Source: Entomortierella parvispora E1425 (lineage: Eukaryota > Fungi > Mortierellomycota). From it: a stretch of DNA of 64,000 bases. The position numbers were made by a program, and so were the translations under genes. Of the stretch, positions 1 to 64,000 are shown piece by piece; the stretch's first letter is position 1, and every line of letters begins with the position of its first letter. The notes under the pieces were generated by a model. That model ran no database searches and was not told where the DNA came from. It was given only the letters and a program-made list of their open reading frames with translations. The stretch is taken from contig BQFW01000015.1 in assembly GCA_020891255.1 (NCBI GenBank), forward strand, positions 992,001 to 1,056,000, in the 5' to 3' direction.

Positions 1-1
1 G

Positions 2-406
2 CTGGTCTACCAACGAATTGTGTCGCGTTATCACATAACCGAGTCCCGCCTCCATCACTGCATCTAAAAGGACGTCGTAGCAAATAAGCCAGAGGATAGG
101 ACATTCAACACCACCCTGATCAAGGCCGCAGCGAGGGTGATATGGTGCCGTCATTCCAAAGGCCGTAATAACTTGGTTGGTTTTCTCGGTTGCAATGGTC
201 GTGCAGAGCTGGATGAACATTGGATGGATCCGAAGACGTCTCAGGCTACGTTCAAGGGTCTGGCCCGGTCCGCAGGTTACAGAGTCAAAACAGCGGCGGA
301 TGTCCTGGAAGAGTATCCATGCTTCCTTATTGTGCTCCCGAGCATCTTCCATCACCGCATTGAGGATGTGAATTGGATCCTTAGTGGTAGTGCCCGGAAG
401 CACTGA
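2..406 (+). pseudogene. Possible degenerate coding remnant or 3' part of an unknown gene
   Basis: Frame 2 reads as protein-like from the window start to 406, with one in-frame TAA at 65-67. No family recognised. Confidence 0.2.
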
Positions 407-642
407 GAAATTCGCGCCACGCAGGACCCTATGTGTAGTTAGAACGACGACCATGCGGTCAACCAGAATGGAGAACAGGATTTTGCGCCCATGTTCCAGT
501 AATGTCAAGGGACGGACGTCTGTCAAGCGACCTGTCCAGCAAGGCCCTTTGGGGATGCAGTACAGAAGGCCTTTCATCCAAGATGCGTGACCCCGGATCC
601 CGGTGCCAGTGGTGCCGCTACTGTGTCCTCTTCACAGGAAGT

Positions 643-648
643 CACGTG
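643..648. promoter_or_regulatory. E-box (GTCACGTGAT) upstream of tRNA-Gly
   Basis: CACGTG at 643-648, 52 bp before the tRNA start at 700. Confidence 0.6.
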
Positions 649-699
649 ATATAATGGGATCTTAAATGTTTGGAATAAAGTTATTTCCATCTTGATCAA

Positions 700-770
700 G
701 AAAGTGTAGTATATGGGTATCATTCCGGCCTTCCAAGCCTGAGAACCGGGTTCGAGTCCCGGCACTTTCA
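700..770 (+). tRNA. tRNA-Gly(TCC)
   Basis: Acceptor GAAAGTG/CACTTTC plus A73; anticodon loop CTTCCAA; T-arm CCGGG-TTCGAGT-CCCGG; T-runs downstream. One mismatch each in the D-stem and anticodon stem. Confidence 0.88.
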
Positions 771-1182
771 TATTTTAGTACCTTTTCTTTTTTGTCACTA
801 CGTTGAGTCTAACCGCCGAATCACACATGAAGCATGAGGCTGCCGGCATTGCCCTCATGTGCTGCAACAGCAATCTTACGGTAGGGCTGACAAGGCTGAT
901 GGAAAATGTTTTTTTTTTTTTGGGTTTATCTATTTGAGGCCTTGATCGAAGCGCAGTGTAACACTCCTTGGTAGGCAGTGACGACCGACTGAGCCGATGC
1001 CAACGGGGCTGGTGCCAACGGGCTGGTGATCTGTCCCCTCACAGGAGGTCAGGTCGTTGGCGAGTCATGGAAGGCAGAGTACAATGATGTCCACAAAGCC
1101 GTGTCCGATGGCTGGTACCATGGAGGCGGTTTCGGGCGGCAACTTCGGGTTTGCGGGCTTGTTGCGAACGAGGTGGAGCTCA

Positions 1183-1270
1183 CTATCTGACAACCCAGGT
1201 TTCCATGCAATTTTCCAAAGTGTGACTGGTGGGTTGTCAAACAAAACGAACAACCTGGGTTGTCAAATAG
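1183..1270. mobile_element. 88-bp MITE-like element with 19-bp terminal inverted repeats
   Basis: CTATCTGACAACCCAGGTT (1183-1201) is the reverse complement of AACCTGGGTTGTCAAATAG (1252-1270) with one mismatch. An extra internal GGGTTGTCAAA copy lies near 1231. No clear target-site duplication. Confidence 0.5.
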
Positions 1271-1479
1271 ATAAATCCTTTTTTTTTTGCTATGTCGAGC
1301 CAAAGAAGGATCCCTGCACACTAAACATTTTACTCTTCTTTATTACACGGCTACGAGTCGGGGCATTTGCTGTTGATAAATGAACCCGGCACAAATACCG
1401 TCTGTCACCTTGGGATCGTCTTCGGCGCCAGGACAAAGGCCGGAGTGAAGTTTGCCTGTTTAACGTACAAAAATGATGA

Positions 1480-1515
1480 CACGTGATATTCACGTACGAT
1501 TATAGTAGTCACGTG
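1480..1515. promoter_or_regulatory. Two E-boxes upstream of tRNA-Val
   Basis: CACGTG at 1480-1485 and 1510-1515, plus near-match CACGTA at 1491-1496; the tRNA starts at 1588. Confidence 0.65.
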
Positions 1516-1587
1516 ATCATAGCTAAATATCAATAAATTCCTGAACCAATCAGCATCCGAGACCTGGCCAATAGGCTTCGTTTCTAG

Positions 1588-1660
1588 GCTTTAGTAGTGT
1601 AGTGGTTATCACATCTGTCTCACTAACAGAAGGTCCCAGGTTCGAAACCTGGCTAAAGCA
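1588..1660 (+). tRNA. tRNA-Val(CAC)
   Basis: Acceptor GCTTTAG/CTAAAGC plus A73; D-arm GTGTAGTGGTTATCAC; anticodon arm TCTGT-CTCACTA-ACAGA; T-arm CCAGG-TTCGAAA-CCTGG; T5 terminator just after. Position 37 is T, which is atypical. Confidence 0.9.
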
Positions 1661-1692
1661 TACTTTTTACCTTTTGTCCACGAAATCTTGGT

Positions 1693-2290
1693 TTTCCTTT
1701 TTGGGCGTCTCGTATCCGCCGACCATTACCGCCGACCCCTCTCTAAACCACCGAGGAGCTTCTTGTCTCTCATCCACCGACCTAACTATTGCCGTATCCG
1801 CGGACTTGTCTTCATCTTATCTGCCGACGATCCCTTCCTTAATCGTCGACCTAACCAAAGTGCTTTTGTTCATGTCAACGAAAAAAAAATCTAGATCAGT
1901 GTCTTGTAGACCGGCGGTGTCATTCTCACCAACCGCTGTCCTTTCGAGCAGCCGGTCACCAACGGCAGAAGTTTCAAAGACTCAGTTGGCTACGCTACAA
2001 GGGAGATATGGCTAGACACATTGGTATTGGATCAATAGTGTCTACAAGTTGTAGAGAGTAATTACTTCGCAACTTTTGGTAAGTTTGAAGCCTCCCAAAA
2101 TTTCACAAATCGGCGGTTACGGAAGTGTCGGCGGTCAAGAAACGGAGTGGACGGCGGGTGAGGGACAAGAAATTCGGCGGATTAGAGAGGGGTCGTTGGC
2201 TAATGGTCGGCGGATACGAGATGTCAAGGTCGACGGATAAGGCGCCCAAAAAGGAAAGTCCCCCCATGGTCGGTGGAAAACTAACCAACA
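1693..2290. mobile_element. Foldback-like non-autonomous element with long imperfect inverted arms built from CCGCCGAC-like units
   Basis: Perfect reverse-complement blocks: 1693-1707/2243-2257 (15 bp), 1708-1728/2201-2221 (21 bp), 1733-1746/2182-2195 (14 bp), 1760-1767/2164-2171 (8 bp). About 7-8 CC(G/A)CCGAC-like units per arm in opposite orientation. Confidence 0.7.
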
Positions 2291-2557
2291 ACATGGTCCT
2301 TGGTTAGATTTTTATCAGCATCTACCCGTGTCAGCTACTCAGCTATCGCGGAATTTTTAAAACTTATATTTTATACATTACAATTGGAAAAACAAGAATG
2401 TAGACACGAATGCGATGGACGCCAGCAGTGGGTAAATGAAGAGTGAGCGAGAGAGCGGAGTAGAGTAGAGTGGGGAGGTTGATGTTCGGGTTGGGTGTAG
2501 GTCAAACGCGATACATGACAAAAAAGGAGACAGATATAAAACTACAGAGGGCCCTTT

Positions 2558-4553
2558 TTATGGGCACTTCTTGACCCAGGCGTGGTCCAGCACTTGGTCC
2601 ATACTCAGACGGTATTTGGGCTTGTTGACGAGAATGCCTCGAAGTAAATCCACTAGACTCCTTTCCAAGCCCTCAGCTAGAACCTCAAAAAGGAACGATC
2701 TGGAGGATTCTCTTCGTCGTTTGTATGCAGCCAACTTTGCCGGGTCTTTCTCGCTGAGTTCTGCTGGTAGGTCACCATGCACCATCGTGTAGAGGAGGAG
2801 TCCCAAAGCAAATACATCTGCTTCAAAGCCATAGAAGCGGTCCCATTCATCAGGGAGGATAGAGCTCACCAAGCCTGCGCTCAGCTGCTCCTTCCGCTCA
2901 ACGTTCTTGTCCATTTCGGGAGGTCCCATGATGGTGGTCCCGTAGTTTGAGAATGCTGCCCCGCTAGCAGCATTCAGTCTTTTGGCATGGCCAAAGTCAC
3001 AGAGTTTCGCCTGATAAACGCCATTGGCACGGTCCACGTTGACTAGAGCGTTTTCATCCTTGATATCTCCATGAATGACATTCTGAGAGTGCATCGAGTG
3101 CAGTCCACGCGCCAGTTGCCTGAAGATTGAGTGAACTACTTCCTTGCGAATGCCGGATGGAAATTCACCTGGTGGTTGTCTCTCCGTCCTCGTGTCGTCA
3201 AGGCGGTGCGTTTCAATAAAGTCGAACAGAGAAGATTCCCCCAATTCAGTGACAATAAAGTAGAGATCCACGCCTGCTTCGCTGGGTTTCCGTGATGTGA
3301 ATACCTCCACAAACTCCATGATGTTTTCGTGTGTCTTTAAGGAGGTGAGAACCTCGATCTCACGATTGACTTTGTTGGCCGTGGCGTCTGGCCGTCCTCT
3401 CTTGTCTGTAGGAATGATCTTGATTGCGACCTACACAGTTTTGGTTGTTCCACAAAATAAATTCGTGTCAGTGTTGACTGTTGCACATACCACACCTCAC
3501 ACTCTTTGTACATTCCAGGTTTGCATTCCCAGATCTTACATCACGACCATCCTCTAGTCTTCGAGCAGAGACCACAAATCCAGAGCTCCCACTGCCAAGG
3601 AGACGACCAATTCGGTAGTTTTGGCTGAATTCAGGGGAAAAGAGAAAAGCGCGCTTCAGATCGTCATTGTGGTCATCCCCCCTTGGAAAGATGGACAGGA
3701 GAACCTTGGCCTGTTCTTTGGTAAGCTCAGGTCTATCGAATATCGGATTATTCTCAAAAAACAACGGTTGGCAGTCCAGTGAAGTCTCTTCACTGTCGGA
3801 ATCATCCGAGATCACAATGATATCTCGCGATTTTTGAGCCGCAGTGGAATCCGGTCGAGTCGGAGGCTGGATATTATCGAGGCGTAGTCTGAGTTTGATG
3901 CGCTTATTTGCCTCTGGGGACGGAGTGGGCGAAGCAAGGGTTTCAGCGCCAGCGTTGGAACATCTTAGCTTCCGTTTCAGCGGCCGCTGATGATGATGCT
4001 GCGCGCGCAAGCCTGCTGGAAAGACGATTGGCGAGGATGGAGCATTGGTTGAAGAAGAAAGGGAGTTGTGAGGAGAGGGCGGGGTATAGGCGGAAGTGGT
4101 CGCAGTAGTTGTGGCGGGGAACGTGATCGAGGATTTTGAAACAAAGTGTGTGTTTGCATTAGCTTTAGCAGCGGGAAACACGATGGGAGACGAAGGGCGG
4201 AAAGGTGAGGAAGAGCGCAAGCGTGGCGAGGCACATTGGCCAGTGTTGTCGGCATTGGCGTCTAAACGAGAGCGATTGGAAGATTGTTTGTGTGTCGAAG
4301 CTGTCGTGGTTCTTTTTCTCTTGGCTGGGCGGTTGCCTTTGGTCATGGTTGGGCCTACTTCGAGATTGATTCGACCTGACAGAATTGCGATGTGTTCGGA
4401 CTGGCATTGGAAGGGAGAAAAGACGCTGTCTTTGCGGTTGCTGGTACATATGTCTTTGTTGTTGACAGCAGTGGTGTGGCTGCGATAGATGTCCCTTGGG
4501 ATGAGAATGACATTGCGATGAGGACGGGGTTGGTTGTTGAGCACGGAAGTCAT
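2558..4553 (-). CDS. Ser/Thr protein kinase, PASK/PIM-like, with a long disordered N-terminus (2 exons; intron 3431-3539)
   Basis: LGSGSSGFV Gly-loop; GT-AG splice to VAIKII...EIEVL; HGDIKDEN catalytic loop; LCDFG; GPPE; ADVFALGLLLYTMV. Confidence 0.9.
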
Positions 4554-6667
4554 GACGAAAAGACTAGCTCAAGAGACGGAGGGGAAGAGAGATGGAGACA
4601 GACAGAGACAGAGATAGAGAGAAGAGAGAAGTGGGGAAGGATGATCTTGTGTGCTTGTCTACTGATGATGAGAGGAGAAAGGAGGAAGAGGAGAGGTGGT
4701 TAGAGCACTGGTAGGCCATCTATTCCACTGAGACAGAAGGTGCAGGGAGACAGACAGACAGACAGACGGGTAGCAACGACCAAAAGACTGCCCAACAGAC
4801 ATGCAGGTCATGCAGGTCATGCAGGACGGTTTGAAGTCGACTCTGAGAATCAATTAACCACAGACCAAAAGGTCGACATTTTTGTATTAAGAGTGGAAGA
4901 GGAGGGGGGAAGGGAAGGAGGGAGGGAGGCTATGTTTGGCCCTTGCTTTGCTTTTCTCTCGGACTGTCCCTGCTCCCTTTCCTTTCAGATCCTCAGAGAT
5001 CTTTTTTTGACGTCTGGTCCCTTGCCGCAGGCAGCGAATGAATGATCACATCATACTTGGGCTGATTGCTATTGTTCTTTTTTTTTCTTGTTTTCTCTCT
5101 TTCTCTCCACTTTGAACCTTGTCCACCCATTGTACATTGCTCAGTAACCCGGTCATATTGTCCATTCGTACACGTTGGAATACAACGAGGGTGTGGTGCA
5201 GAGGCACTCAACACAAGACGAGACAGTAAAATGGATCGAGCAATGAGCAAAAGGGGAAGGGATTCATCCAAAGTGAGCACAGTCCCTCCTTTGCACTCTC
5301 TCGCTCTCCACGCCAGCCTGACCCCCCCGCATTGATCACACATCCTCGTCCACGCGAGAACTCGAGCTCCTTCATTCTTTCCGCTTTGTTTTAGGTATCC
5401 TGCCCGCAGAGTAGAAAAGACATTGGCATAGACTTACATTGAGGGTCGTTGTCCAGGTCCGAAACCGTGCTTTTTTTTTTGGTCGAATAAGAGAGAGATC
5501 GCGTCCTCTAATAGGTGAAGCGACGAGTGAGTTTTGACGAGCAAGACGATACCGCTTCAAGACAAACACGACCAGGGGAAGGGAGACTGAAGCTGTGTGC
5601 TTCCTCCCCTTGTTTTCAATGGGAGGAAACAATGCTGTGGCAATGGCTGTGCCAATGCTTGCATTTCAAAGCACTGCAGGAAACCACTGCGGATGTACTG
5701 TGTGACAAAGTGAAGCAAGGAGAAGGGTGAAGTCTAGTTCAAGTACCTCGTTTGTTCTGCGTCTGCTATGGGTCTACAATGGCGGAGGGACGGTGGCAGT
5801 GGACATGGAAGTAGTGTGGATGCCGAGTCTGTTCATGCTGGGATGGAAGAGAGGATGGAAAGAAGAAGAGTGAAAAGCAAAAAAAAAAAAAAATAATAGA
5901 AAAATAAAAGAAATAAAGAAAAGGAAAGAGGAGGAAAGAGGAGGGGAATGGGAGGGATGGGCAGACAGTGAGCGAAAGAAAAGAAGCCAAGAAATGAGTG
6001 TGTGGAGTGGATGGATGAATGAATGAATGAATGGATGGATGGGCCATGCATGCAGCTAAAAAAAAAAAAAAAAAAAAAAAAGAGACGCCCAGAAAGAGCA
6101 CTCACTTTACTCTTCACAGACAGACAGACAGACAGGCAGACACACCAGACACCATACACTGCACAAGGGTCGCTTCTGTCTTTCTCTCCCCTGTTTCCCT
6201 GTTCCATCGTTCCTTCCTTCCCTCTTCCTTGCTGTCTCTTCTATCTCTTCCTGTTCTCCTTCCTCTTCTTCTTTTCCTTGTTCTTCTTCGTCGTCGTGTC
6301 CTCTCTGTCGCTCTCTCGTCTATTCTTTTTTCTTTCCTTCAACAAGGACGCGACGGCGCACGTGACCAAATGGCTCTCTCTGGCTCTCTCTCTTAACTGC
6401 TCAATCATCATCATCCTCTCGTCTTCATTCGTCGCTTCTCTCCATCTCCTTCTCATGTTCCCACCTCCCTCATTCATCTGACCGATCCAAATACTGACCC
6501 CATCATTGACCAGACTGAGCGACTAGCCGGGAGCGATGACCCTTTGAACGAAACAACAAAAAACAAGACAACAACCGCCACCCTTTTTATCCCTCTTTTT
6601 TTTTTCTTCTCTCTTCGACAAACCCGCACCATCTCTAACGACCCATTCCATTTCCAGTCAATCGACA

Positions 6668-9242
6668 ATGTCTGCCTCCACTCCCAAATACGCTGCCAAG
6701 AGCACCATACGCACTCTGTAATAACATGCATGCAGTAACGGCTTTATCATATCAACTGCGCCTACCAAACCGCTAAAATATCCGTCCATCTTTTTCCAGC
6801 AAAAACTTTTCCAAGGGATACACTGACATCCAAGGAAAGGTGAGAGAGGCGACCTCAAACGACCCATGGGGTCCTAGCGGAACTCAGATGAACGAGCTGG
6901 CTCGAGCAACTTTCAATGAGTAAGTATCAATATCAAGGCGGTGCAGCGTGGCAGAGCTGCTCGATCGCGTTTTTTTTTTAAAAAAAGGATTTCGTGCCTG
7001 ACAAAAAAATCTGCATTTGACCGCGTTGTACCCAAAAGACAAGAGTTCCTTGAGATTATGGAAATCTTGGACAAGCGCATGAACGACAAGGGCAAGAACT
7101 GGCGTCATGTCTTCAAGGTATGGATCGGAACCTCATTGCCTTTCAAGACTCTACTCCCTTTTTTTAACATCGCTCGATTGCTGACGATACTAATAATCTT
7201 TTTTTTTGTTACAATCCAGGCCTTGACTGTTCTTGACTATCTTCTCCATGTTGGTAAGAACAGAAAGAGATATCATCGGGCGAGGCAGTTCATTGCAATG
7301 CAGGGTGATGGCGCGTATTAAGCCAAATTCTATTTTTAAGAACAACAAAAAATGGAACAGGATGCATGCTAAATTCAAGCATTACTGATGTTTGTGTATG
7401 ACTATCTTGGATAGGATCTGAAAACGTGGTCCGATATGCCCGTGAGAACCTTTACATTGTCAAGACCTTGAAAGAGTTCCAGCTCATTGATGAGGATGGA
7501 AAAGATCAAGGATCCAATGGTATAAAGTCGTCTGGACAGAGCAGCCCTGTAGGTAGAATGACTTTGTGGGCTCTGTCACTAATAATAATTCTGCCTCCAA
7601 AAATTAGTCCGTCAAAAGGCAAAGGACATTACTGCACTGCTTTCAGACGAGGCGCGACTAAAGGAGGCGAGAAAATCACGATCGGCCATGCGCGATCGCA
7701 TGAGCGGCAGAATGCCCGGTGAGAGCTATAACGGCGGCAGCCGTCGCGAGCGTCCAGATATGACAGAGGAAGACCGTCAGCTTCAGCGCGCTTTGGAGGA
7801 GAGCCGACGCATGGCCCGTGGAAACCGTGGTGGTGATGGCGAGAACAGGTACGCTTATGATTGGTTAGTTTGAAGGAAGAAAAATCTGGAGCACACTTAT
7901 ACTCATAGGACTTTTTTGTGTTATAGTGATGACGACGACCTGAAGAAGGCGTTGGCGCTGAGCAAAAGAGAGGAGCAGGAGCGCCAGAAGAACTTGGACA
8001 AGTACAACAATCTTTCTGCCAACGAAGACTGGGATGACAAGGCTGGGTATGGCCTGGAGTTGGATATATGGACTTTGAACTTCATCTTGAGTGCAGGATA
8101 TTCATTACGACTTGTTTTATCTCTGTTTTCATCTTTAGATCCAACGATGGAAAGCAGGATGGAAACAATGACTTTTTCGCCAATGATTTCGGTGGCAACA
8201 ACAATAACAACAACAACAACAATAACGACATGTTCGGCTCCATGAACAATTATGACAACCAGTATATTCAGTCGCAGCCCACTGGATTCAACAACCCTTA
8301 TATGCAGTTTCAGCAGCAACAGCAGATGGAGCAACAGCTGTTGCAGCAGCAGCACGAGCAAATGTTGCAGCAGCAGCAGATGGAGCAACAACAGCAAATG
8401 CTCCTTCTTCAGCAGCAAATGCAGCAACAGCAACAGATGCAGCAGCAGCAGATGCAACAACAAATGTTTATGAACAACCCTTATCAACAGCAGCTCATGC
8501 CCCAGATGACGGGAGCGCCTTCTATTGGGTCCAACAATCCCTTCAGCGCCTTTAATGTCCAAAAGGCCGCTGCCAACCAGCCCTTCCCGGATTCCTTCAG
8601 AATTGCAGCAGCCCAAGCCCAGACTCAACAAAACAACGGCGCTAACAATGGCAACAACCAGTTTGGATTCAACAACAACAACAACAGCAGCAGCAGCAGC
8701 AACAATTCGAATGTTCTGAGCGAGCTTGCCTTTTTGCAGACTCCAGCGCCATCGTCTGCACCTGAGCCTGCCTCGGTCTCTGTCAAGGCTCCCAATGTGC
8801 ATGACCAGAAGTACGCCAATTTGGCTATGGCGCTTTCTAACAGGGAGGATGGTATGGATACCTTTGGAAACACCGGTCAGCTGCGTATCCCAAGGTAAGC
8901 AACAAACACAAGGGTGAAAACTGCCTATACTTCTTTAAAATCTTGTACTAACTTGCTTTTCTTTGTCTTCTACTGGATCCCATATCCTAAAGTATTCACA
9001 CTATGGGTGCTCCTGTTGCTTCCCATGTCACTGGGGCATCGAATCCATTCCAGCGAGCCACGATCAATCACAGCGGCTTGGGTTCCAGCCCATTGGCCAA
9101 CCTTGGAGACGGAAACAACAACAACGGGTTCGGAGGACTTGTCGGCAGTGCAGGAGGCAACAGCAACAACAACCTCAGAAACAACCCCTTCCAAACCAAC
9201 AACAACAATGGTGGCGCATTCACCACTGGCACCTTGTTCTGA
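6668..9242 (+). CDS. ENT2: Epsin (ENTH domain, UIMs, polyQ, C-terminal NPF motifs); multi-exon
   Basis: Spliced MSASTPKYAAKSTIRTLKNFSKGYTDIQGKVREATSNDPWGPSG...KGKNWRHVFKALTVLDYLL; UIM-like EEDRQLQRALEESRR and DDDDLKKALALSKRE; NNPF/SNPF motifs; GT-AG introns throughout. The ENT1 versus ENT2 label is arbitrary. Confidence 0.93.
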
Positions 9243-9369
9243 AAAAAAAAAAAAAAAAAAAATTGGGTTATACCATTTTCTTGCCATCTAGGATCTCTAC
9301 CACAGCTTTTTGTTCAGATTGACAAGAAAAAAAAAAATAAATGCTTTATGTGATGTTTTTATCTTTTCT

Positions 9370-11843
9370 TTAAAATATCAAATCCAAAGCACGACGGAAC
9401 CAACTGCGGTCCTCATCCTCGCTCTCATACTCCTCCTGCTGAGGGTTGCTGTCAATGTTCTTCTTGCCCTTCTTCTTCTTGACGGGCATGGTCATGTCAA
9501 TAAAGCTCCGTCCAGTGTCCAAATCCACGTCGACCAACTTTAGGATCTTTGTCTTTGCCCAGAATTTGTTACCAAAGTAGAGGATGGCGATGAAGGGCAG
9601 AGTCACGTAGGCGGACAGGAAAGACTTTAAGCTGAAGGGACTGAACGCCGTGTAGCCCTGACCCAGCAAGATGATCATGCAGACCACGATAGTGTAGATG
9701 GGTCCAAAGGGATACAGTCTGGAAATAAAGGGCAGATCCTGAAGGGATCGACCCTGGGCCTTGTAGGCCATCCTGAACCGCAAATGGCAGAATGCAATAC
9801 CCAACCAGGCAATGAAACCAGTGGTCGAGGCCAGAGACAACAACCAGTTGTAGGCTTGACCCTGACCGATCTGAGGCAACGAGACAATAAAGGCGAGACA
9901 GCCGACGAGGGAGGTGGCCAAGACGCAGTAAACGGGAACACCGTAACGGTTCACGTATCCAAAGAACTTTGGGGCGTTGCCCTCCTGCGAGAGAGTGTGC
10001 AGGGCACGGGAGGAGGCATAGAGTCCAGAGTTACCGGCAGAAAGAATTGCCACCAGAATGACCGCGTTCATGACATCGCCTCCTGCAGAGATACCGGCTT
10101 GGACAAAGACTCTAGTAAAAGGAGAGGATCGAATATCGCCCTGGGGGTTGGCGAGCTCTGGGTCGTTCCAAGGAATACAGAGGCCTACATGTCGAGCAAA
10201 AGGAATATGTTTTGTTCTTTGTTGTTAGCGCCAAAGATCGAGTCAAATGACCATGCACGATGTTATTCATTGTGGTGTGTGGATATCCAGCTTACCAATG
10301 ATCAATAGAGTAAGGACATAAAATATCAAGATACGCCAGAACACTTGCTTGATAGCCCGAGGAACGTTCTTGCGAGGGTTCTTTGTCTCTCCTGCAGCAA
10401 TACCGACCAATTCTGCTCCTTGGAACGAGAATCCGGCGTTCAAGAAAATGGAGAACAAGGCGCCGAATCCGCCGTGGAAGGGATCCATGTCAAAGACTTG
10501 GCGACCTGGCCTCATTCCATCTGCGAGGGGGCTGTTCTTTCCAATGGCGCCTCCAATATAAAGGAATCCCACAATGATAAAGACAACCACGGCCAAGACC
10601 TTGATCAGTGATAGCCAGTACTCAGTCTCACCGTAGGCCTTGACCGATGTCAGGTTCAAGGAGGTCAAAACCACGATGAAGACCAAAGCCCACACCCAGC
10701 CGGGACATTTATCCAGAGGGATCCAATATGAAATGATCACCGATGACGCCACCAATTCTGTCGCCAATGTCACTGACCATGAAAACCAATAAACCCATCC
10801 TAACAACAACAATAATAATCACAAAAAAGAGTTATCAAGGTCAGTTGGCCAATTCACAAAGTTGTTCTTCCGATCTATCTCATCTTTTCAAAGGACCTGT
10901 CAGCGTCCTGGGGAGGAAGGGAGGTTCTCTTTGATGACTGTATTTTTCCATTCTCCGAAAAAGTCCCCGACACCCCGGATGCTACTGTTGTCACAGGAAA
11001 TCTTTCGAAAAAAAAAAAGATCCGATAACATCGATCCCAAAAACAATAAACAACATACGCATCCCCCCTTCATCTTCAGTCTTCACTTACCAAGCATGAA
11101 GCCGAGTGCAGGGTCAAAGAACCGGGTGCCATAGGCGTTAATGGATCCAGTGATGGGTAAATAGGTCGCCATCTCCCCTAGACTGGACATGAAACAATAC
11201 ACCATTGTGCCAATCAACGAGTATGCGATCTGGGAGTAACCGGGTCCTGCTGTGGCGATACTCGATCCCGAGGCCAAGAAGAGTCCTGTTCCGATCGTTC
11301 CACCTAATAACATTCATACAGGCACATCCATGTGCACATACACACAGAGAAGGGTCCAGTCATTAGGGCGAAAACAATAAAAAAAAAAAAAGTTGATCGA
11401 CGGTCACACAAAAAGCAAGGGAGAAAAACAACAGGGTTTTCCCTTGTGGAACCAAACGAGCCATGGCTCGTTCGTTCGTCGCAGGGGGGCAGAGAGAAGG
11501 GAACATTCAAAAAGAGACATAACGTAAAAGGCATAGCAATGAGCTTACCAAGAGAGATCATGGTCAAGTGACGCGCCTGGAGGTTCCTCTGAAGACCCTT
11601 TCCGACTTCTCCGTAGGTATCGTTACTAAGATCAGAGTCGTCGTGGAGGGAGGGTCCGTGGCGGTAGTCCAGATCGGGCTGTGATTCTTCCTGTTGTTGT
11701 CCCTGTTTATGAATGGAGGAGGGTCGGGTTACGGAGGCGCTGCCTGCATCGTTGTCGCTGCTGGACAAGGATGCGGCGTCGAACCTGTCCATCTGGTAGC
11801 TCAGATCGCCCCCCGTAGAAGGACGGCGAGAGAATTTGCTCAT
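9370..11843 (-). CDS. Amino-acid permease (APC/YAT family); 4 exons
   Basis: LQRNLQARHLTMISLG|GTIGTGLFLASG; GETEYWLSLIKV; FSFQGAELVGIAAGETKNPRK; LSAGNSGLYASSRAL. Confidence 0.93.
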
Positions 11844-12379
11844 GTGTTGGCTAGAGTATGTCGCTGGAGAATGCGGGCGCGGTGTATGTAGTTACGTGTA
11901 ATAAGGGGAGGGGAAGGAGGGGAAAAGGAAGAGAAGGAGCGATGAGAGAATTGCGGAAGCAGACTGACTTGTTTGTTTGCTATGTCCCGTCACATTTTCG
12001 AGACAGAGCCTATCAGCCGTGGAGGTCGGGGTCTGGTCTGGGCCAGGAGTGCCCATATTAATATTCGTTTGAACCACTGTTTATTAGGACAAGAGGAAAA
12101 AAAAGTCGAAGAGAGCACGGGTATAGAGACTCGAGTAGATGGAGTGAATGTGATGGGAGGGCAATGCAACAGAGAAAGCTGACAAAAGAAAAAAATAAAA
12201 TAAAATAAAAGTAGCAGGGGTGGGTGGGAATAGGGCAGAGAGCATCATAGGTAATACATGGTAGATAGTAGATACAAGGGCTACAAAGGCGCCAGTGAAT
12301 AAGATCAAGACGCACAGAGGGAATCAAAAACACAGAAGAGGAGACAAATGATAGCAGGAACGAAAGCAACAACCCGTCA

Positions 12380-15300
12380 TCACGTCGAAGGAGGAGCCAT
12401 GTTGAATGGAGGTTGTTGTTGCTGCTGTTGCTGTTGCTGCTGGTCCAGCGTGTTGTCAGGTGCGACCATCAAGTCTGCAAAGCTCGAGCCGGTAGTAATC
12501 GAAAGATTTGCATCGCCCAGTGGGGCAGGCGTACTCATTCCAGTCATCATGGTTTCGGACGGCGAGGATCTCTGACTTTGGTGTCCAAGTGCGGCCAACA
12601 GCTCCGAGGCATCTTGCGATGTTCCTGCTCCCATTCCTGGGGAAGATTGTGCCAACATAAACATGTTGTCTACTCCTCCAATGGTAGAGCCACCTTGGTC
12701 ATGCATTGAGCTCATAGTCAAGGGAGTAGCCTGTTGCGCTCCAGCTGGAGGTGGGGACGCCAGACGCTGGTGTGCCCCTGCCATTGCATCAGCAGGCATA
12801 TTTATGGGCGTCATGGCCATGGTCATGTTTAACGATCCCGCGCCATTGTGAAAGTTCATTGACGACTGACGACTGTGGCCTCCGTTAACGATGTTGGGAC
12901 CGGGGGTGGCCCCCATACTCTCCAGAGTTGGTGGTGCAACAGTCGATGGGTAGCCAGGTGAACCCACAGGAGTACCCTGCATAGAGCCGTTCATAGCAAC
13001 GACGGCAGAATGCTGTTGTTGGAAGAAACCACCATCCATGGTCATGCTGTTCGAAGCATCAATTTGCTGTTGTTGCTGCTGTTGCTGCTGTTCGTCCAGA
13101 CTTGCCATTGAAACACTGCTCATAACCATCGATAAAGATGGAACGGATGACGACGATGAGTGGTTCGAGAGAGATGGCTTGATAACGATATTCAAGCCAT
13201 TAATGCTGTCTAGCCCAGTCGCGACGGATCCATTAAACACACCACCGTTTCCGGTGCTTCCAGGACTAGGAGAGTTGGCATTTGATGACAGTGCGCTCCC
13301 TGTCAACAGCGTCGAGCCCATGGCCGAGTCAGATGGGGCACTGCTAGCCATATTAAAACCGGCAGTCTGACTAAGCTGTCTCTGATGGCCACTATGTTTT
13401 GAAACTTTTCCCGGGTTGGAGGTAAAGTCGGGATGATATGGATGGCTGTGATGCGAATGCTGTTGCTGCTGAGAAGGCGCTGTTGATGAACTGTCAGTAG
13501 CCGTTGGATCGGTCGATGATGATGGTAGGACACTGGAGTTGGATCCTGGTCCTCGCATTGCTCGATGGTGCCCATTCCGTTTCGAATCGTGCGCAAGCTC
13601 GTGCTTCTTAAGAGAGCGGGCGTGGTAGTAAGCCTTCGGGCATCCCTCAACTGAGCAAACGTATGGGCGGATGTTGGAGTGGGTCTTGGTGTGGGTCGTC
13701 AACGAGTCTGGACGAGAAAACTTCTTGTCGCATCCTACAATACAAAACCAAAGCGAGTGAATAAAAAGCAGAGGAACATATACAATATCAATCTCAAAGA
13801 AAACAACTAGTTACCTGGAACAAGGCACTTGAAGGGGCGCTCTCCAGTATGCGTTCGCAAGTGGTTATACATCTTGTGCCTCTTTGTGAACGGCTTCTGG
13901 ACACGGTGGCACCCTTGCCAGTCGCAACTATAGCACGCCTTGCCGCTTCCAATATGTTTCTCAGTCACATGCTCGTTCAGGAGGTCCATCGTCTCAAAAG
14001 GGGTATTACAGCCGCGCCAGAGGCACATGAGTTGACGCGGCTCGGATGTCTCTTCTGAAATTGCGCTCGAAGAGACCTTCCGCTGTTTCCTAGGCGTACT
14101 CTCATCGCCATCGTCCTCGTCATCCTCATCCTCATTGTCTTCATCATCGTCATCGCCGTCCTCGTCGTCCTCGCCATCTTCTGTTGTCTGAGGAATAGAT
14201 GGCGTTGAAGAAGTTGACGTGACGGTGACACTTTGCACTGCCTGCAATAAAGTATTGATCTGAGTAGCTGGTGGATCTTCCTTTTCTGCTTCTTGAGAAT
14301 CAGCGATGGATTGCGGTGCAGGCGAGGGTGAATGCCCATTTGGCAAAGGCGAGAATGTGAGCATCTGAGGTTGCTGATGGTGCTGTGGCGGAGAGGCAAC
14401 TGGATGGAGGTTGACTATGATCATGAAATGGAATAAGAGCAAAGGTGAGCGATTCGTTTTCAGGCTGAGATGGTGATACAAGTCTATAAACATACCATGC
14501 GCGTCTTGCGTAATATCTTCAGCCTTGACATTGCTTAATCTTCTCCCAGGCAAGGCGCCTTCCATTTGTCGTTCATACTCCATAACTTTGTCGATCAACT
14601 CTTGTTTTGAAAGTTCAGCAAGCTCAGATCGCGTCGAAGGGGGTTCCAAAACGTCCATTGCTTCAAGCTTTACAGCTGTTTGCTGATCATTCAAGTTTTG
14701 GAGCTGAAAGTTGGATGAGACTTCCATGATTGTGTCCATCAATGAGTTGCAAACGGGTCCCATGGTTGGCGAAGGTCCTGAAAGTGGTCCCGGTGAGTAA
14801 ATCTGCCCTGACTCATTAGGAGATAGGAGAGCAGACACGGGGGGCATAGCCCGTGCCTGGATGTCTGCAACGTTGATCTTCAATCCAGCAGCGGCAGCCG
14901 CCCTTGGGGATCGACTCTGATGCGGCTCAACCTCAACCCGTCGCAGGTTCTCGAACATGGCTTGCTCTTTTGCCGCCATTTTCTGCTGTTGTTGCTGTAA
15001 AAACTCTTGTTTCTGGAAAGCAATGCGAAGATCAGGCGAGTGATGCCCTGAGGATGGATGACGGCGGTGGCGTTTAGTAGGGTCAGCGAGCGATGCCACA
15101 ACTCCTTCAGGAGGAGTGAATGCGGGAGTTGAAGTTGTGCTCAGTGGCAGGGGTTGCATGGACGGGACCATGGGTGTGAACACGCTCATAGACTCTGCAG
15201 AAGACAAAGGTGTCGAATAGCCCATATCCACCGGTGTATTAGAGCCTCCAGAGTGCATCAATGGTTGGTTGAAATTGGCCTCAGCATGGGTTTGCATGAC

Positions 15301-16255
15301 CAAAGAAGCCTGTGGTTGTTGTTGCTGAGAAGGCGATAGAGTCGTCAAGTTATGCGTTCCCGCAATAGTGGGCGCTTGCATTCCCCCCATAATATGTCCA
15401 GGGGTCGAACTCTGTCCCACGGGAAGCATCAAGGTTGTCATGCTATTTTCAGCAGGGCTAAGGACCGCCTGCTGAGAGGAGGCAATAGCAGCGGCAGCCA
15501 TCATGTTGCGGACATGTTGTTGTTGTTGCTGCAGTTGAATTTGCTCTTGAAGATGTTGCTGTTGCTGCTGCTGTATCTGCGCATTCAAAAGTTGCATATC
15601 CATAGATGGGGGCACCTGTCCGTCAAAAGAGAGTTGATGCTGGTGCATTCCACGTGCCTGCATGGTTGGCTGCTGCGAAGGAATGACAGGGGTTTCTGCG
15701 CGCGACTGAGCTTGGATCTGATCCTGGGTCGACAGTGGGCTATGACTCGCCGAGCTATGTCTACTGTGCTGCTGATGAGGCTGCTGCTGTTGTTGCTGTT
15801 GCATTTGGTGCTGCAGTTGTTGTTGATGCTGCTGCTGCTGCTGAATCTGCAGAATTTGCTGCTGATGTTGATGCTGCTGTTCCATCTGCATCTGCTGAAT
15901 CTGCTGCTGCTGCTGCTGCTGATGCTGCATGTGCTGTTGCATTTGTTGTTCTTGCTGCTGCTGCTGTTCTGATGCCAAAAAATGCGGTTGCCCATCATGC
16001 ATAGCGATACTCTGCTGAAATGACATTGGTGGCATTGACTGAGGATCTAGCGGCAAAAGAGGGGGGCTGACAAGCAATGTCTGCTGATGTCCAGTAGCAG
16101 GACTCGTTGGTAAAGATGTTAGGACGGGATGCTGTTGCTGGGAAGATATTTGAGGTTGCTCAACATGCCCTCCTTGACCTTGAAGTTCTTGAGGAGATAT
16201 CCCATCCGTAGGCAGCATAGCTCTCTGTTGCAACTGCTGCTGCTGCTGTTGTTGA

Positions 16256-16287
<32 letters not shown>

Positions 16288-16791
16288 ATGTTGCTGCTCA
16301 AGTTGGATTTGCTGATGATGCTGCATCTGTTGTTGATGTTGAAGATGCTGCTGTTGAAGATGAATATCTTGATGTTGCTGTTGGATAGCATGCTGGTATG
16401 CGGCGGCCTGCTGCTGGTGTTCTTGCTGCAGTTGCTGGTTTGTTGGAATAGCCACAAACTGATGACCAAGGCCTGCCGCTGTGTTGGAGAGAACAATACC
16501 CTCCATAGCATACGTCGATGGTGTGAGCTGTCCCGAATGAGGTTGATGCTGAAGATCGACTGTGTGCATAGAGGGCATGGTGACTCCGGAGGTTGATTCA
16601 GCCGAGGGAGCAGATCCATCCAAAGGAGCAGCCATGCTATGGAGTTCAGGTTGACCAGGCGGAGGTGAGGAGGTCATGATATGGTTGTGAGCTTGGTGGA
16701 TTTGCTGTTGTTGCTGGTGGTGATACTGGGGGGCTTGGTCTTTTACAGCCGAGTTGTCGGCCGCAGTGGGCTGCAGTATCGAGTCGCTCAT
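12380..16791 (-). CDS. GLI/Zic-like C2H2 zinc-finger transcription factor (4 fingers, tandem CWCH2 pair) with extensive polyQ/His tracts
   Basis: CLWRGC...HVTEKH, CDWQGC...HLRTH, TGERPF linker, CLVPG|CDKKFSRPDSLTTHTKTH, CSVEGCPKAYYHARSLKKHELAH; intron 13735-13814; probable in-frame intron near 14400-14495; start taken at MSDSIL. Confidence 0.88.
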
Positions 16792-18391
16792 CAAAGGCGG
16801 CAGAAAGAGGCGTTGGGCGGATGGGGGCCTGACCGAAGGTGCAGTGCAGAGTAGCGAACAGGAGAGAAAAAGAGGCGTAAGTTTGCGATCACCAAGAGCA
16901 CACCAGCCAGGCACCCAGGGAGATAGAGTTGATGAGCAGAGTGGCTGATTGGTGCGGACGTGCAAGCACAGTGTCGAGACAAAGTGTCACATCATCTGGA
17001 TAAAAACAGACAAGAAACAGCTGCTGGGCATCCACCGTCGGCATCCCTGCGCCTGCGGGTCTTTCCATGTTCGTCCTCACTTGTGTCTGTGGTTGACGTC
17101 GTGGTTGTGGTTGTGTTGTGTTGTGTTGACTCGGGTGTTTGTTTCTTTGGGACCAGCCACTCTTTCTTTGCTCTCCACAACGTGGCAATAGAAAGAGGGT
17201 TCAACACTCTCCGCCACAACCACTTCTACATCATATCATTCATAGCAACACTCACCTTGTTGCGAAAGCTGTTCTCTGGCCGCTGTTGAGGTCGAGTGTC
17301 TGTGGGGAAGAGTATATGTGTGTACAACACTTGGCTTTCTGAATCCTGGTTAATTAGCAGCTGGACAGGATCAAGGGCTGTTCGTCTGTTTAACAAAATA
17401 CAAAGAAGAGACATTCGGAGGATTAGTTTCCAGTTCCTTTATCCTTGTGGGACAGGGCAAACCCCAAGGTGAAGGCCACAGAGAGTATAAGAGCACAGAC
17501 AACACCGTATCGATCGTCACAGCTTTTGTCAGAATGGTAATGAACAACATGGAAAAAACAAGGTGTAGCCGGACAGGGTGCTGGTGGTATCTCCAAGATT
17601 TTCAAGAGCAGCGTGGGATCTCTGGGAGATCTTGGCTTGCGAGTGTATCCATAGCCCTTTCATCCAGATCGTACTGAAAAAAAGGCGGAGGAAGGGGTGC
17701 CGAGGCATTTTTTCTTTTTTTTTTTCTTCTTCGTATAAACGAGTTGAAAAAAAAAACGCTGCGCAACGGTCCCAAACAAGAGAGTCACCAGCAAGCCATG
17801 CGCCCAGAAAAAAGGTGTGTTTGTTGATGGTAGCTGGGTTGTTGCCTGCAAGTGGCAGGGACATGTGCCTGGCCAAAGCTCCCAAGGGCACTAGACTGAC
17901 ATTATTTCATTCGTTCGCATTGCGAAATGTTCATTTACCAATTAGAAAAATAGAAAAAAAAAAAGTGCGGGAGAGTAGCGACACCGGTGATGACAGTATG
18001 TGAATGACGGTAATGGCAGGGGGTGAGGGGCAAGGAGAGGGAGGGGGATTGTGGCGGAAAAAGTTTGACGATGAGGAGATGACCAAGGGAGGATGGAGAT
18101 GAAGCAAAAGAGATGGCGAAGTGCACCTGGTTGGCTGTTTGGCTGCCTGGGATATCCAGACGAAAAAAAAAAATCACAACAAACAACGAACGGCCTCGAT
18201 TGAATTGAATCCTGTCGATTGAATACCCTCCCTAATTGCACGATTGTTCTTCAAGGGCCGAACCAGGGTCCGTCTTGTCTCTCTTGCCTATCTGACCTGA
18301 GCCCTTAGATTCTTTAAACAATCTCAATCTCCTTCCTACTATTTATTTCATCTCTCTTTCTCAATTCTGGGGCGGTGCAGTGAGTACCCTG

Positions 18392-19535
18392 TCAGTCGAT
18401 AAGTCTCTTCTTGCGGAAGAAGCGCTTCAGATAAAATATCTGCCACACTCCGAGTGTCACCAAGACCACCATCGTCAGGGTAGAGAACCATTGCACGCGA
18501 GCATTGGTCGATTCTGCAGGTAGGTATCATAAATAAACAAAATAGTCGTGGTTTGGTTAAAAAGATGATATAACCACACAAGGAGAAAAAAAAAAGTAAA
18601 AGAGAAAAAAGAAAGAGGGGTAGAAATAGAAAAGGTATCGACTTACCGTTCGTGTTACGCATTCTCTCCTCACGCTGCTGAAGATGCTCCATGTTTTCGA
18701 TAATGTCCTGCACCATGTCCTCCATTTTACGAAGCTCCATCTCCATTGGCTTCAACTTCTCTGCCTTGGCCAAAGCATCATAGTCCTTCGTCTCAGATCC
18801 GATATCAAAATCCACATCAACGTTGCGGAAGTAGCGAGGATCAGGGTTGACGTCTATCGTGGCGTGATTACCGATTGTGAGGAACAAGAGCGCAAGTGAG
18901 AAAAAAAAAGGGGGGGTGGGGAGTTAGCTTCGATACTTTTTTTTTTGTTTTTTTTTGCATGACCGTTGCCTTTCTATGAATGAAAATCAACCAAACCATA
19001 CCATCAGAAAGGACATTGGTAAAGCAAGCAATAATATCTCCGGCCTGCTTGGTCTGGAAAGAAGCCCTGGACAGCTCTCCTGAAAGGTTATCCTTGCCCC
19101 ACATCTGGTTCAGGTGCTCGCTATCGTCAGTGATCTAGGTTAATTGCACGAGTACAACAAAAATGTTAGCAAAGGTAGTGGTTAATGCTTCATGATGATG
19201 GTTCACGTTGTGATCCTGAACGCATCCGCAAATCTCACAATAAGAGAGTGAGTGGAAGTGGGAGAGAGAGAAAAAAAGGGAGAGAGAAGGAGGAGAGGAT
19301 GTAGGTCATTTACCTCAACAGAGACTTTCTGATGAACACCGTTTCCGACCATGATCTTTACAACCACGTCGGTTTCATCATCTACGTAGTGGGAGACGCA
19401 GTGGGGGACCGAATCCGAATAGTGCTGGCCCTGGAGTTCAAACTTGATGGCCTCAGCTCGAGGCACCATTGACAACTTTGCCAGCAATGTCAGCGCGACG
19501 GCCATCGCGACCGTTGCCACATTCAGACGTGTCAT
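18392..19535 (-). CDS. ERV25: p24-delta (Erv25/TMED10) ER-Golgi cargo receptor; multi-exon
   Basis: Signal peptide then IKFEL; GOLD-type exons; coiled coil AEKLKPMEMELRKMEDMVQDI...EERMRNTN; C-terminus YLKRFFRKKRLID. Confidence 0.88.
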
Positions 19536-19745
19536 TCTCTTTTTCTCGGATTCTGTTTCCTGTTTAGCTGAGAGTGTGCTGTTTCCTTGTAGATGCGGCC
19601 TAGTCCAATTTGTCAGGGATGGTGGTCGCGTAGAAAGTGGTTAAAGATGATGAGAAGAGCCAGATGCCATCATCCAGACCCCTGGGAGATGAATGAATGA
19701 AACTCTTCTGGGACATTAAAAAAGCAGTCCCAATTTTATTTTGCT

Positions 19746-20417
19746 TCACGGCCACGAGGGCAGGATACCGGCTGTCTCATGGTCATCCAGCCGGATCTCG
19801 TGTACCATCACGGTCGTATCTGATGCTAACTGGGAATGGTCCGATCGTTGCTCAGAGTGCCCATCATGGCTGACATTATTTCCGCTCGTAAACAGATGAT
19901 CGATCCCAAGACTACGGCGTTGATGTGGCTTCAAAAACAGATCACCGTTCCACTGAAAATCTCGGCTGGACTTTGGAATGATATGTACTTCAGAAGAGAT
20001 GGGCACTGCAGCATACACAGACCCATCCATGTGGATCAAGCCTGGTGACTGGCGTGCCGACTGGGTTGTGAAGATTGAGCTGGACGACCAAGGCCCAGAT
20101 CGACTGTATGATGCCGAGGACGATGCACTCGACTGTTCTTGATCAGACTTGGATAAAGAGCCTGAGGTGGAACTGGGAGGTGGGTGGTCGGTTTGACGGA
20201 TTATATGGCAGCCAGCATCAAGTCCACTCCAGGAAAAGCTCGACTGATCCAGTTCTGTTGCCGTGATCGTTGAGGAGGACAAGTCGACTACTACTGGTGC
20301 AGCCGCAAAGTCCTCTGTGCAAGCTTGTGTAGATTTTTTCACATCTGCACATTCACCTTCATCGACGACCGACTGCAGCCCGGTTTCCTCTGTATCTGAG
20401 TCGTGCTCTGTCTTCAT
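19746..20417 (-). CDS. Hypothetical Ser-rich protein (223 aa, single exon)
   Basis: Open frame from ATG MKTEHDSD to TGA, sitting between two identified genes. The C-terminal block RDFQWNGDLFLKPHQRRSLGIDHLF looks non-random. Confidence 0.55.
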   Translation of the reverse strand: MKTEHDSDTEETGLQSVVDEGECADVKKSTQACTEDFAAAPVVVDLSSSTITATELDQSSFSWSGLDAGCHIIRQTDHPPPSSTSGSLSKSDQEQSSASSSASYSRSGPWSSSSIFTTQSARQSPGLIHMDGSVYAAVPISSEVHIIPKSSRDFQWNGDLFLKPHQRRSLGIDHLFTSGNNVSHDGHSEQRSDHSQLASDTTVMVHEIRLDDHETAGILPSWP

Positions 20418-20652
20418 AAGTGAAATGGGGGTGGGTCGGATATCAAAAAAAGAAAGGAATAGGGAGCAGAGAGCCAAACAAGGAAAGTGGGGACGAGATA
20501 TCAAGAGATACAGAGAGTTCAGTATCAAGGGTGTAGTGAGTGGTGTGTGAATGGGGAATGAGAAAGGAATGAGGTCAACTTCCTTGCTTCAGGCGAAGCG
20601 CCTTTTTTCTCTTTGGTGGCAAAAAAAAAAAAAAAAAAAAAAAAAAAACCGG

Positions 20653-22386
20653 TCACTCCTCGTCCCCCGACGTTCGTCCATAGACGCACTGCAGAAGCAC
20701 AGCGGTAGCTTCTTCAGTACCCTTGAGTTGAAGCAGACGCGTAAATTGTGAAGGTATTTCGTCAAGAGTTAGCTTCGTGTCCGCCAGTTTCCCTATTTCA
20801 CGGATAGAAATGATGATGTGAGCGAAGAACAACCACCAAGAGCAAAATGAATCATCATAAATTATCACTAACATTTTTGGTGCATGCGAGGAAGGAGTTG
20901 GATTCGAGGCGCCACTCGACCTTCCTTCGTTACATGGATGACCCACTGCAGAATTAGCTCAGGACTTGACATCCTAAAAAAAGGTTGGGTAACAAATGAC
21001 AAAATTAGTTAATGCTCGACATGGACAATTATCAGTCAGAAATCGTCATTGACATACCTTGGTCCACAAAATACAAGAGTTTGGACTCCGGGACCACCAG
21101 GTAAGGTCTCCAAGGAAGGAAGGCGACTCCTGATGGACTTTGCTCCTCTTCCAGCTCCTGTGGACTTTGGTGAGTGATTTGATTTGACAAGTTCAGGGAA
21201 TCGCTTCGCCAGGTTATTAATAAGGTTGGATCTATCTCGGTCCATCTGGGCATATTGTGAGAGAGTCTGAAAGAAGAGTAGAAGCTGCGAGTTCCTCTCG
21301 GTTCTAAATGCAGGCAGAGCCCATAAGCTTGTTAGAGCAGGTCTACGGCAGTTTTATAATAAACAATTTTGCAACAATATGTCCAAACGAACCTTGAAAC
21401 AAGATGAGAAAGCTCCGCACGAGACCCCCTAGGAACAGTGACGCGGACCTTGGCAAGTTCAAGACTTGGCTCCTCAACATTGAAATGTACATCAAACTCA
21501 AGATGGAAGCATGACCCAGTCATCTGATACTCTCGTACACGCACACCTGTTTCTGAAGTTGACACTATCCGGTTGTGAATGGAGGTGAATGTTACGTTTG
21601 TGAAATCCTGAAGTCGACGGATCTATTAAAAAAAACCAGTAAATGTCTGTAATTGGCCAATATTCCGTATTTACTGGACAGACCTCTGCCGTGAACATGG
21701 ACTTACAGCTTCTATGTTCACAGTGGAAAGGGTCGGTGCTGACATGGATCCAAGTAGAGTTTTCGAGAAGGGCACTTCAGTAGTTGATGTTTTGTCCTTC
21801 TTAGTTTCCGATAAAGTCATGCTGTTTATGCTTCCAAGTACGGTTCTATCGAATGAATAGAACATGTTAGCACCTTTTCAAGTCCCTTGTTTCGTATGGC
21901 ACAGGCAATTAATTCTAACCTCATTTCCACGGCCTCCGTCTCCTGAATTCTCTGATGTCTTTCTATGGCAGCTGCGACAGCTCTAGCTCGCTTCCTCTTG
22001 GCTGCTTGAAGTCTACTCTCCAGTCGGTCAACCTCGGAGGTCATGTTGCGAAGTTGTTCCAAGATAACACTCTTCTGGATATGGAGATCGTCTGCATCGT
22101 CCATGCGTGAGCCAGTGGACATGGGGTCATCGCCATGAGAATGAGAGTTGTTGGTAGAAGACACCATGCTGGCGAAGGTCGAGTTGGGATGAGAGCGCAC
22201 GCCTGGACTCTCGGATGCAGCGAGCGCATCAGCAACTCCCGCCCGTGAGACTGAGGTGCTTGGCAGGTCCCACGACGAACCAAAGGGTGAGAATGATCCA
22301 ATGTTCACTGTTGGGGTAATGTCCCTGCCATAGATGGGTGCCAGCGACGTATTCCGTGTTGGGGTCCTTGCTCGGTCGTTTTCCAT
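20653..22386 (-). CDS. CENPP: CENP-P/Ctf19-like inner kinetochore protein; about 6 exons
   Basis: N-terminal coiled coil (LEQLRNMTSEVDRLESRLQAAK); LLLFFQTLSQYAQMDRDRSNLINNLAKRFPELV; ELILQWVIHVTKEGRVAPRIQLLPR; LDEIPSQFTRLLQLKGTEEATAVLL. These resemble recalled human CENP-P segments (FMFFRSL...LKEKYP; ELVIVWRIQIDEDGKVFPKLDLL; FRTLVGLLGIEAALESLI). Confidence 0.7.
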
Positions 22387-22790
22387 GCGGGATGTTCCTG
22401 TCGATTGGCGGGCTGCGATGATGTGAAAGATGAACGCGTCGAGCAGGACCAACCCATCACTCCCATCGCGTTTGTTTGCTTCTCGGTTGCCAGTCACTCC
22501 TTTTTTTTTTGGTTCCCAATCCCGCGTCGATCGGAATCAAATAAATTGGACCTCAATACAGTACTCTCTCCTCCCTTATCCCTCCTGGATCCAGCTCTTC
22601 CACTCTGCCAGTTAAGCCCCGCGCCTCTACAGCCCATGTCCAGGTGCCAAACTTGAATGACCCCAACCATGTGTCTCCGTCTCTCACTTTTGCTTTCTCT
22701 TTCTCTTCACTGCTACATGGCCCCTTCTCCTCCTTCGTCGCTCTTTAAATGTCCTCCCTTCCACCTGCTCCTTTCTCTCTGAAAGCTGGT

Positions 22791-24041
22791 ATGTCCGGTT
22801 TGAGCCCCAGAATTGTCTTGAGTGTCGTGGCATCTCTCCTGTTTCTACTGGCCGCAAGCTCTGTCAACGCAGCATCGCCCTCGCCTTCGCCTTTGACTAG
22901 AGAGCAAGTCTACGCGCAAGCAGGGATGGCCCAGAACTGGGTAGCCCCAATGCCATCCACTTCTCTCCAAGCGGCCGGAAGTGGGATGTCTGGAGAAGGG
23001 GAAAAATTCTTGGTTCAAAACTGGGCTACAACTTTTCACCAGATCCAGATTGGAGGAAATGATATCTCATTCACTGGTGATCCATTTGCAAATGCGCCTA
23101 CAGCCACAGTCGCGTCGTCTCCGGGAGCATCGAGTGCAGGGAGTGTTGGTGTCGGCAATTCAACGACTTCTCCAACACAACCACAGCAGCAACAAGTTTT
23201 AAAGTTGGACTACCCAAGGGGGTCCTATGCTCCTTCCATAGGGCCTATCCCCGGGGGTACTCATTTTTATGCAAAACCTTTTGGAGACAAGACCCCATTT
23301 GAATCCATGATGGTCAGCTACGATGTCGCGTTTCCCAATGGCTTCAATTGGGTCCTGGGGGGCAAGCTTCCTGGTGTTTATGGCGGTACGCCGTACGATG
23401 GTTGCTCTGGAGGAGTCCAGTCCACTGGGGCCAATTGCTTGACGATGAGGCTGATGTGGCGACCTAGCGGGTCGGGAGAAGGTAAGAGCACTCTATAAGA
23501 CTAGACTGCATGGAGAAAGACAAGTTTTCCTTAATCAAAAATATCATCTCTTATTCTAGTGTATGCGTACGTCCCTGCAGATCCAAAGTCCAACTTTTGC
23601 AAGAACTCGGCTGTAATTTGCAATGATCAGTATGGTAAATCGATCGGTAGAGGTCAGATCTATTTCCAAGCTGGAAATTGGACAAGAATGGACATGATCA
23701 TGTCTCTAAATAAGCCAGCCGGAAACAGCAACGGTACTCTGCAGGTGTATCGAAACGGTGCTTTGGTAATTCACCTGGACGATATCCCTTACAGAACCTC
23801 AGGGATGGTTGGCTTCCAGGGTCTTATGTTTTCTTCCTTCTTTGGAGGTTCGGACTCGACCTATGCCTCCCCAGTTGACACCTCCGTCTATTTTCGGAAT
23901 GTCCAATTGAGCGTTGGTCAGCCGGCTGCACTATACCAGGGCACTGGGGGAAGCATCGCCGCTGGTGATTTCAGCAGGCTGAAGGGTGGGACTATCGTTG
24001 CTATCGTAGTTTCTTTAGTATCATATCTCGTGTGGGTATAA
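22791..24041 (+). CDS. Secreted, probably GPI-anchored polysaccharide lyase family 14 (2 exons)
   Basis: Signal peptide; LKLDYPRGS; GGKLPGVYGG; CSGG; RLMWR...GE|VYAYVP; SIGRG; FQGLMFSSFFGGSD; terminal hydrophobic tail TIVAIVVSLVSYLVWV. An alternative upstream ATG lies at 22749. Confidence 0.85.
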
Positions 24042-24482
24042 GATTAAACGGAATCATTCATCCAGAACTTTTTCTGACCTCTTCAAAACGTGCCACTGGC
24101 GGCTTGGTGCTTGGCCTCGGTGGAGACCATCCGTAGCAGGGGAAGTAGAGTATATCAGTGGCTTCTGGCTCTTAGCTTATCGTCTAGTGTTGCTACTGTA
24201 CATGTATAGACCCATGCGCACATCACGTGATGTATTCCGAACCATTCAGGTCCGCGGCACAAAAAGAGAGACCAGTCTCAGTCAACGATGGCCACGAGGG
24301 TTCTCTGGCCGTTGTTCTCGAGACTGCCTGGCCGTGTACCCTATCGGTCCAGACAATCAACACAAAATTGGACCCCCGGTAAAGGTTTTTTCTGTCTTTT
24401 GTCTTTTCCTAAAAATTCATCGTCTTGCTCCTTCCTTTATTTCCTCCTCTTTCCGTCGCCGCCACTTCCATACAACGCAGCG

Positions 24483-26113
24483 ATGAGGTTGCTGCCATTC
24501 TCCACTTCTGTCACAACAGCGACCGCTGTCCTTCTCCTTCTTTCATCAGTCTCAACCACATCACTAGCCACAGAGACTTCGATACGATTTTCAAAATCTC
24601 ATATCTCAACAAAGGACCTCCCCAAATACCACCCTTACGATACCCTCGCCAAACGAGCTGGCGATAGTCATGATGAGCATGACCACCCTGCCCCAGTCAC
24701 GATAACAACAACAGTGGCTATCGCGCCGATTACTGGCCCAACACCTACTCCAACAATCCCAGATCATGACCATCCCCACCCGCAGGAAGGAAGACTCGAG
24801 GATAGCCATGATGACCATGCTGGACATGATCATGGTGAGTCTGAATCCGATGCTGGACACTCTCACGGACCCGCCAGGTAATATCCATGTTTCCATCAAT
24901 CACCCTTTCCCACTCCCCCCTTTTTGGTGGCAACTGCCGCTATTCTCAAACTGAAAGCTAACGTTTATTTCATTTGGCCCTTTTTTCCTGTTACAGAACC
25001 TGCGACGACCATGATCATGATCACGGAGCTTATGTTGTTTGGCATCATATTGTGGCCATCCTGGTCCTGATGCTGTTTGCTGGACTCGGATGTGTCCTGC
25101 CCATGATGATCCGTGACAGCAGCCGATCAAGATTCGCCGTTCAGCTTGGAAAATACTTTGGCGCTGGCGTGGTCCTCTCTGTGGCATTCATTCACATCCT
25201 CCCCGAGGCATTATTTTCATTGACACACCCTTGTTTGTCCAAGTCTTGGACTGATGACTACCCTGGCTACGCCCCCTTGATCATGATGGTTTCAGGATTG
25301 ACGATGCTGGTCATTGAGTTCTTGGCCTCATCCGTGGCAGTCAGTGTCGAGGCTCGGAACAAAGAAGCTGCTGCTGCCGCTGCTCACAGTCACGACCTTG
25401 AGGTACAAGCATGGAGCGTCGAACCGCAGGAGCATGAGCACGACCGTGGCCACGACCACGACCACGATCATGATCACAAACACACTTCGCCCATTCACCC
25501 TCTCGACAGCTCCGAGACCGTCTCGCCTTCAACTGTTACCTCGCCTGTACGCAAGACCTCATCGCATGACCTGGATGGCTGCAACCACGCTCATGGTCTG
25601 ACACTGTTGCAATGTGGACCCGGTGTGTCCACCAAGGTGTCGACCTACATGCTTGAACTTGGAATTGCATTGCATTCGGTCTTTATTGGTATCGCCTTGG
25701 GAACTTTGGCTGGCTCGGAGTTTGTGGCCATGACAATTGCCATTTGCTTCCACCAGTTCTTTGAGGGAATAGCCTTGGGCTCTAGGATCGCCGATCTGAC
25801 CTTCCCAGGCCGCAGGTGGTTTCCTGCACTTTTGGTGGCGATCTTTGCATTGGTGACACCGTTGGGCGTCGCAATTGGCATGGGTATGCACACAAGCTAC
25901 AAGGCCAACTCGGCCGAAAGTCTGATCATCAAGGGCGTCTTCGATTCAATTGCTTGCGGAGTGTTGCTCTACACGGCTTTTGTCACACTTCTTGGAGGCG
26001 ACATCCTCTACTCTGAAAGGTTCAGAGCAGAATCCAGGGCTAGCAAGGCATCTTATCTGGTTGCGGTCTGGATGGGAGCCCTCTCAATGGCTGTCATTGC
26101 GCTGTGGGCATAA
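24483..26113 (+). CDS. ZRT1: ZIP family zinc transporter (Zrt1-like) with signal peptide and His-rich N-terminus (intron 24878-24996)
   Basis: KYFGAGVVLSVAFIHILPEA; LELGIALHSVFIGIALG; ICFHQFFEGIALG; HDHDHDH loop. Confidence 0.9.
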
Positions 26114-26548
26114 CCTATATAAAATAAAAATTAAAAAAAAACTCATATAAAATAGATTCGACTAATGTCGATCAACCAATAGAATCGCGCGATTTTATGT
26201 GCCTTGACACGTCGCAGGAGATCTCCGCCCTGCTGCAATCATCATCATCTTTCATCTCTCATCTTCTCCATCTCCGCCTTCTCCCTCTCCTTCCCCTCGC
26301 CCTCTCTGCTCACTGCTTTGTCTGCACCCTCAACACTACAAAGGATCAACTGCACTTCTTCTCGACCCCTCCCTCACCCCTTGTCCTTTTTAACGACCCT
26401 CTCCCAGTTTACTCGGTGTTTTATTGAGAAACAAACTTCCCTCACACCTTCCTTTTCTTTCTTGTCTTTCTGTCAAACTCCCTCGGCCTATTTTCACAAG
26501 AACTGTCACTCAATCAACTCTTACAACTCCAGTCTCATCAAAACCAGG

Positions 26549-28781
26549 ATGCTCTTCTCAAAGAAACGCTTTATGCTCGGAGCCGCTGTGGCCCTCCTCT
26601 CGGCTACCACTGTCTTTGCCCAGGAGGACGACGATAACCTGCAGCCTCTCCGAACTCACTCTCTGTACATGCCTTATATCGGTAAGTTACTTTTCTATTC
26701 TTCTTTCTGAGAAGGAGCGAATAGGCAATTAGGCAATTAGGCATGAGTGAGAACCATGGGCAGAGAAAGATGCAAAACGGATGCACTGGACAATTACATT
26801 TTGAAAGTTGATTTCAAGGCCAGCGATCCAGATTGTGAAAACCCGATTCCAATTTCAGAAACAGGACTGGGCGTTGCGGAACGGAGAGCAAGGGCACAGA
26901 GCATCAATAACATCATGACCGAGGTAGAAGCTAGGAAACGCTTCGTGGGAAACATCAACAGGCTGGACACAGAAAGTGGTTATTGGATAGGTTAGCTCAG
27001 GGACGGGAAAGTTGCTATTGTCACTTTCTGTCCTTTGGGGTCCTGTTAATCCCATGGTCGAGTCCATATTAAACCGGACTCATGGTGGCAGTTCCTAGTT
27101 TTCTCTTTCACGCACCGTCTCATGGGATTTCTTGGATGCCTTGTTTTCGTCCTGCTTTCTATCATCCGCCTCAATTGCACAACTTCTCATACAATTCGAC
27201 ACACCTTCCTACAAGATACCCATAAGAAGGGAGATGCGGTGATGGCCACCAAATAAGGGGATCATAAAGAAGAACGGAAGCAGGATGTCCGTGAGATTCA
27301 CAAAATGATGTATGCTGGCCCCCAGAACCAGGATAGCAAAACAACAAGTGATTAGGTGTACTGGCAGAAGGAGGATAGAGGGCCATTTGGCAGGCAAAAG
27401 GTCAGGAGTGCCATTAGGAGAAGACATCGTCACGGCAGCTTGAAAGTTATGATGCTCCTAGGCAGGAGAAGATGGGGACAAAATTTATGCACATACCAGA
27501 CGCAATACGCGTCATGATGCCTTCTTCTCTGCTTCTCAATTGAGCGGTGACTGACCTGTGTCCTTTCAACTCTAGATCAAGACCTTCAGAATCGTTGGTT
27601 CGATTTTGGCGGCGATGCTCTCATCAACACTAACAGGCATGTCCGCCTGACCCAAGATATGCCCTCTCAGTCCGGCTGGCTGTGGAGTCGCCTCGTATGT
27701 ATTCCTTACTTGTCTTGGCCCTGAAAAGCAACGAATGCAAGTTCTTAGCTGATCTTTTTTTTTTTTTTTTTTTTTTTTTAGCCCCTCGAGGTGTCCAACT
27801 TCCAGATCGAGTTCGAGTTCGCTGTCGGGGGTAAGGGCGATAACCTCTTTGGTGATGGATTTGCAGTCTGGCTTACCAAGGAGCGCGCCGAGCCTGGACC
27901 CGTTTTTGGCAGTCGGGATCATTTTGAAGGCTTGGGTATCTTTTTCGACACCTATGAAAATGGCAGATCTCCGGTAATGATTTTAATCTTTGGTTTCCAC
28001 TTAAGCTGGATCGTGAAGAGTCGTCAGTTTTGGGCTAATTTTTATTTTTCTGTTCGTTAAATCCTTGACAGCACACATTCCCATATGTCTTGGCAATGAT
28101 GGGCGATGGTAGAACCAAGTACGACAATGATAACGATGGAAGCAACAACAAACTCGGAGGATGTGAATCTAACTTCCGTGGTCGCACCGAGACCACAAAG
28201 GGTCGTCTGACTTACTCGCGGGACACCAGTTCTCTCAACGTAAGCCGTCATTTGTGGAATTCTTTGGTGGGTGAAAGCAAGATGTTTCTCCGAGGACTTT
28301 TATCTAAACAGTTTTCTCCTTTTAATCTCCCTGTCAATGTCAGCTCAAGATCCAGACACAGTTCTGGGACCAGTGGGATGACTGCTTTACTCTCCAGGAC
28401 ATCAAGTTGCCTGAGCTGCCCTACCTCGGATTCACGGCCCACACGGGTGAGGTCCATGATAACCACGACATTGTCAGCGTCACGACGTCTACCATGGTCA
28501 AGGCACCTCAACTCCTCGGACACGTAAGAACCTGAAGATTGAGAAGTTGATAAAAACGACGGGCATCTACTCCGCTGTTGACATCTGATACTTACACCAT
28601 ATCTTTTCTCCAAAAAAAAAAAAAAAAAAAAAAATAGACCCGTAACACCGCCCCTCCACCCTCGAGCAAGTCTGGTTTGGGATGGTACCTCAAGTTCCTT
28701 GCGATCAGCGGTGTCTTTGTTGGTGTTGTCGCTGTTGCGTACAACATGTCCAAGAAGTCAAACGATATGAAGCGTTTTTAA
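26549..28781 (+). CDS. L-type (VIP36/Emp46-like) lectin, ER-Golgi cargo receptor; multi-exon
   Basis: Signal peptide; LRTHSLYMPYI|DQDLQNRWFDFGG; FGDGFAVW; GPVFGSRDHFEGLGIFFDTY; YLGFTAHTGEVHDNHDI; TM segment and KRF C-terminus. Confidence 0.9.
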
Positions 28782-29078
28782 ATACAGCAAACGCTGTCAC
28801 CTCCTCCCATTGCCTCGCTTTGGCCCTTCCTGTTTTTCAACTCTTCCCCCTCACAAAGGTTCTCTGACCAATTTGCACATAATTACAATAGACGAAAACG
28901 ACCAATAAATCTTTCAATGATGTTTCTTGAAATGAGGATATTTTTATTTACAAAGGAGTCGGGAGCCAGGTTAATTTACAAATGAGAAGTGTATGAAGAA
29001 CAAAAGGGAAGAGTTGCATGCGTGAAAAAAGCCCGTATGGTACTTCTTTTTGATACCCTCCCTACTCTTGTCCTTTTT

Positions 29079-30387
29079 TTAAAAGTCGGCATCAAGGGTG
29101 AAGCTGTTGTTGGCACCCTTCTCAGCGTTGGTGCCAGACATGACACCGGCCTTCTGATAGTCCGAAACACGCTTCTCAAAGAAGTTGGTCTTGCCCTGCA
29201 AGGAGATCAAGTCCATAAAGTCAAAGGGGTTCTCGACCTTGTAGTGCTTGTCGTTGCCGAGAGCGACTAAGAGACGGTCGGCCACAAATTCAATGTACTG
29301 CTTCATCAAGGTGGCGTTCATTCCGATCAACATGACGGGGAGTGCCTCGGTCAAGAACTCTTGCTCGATCGCAACAGCCTCAGTGATGATGGCGAGGACG
29401 CGCTTGGCATCGGGACGCTGTCTCAACAACGAGAACAAGAGGCAGGCAAAATCGGTGTGAAGACCCTCATCGCGGGAAATCAACTCGTTGGAGAAGGTCA
29501 AACCAGGCATCAGGCCACGCTTCTTGAGCCAGAAAATGGATGCGAACGAGCCAGAGAAGAAGATACCCTCGACAGCGGCAAAGGCGACAAGGCGCTCAGC
29601 AAAGGTCGAGTTGGCATCCGAGATCCAACGCATGGCCCAGGCAGCCTTCTTGCGAATGCAAGGAACTATTTTTTTTTGGAGGGAAAAGGGGCGGCGGGAA
29701 GGGGTTAAAATCCATGTGTCTGTGGATGTTTGATTCTCTGTGTTCAGAATCAAGGGGCGTTGTGTGACGACGAATCAATTGGGCAGAACGCGACAAAAGA
29801 GACGAAAATCAAAACAAGTGGACAGACGCGCGTCTGCAGGCTGAGAAAGGGAGGCAAGGCAACTTACTGGTGTCAATGGCATCAAAGAGGTGGTCCCTCT
29901 GGCTGGGCTCCTTGACATAGGTGTCGATGAGGAGCGAGTACATCTCGGAATGCACATTCTCAATCATGATTTGGAAACCATAGAAGCATCGAGCCTCAGG
30001 GATCTGGACCTCATTCGAGAAGCGCTCCAACAGATTCTCATTCACAATGCCATCACTGGCAGCGAAGAAGGCGAGGATGTGCGAGATGAAGAAACGCTCG
30101 TCGTCAGACAGCTTGTTCTCCCAGTCATTCATGTCCTTGGACAGATCGACTTCCTCAGCGGTCCAGAATGAGGCCTCAGCCTTCTTGTACATCTGCCAGA
30201 CCTCATGGAACTTGATGGGGAAGAGAACGAAACGGCGGGGGTTGGGTCGCAGGAGGGGCTCGTCTTGCTCAGCGACCTTCATTTCGTTAAGCTTGGCGGC
30301 CAGGCCGGCTTCGATTTGGAGGTCGGCCTCAACAGTCTTGGAGGCAGCGACGGCAGCGACGGGGACTTGGGTGGTGGCAGCAGACAT
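29079..30387 (-). CDS. RNR2: Ribonucleotide reductase small subunit (intron 29666-29867)
   Basis: RRFVLFPI; [14 protein letters not shown]; [13 protein letters not shown]; [12 protein letters not shown]; [13 protein letters not shown]; [12 protein letters not shown]; [17 protein letters not shown]. Confidence 0.97.
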
Positions 30388-30579
30388 GGCTGATGGGAAG
30401 ATTGAGCGTGCTTGGTAGGGGTTGAGTAAAGAGTGAGAACGGTGTATCTGTGCTGAACGCGAGAGAGAAGGCGAGGAACGTAGAGTGGGCAAGATGTGGA
30501 CGAAAGAGGATAAATGAAAGAGAGAGAAGAAAGAAAAGAAAACAACAACAAACGCAGGCGCGAGTATTTGTACGTGCAG

Positions 30580-30585
30580 ACGCGT
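30580..30585. promoter_or_regulatory. MCB-like element (ACGCGT) upstream of RNR2
   Basis: ACGCGT about 195 bp upstream of the ATG, plus ACGCGA at 30457. RNR genes are established MBF targets in yeasts. Confidence 0.35.
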
Positions 30586-31426
30586 CGGTGATAAGTGCTT
30601 TGTCCCACAGTGAAAACAACGGCCATTCACGTTAATTCCATCAGCTGTCGAAATTATTTAAGTTATCTGCACCTTCGCCCGTGTCAAACGAAAAGGGACG
30701 TCCCTCGTCTTCGCTGTTTGATATCGTAATAAACAATTCGAACTCCACCCAAGCCAAGCCCCTCTCTTTGTCTCGCCCCCTTTGCTTGCACCCAAGACCT
30801 TGGCTGGGTCCATGACAAATCCCTTTTACCAGCCACCCGTGGCTGGCGCTTGCCTTCCTGTCTAGGTGTAATCTGGGCCATCGGGTAATAAAAACTTGAA
30901 AAGTGAGGATCCAGGACGCGAGGGTTACGAAACAGGTTTATTGCATGATGTGCAGAGACGGTCGCCTCAAGAGTACTTTGGGCGAAGCTGATTCGGCAAT
31001 TATGAATCAGAGACAGTGGATAATGGACTCTAGACTGCACTCTTTGCCGGCTTTATGGAGTCGCCCTTCCACACTGCCGCGGCACTCATAACTCTCATAA
31101 CTAGAGACTTGACAACCAAGGGTTAGTGGACGACAAAATAAAAACTACAGCTACGAACGACAAGGGATGTTTAAGAAAAAAACATTATCAGCCAATTCTG
31201 CGGATGCTTTTATTTTACTTAGATGGGAAGTCGTGAGTGGTATGTGTTGCTGTCATTTGTAAGAATGGAGAATATGAAATCATGCACAGCCATCTCCTTG
31301 GGTATTACTCGTTTGCTGTAGCATAGGCAACAAAAAAAAATGTGGGCTATTCACTACAAGGGTTTATTAGATTACACTATAGTACAACGAGAGAGGAGAG
31401 GGGGAGGGTAGACGAGAATAAAGTGA

Positions 31427-34021
31427 CTAGGCTGTCAAGGGCCAGAGACCAGCTGCAGAGAAAGAAGACGAGTGCGCCTCCTCCAAGTCGTCATCTACCG
31501 AGGTCAACGTCGAAGCTCTAACCGCGGCTCCAGTACCAGCCAAAAATTCGTCCAGACGGTTCATGGCAGGCATGGGAGGAGGAGAGCTGAGCGTTGGTGA
31601 AATAGGAGACAGTGAAGAAGGAGAAGTCGAGGAAGAAGAATCTGAAGAGGTAGAAGAGAATGAAGAGTGGTATCGATGGTAGGACTGCTGGGGCTGTTGA
31701 TGGCTCATCTTTTGGTTTTGCTGTTGAAAGAACATTTGATTTTGTTGAAGTTGCTGTTGCAGCTGTCCATGGCCCAAAAGGGACTGAGAGTCAAAGGAAG
31801 GGAATGAGGAGCCAAACAACTGAGAATGAATCTGTTGTTGCTGTTGCTGTTGTTGCATCTGCTGTTGCTGTTGACGCATCCACAACATCCTAGCCTCTGT
31901 TTCCTGTGTCTGTGTCATGATCTGGCGCTGCTGGTGGATCCAGCGAGGGAGAAGCAAAGTTTGTTGCTCACCGATGTAAGAATGGTCCTGTTCGTAGTAC
32001 ATCAGCAAAGACTGCAACATGTCGTAAGCCTCTTCTTTCGACGGCACCTTCCGCATCTTCCCGTCGACACTCATTCCAAAGGCAGCCGCAGGGACCGATC
32101 CAGCAGTCGAGGCAGTTGCTGAGGTTGTGGAAGCCAACTTGGTAGGGTCCAAGGTCGTGGCCATAGGCGAGATGGTTGACATAAGACAGGGAAGTTGTAA
32201 ACCAGTCATAGATCCAAACAAGTTGGGATAGGCGTCCATGATTGCTTGAGGTGACTGGTGCTGAGGTTGAGATTGTTGTTCGTAAGACTGGTGCTGAAGC
32301 AATGATGCGGTCGGTTGTATGCTCAAGATGCTGCTGTCGCTGCACTGAGGTTGTTGCATCATGGTCGAGGTGGATAACACTCCAGCGGCAAAGCTTTGGC
32401 TGGCATCTGTGGGACCGCTATGTCTGGACCGCTTCTTAGGGGAAGGGGCCGCCGGTGAAAACTCATGAGTGGAATGATACTCTTCATCGACGTCGTCATC
32501 ATCCTCACCATCCTGTGCACCGTTTTCGCCTTGGTAAACCACCCCCTCGGATCCGTCCTGCTCCACCTTGACTTTGACTCCACCATCGGTAGGTGAAGGG
32601 GTCGAGGTGGTTGAGGAGACAGAGGATTGGTTCTCGTGGTGATCCATCTCGACGATCCAACGGTACTTGCCGAGGCGATCAGCAGCCCATTGAACGCCCA
32701 ATCTACGCTTGAAGTGTCGAAGCCAACCAAAAGAGCACCGCATACGACTTGCGCTGGGAATAGACTGAGCGAGGCGAAGAGCATGCGATTGAAGCTCGGC
32801 ATCATTGAGGCGTCGACCCTGGCTATCGACTGAGGCGGGGCTCTTGAGGAAGGCGACCATAGCTCGGTCGAGCTCAACCGAAGCTGGTTCTCGCACGCGC
32901 TTGAGCTGGCCCTCCCATCTTGTGCCGACTATTGTGCGTGAAGAAAAGAAAAGGAATTGAAATTAGGTCAATATAGAGTTTCGTTGGGCACCCCAAGAAT
33001 CCACCCGAGATCAGGCCATGGTTGAAGATGATCATCATGCGGAGCTCGGCAGGATCACCCCTGAGTTCAGCCGAGGAGCTGTCGGTCACTAGCCGAAGCG
33101 AGCCGACCGAGGGCACCTGCGCGCCGAACAAGGTTGATTGAATATCAATTTTAAAGGGGGTCAAATACACGGCAGGCTCTCAAGCGATCCAAATCGACCG
33201 ATGACTGCAAAGTTGGCCAGGGAAGTGAGGTGGAGGGAAACGAGACACATGAAAGGCAAACAAACCGATCTTGTGTTTGTGCGAGGGTTCGTTGAACACG
33301 GGAGTGGAGCGATGCGATCCATTTCACTACACCTCGCCACTGGGACTGAACCAACCAAGCTTTCCGTTGTGGAGAAGAAAGAGCGAAGTTCAAAGGGCGC
33401 GGGCAGTGGGGATGGTGGGGGGTAAATCAAGGTTGGGATGTGTAATGCAAATTCTGTCCTTCTGACCATACCTTCACCTGGGGTGCCCTCGGCGGAAACG
33501 GACGACCGATCACTGGCAACACTGACGCTCCGGCTTCGCTTGCTCTTGCTACTGCTGTCAGTGTTGCTGGCTTTCTTGTTGGAGACCAGAGTCGTTGCCG
33601 ATACGGATGCTGACACTTTGGATGATGCTGTTGAAGCGGCGTCCTTGTTCCTGTTCTTGTTCGGGCTGACTCTGTACTTGTTCACACGCTGACCATCCTT
33701 GCTCTGCAAAAGACAGGCGTCCTGTGCCAGTGCCATCGTATTTGTAAATCCCACTACTGTGCCGTCACCATTTGCTGTTGATGAAGTCAATCCGAGACTG
33801 TTCTGCATGGTCTGGTAGAGGTCCTTGTGGCCGGCCATCAAGGACGCGCGCTGTTTGTGAAGAATAGAGTACACAGTGACGCGGGCAATGCGGAGTCCCC
33901 AGGTAGCTTGTACCCAGTCGCAGACTTCAGTGGGTCTGAGCTTGTGGGTGTCGGCCTGGTGGATCAATTGACGCTTTTGTTCGCGAGTAAGCGAAGTGTG
34001 TTTTTCTCCAAAGACGCCCAT
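31427..34021 (-). CDS. CENP-B/pogo(Tc5)-type tandem HTH DNA-binding protein lacking a DDE domain (intron 32929-33471)
   Basis: HTH1 LTREQKRQLI...EVCDWVQATWGLRIARVTVYSIL; HTH2 ELDRAMVAFL...NDAELQSHALRLA...CSFGWLRHFKRRLGV; C-terminal VPSKEEAYDMLQSLLMYYEQ helix; polyQ; clean GT-AG intron. Confidence 0.8.
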
Positions 34022-35170
34022 GCTAGCAGTGAAGGTTTTGGGTGTGGAAATAGTGAGGGTAGAGAAATGCGATTGAGAATGAGGTGAAGTGTCTCAAGTT
34101 GGAGGGTATAAAGGAGAAAGAAAGAGTTGATCGAGAATATCTCTATGCTGCTGAGGATGATCCAAGAGTAAAGAAAATAAAAATGTTTTCTACGTGAGTG
34201 TGGAGCGAGTCAGAAAAAAAAAAGAAAGTAGGGTGTACCTTGGCGTGCCTGGTCCCTTTTATGTATTTTGAGGCAACCATTATTCTCCGTGGACAGTTGC
34301 AACTCATGCGACACATGTCAGCGAACAAACTCTCACAGTTTTGTTGTTGTCCAAGGTGAGAGAGTACCTTGGCGCCCTCGAATGAATTGAACAAACAAAA
34401 GGGAGGACAGGCCCTTTCCCTGCCCCAAATGAACCTTTTTTTTAATCTTTTTTGAGCTCTGTCAGACGGTCTCCAGCTCCACCCACTCCACGCCTGCCTG
34501 CTTCCCCACTGGAGCGCGTAGAGGTAGAGCCCCTGTCTTTGCACGGGATGAGCTTCGCCTGCCAGTCAAACTGAGGCCTTGTTGGCCAGTCACACCGGCC
34601 TCCACAAATGAACGAGATCCGAGCGAGCCGAAGAAGCCAACGGCTGGCACGAAGGTTCAAAAATAAAATGAAGGCGCTTGTGTGTTGTGATGCCTTGGTC
34701 ATGCCAAAAAGTCATTCTTCTCTCTCAACCTTGACTACTGTAGGTTATCCAACCACGTCTCAACCTTGATCTCTGGGATCTGCTGGTAATGTATGTGGTT
34801 TGTTGGCGTAAGACAAACGAAAAAAAGAGCCGTTTAGACGACTTCCTGGGGCACGACGCTGTGCATGTGCTGTCTCCCAGCAATTGTGGAGGGAAAACAC
34901 ACTTGGCGAGCATGTGCAAGGAACGAGAGCCAGTGTCACCTAACCCAACTTTCCTCTTTTGGAGGACATTTCAACTGTTTTGTTCGCTTTGATCTGCCGA
35001 CAGATCTGGCTCGAACCGCTTGGCGTTCGGGTTGGGGATTCTTTGGTTGTGTTGCATGACCGCGCTTTCAGCTCCTCTCTCCTCAATTACTCTAATATTT
35101 GCCCTGATGTATGTTGACATTCATCTCCAATATTATTTGCCAGAAAGTGAAGCCCAACAACTCATGTGGT

Positions 35171-36551
35171 TTATTCCTGCTTCTCAGATGCCTCGTCGCT
35201 ATTCTTGAGGCTAGCTTCAAAGATGGATTGGATGTTGTACTTTTTCAAAAGATCGTAATCCTTGACTACGCTCAGGAAGCATATACTCTAGGGTAGCAAT
35301 TAGAAAGGGAAAAGAGTACGTGTTAGAATACAGTCAGGACGCCTATCATTCGATACGGCTCTATAACCATCTTTACCTTGATCACTTCAGCCAAGATCAT
35401 GTACTCGGGCTCGACCATCTTCACGACATGCTTTTCAGATGTTCCCACCTGAGACGCTAGCATCTTCATAAGAGCGTCCCGCTCAACCTTGTCATTGTGT
35501 CGAATTTTGGGCAAAACTTTGAACTACAACAACAAACATAGACGCAAGGTTAGGCTATTTGTTTTCACATCATAGTGTCCTTTGTCATCCAAGTCCAAAT
35601 ACGTACAGTAGTGGGCTTTTGATCTTCAGCGTGGAAATAAGGCGCAAGAACACGCTTTGACATTGTCTCAATATCGTCCATGTTGGCATAGCTCGTCTCA
35701 TCCACGGGAATGAAGCGCTGACAATATCTGTTTACGCGCAAAGAGTGGCATACAAAGGATTAATAAAAGTGGTGATATAGGCAACAGCAAGGCGTATTTT
35801 CTACGCTATGGACAGTGAAGGAACGCTACCTTGTCCTCTTGTTACCAGACTCAATCATGTCGGTCAAAATAAAGTGGCAAAGTTTCGATGGCTCAATATC
35901 CATGGCACGGATAAAAATGACTGTTGGATCAAGTTAAACCAATTCACTTAGCAATAGTTTGGAAGTTAAGACCCGCAACCATCACTCGAGAAAACATACC
36001 GCAGTCAGTGCCTGTCATCAGCGGAAGGAATTTCTTTCCGCCCTTTGGTTTTTTTGCTTGGGCAACCTCGCGCTTGATAGCATCCTCAATGGACTCTTCC
36101 TCATCATCCGCCGCAACCTCGTCGTTGAAATGAGCTCCGTACAGCTTTTCCGCATACTAGAAAACAAAAATTGATGGTAAATCAGTAATCAGACGTCTTG
36201 CCAAAGATATCGATTGTTTAAACAGATCGAAGATGCTGCCCCTCAAATGTGCCCTGTACACATCCTTGCCACGCGTCGAATAGGTTGCTCAGACGATACT
36301 CATGGAAATCAAGTTCAATAGTTGTCAGCAAGGTCAACCTATACCCTATTTACCTCTGAAAGAAGATCACAAGCCTCCCTGCTGGCCTGCACCTCTCTGC
36401 CTCGAACGCATGTGACCATGACGCCCTTCATCTTTGGGTCAATTGGAAAACCGCCGGGGAGGTACTTTCCGACCTTGTGGATGTCAGTCTTTGCCTTCTT
36501 TCCACCTTTCTGGCTACCGCCGTCGTTCTTGCGCTTGTTGTCTCCGCCCAT
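35171..36551 (-). CDS. TAN1: THUMP-domain tRNA acetylation adaptor (Tan1/THUMPD1); about 6 exons
   Basis: GVMVTCVRGREVQASREACDLL; SIEDAIKREVAQ; KRTRYCQRFIPV; MILAEVIK|SICFLSVVKDYDLLKKYNI. Confidence 0.87.
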
Positions 36552-36856
36552 GCTTGCTGAAGTTGTGTTGAGAAGAGTTTGTATATTTGGTGGCGAATGA
36601 GAAAAACACTACAAAACGATTGCCAGGGTGGCTTGCGCTCAAAGATGCGATCTGCATTTCCGCCATTAATGCACCTGGCTCGTTGCTCGGACAATGTCTT
36701 CTTGCTGAGTTCACCCTCTCCTTCCCTCAATCAGCTCCTCAACCCTCACTTCATCATCCTCACTGCTCTCGCCCTCCGTATCGAGCTTACACATCCCTCG
36801 GATAGTCTCGTCGCCTGAAATAGAACCCTAAAAGACAAGGAACCACTTTACCAGTC

Positions 36857-39662
36857 ATGGCCGCCGCGTTTATAGGCCTCAGCGTCAAGGTCCTCATGAC
36901 CAACGGGACCTCATTGAAGGGTCATGTTGCAGATGTGAACCAGAACACACAGCGTCTAATGCTGCAGGATGGTAATGAATGCAGACTCTATTCGAAAAGG
37001 GCTACAAGAGTAGAGTGACAAAAGAAGAAAGCAATCACCAGATCACCAATTGACGAATGTAGACACACGCGACCAAGAGCTATCAGCCATGAACGTTGTA
37101 CTGATCGGCCCATCCTTGTTCTTGTTGTATCATTGGACAATAATCTAGTCGTTATCCAGTTTGCGGGAGACCCAACTGTTAGAGTTATGACCTCGTTCAG
37201 CATTGCTGGCGGTGAGATCCAGGATCTTCAGGTCCTGCCCACCCAGCCAGCCGTCCACCCTCCATCCCGCCAGGATCTTGACCCGTCCTCACCCACTGTA
37301 TCGACGATCTCAGTTTCCACCACTAGGACTTCTGCTAGTAACTCAACTGTGGTCCAAGGATCAGCTGCAGCCGGGGCAGCGGCAGTGGCTCGTCACCAGA
37401 TGCATCAGCAACATGAAACTATCCATGCACCTCTGGTAGCTCCCTCTCCTAGTCAGTTGCCTGCTCATCCACACCCGAATGCACCTGTCAGCGCTATACC
37501 ATACCATGATCCAGCTATTATTTCGGTAAGGGGGCTACCCTGCAACTTCGATTGATCTATATGTGATCAAGCTGGGCTTATCTCAACGTTTTATTTATTG
37601 ACTTCTGTTGATGACTAGTTCAAGCACCCGGGGAATGTCACGCCTTCACAGCAGTCGCAACAACAGCAACACACCAGGCATAGTGATAATCAGACTGTAA
37701 CAGAGGTAACTCCCAGATATCCATAACACACCATTACGTCAATTGGCTAGCGGCGATCTTTATTCACCCTCCATGTCATGTTCCGAATTTGTCTTAGAAA
37801 CTGAGCTCGACCAAGATCAGGCCTTCCTCGCGCCAGCAACAGCAGCAGTCCCACCATCAGCACAATAATGACCCATTTTTGACTGTTGCGGAATCCAGCG
37901 CGACAGAGTCAGTTAGCCGTGGGCCACGCAGGAACCGCAGGAGTAACAACATGAATAACCACAGCGGCAGCAACAACTACAACAATAATATGTCGGATTA
38001 TGGATCTCCTCGCACACCACATCAAACTGTTCATGGTAAGTAAATGATACGAGAACAAATATTTCTGTTTGTCTTCTTTACTCACTGGCTCTACAAAAAT
38101 ATTTAGGCAAGAGAACTGCCCGTAGGAATAAGGAGCCGATCCATGAATGGGCACAACGGGATTCTGAAGATTTCAAGGACGAAGATTTTGATTTTCAAAG
38201 CAACTTGGGACTTTTTGATAAAGCCCGGGTTTTTGCCGAGATCAGAGAAGCCGATGACACTGCACCCGAGTCTCTTCTTGTCAACCTGAATCGCAACCCT
38301 GATCGGGCACGGGCAATGGGAGAAAGTCCGATGTTGAGGAAGTTGCTGCCTACCGAAAACGTGTTGGATCCAGCACCTAATCGAAGGATGGGATACGGCT
38401 CCAAGAAGAGCACCCAATGTGGCAATGAAGATGCTAGCAGTAGTCAGGACGAGGACGATGGCGACGAAAGTGATGAGGAGGAAGAGGACGATGATGGTAA
38501 CGACTCATGGAATAGTAGCAGCGTGGAGGAGTCGACATTGACACCAGGCACGATTGCAGTCAAGAAGGGATCTGCAGCACAGGGTCGCGCCAATGGTATT
38601 GTACCATCTGTAACAGCTCTCGAAATCCCAGCTTCTGTGATGGCGTCGGCGGCAGCAGGAGGAGCAGGGACGGCCTTAACAAATGGCCTGGGACATGACG
38701 GAGTAAGTAGTGGGAACACCAGTGCCAGTGGCGTCAAGAAGCGCTCTATCAAGATCCAGACCCTCTCTGGTGTAGCCTGTCCTGCAGTGACTTCTGCTCA
38801 GATGTTGGAGGTTGAACGTCTGTCAGCTTCAGAAATGGGTCTCTCAGACGAGCAACTGGTGGAGAATGGTGGACGAGGTGCTGCCATGATGTGTCTTCAG
38901 GCGTTGGGAGGATCCAGAAGAATCCAGCCCAACAACCACAATTCTGCGCCTGTTGTCGTGATCTTGGCTGGCAACAACAGAACAGGAGCTTACGCTCTGT
39001 GTGCTGCCCGTCATTTGTCCAACCATGGATGTTTGGTCCAAGCGTTTTTGGCCGGATCTAACCACGAAGGACAGCTTCACGCGGTAAGTGAGAGCCTGGC
39101 GTATATTTCTCCTCTAAGGAACTACAAATGATATTTTGCTGACTTGAATATCCTCTATCTTTTTTTAAAAAAAAAAAAATACTTTCTACTTCAGATGGTG
39201 GCTGCTCAAACGAGAGGATTCTTGGCCACAGGCGGTGAAATTTTGCACACGATTGCAGAGTTACCTCAGGCTGCCTCGACCCCAGTCGATATCATCGTAG
39301 ACGGACTTTTGGGCTATCAGTTTACTGTCCGGGATCTGGTTGACTCCTACGAGCGTGAGACTGTCTGTGACCTGATGGATTGGGCTAATGACAACAAGGC
39401 GCCTGTTCTGTCTTTGGACATGCCCAGTGGAGTCGATGGAACTACGGGCGAGAAGACGGACAAAGGCCACAAGTTCTGTATCAGACCTAAATGGACTTTG
39501 TGCCTTGGTGCCCCTAAGACAGGGTGTCGTTCTCGGGCCATTACAGGAGAGCTGTTTATGACTGATTTGGGTATACCCAGAGCTTGCTGGAAGCGAGCCG
39601 GAGTGAAAGGATGGAGCATGCCTTGGGGCGCTGATTTCCTTGTCGGGCTAGAGTACCTGTGA
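36857..39662 (+). CDS. EDC3: Enhancer of mRNA decapping Edc3 (LSm, FDF and YjeF_N domains); multi-exon
   Basis: MAAAFIGLSVKV...GHVADVNQNTQRLMLQD (LSm); EDFDFQSNLGLFDKARVFAEI (FDF); VVILAGNNRTGAYALCAARHLSNHG and PKWTLCLGAPK (YjeF_N). Confidence 0.9.
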
Positions 39663-39876
39663 ACAGTGATAGCAACCGTCGTTGGGTCTTCGGATGTTCA
39701 AGAATAACAATAAAACGCAACAACATGACCGCCGATCTTCAGCGTCACCTTTTTGGTATCGTTTGGTCTGACCCAAAAAAGATGGTGAAAGGAAGAATCT
39801 AACCAACGACTGAGTCGTTAACCAGGTTATCCGCCAACCATCGGGGACTAGGTGATGTCCACCATAGCCAAAAGTG

Positions 39877-39949
39877 TGGAGCAGCTGGTAGTCGAAACCA
39901 GTGCCTCTCCCATGCGAAGGGAGCGCTCTACCAAATGAGCTACAGCCCC
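39877..39949 (-). tRNA. tRNA-Ala(CGC)
   Basis: GGGGCTGTAGCTCATTTGGTAGAGCG-CTCCC-TTCGCAT-GGGAG-...-CTGGT-TTCGACT-ACCAG-CTGCTCCA; the G3:U70 alanine identity pair is present. Confidence 0.93.
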
Positions 39950-40028
39950 CATTGAATCCAACCCTATTGGCCAGATTTTTTTAAAAAAATCAACTCCGAA
40001 CTTATTGGGACTGTGTGTGTGTGATAGA

Positions 40029-40074
40029 CACGTGACGAGCACGTGACCGACAGAGTGGTGGGATGTATCACGTG
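40029..40074. promoter_or_regulatory. Three E-boxes upstream of tRNA-Ala
   Basis: CACGTG at 40029-40034, 40040-40045 and 40069-40074, 80-125 bp upstream of the minus-strand tRNA start at 39949. Confidence 0.7.
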
Positions 40075-41863
40075 ATTATACGATTGACCCGCGAGGGACT
40101 TCACAAGAAAAAAAAAAGGGATTGCACAATTGACAGGTGGGAACCGCTCCGCAGATTTCACGACACTACAGCGATGATGAGGGACGGGAGTTGTTGTCTA
40201 GGGACGCCTTGCTTTTTTGCCTTTTGCCGATAGGCGGCGACAGCGGGAGCGAAGCTGTCAAAACTGCGCGCTTAAAATGGCAAAAAAAAAAAGAGGCGGA
40301 CCTGACAGCCGACATTTTGACAAGCCTCACTCACTTGTTTGTTTCAAATAACCTTTTTTCTCCTGGCGAATTGAGCAAGAATGATCGGTTAAATTCGACC
40401 GAGTTACTACCGCACAACGTAAACAACGTCAACAAAACAACTGTAGAAAGCGTTGTCGATCTGTTCTCTGACAAATCTGTTAGAACGGAGCCGGCAGTAA
40501 TTCATCCTCTCCCTGCTTCGACAGGTTTTCTTCCGTGCAGTTTGCGGAGAATTGATAATCACGATACAGCAAAGAGATAGGAGACACAAGAGGGATCTCT
40601 ACGTGTCTAGCCAGCATGAGCCTTGATCACTTTTTTCTCGCTTTTTTTTTGACAGCATACAATTTGTCGCGCTGATCCAGGGGAAATGAAATAGCCCTCG
40701 GATCTTCGGCACGAATTTCCCTTGTGCAGCTTCTCAAGACGACACTGGCAAAGATCCAGCAGATCATCGTTGAGAAAACTAGATTAAAAATCTCCCGGAA
40801 TTACATTTCGCCGAATCAGAGGTTTTTTTCTACTTTAATTTATTCTCTGTCTCTAGGCCACTAGGACGTTAACAGCATCCCAGGCGAAATACCCCTGCAG
40901 AGTGTCGGTCAACCGCAAATCTAGTCCAGGACAAGGCAGAAAGAAGGGGTAAGAAGACGCTAGCAAAACAAACGACCGAGGACGGAATAGGGGGGACAAG
41001 TGCACAGCGCCTCCAGAGGTCTTATCGCAAGGTAACCCAGAATGCAAGTTACGAAGGTAAGAATCCCATAAAGTGGAGAGGATCGAGACAGGGTGTGGAA
41101 ACAATTGAGTTTTGGAGAAAAAATAGGAGAAAAGATGGCAGATGGACAGTGGATATTGAATGGAGGGCCCGAGGGTATTTGGTTCTGCCATATCCCGGTG
41201 TGTTCTAGGTCGCAACCACTTCTTTAAATAATTCGACCATCTCGCGAGCAATCACTCGGCGTTTCGTTACTTCGCTTTCAAGAGGCGGTTTTCGGTCACT
41301 GGTATTGTCGACCTGGCGTAAGAATGCGAAGTCTTTGGTGCCACTTGTGCTGCGCTGCCGACACCCTGTCCCACAAGTACAGACGCAGCATCATCGCACG
41401 ACAACAATGAACCCACTAACAGAGTGGAAAAACAAGGAGGGAATCGACGGAGCTGAAAATCAATCGAGCCAAGAACAAAGCGCAGGGCGAAAAAAAAGAC
41501 TTTTTTGGACTGAGCAACTCTATTCGGGATAGAGTCCCATATTGAGCGCTATACAGGTGTATTGCATGTTGCGTAATTGGTTAGGGCTCCACGTTTGTGT
41601 GGTCTTCTCCCCTCCTGCACGCCGGCTGGCTGGCTGCAGTTGGGCAGGGGTAGGGGGAGTAAGGGAGGATAAATAGGGCACCTGCCCCCCACCGTCTTCC
41701 AGTCATTGTTCTCCACTTCCTCTTTTGCTTCTTTCTTTTTTTGTCCCTTTGTTGTTCGCTTGCTTCGCGAAGTCAAGTGTCAGCCCCTTTCAACTGTCCC
41801 TTCGTTGCAGTCGTCGTTTCCTGCCTCCACAAAGCCACTGCCTCTCCTCACATCACATTTTTA

Positions 41864-43836
41864 ATGTCGACTTCAACCTTCGACAAGGACTTCAAACTGG
41901 AGGCCGACGAGACCAACGCGCCTGTCTCGTCCTCAACTACAACAATACCCGTTGTAGATGGGAAAGAAGAGGATCATTCCTCCGTCACTGCCTCTGTTGC
42001 CCCTGCCTCTGATGCCCCTGCCCCTGTACATCTTTACCATAAACCCCCTCCCAGGCAGTTTGTGCTCATCATGATCGCGTACGTCTTTTACTCACAATCG
42101 AATTGCGCTTAATTTTCGCCACCTCATGCTGACAGTATCCTCCTTCTTTCCCCAGGCTGTCTCTTTGTGTCTTTTTGGCAAGTTTGGATCAGATTATCGT
42201 TTCCACAAGTATTCCGGCAATTACCCGGTCATTCCACTCCCTGGGCGATATTTCCTGGTTGGCAACAGCGTACATGATGACCAGCACGGCTTTCCAGCCC
42301 ATGTACGGCAAGCTCTCCGACATCTTTGGACGCAAGGCAGTGATGCTCTTTGCCAACATCATGTTCTTGGCAGGATCGGCCATCGCTGGATGGGCCACTT
42401 CGATGACAATGTTGATTATTGGCAGAGGTGTCGCCGGTATTGGTGCTGGAGGCTTGATGGCCATGGTGGTAGGTGTGCCAATATTGTTTACTCTTGACTG
42501 ATTTTTTTTTGACCAACACTCACAGTATCTTCACTTTGGTGTTTATGAATAGTTTGTTATTCTCTCAGACATGTTGGACATGCGTGAGCGTGGCAAATAC
42601 ATTGGCTTCATCGGTGCCATCTTTTCCCTCTCGTCTGTCATTGGACCATTGCTTGGAGGCGCTTTTGCGGATCAATTGACATGGCGCTGGTCCTTTTGGA
42701 TCAACTTACCGTTCGGTGGTCTTTCCATGCTTTTCATCATCGTCAACTTGGACTTGCCCACGCCAAAAGGATCAATGTCAGACAAGATCAAGCGTATCGA
42801 TTTCTGGGGATCCATCATTCTCCTTGGCACCGTTGCTATGATTGTGTTGGGCCTCAGCTGGGGTGGCACCACTTATCCTTGGAACTCGGGTAAAGTCATT
42901 GGAGTTTTGTGTGGAGGACTCGCGATGGCAGGCGTCTTCATAATGTTCGAGTGGAAGGTCCCCAATGAACCCATTGTGCCCATCCATCTGTACAAGATCC
43001 GTAATTTGTGGTCGACCTACGGTTCTCTGTTCTTCAGTGGCATGTCGTTCTTTGGAATCTTGTTTTATCTGCCCATCTACTTCCAGGTCGTCAAGGGTGA
43101 GGATGCCACTGTCGGAGGTCTCGAGACCGTCCCTTTTGTTTTCGGAATTGTCATCACCTCCATCTCCTCGGGTATCTGGGTGCTCAAGCGTGGTTCCTAT
43201 CACTTCTTCCCAGCTGTCGGAAATATTTTTTTCACGGTTGGAGCTGCTCTGTGCATCATTTTTGATAAGGATACCAAGCGCGTAGTCACCATCTTTGTCC
43301 TGCTCATTTGCGGTCTCGGTATGGGATTCACAATGCAATCATCCACTTTGGCCGTGCAGGCTGCTGTCAAGCCAAAGTACATGGCCACCGTCACGACCTC
43401 AGTTCAGTTCGTGAGAACTCTTGGTCAAGTTTTCGGTAAGTTCTTCAAATGACCTCGAGTGAGCATGAAATTCACAGGATCAAACAACTCACTACATCTT
43501 CTACATCTTTGTTCTTGACAATTCATAGGCGTCGCTATTGTTGGATCGGTTTTCAACAACAGGCTCACAGATGACCTTGAGCAGAGTTTCCCAGGAGACC
43601 CCCTTGTTCTACAAGTCGGCCAGGACTACACTCTGCTCAACAGGTATACTCCTGCACAGAGAGATTTGATTTATGAAGGATATGTCCATGCGCTTCGCTA
43701 CGCCTTCTACTGCTGCGTGGGTTTCTGCGCTCTTGCCTTCGTTTCCAGTTGCTTCATTCAGCACAAGGAGCTCAAGACGAATGCCAATCAGGGAGGCGCA
43801 CCCGCAAAGCCTGAGATGACGGTTGAAATGGCTTAG
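41864..43836 (+). CDS. MFS drug:H+ antiporter, DHA2 (14-TMS) family; about 4 exons
   Basis: ASLDQIIVSTSIPAI; WLATAYM; PMYGKLSDIFGRK; GRGVAGIGAGGL; WRWSFWINLPFG; IDFWGSI. Confidence 0.93.
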
Positions 43837-44292
43837 TCATCCAAGCTCTACATTCTTAAAACAGCATCATCCATCTACACTATATCCTTGTCACCCATTT
43901 TGCATATTTATCATAATTATCTCTACTTCAGATGTGTAATAAACAGTTGATGACCCGTACAGCCCGTACTTTTCACCTTTGCCTCCGGGTTAATTTGTGG
44001 CGTCTTGGGACATGACGCGTCTCTGTCGTCGCGTCTGTGTCATGGGGTCATGCTTCCGGGTGGAAATTAGTTTATGAGAGCGACACGCGACTTGGGTGGG
44101 CTTTGACTTTTTTGAAAGGAAAAGGGGGCGGAGGCCAGTCGTCTGATAGCTGTTGCCCTCTTCTCTGCTTTTTTACTTTTTCTCTTTCTTAGTTCCACAT
44201 TCACACCCACATCCACACCTCAGAAACTATCCCCTCTGCCCTCTCCACCAAAACTTTTCTATTCCAACATCCCACGCCGTTCCTGCCATACG

Positions 44293-45975
44293 ATGCTACC
44301 AAGACTTTCAACCGTTGCCGCGGCTCTTCTTTTACTGGCTGGCAGTTCCACCGTCGTCACTGGTTTTGTCCTTCCCTCGCCCGCAAGCGTCTTCTCGAAA
44401 ATGGTCCATTGCTCAGAGACTGAAGCCGCAATGGCGCCCCTCATCGCACCCTCGGAAGGCGATATTATCCCTGACGCCTATTTTGTAGTGTTCAAAAGTG
44501 GTACAAAGGCCAAAGAGCATTCCTCCTGGGTTCAGTCCCTTCACAGTCAAAGTGCTTGGGCCTCGCTCGATGATGAACAAGGAGGAGTACGCCATGTCTA
44601 TGATATGGGCTCGTTCCAGGGATTGGCTGGTCGCTTCGGCCCTAAGGTTCTGGACGAGATTCGTTTGCACCCAGAGGTAAGTGCTTATTTCACTTTTTTG
44701 CCTCGGCAGCGACAACTCCTTCGCCCCCTCGTTTTCGTCACGGGAGAGCGCAGCATACACATGTTGATGCATGCCCATCTCTTCTTTCCGCGTTGGGTGG
44801 TCTCCCACAACTGCAACTCGTTATGGCGCGCACAAATGCAAATGCAACCCATTTACGGACGGGTTCGTGCCCGCGAAACATGAACCTCCCGTCTTCCCCC
44901 TTTCATTTTCCCTATCTTTTTTCTTCTTCCTTCGGCCCCCCTAACTACCCCCTGAGAAACAGAGGGAAGTGAACCCTGACCTCATTTCCATCTTCGATGA
45001 CAACACTAGGTCGCTTACGTCGAGCGGGATCAAATGGTCTATACCTCTGAAGTTCAGAAGGATGCACCTTGGGGATTGGCCCGTATCTCACATCGCAAGA
45101 CTTTGACACTCAAGAACTACAGAAAGTACATCCACAACCCCAATGGTGGTGACGGCGTCACTGTCTTTGTGATTGACACCGGAATCTATGTTAAACATGA
45201 CCAGTTCCAAGGCCGAGCCTCTTGGGGCGCAACCATTCCCAGAGGGGACCCTGATGCGGATGACAACGGCCACGGAACTCACTGTGCCGGCACCATTGGT
45301 AGTGCGGCTTATGGAGTCTCCAAGAAGGCTAATATCGTGGCGGTGAAGGTGTTGAGGTCCAACGGATCCGGCACCATGTCTGATGTCGTCGCTGGAGTCG
45401 ACTTTGCAATTCAGGGGCATTTGAAGCTGAGAAGTCAGCAGGGAGGAAAGTACAAGGGCTCGGTCGCCAATATGTCTCTTGGTGGTGGCAAGTCGCGTCC
45501 TTTGGATGCCGCAGTGGCAAATGCTGTAGGCCAAGGTCTCCATTTTGCGGTCGCAGCCGGAAACGACGATCGTGATGCTTGCAATTACTCTCCAGCGGGC
45601 GTGGATGTGGCCATTACGGTCGGTGCCTCGTCCAGAGATGACTCTAGGGCTTATTTCTCGAACCACGGTCCTTGTGTTGACATTTTCGGACCTGGCAAGG
45701 ATATCGAGTCAACCTGGATTGGATTCAAGAACGCAAAGAGGACGATTTCGGGTACGTCAATGGCCAGTCCCCACGTTGCGGGGTTGGTAGCCTACTATCT
45801 CTCCTTGTCTCCCGAGAGCAACTCTGGGTTCCATTCGGGACCCATCACTCCAAAGGCCATGAAGGCCCTGTTGAAGGAACGCGCAACACGCGATGTCCTT
45901 ACTGACGTCAACTATAGAACCCCTAACTTGTTGATCTACAACAGCCATGACCAGGACAAGTACCTGGCCTGGTGA
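44293..45975 (+). CDS. Subtilisin-like serine protease (S8A, proteinase B/K-like) with signal peptide and I9 propeptide (2 exons)
   Basis: PWGLARISHR; VFVIDTGI (Asp); DDNGHGTHCAGTIG (His); ANMSLGG; AVAAGND; SGTSMASPHVAG (Ser). Confidence 0.95.
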
Positions 45976-46601
45976 GGGTGTTTTTTTTGAAAGCTATACT
46001 AAACTAAATCCACTGATATAAAAAATAAAAATACCAGGAATATTTTTACCAGAGATTCGGTAACAAGCCACAGGAGTTCGCGCATGCAGCAGCATCATCT
46101 TCTCGCCAGTCCTCCCCTCCCTGTTCATCTTGTCCTCGTCCTCTCTTCCTCCCCCCTCTTTCTTCACATTTTACGGGAACAGGACTCCATTCGTCATCGA
46201 GACCTTCCTTTTGCCTTGCAAGTGTCCAGTGCCCGTCCATCCCCGCCAAGACCCCCCTCGTGTCATCTGGTCCCAGATCGCATCTTTTTGTATTTTCCCC
46301 TCAATCTCGACCTATTGCCCTGCCTTCGAGAGCCGAGCGCCACCAGAACTTGAGAGTGCAAACACCGCCCAGCTCGCTGCTCTTTCTTTTCCTCGCGAGC
46401 AATCCACCTCATAATTGCCTCGGGACAGACATTTTACGAGCCCACAAACACTCGCCAAGGTCGGGATAGATCGCTCCATTTCTGACTCTCTGCACCACTT
46501 TCGTTCTCGGACACGCACGGCGACCGCAGGCACACTCTTCAGGGCTTTCTTCTGCGACTAGTGCAGGCACCTCTCTTGTCGCGTCTGATCCTTCTGGTGC
46601 C

Positions 46602-46661
46602 ATGCAACAACAACAACAACAACCACTGCATCTGCAGCAAATGGCTGCTTTACAGCAGCAA

Positions 46662-46693
<32 letters not shown>

Positions 46694-49600
46694 TATGTTT
46701 TCCCAACAGCACCAGCACCAGCAATTCCAGCAACAGCAGCAACAGCAGCAACACTTGCTTCTCCAACAGATGCAGCAGAAACATTTTCAGCAACAGCAGC
46801 AATTAATGCAGCAACGCGCGGCCATGAAGAATCCGACTCCATTGCAGCAGCAACAGCTTCATATGCAGCAGCTTCAACTCCAGCAGCAACAGCATATGTT
46901 GCAACAACAGCAACAGCAGCAACAGCAGCAGATGCATCATCCCATGATGGCAGCCCATCAGCCACATTTGATGCCGTTGTCGACTCAGCCTGGACTTCAA
47001 ATGCACCCTCAGCAGATGTCTTTGCCAATGCAGCAGCAACAACAGATGCAAAACAGCCTAGCGCTCCAGCAACAACAACAACAACAGCAAAGGATGCTCT
47101 CACAAATGCAGAAGCAGCAGCAACTCCATCTTGCACACAGTGGCAAGTCTATTCCGAACGGTCTTCCTAGTCTGCCTGTAGCAGGCGTTCGTCCTCCTCC
47201 AGGCGTCGTTAATGGTTCTACACCCCCACCACCCCCACCGGCAATAGCGACCAAACCGATTGAGATTGACATCGATGAACAGGTCGTCCATGCTGTAAGT
47301 TCCTAATACGCAACGTTTACCTCCCACTCTCAATTTTTGATCTAATATTGGCCTTCTTTTTGAACCTTTGCTACAGTTACTGGAGCTGAACAAGGAGTTG
47401 ATCTGCGTGTGCATGGACTACCAGAACAGCGGGCTTACGTCCGATCCAGAATTCTTAAGGTAAGTGGGATGATAGAGACGGCGGTGGTCTTGACCTTTGA
47501 TAAAAAAACCAACATCGAGCTTTCTTATATCATACAGATACCAGGCACGTTTGCAGTCGACACTTTCGTATCTCGCGACTTGGTCTGAAGCCAAAAATAC
47601 ACAGGTTCGTTATGGATAGTAATAGAATTCGCGAAAATGCAGAAACAGGGAGGACTGATGCGTCAAATCGCTGTTTAATAGCTCACCAAGGCTCCGCCTA
47701 AACCAGACTTGTCACCGCTGCCTCCAGCACGCTTCCCTTCCGGTGCGCGAGCCATGCTGGCGCTTCCAAAAGTGGCTATTGCGTTCGCTCGTGCTCAAGC
47801 AGCCATAGCCTCAAAGCAATCTAAAACACCCGCTCCTTCGAGCGGCAATGATGACAAGTCTGTTAATGGAGCATCGCCGGCGATACCCGCAGTCGCGCCT
47901 GCAGCTCCTGCTGCACCTGTAGTAAGTCCTGCTGCACCTGTGGCAAGTCCGGCGGCAACAATCGCTGGATCAGTTCCCAGCACATCGGCGGCGCCAGTAT
48001 CGCCTATCACGGCGGCTGTTACGGCAGGAATGACAGCAGCATCAGTGTCTCCAGTGACTCAAGTGGCGCCTATTATCGGAAGTCAGACAGGCGGGACCCC
48101 ACCGCAAAGGTTCCCTGCAAATATGACCCTTCAGCAGCAACAGTGGATGCACCAGCAACGACTGCAGCAACAAATGCAGCAGGCAAGGCAAATGCACCCA
48201 TCCTCTCCGCAGCCAGCACAGTCTGGCTCCGCCTTCACACCTGCTCCTTCCTCATTACCGGCTCCTATACCCCAGTCTGCACCTCAATCTCAACCTCAGT
48301 CTCAGCCTCAGTCTCAATCTCAATCTCCTGCCCAGCCTGCCGCGGACCCCAGCACTGTGTCCGCAAGCACTAAAGCTGCACCAGCGACCTCTATGACGCC
48401 GCCATCGAGCCAGACAGTAGACTCATCTCCAATATCGACTTCGTTCCCAGTGGCGTCAGTAGGGAGTCTAGGACAGGCCATTGTCCAAACGGCGGGTACC
48501 AGTGGTTCATCTGTAACACCCATGAGCAATAGTTCAACTCAGGGACGGCAAGGTGGTGTTACCAGTGCCACCAATAGTCCTGCGTTGTCGCAAGCACAGG
48601 TTCCTGCATCGCCCATCACTGCCCTTCCACCTGGGTCTCCAGCTCAATCACAGGTACCTCAGCAGCCCCCTTTCCAGTCACAGCAAGTACAGAGTCTACA
48701 GCAAAAAGGACCAGGTAGTCGACATAATTCTCCACAAGTGTCGCATCAGATGCTTCCCCATCGGAATCCTGGATCTGCGACATCCTCACCAAACGTTTCT
48801 CATGCAACAGTGCCCGCTGCGCCCGCAGGGGGCGGGCCTGTCATGGCGGGATCTTTTAACCTTGGATCCCCAGTCACTGGAACTCCTGCCGGCTTTGCTC
48901 CATCCTTCCAGTCGCAGGCGGCCAGTCCAACCACTATGCAGCCCAAAGTAATGGGGTCTTCCTTGCCGATACAAATGATGCAGATGCCTATGTCCATGCC
49001 GATGTCCATGCCTCTACAAATGTCTGGTATGCCAATGGCAATGCCAATGCAGGTTCCGTTGTCAGGGAAGCATATGCTTGGAGGTGGAGCCCACGGTGTC
49101 CAGATGCAGCTGGGACCACATCAGCAGCATCAGATGAACCAGTTGCAGCTTCATATGATGCAGCAGCATCACCATCAACAGCAGTTCCAGCAACAGCAGC
49201 AACAACAGCAGCAACAACAACAACAACAACAACAGCAACAACAACAACAACACCAGCATCAGCATCAGCAACAGCAACAACAATGGCAACAACAGCAGCA
49301 GCAGCAACAGCAGCAGGCGCAGCAAATGATGCTTCAACAGAACAAACAGCATTTGCAGCAGCAACTCCAACAGAGACCCAGCAGCAGGCAGAATAGCCCC
49401 ATGATGAGTCCTGGACGAACTAACTCAGCCATGTTCAGTCCTCCCCCAGGACAATCTGCAGTATCCAATCTTTCCAACCAAAGCAGAGGCCCAAGTCGTG
49501 CAGGTTCGATGGACGCGGGAGTTGGTGCTGGAGCTAGCGGCACTATGATGACAATGAACACTATCCAACATGGATCGCCAGCATTGCATTCTTCTCGCCT

Positions 49601-50132
49601 TAGTCTCAACTCTGGAGGACCCGGATCAAGATCTGGATCTGTTGATTTGGACCGTCAACAACAACAGCTCGCGCAATCACATCAGCAGAATCTGTCATCG
49701 CCCTCATCGTTCCAGCAACCGTCGCCGGCATTATCGGCGCCAGGTACTGGCGAGCCTGCTAGCAGTTCTGATCCAAGTGATCTTAATGGAAGCAACAGCG
49801 CTAACAATGGAAACGATGATGACAATGACATGGTCAACATGGGTATGGGACTGGAGCTTGATATGGATATGAGTATGAGCATGGACCACCATTCTACACA
49901 GGATGAGATGCCTCAACAGCACTCGTCATCGTCATCAACCCCATACGGAAATAGTGAAGGATATGGTCAGTCTGAAAACAACAGTAGTAGTAACAAGGCC
50001 AGCAACGGTGATAGGGAGGATGATCAGGATTCTAATCGAAATCACCAAGGACTGAGCAATTTAGAGTTGGATAGTATGATCTCTACAGGAGAAGACGACG
50101 ACGACCTCATGAGCGGGTTCCTCAACCTTTAA
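46602..50132 (+). CDS. SSXT-domain (SS18/GIF/Snf11-like) polyQ protein; 4 exons, start uncertain
   Basis: Spliced VVHA|LLELNKELICVCMDYQNSGLTSDPEFL|RYQARLQSTLSYLATWSE matches the recalled SSXT pattern (N..LI..I...QN.G......YQ..L..NL.YLA), flanked by long Q/P/S-rich regions. Confidence 0.72.
49160..49320 (+). repeat. Mixed CAG/CAA/CAT polyQ(H) tract
   Basis: About 50 nearly consecutive Gln/His codons. Similar tracts occur near 8300-8470, 15450-16430, 31830-31870 and 46600-47100. Confidence 0.85.
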
Positions 50133-50620
50133 TGTACTAAAAAATAAACAAGCTTTTCATATTTTTAAGCACTTTGGAGTGTGGTGTCAGAACCCAGCAA
50201 CAACTGAAGGACCAACAAAAATTTAGAAACTGAGTCGCGCTCAACGCGTAGATCGCCACTATGCACCCCTTAAGTAAATATTTACGTCATAGAAGATGCA
50301 GGATCGCACTTCCTAAGTATCGCGTGCATGCAAATGGCGGCACATTCATGTTCTCCTCTCATTCTCATTCTTATTCCACAGTGCGCTTCAAACCTTTGCG
50401 CCATTGCATCAAATCGCAGGCTGCATAGATACACTTCATTTGCGAGTTCTGATTTTAGAATAACAAAAGGAAGCCGACCGATTCCAAACGTGATTTCGTT
50501 TTCGTCTCCATCAACTGCACTCAACGCGCATTTCTCAGCCCAAGAGAAGCACAACTTGGTGGCAACACCTCAACAAGGGACGAACCCCCATTGCAACTAC
50601 AGTAATAGCACGCAACATTC

Positions 50621-53131
50621 ATGGCGCGACTCAGAGGAGAGGGTGCACAAGACTGGCTGAATCAGCAGCTGACATCACCCTGGCATGGACATCAGACCGT
50701 AGCCTCTGGTTTGAGCAACGAGATCATTCTCAACATTCGAGAGCGGTGGTCGCAACTGGAAAGCAGTGTTCGCCTCGGAGTCCTGTTTTCTCTAATCAGT
50801 CTCAAGAAAGCACAGCAGGTCGAGCTCAGGGACAGATGTCAAGAGGTTTGTAGTTTTTCCTTTGGAGGCTACTCGGCTGCATCAGGAGAGGGCGTAAATT
50901 CTAATGCCCTTTTTTCACTTTTTGCATAGCTGATCGACCATGCCTGTTCGGACCCAGACGATTGGGTACGACTTGTGTCCCAGATGTTGAAGGATTATCC
51001 GAGCGAAGGAACCCTTCGATTCAACGTGGAACAATTTGCAGACCAAGCCCAGCTTGGGTCACTATTAAAAAGCTTGACGGATCATAGTAATATTCATTTT
51101 CTTGGATTCTGGCGTTTAGTATATGCGGTGGTCGAGATTGGGCTATGGTCACTGATTCACTTTTTTATTATTACATCCGAATAGTTTCCCAAAACGGCAT
51201 CAAATTTCACCCAAAAGAGTTTGCATATCTGAGCGAATCTGTTTGCAAAGCTGGCCAGGGACGCGATCCAAAAACAAAAAAATACCCGGCCATGACAGGA
51301 CCCTCACTGCAGACCCACTTTACTCTCATCGACGACAGTGACGAATCCATACATGGAGATCGGTCTGAGCGACTCAGGAAGATGGCGGATCAGGCTTCTC
51401 CTGCGGTCACTCTGCCTGGAGGAATACTTAGCAGCAGCAGCGCCAGTCTTGGGAGCGTATTGGACAGCAGTGTTGGTCCAGGCAGCAACGATGGAACATC
51501 CAGTGCGGAGGGTGGAAATAGCGCAAGCGGAGGAACAGCTGCAGGAGCTGGCTCCGTACAGGCTATTGGATCAAATGGATCACTTGCACCCGGAGTAGCG
51601 GCCACAACGGGACCAGGGGCAACAGCGCCAGGTGGATCAGGCACGGCACCTGGATTAGGAGGAAATGTTGCACTTGGTCCTGGAGGTGTACCTGCAAGGC
51701 CCGTCAAGAGCTCCGGACTCTTTGTAAAGTCAAAACCTTCAGGGACATCCTTCCTGCGGAACAATGCCCCCAGACCTATGCCACTCCCAAGGAGTAAGTA
51801 TCAAGATGCCTCTACCACTTGTAATTGTTGTAATGTATTACTTATTTATTTATTTTTTTTTTTTTTTTTGTAGATCCATCGCTTGGCCAGATTCCTACAA
51901 TTGCGGCGTCTCGTGGAAATCCAAAGGTTTCTCGAATTCAAATTCTGGATTTGCAGCAAGGGAATGAGATCATGCAATCCATGAATGATGCCAGAATCCG
52001 GAAAGAGCAAGGTGAGAAATTCTTGTATCTTTTGTATATTGAAGACAACCAACTATCAATGTCCTGGTCCCTGACTCTGGCTTTCGCCTTGTAGACGAGA
52101 AACGGGAAAAAGAACTGAAGAAGGAACAAAGATTACAGGAAATAGAGTTGAAAAAGCAACAGGATGCAGACAAGAAGGCTCAACTACTTCGAGAAAAGGA
52201 AGAAAAGAAAAAAGAGCGAGAAGACGCTAAGCGGGCGAAGGAGAAGGCAAAACAAGAAAGGGAAGAACAAGCAGCAGCCGCTTTGGCAGAGCGGGAACGG
52301 GAACGGGAACGGGAACGATTGGAGCAGGAGCGTTTACGTGAGCAGCAATCCCAAGCTGGAGAGATCCATGTGCTGGATGATGATGATCCCAACGAAGCAT
52401 CATTGTCCTCTGTGCCTGCCCGAAAGAAGTCGCGCCTTCATTCGTCTGATTCTAGACGAGGATCGCGTGACGGTGAGGATGACGATGACTATGATGGTAT
52501 CGACAATCCCAGCAGTAGCAATGGTCGCCCTGAACCCATCAACACTGGACAACGGGATTATGCATCAAATGCTATGAGTCCTACCACACCAGGATTGACG
52601 TCCACATATGCCCGCCAGAGTTTGTACGATACAGAACCTGCAGGGCAACAGACTCCAGGCCGCCAGGCTTCAAATGCCCCTACCGACTCTTACTTCCAAC
52701 ATCAGCATCAATACCAAAGCGAAGTGGTTCCTGGACAATCTCTGCAGTCACCATCCTCCGTGGTGGCCGAGCACCCCACTTTGTTTCAGGACACAAACCT
52801 TTTGCGACCAGAAGATCGGCAATATATTTCTCTATTCTTACAAGGACATCCAGGTAAGCATGTTGTTTTGTTGCTGTGGCTGCCTATCTTTCAATATCGT
52901 CAGAACCTAACCGAAGATCTACCTTCCTCTGTACCAGTGGTTCGTCCAAATGAAAACGCAACAACGACCCAGATCGTGATGAATCAGGAGCAAGTCCAAG
53001 ACGCAAATGGCAAGATTATGTACGAGCTCATTGTCATTGAAATGAACTTTGAGACTGGAGAGTGGAGAAAGATCAAACGCAGAAGACAAAAGCCTCATCA
53101 ACCAGACTTTTCTGCATCCAATGGCTCATAA
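50621..53131 (+). CDS. NELFA: Negative elongation factor A (NELF-A/WHSC2) homologue; 6 exons
   Basis: DWLNQQLTSPW...VASGLSNEIILNIRERWSQLESSVRLGVLFSLISL; E|LIDHACSDPDDWVRLVSQMLKDYPSEGTLRFNVE; FHPKEFAYL; C-terminal PEDRQYISLFLQG...QIVMNQE...IVIEMNFETGEWRKIKR. Both termini resemble recalled human NELF-A (WLHNKL...VIDNIR...VKLKLLL; DSDPWVLMVADILKSFPDTGSLNL; LPLECQYL; EKALILGFMAG...VFEMNYATGQWTRFKK). Confidence 0.85.
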
Positions 53132-53769
53132 CACCACATCCTTTTCAAGAGCATTGTAATAAAAAAGCTTTCACAGAAGTTGTGGTTCAATATGTGTACA
53201 TGGACTGAAAGTTCTATGCGATATCTATGGTATGAGGATGGAAGCAGTTCCTATTTCCCTCTTTTTTTTCTTTCTGTTTACTCGTCCATACCCTTCCACG
53301 CCTCTTCCAACTTTTTACGCTTCTCCTTCGACTTTTCAAAATGCTTCTTGCGATTGATATCAAACTGTTTGAAAGGAAGAGAAAGATGTCATCAGTGGAA
53401 AGAAAGAAAAAAAAGAAAGAAAGAGCTCAAGGTTCAAGATCACAATTTCAAGGTTTGCCGAATTCCCGAGAAAGGAGCTCGCTCTTTTTAACTTTGCTAA
53501 AGCCTCATACCTCGGCCTGTAGACAGTCGTTCATGGCAGCCTTAAGAGAGTTGCAACGGCCCAGGTACCGGTTGAGAATGTTTTCATTGTGACAATTGTC
53601 GAGCTCGACAATGATATCCTCGCAGGAAACATGCTTGTGAAGGTCCAACTTTGAATGCATTTTTTTGTGTGTTTGGAGTTTGACGATGATTTTGTGGAAG
53701 GATCAGGAACGGAAGAGCGAAGATGTGCTGCATGGTCCGCCCAAACGCCCCATTGGGGCTGATCCGGGA

Positions 53770-53811
53770 CACGTGATAATACGCAGTCACATAATACGAT
53801 ATGGTCACGTG
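53770..53811. promoter_or_regulatory. Two E-boxes upstream of tRNA-Asp
   Basis: CACGTG at 53770-53775 and 53806-53811; the tRNA starts at 53870. Confidence 0.68.
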
Positions 53812-53869
53812 ATAGACGTCGTGCAATTTGCTGAAAGACATCTCTAAATCTTATTCGTCATCAAGAAGA

Positions 53870-53941
53870 TCCCCGATAGTATAGTGGTGAGTATCTCCGC
53901 CTGTCACGCGGAAGACCCGGGTTCAATTCCCGGTCGAGGAG
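53870..53941 (+). tRNA. tRNA-Asp(GTC)
   Basis: TCCCCGATAGTATAGTGGTGAGTATC-TCCGC-CTGTCAC-GCGGA-AGA-CCGGG-TTCAATT-CCCGG-TCGAGGA-G; G73 discriminator; C4.A69 mismatch; TTTT downstream. Confidence 0.93.
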
Positions 53942-54092
53942 CTTATCTTTTGCCATTTTGCTCGAGGACAAGCTGGTAACCGCCAAAGCCAGGATAGCGG
54001 GCGGCCGGCATCTCTTTCTCTTTTCTGATGTCAAGAGATGGACCAGGACTCCCTAGTGTTTTTTTTAAGAAAAAAACAACAATTTATTTGAA

Positions 54093-57000
54093 TTACAGGT
54101 TCGAGTCTCTTCTAATACGGACGAGGTTTTCAACCCGCTTTTTGAAAAAAAGAACATAGGGTGTGTCAGCCGCACGACTTTTGGCTGCCTGTTCAACAGC
54201 CTCAAAGCTTGAAAGGGTTACACTCGTGTCATTGTATAACAACCACTGTCCATCCTGGTCTCCGCTTGTCGTCTTCTTGAAATCACATTCCTCTCCTTTT
54301 GATAATTCTACAAGAGAGGAAGAATGGGTGGTGCCGCTTGCTTTGATGTTGCTCGAGAGTTTGTCTTGGGAAGAGTTGTCTCTTGCGTATGTATAGTAGT
54401 GGCCGTGGTTGGCCGAATCGCCGGTATGGACTACAACCGCAAAGAGATCATACTGTATCTTGGAGAGCACTGGTGGCTGCCGGTCTTGAAACGTCGAACC
54501 AGAAGTCTCAAGCTGAATAGATTTCGAGAGTTGAATCTACACGCGACAGGCCGTTCATAAAGTGTATAAGAGACATTGTAGTTCACGGAACAGCTTGAGG
54601 AGGGCTATTAGTGTACCTACCGGCGTATTAATCTTGACGCGTCGCGACCTCTTGACATCAAACTCAAATCGATTCAAGGAAATAATGAGGTTCGTCGGCA
54701 AGGATCCAAGAGTTGTGCGCTTTTTTTTTAATCAAAAATAAATGATATAGGTGAAAAAAAAGAAAAGAAATGTTAGCATTGGTAGGATGGTACAACCTCC
54801 TTGACCAGCAGACGCGTGTCTGCGAAAAAAAAAAAAGCAAGCAGGTATCTATCCTACCCGTGTCGCGGACTGAAGGGACTTGCATTGGTCACAGAAGTAA
54901 GGATTCGAGTTTGCTTCGTTTAGTTCCTCAGTCGAAGGGTATATGTCGACTAGCCTCTGCAGATCTGCAGTAGTATCTATTTCCACAAACGTAATTGTAA
55001 GTAGAATGAAACATCCAACATCCCCTCTAACGATTACCGGTACCGTGCACGAAGAAGTGACCCATAGTCTCAACATCATATCATCGACAGCAAAGTTCTT
55101 TACCTGCATGAGGAATAGGAACTGCAAGGTCATAAAAGTTCTCCGTGTTCGAAGATAAGGTCCCACAGTTTCCGCACTGGATCTGATTGACAACTGTTCC
55201 ATGAAAGGACGACAGGGCCTTTTTTGAAGCCGGATCCTCATCCTCCAGTCGACTGAATAGGATTCTAGTTCAAAAAAGATAATACAGGTGAGAAACCAGC
55301 TGTTCACAACGCCACGCGTAGTATCTCTTTCTCCAAAAGAATGAGGACTTGAAATAGATGAAAAAAAGAGAGCGGAGTGAGGGGTTGTTCGACTTACTTT
55401 ATAAATTCAGCCGCGTCCTGCTGATGTCCATCGTTGAGCCATTCAGGGAGGGCTTTGTATAGCGCCGATGGGGTAAATATTGTCAAGCGTGAGGTCGACA
55501 AACTGACAAATGTTTCTCTTAATTTTGTTGTCATAACCTTGGACGGATCCACTCTAAAATGCGTGATTTTTTTTGTTTGTTTTGTGTGTACAGGGTATGA
55601 GCTAGAGTTCATACAGTTGCCATACCAGTATCAGCATCAGTTACTGACAACGATGGCCATGATGCTACACTTGACGTACCTGAGCGTCCCACCTAGGATC
55701 GCTTGCTTGAATTCTTCTGAGCAGAACAAGGCTCTCAAGGCACTGTTCATAAAGCACGAGTTTCCCAAGTTGACCAATCCGACTTTACCCAGGGGCTGAA
55801 CAAGCACCGCCCTGCGACGTGTTCCTGCACTTGTGTCTGTTGAAAGAAACGAAAGAAAATACCATGAGTCCTAACAAACAAAAGTAGCAGATCATACCCA
55901 AATATAGAGACCACACGGGACGGATCAGATATCGTCTGCACCTTACTTTGAATTTGAAGTCCTTTCTTCCAAGATGATTCCTGCATCGTCCGAATTGCCT
56001 CTGCTCTAGGTACAATCGGCTAGAAGGATGGTCAGAGCCTACTCTGTTGAACATATTCGAAATAACGCTTTCAAAACAAAGCATTAGCCTCAAAATATTT
56101 ACCAAGTCGAGAAAAACTCTCGCTTTTTGCACCTTGGTCCCCACATCGTCCGTGTCTCCAAAATGTATGACCAAAATCTGAGCCAAATTACAGACCTCAG
56201 TTGCAAATGCAGCATCCTCCTATTGTAAAAAAAAAGAAAAGAAAAGAGAAGCCGGGGGTCAGTTCTCTCATCAGACTCAACGCTCGGGAACAATAGGCTA
56301 TCTTGCACTTACGGGACCCTTGCGGCAATTGACAAGCAAAGGTATGAGACCTTTGGCCACGTTGTGAAAGAGAATCGGTGACTGGTGATAACCAAGAAGC
56401 ATGAATCGAAGGACCATAAAGGCGTCGTTTCTTCTGGCGCGAAATGCAAGCTGCCGAGCAACTAGAAAGTAATCAACGAGATAAAACATATAAGCAAAGA
56501 GTCCAGCTTCCTGGCGTTTCCAAAGAGCAAAAAAAAAAAAAAAAAAAAGGAAAGGCCAAAACATACTTTTGTATACGTTCTCTGTTGCCAAATCTCGAAG
56601 GAGTGCAAATTCTCCTCGAGAAGCCAAACTCTCCGTAATCGCCACAATCCAGACACCTATAACAACAGATGGTCAAGAAAAGTCCGCTTTAAGAATCAGC
56701 CTAAAGCATGTAAGTAGAGGTTACTCGAAAATGGATCCCACTTTACCGATTCCAGGGAGGTCGTAAGTTACAAGCCAGTCGATCAATCTCTGAACTGTAA
56801 ACCTCAATCGCCAGAGGTGCAAAGCGTCTATATTCTGGACAAACGGATCCACCACTATTCAAGCAACAGAAAATAGCCAGTATGTGTCTGAGGGTTGTAT
56901 CGCGTGGAGCCACACACATAGTTTTGATTGGTATTAGTAGAACGTCTTGTTACCTGAAGTGAACGATTCTGGCACCACTTGCAATAGGTAGCCTACACCC

Positions 57001-58310
57001 AAGGAGCATTCCCGTTGATCATCCGAAAGGTTGGAGAATAGCTGAGCAATGGTGATGAACACGTTGTCGGGGCTGTAGTTACAGTACGTTAGCGGCAAGA
57101 TCGTCCAAGATATCAAGAAGAGACGTCGCCTTATCCTTCTCTTACCTGCTTTCCCAGGACTGTTGGAGAAGCAAGATCGCGTTTTTGGAAGCCTTAGGTC
57201 CTTCTGGAGGGGCGGCACTGGCCAAAGGCAGGTTTGCCAAATGGTCAACTAGAAACTAGCGATAGAGCAAGCACACAGGCCAATGTCAGACCAAAAGTTT
57301 TTTCTTTGAGATGGGTACAAGGAAGGCATTTTATTCACATAATGGTAAATGCTGCGATTGGTTCTCACCTCAATATACTTGCTTATGGAAAGTGGACGAC
57401 TGGCAGGCACGTTCACAAACATGGCTACGAAAAGACACTACAAAGAAATAATCAAATTCTGACTGCTGCATCGCATGACTTGGCTTTCACAAGGATCGGG
57501 TAAAAACTTCAAAATACCTGGATCGGGTGGTCGGCAGGGTTTGTTGAGCCGAAGCAAGACTTTTCTGAAAAAGTGTGTAAAATGGCCATGTCCTGTTCGA
57601 TATTGATCTTTTCTTCTTCTGTCAAGGCGCACGCTAGACAACAAGTAACCATCAAATCGCTCAATGAGTGGGGGTTTGATAACTGGAGAGGGTCTATATC
57701 GAAGGTCCTTCCCGATCAGTTTACCTTCTTTTCGTTTCGCAACAGTAATCAAAAGAGGGATATTCCTTGCATAGTCCTGATTCTGAATGTATGTTGGCCA
57801 CAGTTATTGAAGAGACACAGATGTGAGGTGGAATTAGATCCAGACGTCAGGATCGAAAGCGAGCATCATTTCGTCATAGTCACCGGCATTACCGTGAAAG
57901 TAGCAGTAACGATACTCTGGAACCAATCGCTATGGAAGCGCGCAAAGAACAGTTGTCGGTGCGCAAGACTGATAGCCATGATAATACGGTCCCCAACCTG
58001 GATCTCGGCTACATTCTTGGCCTAAAACGAAAAAGACGCATGGATTTCGTCCGTGTTGCGGCGACTGTCAGTTTCGATTGATCGCATTGTTGGCGGTGAG
58101 CGAGAACAAGGCGTCCATCGAAGTGGGAGGGCCAGACAGACTGGGTTTATCTATCATTACCGCCGATTTCAGCTCCAGCCCCAAATCCAGTAGCACCGAA
58201 GCGTCGGGCGTGCTGAGTTGAGCGGTCCCGCCCAGCAGCTTTGTGATGGCAGCAGACTTGACATTGGGTTGCAGACTAGCAGCGAGGATGCTCCTGATGA
58301 GGGTCTCCAT
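54093..58310 (-). CDS. Ubiquitin C-terminal hydrolase, USP35/USP38-like; multi-exon
   Basis: N-terminus METLIRSILAASLQPNVKSAAITKLL resembles recalled USP38; Cys box GKVGLVNLGNSCFMNSALRAL; QQDAAEF; YFCDQCKS; His box YDLFAVVVHTGDSANHGHYYTYAR; WLLYNDTSV; TPYVLFF. Confidence 0.88.
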
Positions 58311-58669
58311 TGCCGAGTTGTTTCGTCCGAGGAATGGGAAAGAGAGCCAGATGGAATGAAAGAGAAAGAGAGAGAGAAGAAAAGAGAAGAGGAAGAAAAA
58401 AGAGACAACACCCGCACGCGCATGTGCCTGTTCTGTGATTTTGCGCCTCAGAGGCAGTGTGCAGTGCTGTGTGTGAGACGAGGGGTGGCTTTGTTTCCGT
58501 TGGGAAGACGCGCTGTGGAGAACGTCGAGTGCTTGCTTGCATGCATGCATGCATGTCGCTTCTACTCTCGTCCGTCCGTCCTTCCTTCCTCCTCTGTTCT
58601 TTTTCCTCTACGCCTTTCCTCTGTCTTCCTTGCCTTCCTTCCAATCCGAACACTGCGAAAGAGCCTAGC

Positions 58670-61600
58670 ATGCCGCCCAAGGGAGCCAATGTATGCCTGC
58701 CTGTCTCCACAACTGAATCATCTTTCCTCGATCGTCCATTCGCGTGCTTCTGTTGACACCCTTTCTTGTATGTTGCTCTTTTCTGGCGGTCTCTCCTTCT
58801 CTCTATCTACAGAAACGGGCAGCACCCGCAAGCCCCGTTCGCCAGGCGCCTTCTCGGTCTGCAAAGACACGCTCTCTGGCCAGCACCGCTTCTATGTACA
58901 AAGAAGCGGCCAAGTTTCGGGACTTTGACGACGAGGAGCAGGAGGATGAGGGTCTCTCAGATATTGTCAGTGATCCAGAAGATATTATCTCTGCCACAGA
59001 GAGCGAGGACGGGAGCAACCATGTGGGACAAGAGTCCATTGAGCTGGATTCGGATGATATGGGACAGGTGACGACCACCACCAGGAGACAGACGTCGGCC
59101 AAAAAGGGATCTAATTCTCGGTCAAAAAGTAGCGCGGTGACGGCAGCATCGCGGAAGGCCCCCAAAGCAGCCGAGCCAGCTGTTAGAAAGACACGGGCAG
59201 GAGCGCCCAAGGCGACGCCTGTATCACGAGCAGCAGCGAAACCAACATCTAGATCCTCTCCAAACTCAAGTTCGGCAGATAACAGGAAGAAAGCAAGTGA
59301 TCTGAAGTTTAACATTAGGACAGCTACCTCTGGGACACAGGCATCTTCCTCATCGTCGTCCTCATCTTCTTCAACGTTATCGACCTCGAAAAAGAGTTCT
59401 GGCGTTGCACAGAGCTTCAATGGAAAGTCTCTGGAGGAAGAAGCATGGGCAGAAAAGTATGCGCCCACAAATGTTAGTGAGCTTGCAGTCCATCCAAAAA
59501 AGATTGCACAGGTCCGAGAGTGGCTCGAGAAGTATACAGTAAGTGTGTTTGTCAAAGGGCGTCCATGAAATGAAAACACGACAAGGATTTGGTTTTTATG
59601 TTTTTGCAATTTTGACTTTTTTTTTTTTTTTAAAAAAAAAAACTCTTCTTTAGGCGGCAAAGAATCCACCTGGAGAGACTGGGGGGGCTATTTTGGTACT
59701 GACGGGGCCTGCTGGATCAGGGAAGACGACAGTACTGAGGATGTTGGCCAAGGAGATGGACTTGCATATTGTGGAGTGGATCAATTCCGTCAATGAGAAC
59801 AACATCATTCAACGACCTGGGCTTCCCGGCCAGGATTCTTGGCGGTCGAGCACTGTTGATGGCGGTAAGATAGAGCATGGCAATACTCAAACAGTCAGTC
59901 CAGATCGAAGGGAAAGTCCCAGAGACACTAACATAACTCACTTTTATACATGATGCAGAGTATATTCCTGTGATGAGGGCTTTCGAGGAGTTTTTTGCAA
60001 GGGCGCACAGATTTCAGCCTCTTCAAACGCAAGGCGACTCTGGCATTTCAAACTCGCCTTCTTCTTTCTCAAGAGCAAGTCCATTTGGAAAGAGAAAGAA
60101 TATTATCTTGATTGAGGATCTTCCACCCGTCACTGCCTACGCTTCTCGAAAGATCTTTCAGGACACCATCTCAAAGTTTTCAAGCTCAGGAGGAAACCGA
60201 TCATCTGCAGTACTGGTGATCATTATCAGCGACGTGTTCTCCAAGCAAAGCACCGAACTGCTCTTTGCTTCTACCCACGAATCCCGGGAACCAGCTCTCA
60301 CTATCCGGACACTATTACCAGCCAATCTTTTGACCAGAATCGATTCTGGAAAAAATCAGTTGTCCTCGATCAAAGAAATCAAGTATTAAGGATGGGCCTT
60401 TTGTTGTATCCATTGTTGTTTCGTGGTCAGTACCTAACACACTACCAATCTACGTCTCTCTGGTAGGTTCAACCCTGTCGCTGTCACGATTCAAAAAAAG
60501 GCACTAAAGAGTTTGGTGGACGAGGAATTCAGAGGATCCTCATCGGCCTATATGCCCGATACAGCTGAAATTGCTCAGCTCATTGACATCCACGATGGCG
60601 ATCTCCGAGCCACAATCAACGCCCTCCAGTTTCTCTGTTTACTAAAGACCAAAGAGAGAAAAAGACTGCAGGATGCTGCTCTCAAGTTACAGGAAGACCA
60701 GGCTGGATTCGGCGCCGCCATTGGCGGAGGGCCAGACCTGGAGAACATGTGAGTCAACATCCACCCTCTGTTGGAGACTCTTGCTGCACTTTGAGAAACT
60801 AATCATTTCTGAGCTGTCCTAAATAGACAAATTCAGGGTCAGGATTCATCATTAGGACTCTTTCACGCCGTGGCCAGGGTTTTGTATAACAAGAGTAAGT
60901 GAGGTCCATGGAGGCACGTTCATGGCGGTGCGCACAGGATGTTAACAATTGGCTTACTGTAGGAGACTGGAGTAAACCCCCTGCCACGTTTGACAGAGAC
61001 ATTGTAAAGATCCCTCCACATGCGTGGTCCAAACAACGGCCGCCCCTCTTATTTAATCCCGAAAAGGTATCTAGAGGAGCCATTTTATGAATGCATTGAG
61101 ATGTGGTCGCGTCTATCCCTAGTTTTTGTCAGGTTACCGACAGGCTTTTTCTACGCACATTATCTATTACTAGGATGTTGTCGAGAAGCTGCCAATTGAG
61201 CTAGACTTATATACGTTGATGTTGCACCAAAACTATGGACGACATCTGAACACGATCGAAGAGTGTAGCACCGCGATGGAGTACCTTTGTATTGCAGATC
61301 AATTTTCCGGAGCTAGCAGCTACACTCAAGCGGTGCAAATGCAACCTTACATGAGCTCTGTCGTCGTCCGAGGCCTCTTGTTTGCGCCCAAGAGTGCGGG
61401 GCCATCGGTCTCACGAGCGAGTTCAGGAGGCGCTAAAAAACACTGGTGGCCAGAGCTTTTTGCAGTGAACAGGGCCATGCGTGCAAATGATCAGATGCTT
61501 TATGAGGTAGCGTCTGATCTGGCAGGAGTCGAAATGAAAGGACTGTCGTCAGGCCATATTCATGGACCAGGTAAATACCAAGAGAGAATGAATACCTTGT

Positions 61601-62118
61601 CATTTTTTTTTTTTCTTTTTTCTTTTTCTTTTCGCACCAACATTTTAACATGGTCTTTGATAGGGTTCCTTCCCAAGGCTGTGATCCGACACGAGATTGT
61701 TCCAATATTGCACCGGTGCGTCTCCATGAATCCGTACATGCCAATCATGAATCAAGTCCTGCGACCCAGCTCCAAGAACTTTGTCCGTCATCAGGCTGCC
61801 GGATATGGCCTCAAGCTTGGAATGGAAAGAAAGAAAGAGTTTGGAGAGGGCGACGAGGGCTTTATGGAGGAGATCATGGTCCCTTCTTCGGATCCATTGA
61901 CTTCGTTTGGTGACGGTCTTGATCCTGGACCGCCTTTGACCAATGCCCCCTCTCCTAGTCAGAGTCCATGGAGTAACGGGGTCGGTTCTACATCTTCGGC
62001 CCCTCAGAGTACGTTCAAGCGTTCCCGCCCATTGCTTCAACAGCAATCGTTGCACTCGCACGGGAGCATTGGAACGTTGTCGCCGAATGAAGATCCGATC
62101 GAGGATTTTTCAGACTGA
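58670..62118 (+). CDS. RAD17: Checkpoint clamp-loader subunit Rad17/Rad24; about 8 exons
   Basis: Microexon MPPKGAN (58670-58690); WAEKYAPTNVSELAVHPKKIAQVREWL; Walker A LVLTGPAGSGKTT; IILIEDLP; IKFNPVA; GDLRATINALQF; LFHAVARVLYNKR. Confidence 0.92.
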
Positions 62119-62327
62119 GATCACCCGCGTTTGGAATGCTCCTATGTATCATAGCACATTGTACTTTTAGTAAAAACCATATCGCTCTGAAAGCTTGAGT
62201 GACCAGCCATTCTCTGTAAGGGGTTATATAGGTGTTATATGCGATTCACAGCATCATCGGGACGCGTGTTTATTTGTATGTCTTTTTTGTGGGAACAGAG
62301 AAAAAGAGATGAAAAAACACGGATCGC

Positions 62328-63831
62328 TTAGAAGCGGAGCTTGGAGAAGAACCACTTGTTCTTGCCGCTGTTGTATCTGTTGAACGCGATAATGGAAAGA
62401 TGTGTTAGGTATGGATTGCTCATGAAAGAAAAAAAAATGGCATCTTTTCCAGGGACTCGATAGTTTTACCTCTCCTCGAAGAGCTTCTTGATGGCCTTCT
62501 TGGCCTCCTCGCGTTGGGTAGGCTCCTTGAAGGAATCAAGGGTGACGACGGACTTGAGGGACTCCAACTCCAAACCGTAGCTAATTATTGTGAAGAAACA
62601 AGGCAAGGTCAGTCTTTGATATCCTATAGTTTGCCTGAGCTCCTTTAGATCATAAGAGGTTGGGAAGACACTGAGAGGGAATGCACAAGATTGAAATCCA
62701 CAAAATCCAAGACCACTGAGTCGGATTGTGTTCGGTGTTTGGTCACAGCAGGCTCTCAAGTGAACAGAGCCATGGGAGAATATCAATCATTCAGTTGAAT
62801 TCCCTTCAGCTTTGTCATCCAGTCGTGTGCGTGTGTATGCTTGGTCCTGCTACAAAAACCCCTCAAAACACGCTGTTCAATGGTAATGCCTTCTAGAAGC
62901 GTTGCTTCCATTTGACCTGACTCAGTGAGTCGGCTTCTGCTCCAGTTACTATCCGATGAGCAACACTCCTCACGCCTCCTTTTCTCCATGCTTCCTGTCC
63001 CTGTAATTTCCGCCTCTGCAAATATAAAAAGAACAGGGAGAAGTTCCACAATGGATAGCGAGATATGAAGTTTGATCCTTACCGGGTGGGCATCATGTGG
63101 TTGTAGTTGATAACCTTGATGAAAGGCTTGACCTTGGAACGCTTGGCAACGCGCTTCTTGCCCATGTTCTTGGTGATCTTGAGGGGGTAACGCTCGACAC
63201 CAGCGACGATGGCGTGACCGTAACCGCGCTCCTTGGTACCCTCATCGACATGTAATAGACGGGAAAAATACAAAAAAAACATTCACAGGTCATACGAATC
63301 TGGCACAAATTTCCCAAAGCGAGGGAAAAGAGTGTGAAAGAAATCATTAAGCAACAACAAAATGGACAAAGAAAAAGAAAAAGAATAGAGAAACATCCTT
63401 GTGCTGTCGAGATATCCTGGTCCTGACATATAGCTGTTGTCATAGGTTGCAGTTGGTTCCAGCTTGGGTACGAATAGTCGGAGTGTGTGCAAACAAGTGT
63501 GGCACTTTCCAGTCGAGGGAGGTTGGTATTCGTTCTGGTTTTGGACAGAGATTGATGTTGGTGATCTCTTCATCCACGCTCAAAGTTGATCTTTTTGCTG
63601 CTCTGATCACGATGTTTGTTTCTCCCATGTAAACTTTTCCAAGCTCAATCCCGTTCCAACAGTCCTCTGTCCATATAGATGTTGTCCAAGTGGTATCAAC
63701 AAACGAGAAAGAAAAGGACGACAGAAAAAACAACAACGCTGAGGTGACCAGGTTTTTGCAGATGTTGGTTTGCTATTTTTCACGATGACGGCCTTCTTGC
63801 CGGCGTAGCGACCGTTAAGGATAACGACAAC
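62328..63831 (-). CDS. RPL27: 60S ribosomal protein eL27, 5'-partial (first exon lies beyond the window); four exons seen
   Basis: [19 protein letters not shown]|[24 protein letters not shown]...[18 protein letters not shown]|YGLELE...KKLFEER|[15 protein letters not shown]. Confidence 0.95.
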
Positions 63832-64000
63832 CTAAAAGGATGGAGGGTTGGATTGGATGTTGGGTGTGAGATGCATGTTTCTGCATGGATTGATGATGAT
63901 CTCTTCCTCCGCTGTGTTTTTGTCCTTTGATGAAATGAATCCGCATGCATGCATTCATTTGACTGGGCGTGATGGATGATGTCGATGCACTTTTTTCTTC

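Follow-up and report, generated by a model that had tools for sequence, protein, structure and literature searches.

Candidate functional CACGTG elements upstream of tRNA genes in a Mortierellaceae lineage

Fungal tRNA genes are textbook examples of genes whose promoters lie inside the gene. Among Pol III genes with upstream DNA elements, the type 3 promoters (U6, vertebrate tRNA-Sec) are made up of DSE, PSE and TATA elements and are enhanced by Oct-1 and Staf; the upstream TATA and CAA elements of fission-yeast and plant tRNA genes are TBP and start-site elements located within -35. Among CACGTG-type sites, RTCACRTG is the textbook Cbf1/CDEI form and is also that of the USF/TFE class, with T and A at positions ±4 and tolerance of CACATG as its hallmarks; such flanks are not typical of Pho4 sites (CACGTGGG) or of bZIP G-boxes. 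Cbf1 is a chromatin-opening factor. Myc contacts TFIIIB (through Brf1) at human tRNA genes without a DNA site; in the 5S rDNA spacer and close to 7SL genes, it acts with Max on a genuine E-box (PMC4482074). Few sequence-specific factors are known to act at tRNA genes. In fission yeast, the GATA factor Gaf1 binds tRNA genes globally, represses them and links them to nutrient signalling; it was presented in 2020 as the first factor to bind and repress tRNA genes globally (PMC7068653).

The stretch of DNA considered here (64 kb, all of it referred to below as the window) encodes proteins whose best matches are in the Mortierellaceae, with Haplosporangium sp. closest. The CACGTG sites at its tRNA genes resemble yeast Cbf1/CDEI and USF/TFE sites in their core and flanks (R-T before, A after), in their arrangement as single sites or small clusters, and perhaps in accepting a CACATG variant. 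In yeast, however, such sites act at centromeres and at Pol II genes of the methionine and other regulons, not at tRNA genes, whereas those found here are almost confined to tRNA 5' flanks. The Myc system is similar in that an E-box-binding bHLH-zipper protein promotes Pol III transcription, and in that the CACGTG sites of the 5S and 7SL genes are outside the gene and act via chromatin (H3 acetylation; PMC4482074). It differs in that its E-box cases are the 5S and 7SL loci, whereas here nearly every tRNA gene has a box of its own at -50 to -125. Gaf1 belongs to another family and represses; it was found by ChIP and not from a conserved motif positioned 5' of each tRNA gene, whereas in the present case the motif is the evidence. 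Type 3 promoters share the use of upstream DNA elements read by Pol II-type activators, but have fixed distances and a replaced internal promoter, whereas box number and distance vary here, there is no conserved TATA, and the tRNAs are normal. The TATA and CAA elements are likewise a lineage-specific modulation of type 2 promoters from the 5' flank, and a CAAGAA/CAACAAG-like start region is present here too, but the boxes are farther upstream and match a bHLH-type motif. On sequence grounds, a positioned cluster of predicted bHLH sites at almost every ordinary tRNA gene would be a new variation on these known cases. The preliminary description of this DNA knew of no precedent in early-diverging fungi, and no report of E-boxes at fungal tRNA genes was found in full-text literature searches.

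CACGTG sites at tRNA genes

ARAGORN and Rfam agree on exactly four tRNA genes in the 64-kb window, and Rfam finds no other RNA gene there. Scores of 51-65 bits with the Rfam tRNA model mark all four as normal tRNAs, and each is followed within about 20 nt by a run of at least four T residues. A canonical tRNA with a T-run terminator, as found in all four cases, is what identifies a type 2 Pol III gene with internal A and B boxes. The genes and the boxes upstream of them are:

641-650, +, single Gly box, GTCACGTGAT; centre at -54.5 from tRNA-Gly +1
700-770, +, tRNA-Gly(TCC), followed by a T-run (ARAGORN, Rfam)
1480-1485, +, distal Val box, CACGTGAT; centre at -105.5
1491-1496, +, variant box (T)CACGTA between both Val boxes
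1508-1517, +, proximal Val box, GTCACGTGAT; centre at -75.5
1588-1660, +, tRNA-Val(CAC) (ARAGORN, Rfam)
39876-39949, -, tRNA-Ala(CGC) (ARAGORN, Rfam)
40029-40074, -, three Ala boxes (40029, 40040, 40069); centres at -82.5, -93.5 and -122.5; the box at -122.5 is a full palindrome, ATCACGTGAT
53770-53775, +, distal Asp box; centre at -97.5; retained in one orthologous locus (L006), decayed in another (L016)
53788-53793, +, middle Asp variant box (GT)CACATA
53805-53812, +, proximal Asp box, TCACGTGA; invariant in 3/3 orthologues
53870-53942, +, tRNA-Asp(GTC) (ARAGORN, Rfam)

An exhaustive search of the window found 11 CACGTG sites against 12.5 expected from dinucleotide shuffles, so the total is not enriched. 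Eight of the 11 are located 52-120 bp 5' of the four tRNAs, with one to three per gene (binomial probability 3e-15); the chance of at least one upstream CACGTG at all four genes is 2.4e-7. The preliminary description, made from a scan by eye, had listed the same eight sites at the same four genes and only three others (6359, 15651 and 24224), and the exhaustive search confirms both counts. Its extended form of the motif, CACGTGAT(A/T)(A/T)T, does not hold up as well, fitting only about three of the eight sites; R-T-CACGTG-A-T(A) describes them better. It had also pointed to a co-occurring TACGAT. The positions given (1495, 40079, 53795) are right and the motif is nominally enriched (4 copies against 0.27 expected, in a post hoc test), but it is not conserved in orthologous loci, and for that reason little weight is placed on it. 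The Val and Asp flanks have a loosely similar layout of box, variant and box.

For a sample from outside the window, public metagenome contigs were scanned with 48 bases of the tRNA-Asp body only, so that the flanks had no influence on what was chosen. The scan gave six tRNA-Asp loci, all from one soil metagenome; one (L006) is orthologous to the Asp locus in the window, and the other five represent different gene copies. CACGTG is present at -49 to -110 in five of the six, and nowhere else in their 19.9 kb. The pooled set is thus of ten tRNA genes, four from the window and six of a single tRNA species from the metagenome, representing two to four closely related genomes. Nine of the ten have the exact core upstream. 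In the pool there are 15 CACGTG sites in 1,500 bp of upstream zone (-150 to -1 of the ten genes) and three in the other 82.4 kb, a difference of about 275-fold (Poisson probability 8e-32), and TCACGTGA occurs eight times in the upstream zones and once outside them. The centre of the proximal box is between -46 and -98, with a median of about -62 from the mature 5' end, and the pooled box centres show no helical phasing relative to the tRNA.

The 15 sites, when aligned, have R in 15/15 and T in 10/15 before the CACGTG core, and A in 12/15 and T in 11/15 after it, often followed by A. The pooled sites thus have the palindromic core, T at -4, A at +4 and purine before the T that define the Cbf1/USF class. 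Variants (TCACATG/CATGTGA and CACGTA) are found between and beside the exact boxes; TCACATG occurs three times in the zones against 0.09 expected, a 33-fold excess based on small numbers. The flanks may also be oriented: the distal position is G in ten sites and A in five, against 4 and 11 for the mirrored proximal position, a suggestive bias (p ~0.07, calculated by hand from the counts).

The single gene of the ten without an E-box, the minus-strand tRNA-Asp of L001, has another repeated motif in its place. At 819-1000 of that contig, in the same upstream zone, there are four copies of GGAAATAA(C/T), mostly as TTGGAAATAACG, about 18-27 bp apart, which could be an alternative upstream array. 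In another of these loci (L002, at about 100-165), two exact boxes are arranged around three tandem TCATGTGATTGG units with a 12-bp period; this looks like an expanded set of variant E-boxes.

Away from tRNAs, CACGTG is about threefold rarer in the window than a second-order Markov model predicts (three copies against 9.2 expected), and 90 kb of tRNA-free DNA from relatives has six copies against 16 expected. Such scarcity would be expected if stray strong sites were harmful, but it gives only weak support to this idea because two other CANNTG words, CATATG and CACATG, are also about twofold low.

A different sequence is shared by two of the four flanks, closer to the gene:

1564-1575, +, CTGGCCAATAGG, at -24 to -13 of tRNA-Val
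39963-39974, -, CTGGCCAATAGG, at -25 to -14 of tRNA-Ala

These are the only two copies of this 12-mer in the window. A tRNA-Val copy in sequencing run X8 has the similar CTAGCCAATAAGC at the corresponding upstream position. The 12-mer, which has a CCAAT core, may represent a second element close to the start.

Comparison with orthologous and related loci

The Asp locus could be compared among three orthologues: that of the window, L006, and L016, which is on a Logan contig broken inside the multi-copy tRNA body. Three further features are needed to follow the comparison:

53511-53660, -, first exon of a divergent Cmc1-like gene (ATG at 53660-53658; Cmc1 Pfam in the neighbours' orthologues)
53696-53721, GGAAGGATCAGGAACGGAAG block, invariant in the three orthologues, between the Cmc1-like start codon and the distal Asp box
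53857-53869, +, GTCATCAAGAAGA, the 13 bases abutting tRNA-Asp; invariant in 3/3 orthologues

Between the window and L006, the upstream DNA has diverged almost to randomness over about 200 bp. The DNA between the boxes is identical at 7/25 positions (28%) and the spacer from box to start region at 14/41, against 8/11 and 10/12 for the boxes themselves, which are still 36 bp apart; the 13 bases abutting the tRNA are identical at 13/13. In L016 the proximal box survives as ATCACGTGAC, the middle position reads ATCACATGAT, and the distal box is gone. A T(C/G)ACAT(A/G)A element is retained at the middle position in all three orthologues. In the three-way alignment of 156 upstream columns, the only invariant runs of at least five are TCACGTGA (53805-53812) and GTCATCAAGAAGA (53857-53869); with a background invariance of 0.22, a run of at least eight arises by chance in 5.5e-4 of simulations. 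Purifying selection on the boxes is supported by these alignments. GTCATCAAGAAGA is presumed to be the start-site and leader region, and no TATA-like or other conserved block is found between the Asp box and this region in the three orthologues. The GGAAGGATCAGGAACGGAAG block is probably a promoter or leader element of the Cmc1-like gene. A type 3 promoter was considered and rejected for the tRNA genes, given the variation in the proximal box centre (-46 to -98) and the lack of a conserved block between box and start.

Contigs of diverged strains were aligned to 1,401 letters of the window, for the most part matching no more than the tRNA bodies; only X3 and X8 gave further information. One contig of strain X3 begins to align at 1509, at the proximal Val box, with no listed difference before 1542. 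A contig of this strain joins position 786, just 3' of tRNA-Gly, to 1509, skipping 722 bp, so the Gly-Val spacer is shorter or replaced in this strain, and the distal Val box may be absent from it.

Orthologues of neighbouring genes were found in Mortierella alpina, Lobosporangium, Linnemannia, Podila and Dissophora, but few of these regions contain a tRNA. Around tRNA-Ala, contigs with Edc3-like orthologues (M. alpina, Lobosporangium, and four Logan/JGI contigs) either have no tRNA or end too early, and served only as tRNA-free background. Synteny around tRNA-Asp led to one more close orthologue (L016) and to a tRNA-Glu of Linnemannia gamsii (L013); in Dissophora, in Podila and on three Logan contigs there is no tRNA. 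This tRNA-Glu is the only tRNA in 140 kb of relatives' DNA, and the only one sampled from another genus. There is no CACGTG in the 21 kb around it, only a GACGTG half-match at about -65, and it has a CAACAAGA-like start region in common with the genes considered here. Together with L001, it indicates that the element is in principle dispensable; by itself it decides nothing, because one of the ten genes of the positive set has no box either. The viral and prokaryote-genome collections, scanned with all four tRNA bodies, gave no matches.

Overall, the pattern is seen in the genome of the window and in its close relatives, two or three in number and about 84-90% identical, which are represented by the metagenome population and by the Logan run of L012 and L016. 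The pattern of the preliminary description, which mentioned early-diverging fungi, is borne out for this narrow group and not for such fungi in general; the single tRNA sampled from another genus, that of Linnemannia, has no box.

Possible roles of the boxes

It is close to certain that the element is real and linked to tRNA genes. That it is functional is very probable, and the boxes are probably read by a bHLH protein of the Cbf1/USF class; for the effect on Pol III, which would be positive, the case is about evenly balanced. The proposal of the preliminary description, a bHLH-driven system in which a sequence-specific upstream factor or a general regulator marks tRNA genes, is supported in part: the boxes are tied to tRNAs, replicated in other loci, selected, flanked as in Cbf1/USF sites, and explained neither by Pol II genes nor by repeats. 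"Driven", however, is too strong a word. The best explanation, put forward with modest confidence, is that the RTCACGTGAT boxes are functional cis-elements of the tRNA gene unit in this Mortierellaceae lineage, with a presumed binding protein and a presumed effect on Pol III output.

According to this explanation, one to three boxes per gene, sometimes with CACATG or CACGTA variants, would lie just upstream of the expected position of TFIIIB, as placed by analogy with the yeast footprint on a type 2 gene. A bHLH(-zipper) protein of the Cbf1/USF class, acting as a homodimer, would be the most likely reader. In DAP-seq, Cbf1/Tye7-like motifs are bound by HLH factors from the mucoralean Rhizopus (PMC12638772), which makes a reader of this class plausible in this part of the fungal tree. 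Its most likely role would be that of an auxiliary upstream factor and not of a core promoter element; the variable number and distance of the boxes fit a cluster of transcription-factor sites rather than a core element. Such a factor could keep nucleosomes off the 5' flank and define how far upstream the Pol III complex extends, and/or it could recruit TFIIIB or make it more stable, with the outcome that tRNA transcription would be raised, or coupled to a signal, on top of the internal A/B-box promoter.

If true, this would open a tractable way, encoded in DNA, to study how Pol III output is set by chromatin and by regulators of the Pol II type, a question that Myc poses at human Pol III genes as well, and it would imply that a single fungal family can rewire its Pol III promoter architecture. 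Cassettes for small-RNA expression in oil-producing fungi of the Mortierella type would probably have to include the 5' flank and not the tRNA body alone. A broader version, in which the whole nuclear tRNA set is under one bHLH factor through a near-obligatory upstream module, forming a Pol III regulon possibly together with ribosome-biogenesis genes, is rather doubtful. Were it correct, a single protein responsive to nutrients or growth could control, across polymerases, how much translation apparatus is supplied, and the module would be, by analogy, a DNA-encoded counterpart of the protein contact made by Myc in animals.

Other explanations were considered. The boxes could be protective rather than stimulatory, acting as a roadblock or boundary against Pol II read-through, heterochromatin or mobile elements. 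Their position outside the presumed TFIIIB footprint on the upstream side would suit this role, as would the MITE-like element located 33 bp behind tRNA-Val, and Cbf1 sites are a weak roadblock to Pol II and to replication in yeast (PMC5052057). TFIIIB, however, is among the most potent yeast roadblocks and Cbf1 is much weaker (PMC5052057), so an added box would contribute little; moreover, the boxes are found on one side of the gene only, and a protective role is considered unlikely. A related question is whether proteins of another class read the element, which would still be functional: a G-box-type bZIP, an SREBP-like or Pho4-like bHLH, or a lineage-specific factor. CACGTG is common to many factors, and the strong tRNA-proximal A-T, often ATA, goes beyond the classical RTCACGTG, but T and A at ±4 and the apparent tolerance of CACATG are Cbf1/USF/TFE hallmarks, and a reader from outside this class is quite unlikely.

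It is very unlikely that the boxes are ordinary Pol II promoter elements of neighbouring genes or non-coding transcripts, with tRNAs that sit or survive in open promoter regions. The Cmc1-like gene does start about 109 bp from the distal Asp box, on the opposite strand, and is not part of the element; and of the three non-tRNA sites in the window, two are inside open frames (of 1,059 and 152 codons) and the third is near a gene for a ZIP zinc transporter. This last is a perfect ATCACGTGAT at 24222-24231, about 260 bp before the ZIP start (ORF 24974-26113 plus an upstream exon). It looks like a normal Pol II site, and the same factor presumably works at some Pol II genes. It is, however, the only box in a promoter-like position among many protein-coding genes in 64 kb. 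For several hundred bp 5' of Gly, Val and Ala there is no coding start, and what precedes tRNA-Val is just the 3' flank of tRNA-Gly. A shared bidirectional Pol II promoter element was rejected on this basis, a Pol II start being near the boxes at Asp only. The distance window of the boxes is defined relative to the tRNA, and the Cmc1 gene is present in Dissophora and Podila without a tRNA and without CACGTG beside it (the one CACGTG of L014 is at 985, a long way from its Cmc1 gene at 12300-12765; in L015 there is none). Lastly, the boxes could have been left behind by a mobile element or by duplication of tRNA flanks, or be clustered by chance. The loosely similar Val and Asp layouts might suggest a relic, but in an all-against-all comparison of 250-bp flanks, non-orthologous genes share only matches of 13 bp or less, consisting of the box or the CCAAT 12-mer, so that a transposon or duplication relic (solo LTR or TIR) was rejected; conservation between orthologues is also restricted to the box. 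Against chance stand the probabilities of 3e-15 and 8e-32 given above, and this group of explanations is effectively refuted.

Other repeated sequences and open frames

Several other repeated sequences are found near the tRNA genes. A 45-bp piece at 1324-1369, present once in the window, has matches on several distinct contigs in the assembly of each of four diverged strains, which makes it multi-copy genome-wide; it matches no Rfam family. Depth in run X3 is high at 1056-1121 and 437-580 as well. No small RNA gene was found near the Val boxes in Rfam at E values up to 1.

The MITE-like element behind tRNA-Val covers about 565 bp (1693-2257) and has imperfect TIRs of about 60 bp, with arms at 1693-1754 and 2174-2257 (best arm match 21/21). 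The motif WWCCGCCRA has 10 copies in 64 kb, five of which (811, 1714, 1727, 39829, 53978) are 36-67 bp downstream of the tRNAs, with all four genes represented; the right arm of the MITE-like element has three further copies. The motif lacks conservation in the orthologue L006 and may be a subterminal repeat or footprint of a tRNA-targeting transposon. Farther away, a 489-codon ORF at 31427-32896 on the minus strand encodes a Tc5/pogo-type transposase DNA-binding domain, and would be either a domesticated CENP-B-like gene or a pogo element.

Follow-up and report, generated by a model that had tools for sequence, protein, structure and literature searches.

NELF-A is a subunit of the complex that pauses RNA polymerase II (Pol II) in animals, and the textbook view is that fungi are without NELF, as the two model yeasts lack it. 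A six-exon gene of the fungus Entomortierella parvispora E1425 raises the question whether a soil fungus encodes a true NELF-A, and what such a protein would do there. The gene lies on the forward strand at positions 50621-53131 of the window, by which we mean the whole 64,000-nucleotide stretch of contig BQFW01000015.1 that was analyzed. We conclude, with a probability of roughly 0.85, that it encodes a true NELF-A orthologue that, as we infer, belongs to a NELF core on Pol II-DSIF and has its C-terminal domain on Integrator. The homology is full-length, follows the human order and comprises four parts: a helical N-terminal domain (residues about 1-198), short conserved linear motifs (residues 299-325 and 347-365), a long charged helix with low-complexity linkers that constitutes the 'tentacle', and a small helix-plus-sheet C-terminal domain (residues 605-680).

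The reading frame starts with the ATG at 50621 and ends with the TAA at 53129-53131, and its coding length is 2082 bases (693 codons plus TAA). All six exons are on the plus strand. Exon 1 (50621..50845; residues 1-75) encodes the start of the N-terminal domain, exon 2 (50930..51086; residues 76-127 and the first base of codon 128) encodes its middle part, and exon 3 (51185..51793; residues 128-331) contains its end at residue 198 (window position 51396), followed by a G/S/A-rich linker (51397-51696; residues 199-298) and a conserved short motif (51697-51777; residues 299-325). The KVSRIQILD motif (51921-51977; residues 347-365) is located in exon 4 (51874..52011; residues 331-377), in which the long charged helix also begins. 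Exon 5 (52095..52853; residues 377-630) comprises the K/E/R-rich helix, which ends at residue 465 (52360), a Ser/Asp-rich linker (52361-52777) and, from 52778 onward, the first part of the C-terminal domain. The three-stranded sheet of this domain is encoded by exon 6 (52938..53131; residues 630-693 and the stop), with the sequence EMNFETGEW at 53039-53065 (residues 664-672). The five introns are all of the GT-AG type and measure 84, 98, 80, 83 and 84 nt.

The E. parvispora GenBank protein EMPS_10985 (P0028, 693 aa) agreed with all six exons and with the four split junction codons. Exons 1-5 were identical to its residues 1-75, 76-127, 129-330, 332-376 and 378-629, the split codons gave I128, N331, D377 and V630 as in the public protein, and exon 6 agreed with its tail. 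The exons were searched singly, and the whole-protein analyses were performed on the public entry. GenBank labels EMPS_10985 a 'hypothetical protein', which would suit a gene in decay or a mistaken gene model, in either case devoid of function; the intact reading frame and its five canonical introns argue against such an origin, to which we return with the conservation data.

Intron 5 (52854..52937, plus strand, 84 nt) is in frame and free of stop codons, and an open reading frame at 52148-53131 runs straight through it. Its acceptor was placed at 52937 because in every orthologue V/M-x-R-P comes immediately after GHP; splicing to this acceptor yields ...GHP/VVRPN..., the same junction as in all orthologues. 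A 63-nt intron with its acceptor at 52916 was ruled out, as the orthologues and the public protein back the 84-nt form. The AG at 52915-16 is likewise frame-keeping and would add 7 residues, and retention of the complete intron would add 28 residues inside the C-terminal domain. Alternative splicing of intron 5 is possible. Just upstream of the gene, the window contains an 807-codon open frame (47709-50132, plus strand) that is extremely Q/P/S/A-rich, has long poly-Q runs and gave no Pfam match. Downstream, an exon of a ubiquitin carboxyl-terminal hydrolase is located on the minus strand at 54093-54470 (Pfam UCH, 45 bits).

A preliminary description of the locus had proposed that it encodes a homologue of NELF-A in which the two conserved ends of the animal protein are present, and profile searches bore this out. 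EMPS_10985 matched the Pfam family NELF-A_N (PF23553) over residues 24-143 with 49.2 bits (E 7e-13), above the curated cut-off of 27 bits, and in a six-frame scan of the 38.9 Mb genome the present gene was the sole NELF-A_N locus, its exon pieces summing to 38-39 bits. Exon 1 contributed 20.1 bits (profile positions 18-62) and exon 2 contributed 19.7 bits (profile positions 72-108). Searched alone against the PDB with phmmer, exon 2 matched human NELF-A chains 5l3x_A and 6gml_U (residues 80-115, E 0.007). Single-sequence PDB searches with exons 1, 3, 4 and 6 and with the exon 5-6 read-through gave no NELF-A match, and exon 4 alone had no match whatever in the PDB. A profile built from an alignment of 18 fungal orthologues (A1; 16 from Mortierellaceae and 2 from Basidiobolus) retrieved 6gml_U (human NELF-A, E 8e-27), 8uha_U (4e-25) and 5l3x_A (5e-14) from the PDB, and the next match had an E of 0.007.

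The same assignment was obtained by structure comparison. When the AlphaFold2 model was compared with the PDB by Foldseek, ranks 1-5 were all NELF-A chains with probabilities of 0.95-0.99, and rank 6 had a probability of 0.38. The NELF-A matches were modest in themselves (E 2e-3 to 1e-2; TM by target 0.33-0.39), and the low TM scores are expected because the N-terminal domain wraps around NELF-C in the crystal. The assignment to the NELF-A family is secure. Over the N-terminal domain the Foldseek matches had 24-27% identity to human NELF-A, and this distance counts against the notion that the gene is animal sequence that arrived by contamination or recent transfer. Nothing beyond the animal-type family name speaks for such an arrival; the short fungal-type introns, the 2.8 Mb contig on which the gene sits and the orthologues throughout the family all speak against it, nothing human-looking was found within the window, and we consider this origin hardly conceivable.

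Alignment of the A1 profile to human NELF-A resulted in three pieces whose order was the same as in the human protein. The N-terminal piece covered human residues 12-207 with 59.1 bits. The middle piece (human residues 218-290) was weak at 1.1 bits and brought fungal SRIQILD onto human GVKLLDI; this weak in-order alignment places the exon 4 motif on human RGVKLLDI, at about residues 252-259. The C-terminal piece covered human residues 377-522 with 35.8 bits (i-Evalue 3.5e-8) and aligned fungal ...IEMNFETGEWRKIKR to human ...FEMNYATGQWTRFKK. Within it, fungal EMNFETGEW was aligned to human EMNYATGQW, in agreement with the C-terminal EMNxxTGxW domain recognized earlier. Both the N-terminal and the C-terminal end of the fungal protein are homologous to animal NELF-A. 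Human residues from about 189 to 248, following the N-terminal domain, are what we take to be the Pol II-binding, HDAg-like stretch. This stretch is barely alignable to the fungal protein, as the significant alignment stops at human residue 207 and the next piece is the one of 1.1 bits.

The G/S-rich and charged linker that had been described between the two ends was readily recovered in the composition of the protein. Residues 199-298 consist of 26% G, 18% S and 16% A, residues 366-465 of 24% E, 17% K and 15% R, and residues 466-604 are rich in Ser and Asp. Conservation followed the same boundaries. In Mortierellaceae and Basidiobolus, respectively, identity was 70% and 33% in the N-terminal domain (residues 1-198), 71% and 41% in the motif at residues 299-325, 79% and 42% in the RIQILD motif (residues 347-365), and 72% and 45% in the C-terminal domain (residues 605-680). 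These four ordered blocks range from 70 to 79% in Mortierellaceae and from 33 to 45% in Basidiobolus, and the linkers from 17 to 30% and from 6 to 8%: the G/S/A-rich linker (residues 199-298) showed 17% and 6%, and the Ser/Asp linker (residues 466-604) showed 30% and 8%. The E/K/R helix (residues 366-465) had 53% and 25%. R351, I352, Q353, L355 and D356 were invariant among the 18 fungal orthologues, as were E664, M665, N666 and W672 in the fungal sequences of A1. In both of these very distant fungal lineages the blocks are conserved and the linkers between them drift freely, a pattern that indicates purifying selection on a tethered-domain protein.

The AlphaFold2 model computed from A1 showed a helical N-terminal domain, a single long helix at residues 357-464 (pLDDT about 80-90) and a small C-terminal domain made of a helix (residues 615-625) and three strands (pLDDT 75-88). 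The pLDDT was below 50 over more than half of the model, and a reader inclined to regard the gene as a functionless relic could point to this figure as well as to the GenBank label. The block-wise conservation does not fit a relic, and more than 30 orthologues in Mortierellaceae and Basidiobolus, found by a word search, share the pattern of conserved blocks and free linkers that purifying selection leaves; decay or a faulty gene model is therefore very improbable. The ∼100-residue charged helix of the model may act as a stiff spacer. In the ESM Atlas, the C-terminal part alone retrieved three animal NELF-A clusters when searched by features, and the C-terminal domain matched an arthropod NELF-A cluster when searched by structure (TM 0.72, residues 599-684). 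A fold search of the PDB with this domain gave no significant match (best Z 3.4), which fits a domain without a solved structure.

Human NELF-A (WHSC2; PDB 6gml chain U and 5l3x chain A) has its parts in the same order as the fungal protein, and the two have in common an N-terminal helical domain, an R-x-x-x-L-D motif, a long flexible tail and the C-terminal EMNxxTGxW. They share about 25% identity and differ in length (693 aa in the fungus vs 528 aa in human); the fungal protein has the ∼100-residue E/K/R helix and the G/S/A linker, whereas the human charged stretch at that place is much shorter. Closer relatives are similar throughout. Two Basidiobolus proteins (P0037 and P0038) aligned end to end with E. 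parvispora NELF-A at 34-36% identity and had the same four blocks. Four GenBank entries named 'Negative elongation factor A', from Mortierella sp. AM989, Mortierella sp. GBA35, Lobosporangium transversale and Modicella reniformis, are direct orthologues with the same architecture, 59-61% column identity in A1 and 52-54% identity by BLASTP, and differ from EMPS_10985 only in their label. A word search combined with alignment returned Mortierellaceae and one animal-like sequence only, and charged low-complexity words filled its candidate list. An 883-aa protein from a Logan assembly (P0041) is an animal-like NELF-A; the fungal profile gave its N-terminal domain 70 bits, and the gene model lacks the EMN motif at its end and is probably truncated.

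The occurrence of NELF-A in fungi is already known from databases and from one published survey, as the preliminary description had allowed in calling presence alone not wholly new. The UniRef name of EMPS_10985 is 'NELF-A N-terminal domain-containing protein', and the survey's NELF-A alignment takes in two fungi, Rhizophagus irregularis and Basidiobolus meristosporus (Chivu et al., bioRxiv 10.1101/2023.02.19.529146, Fig. S6). NELF had earlier been noted in Dictyostelium and as missing from the two yeasts (Chang et al. 2012, PMC3371697). The survey reports a broad eukaryotic distribution for NELF-B and NELF-C/D and "Apparent homologs of NELF-A" in some unicellular eukaryotes; it restricts the HDAg-like domain to animals plus Capsaspora and NELF-E to animals alone, and it does not discuss the C-terminal domain of NELF-A (Chivu et al., bioRxiv 10.1101/2023.02.19.529146). 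No Mortierella sequence is part of the survey, the name having 0 occurrences in its 144 supplementary files (bioRxiv 10.1101/2023.02.19.529146). Our literature search returned no paper joining NELF with Mortierella or with early-diverging fungi, and no transcription data for this lineage.

The genome was then searched for genes of the proteins with which a NELF-A would work. For NELF-B, the Pfam family COBRA1 matched three in-order exons on the minus strand of contig 3 (684354-685287; 51, 32 and 27 bits). For NELF-C/D, contig 6 has seven exons (2343914-2346276) that matched the Pfam family TH1 in order and together span profile positions 31-551 of 579. Both genes look intact. NELF-E, a subunit characterized by an N-terminus that binds NELF-B, RD repeats and an RRM, does not have a dedicated Pfam model, and the features sought were RD/RE repeats upstream of an RRM. 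There were 105 genomic RRM matches; 40 single-RRM loci were screened and at least 10 further loci lay outside the screen, which flagged two genes. The first is U2AF65-like (contig 6, about 2026560-2028900, minus strand), with an unusually long RD-repeat head and three RRMs. The second (contig 5, about 22100-23430, plus strand) encodes a poly-Q/P head and a long GYDR run followed by a split RRM; this RRM resembles generic RRMs and is unlike that of NELF-E. The full NELF complex suggested at the outset thus stood for NELF-A, NELF-B (COBRA1) and NELF-C/D (TH1), and NELF-E was neither found nor excluded by the 40 RRM loci.

To our knowledge, Integrator and NELF are both absent from the model yeasts. 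In E. parvispora, a gene for the Integrator subunit INTS2 was found on the plus strand of contig 7 (505980-509226; Pfam INTS2, best exon 127 bits), and the profiles INTS5_C and INTS1_RPB2-bd gave no match in the genome. HEXIM and 7SK regulate pause release in animals. Searches of the whole genome with the HEXIM family and with 7SK RNA gave no match, a result that cannot prove absence; should neither in fact exist in this genome, the fungus would lack the mechanism by which animals restrain P-TEFb.

By analogy with human structures and biochemistry, the N-terminal domain would pair with the NELF-C/D encoded on contig 6 and, together with the NELF-B encoded on contig 3, would form a NELF core on early elongating Pol II-DSIF that slows elongation. 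The ∼100-residue E/K/R helix would serve as a stiff spacer keeping the C-terminal domain away from this core, and the tethered domain would contact Integrator in the manner of its human counterpart. The tip of the human NELF-A tentacle is a small ordered domain (residues 431-528) that binds the INTS12 PHD finger; when R453 is mutated, binding is weaker and the effect resembles a loss of NELF (Blears et al., July 2026, bioRxiv 10.64898/2026.06.30.735463). Human, Xenopus and Drosophila are the only species for which conservation of this domain was displayed (Blears et al., bioRxiv 10.64898/2026.06.30.735463). The fungal domain resembles the human one in being a small ordered domain of homologous sequence at the far end of the tentacle; INTS12 binding was demonstrated for the human domain only, the fungal one being known from its sequence and predicted fold.

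The fungal protein has no arginine at the position of human R453. In a gapless alignment anchored by F624 on F462 and G627 on G465, R453 falls on P615, and the orthologues have A, Q, T, P, M, K, R, G or E in this column. R614, one position before P615, occurs in this species only. D617-R618 is invariant in fungi and aligned to human E455-K456, which places R618 three residues past P615. A contact of the C-terminal domain with a fungal Integrator is plausible but unproven, because the domain is homologous yet the key residue is not kept.

Animal-like pausing by such a complex is a separate matter and, for E. parvispora, a possibility rather than an observation. A true NELF-A orthologue could also act without a focused pause, in a more general checkpoint with Integrator on early elongation or termination, or in RNA 3'-end processing, as an ancestral role predating animal pausing; we give this a little less than an even chance. 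The variable state of the R453 position fits such a role, as do the INTS2 gene, the lack of a HEXIM or 7SK match in the genome and the unsettled state of NELF-E among the screened RRM loci. It is also consistent with the survey, in which unicellular species had only a dispersed 'proto-pause' and NELF-A and NELF-E were seen as later additions (Chivu et al., bioRxiv 10.1101/2023.02.19.529146). Counting against the NELF core proposed above, the survey found that NELF-B and NELF-C/D alone went with only a weaker pause, with pausing indices above those of NELF-less species (Chivu et al., bioRxiv 10.1101/2023.02.19.529146). Against the ancestral role stands the retention of the whole animal layout, C-terminal domain included, across very distant fungi, which argues that the contacts are the same as in animals. 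The assignment of the gene as a NELF-A orthologue is common to both possibilities.

What is new is modest: an end-to-end fungal orthologue that includes the C-terminal domain just given a function in human cells, and a genome that also has NELF-B, NELF-C/D and INTS2 and in which HEXIM and 7SK had no match. The survey assigns the functionally important parts of NELF-A to a time close to the origin of animals (Chivu et al., bioRxiv 10.1101/2023.02.19.529146); conservation of the C-terminal domain in fungi moves the origin of this domain further back and suggests a simple system for experiments. This soil fungus has retained the entire length of NELF-A, together with NELF-B, NELF-C/D and one or more Integrator subunits. 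We tentatively propose, as a possibility falling clearly short of even odds, that Mortierellaceae, and probably other early-diverging fungi, may have a functional NELF-Integrator checkpoint that acts early in Pol II elongation and in which a NELF-A of complete animal layout docks on Integrator through its C-terminal domain. If this is true, the full NELF-A architecture would date to the common ancestor of fungi and animals and not to a time near the origin of animals, and a growable, transformable fungus would become available as a model for pausing.
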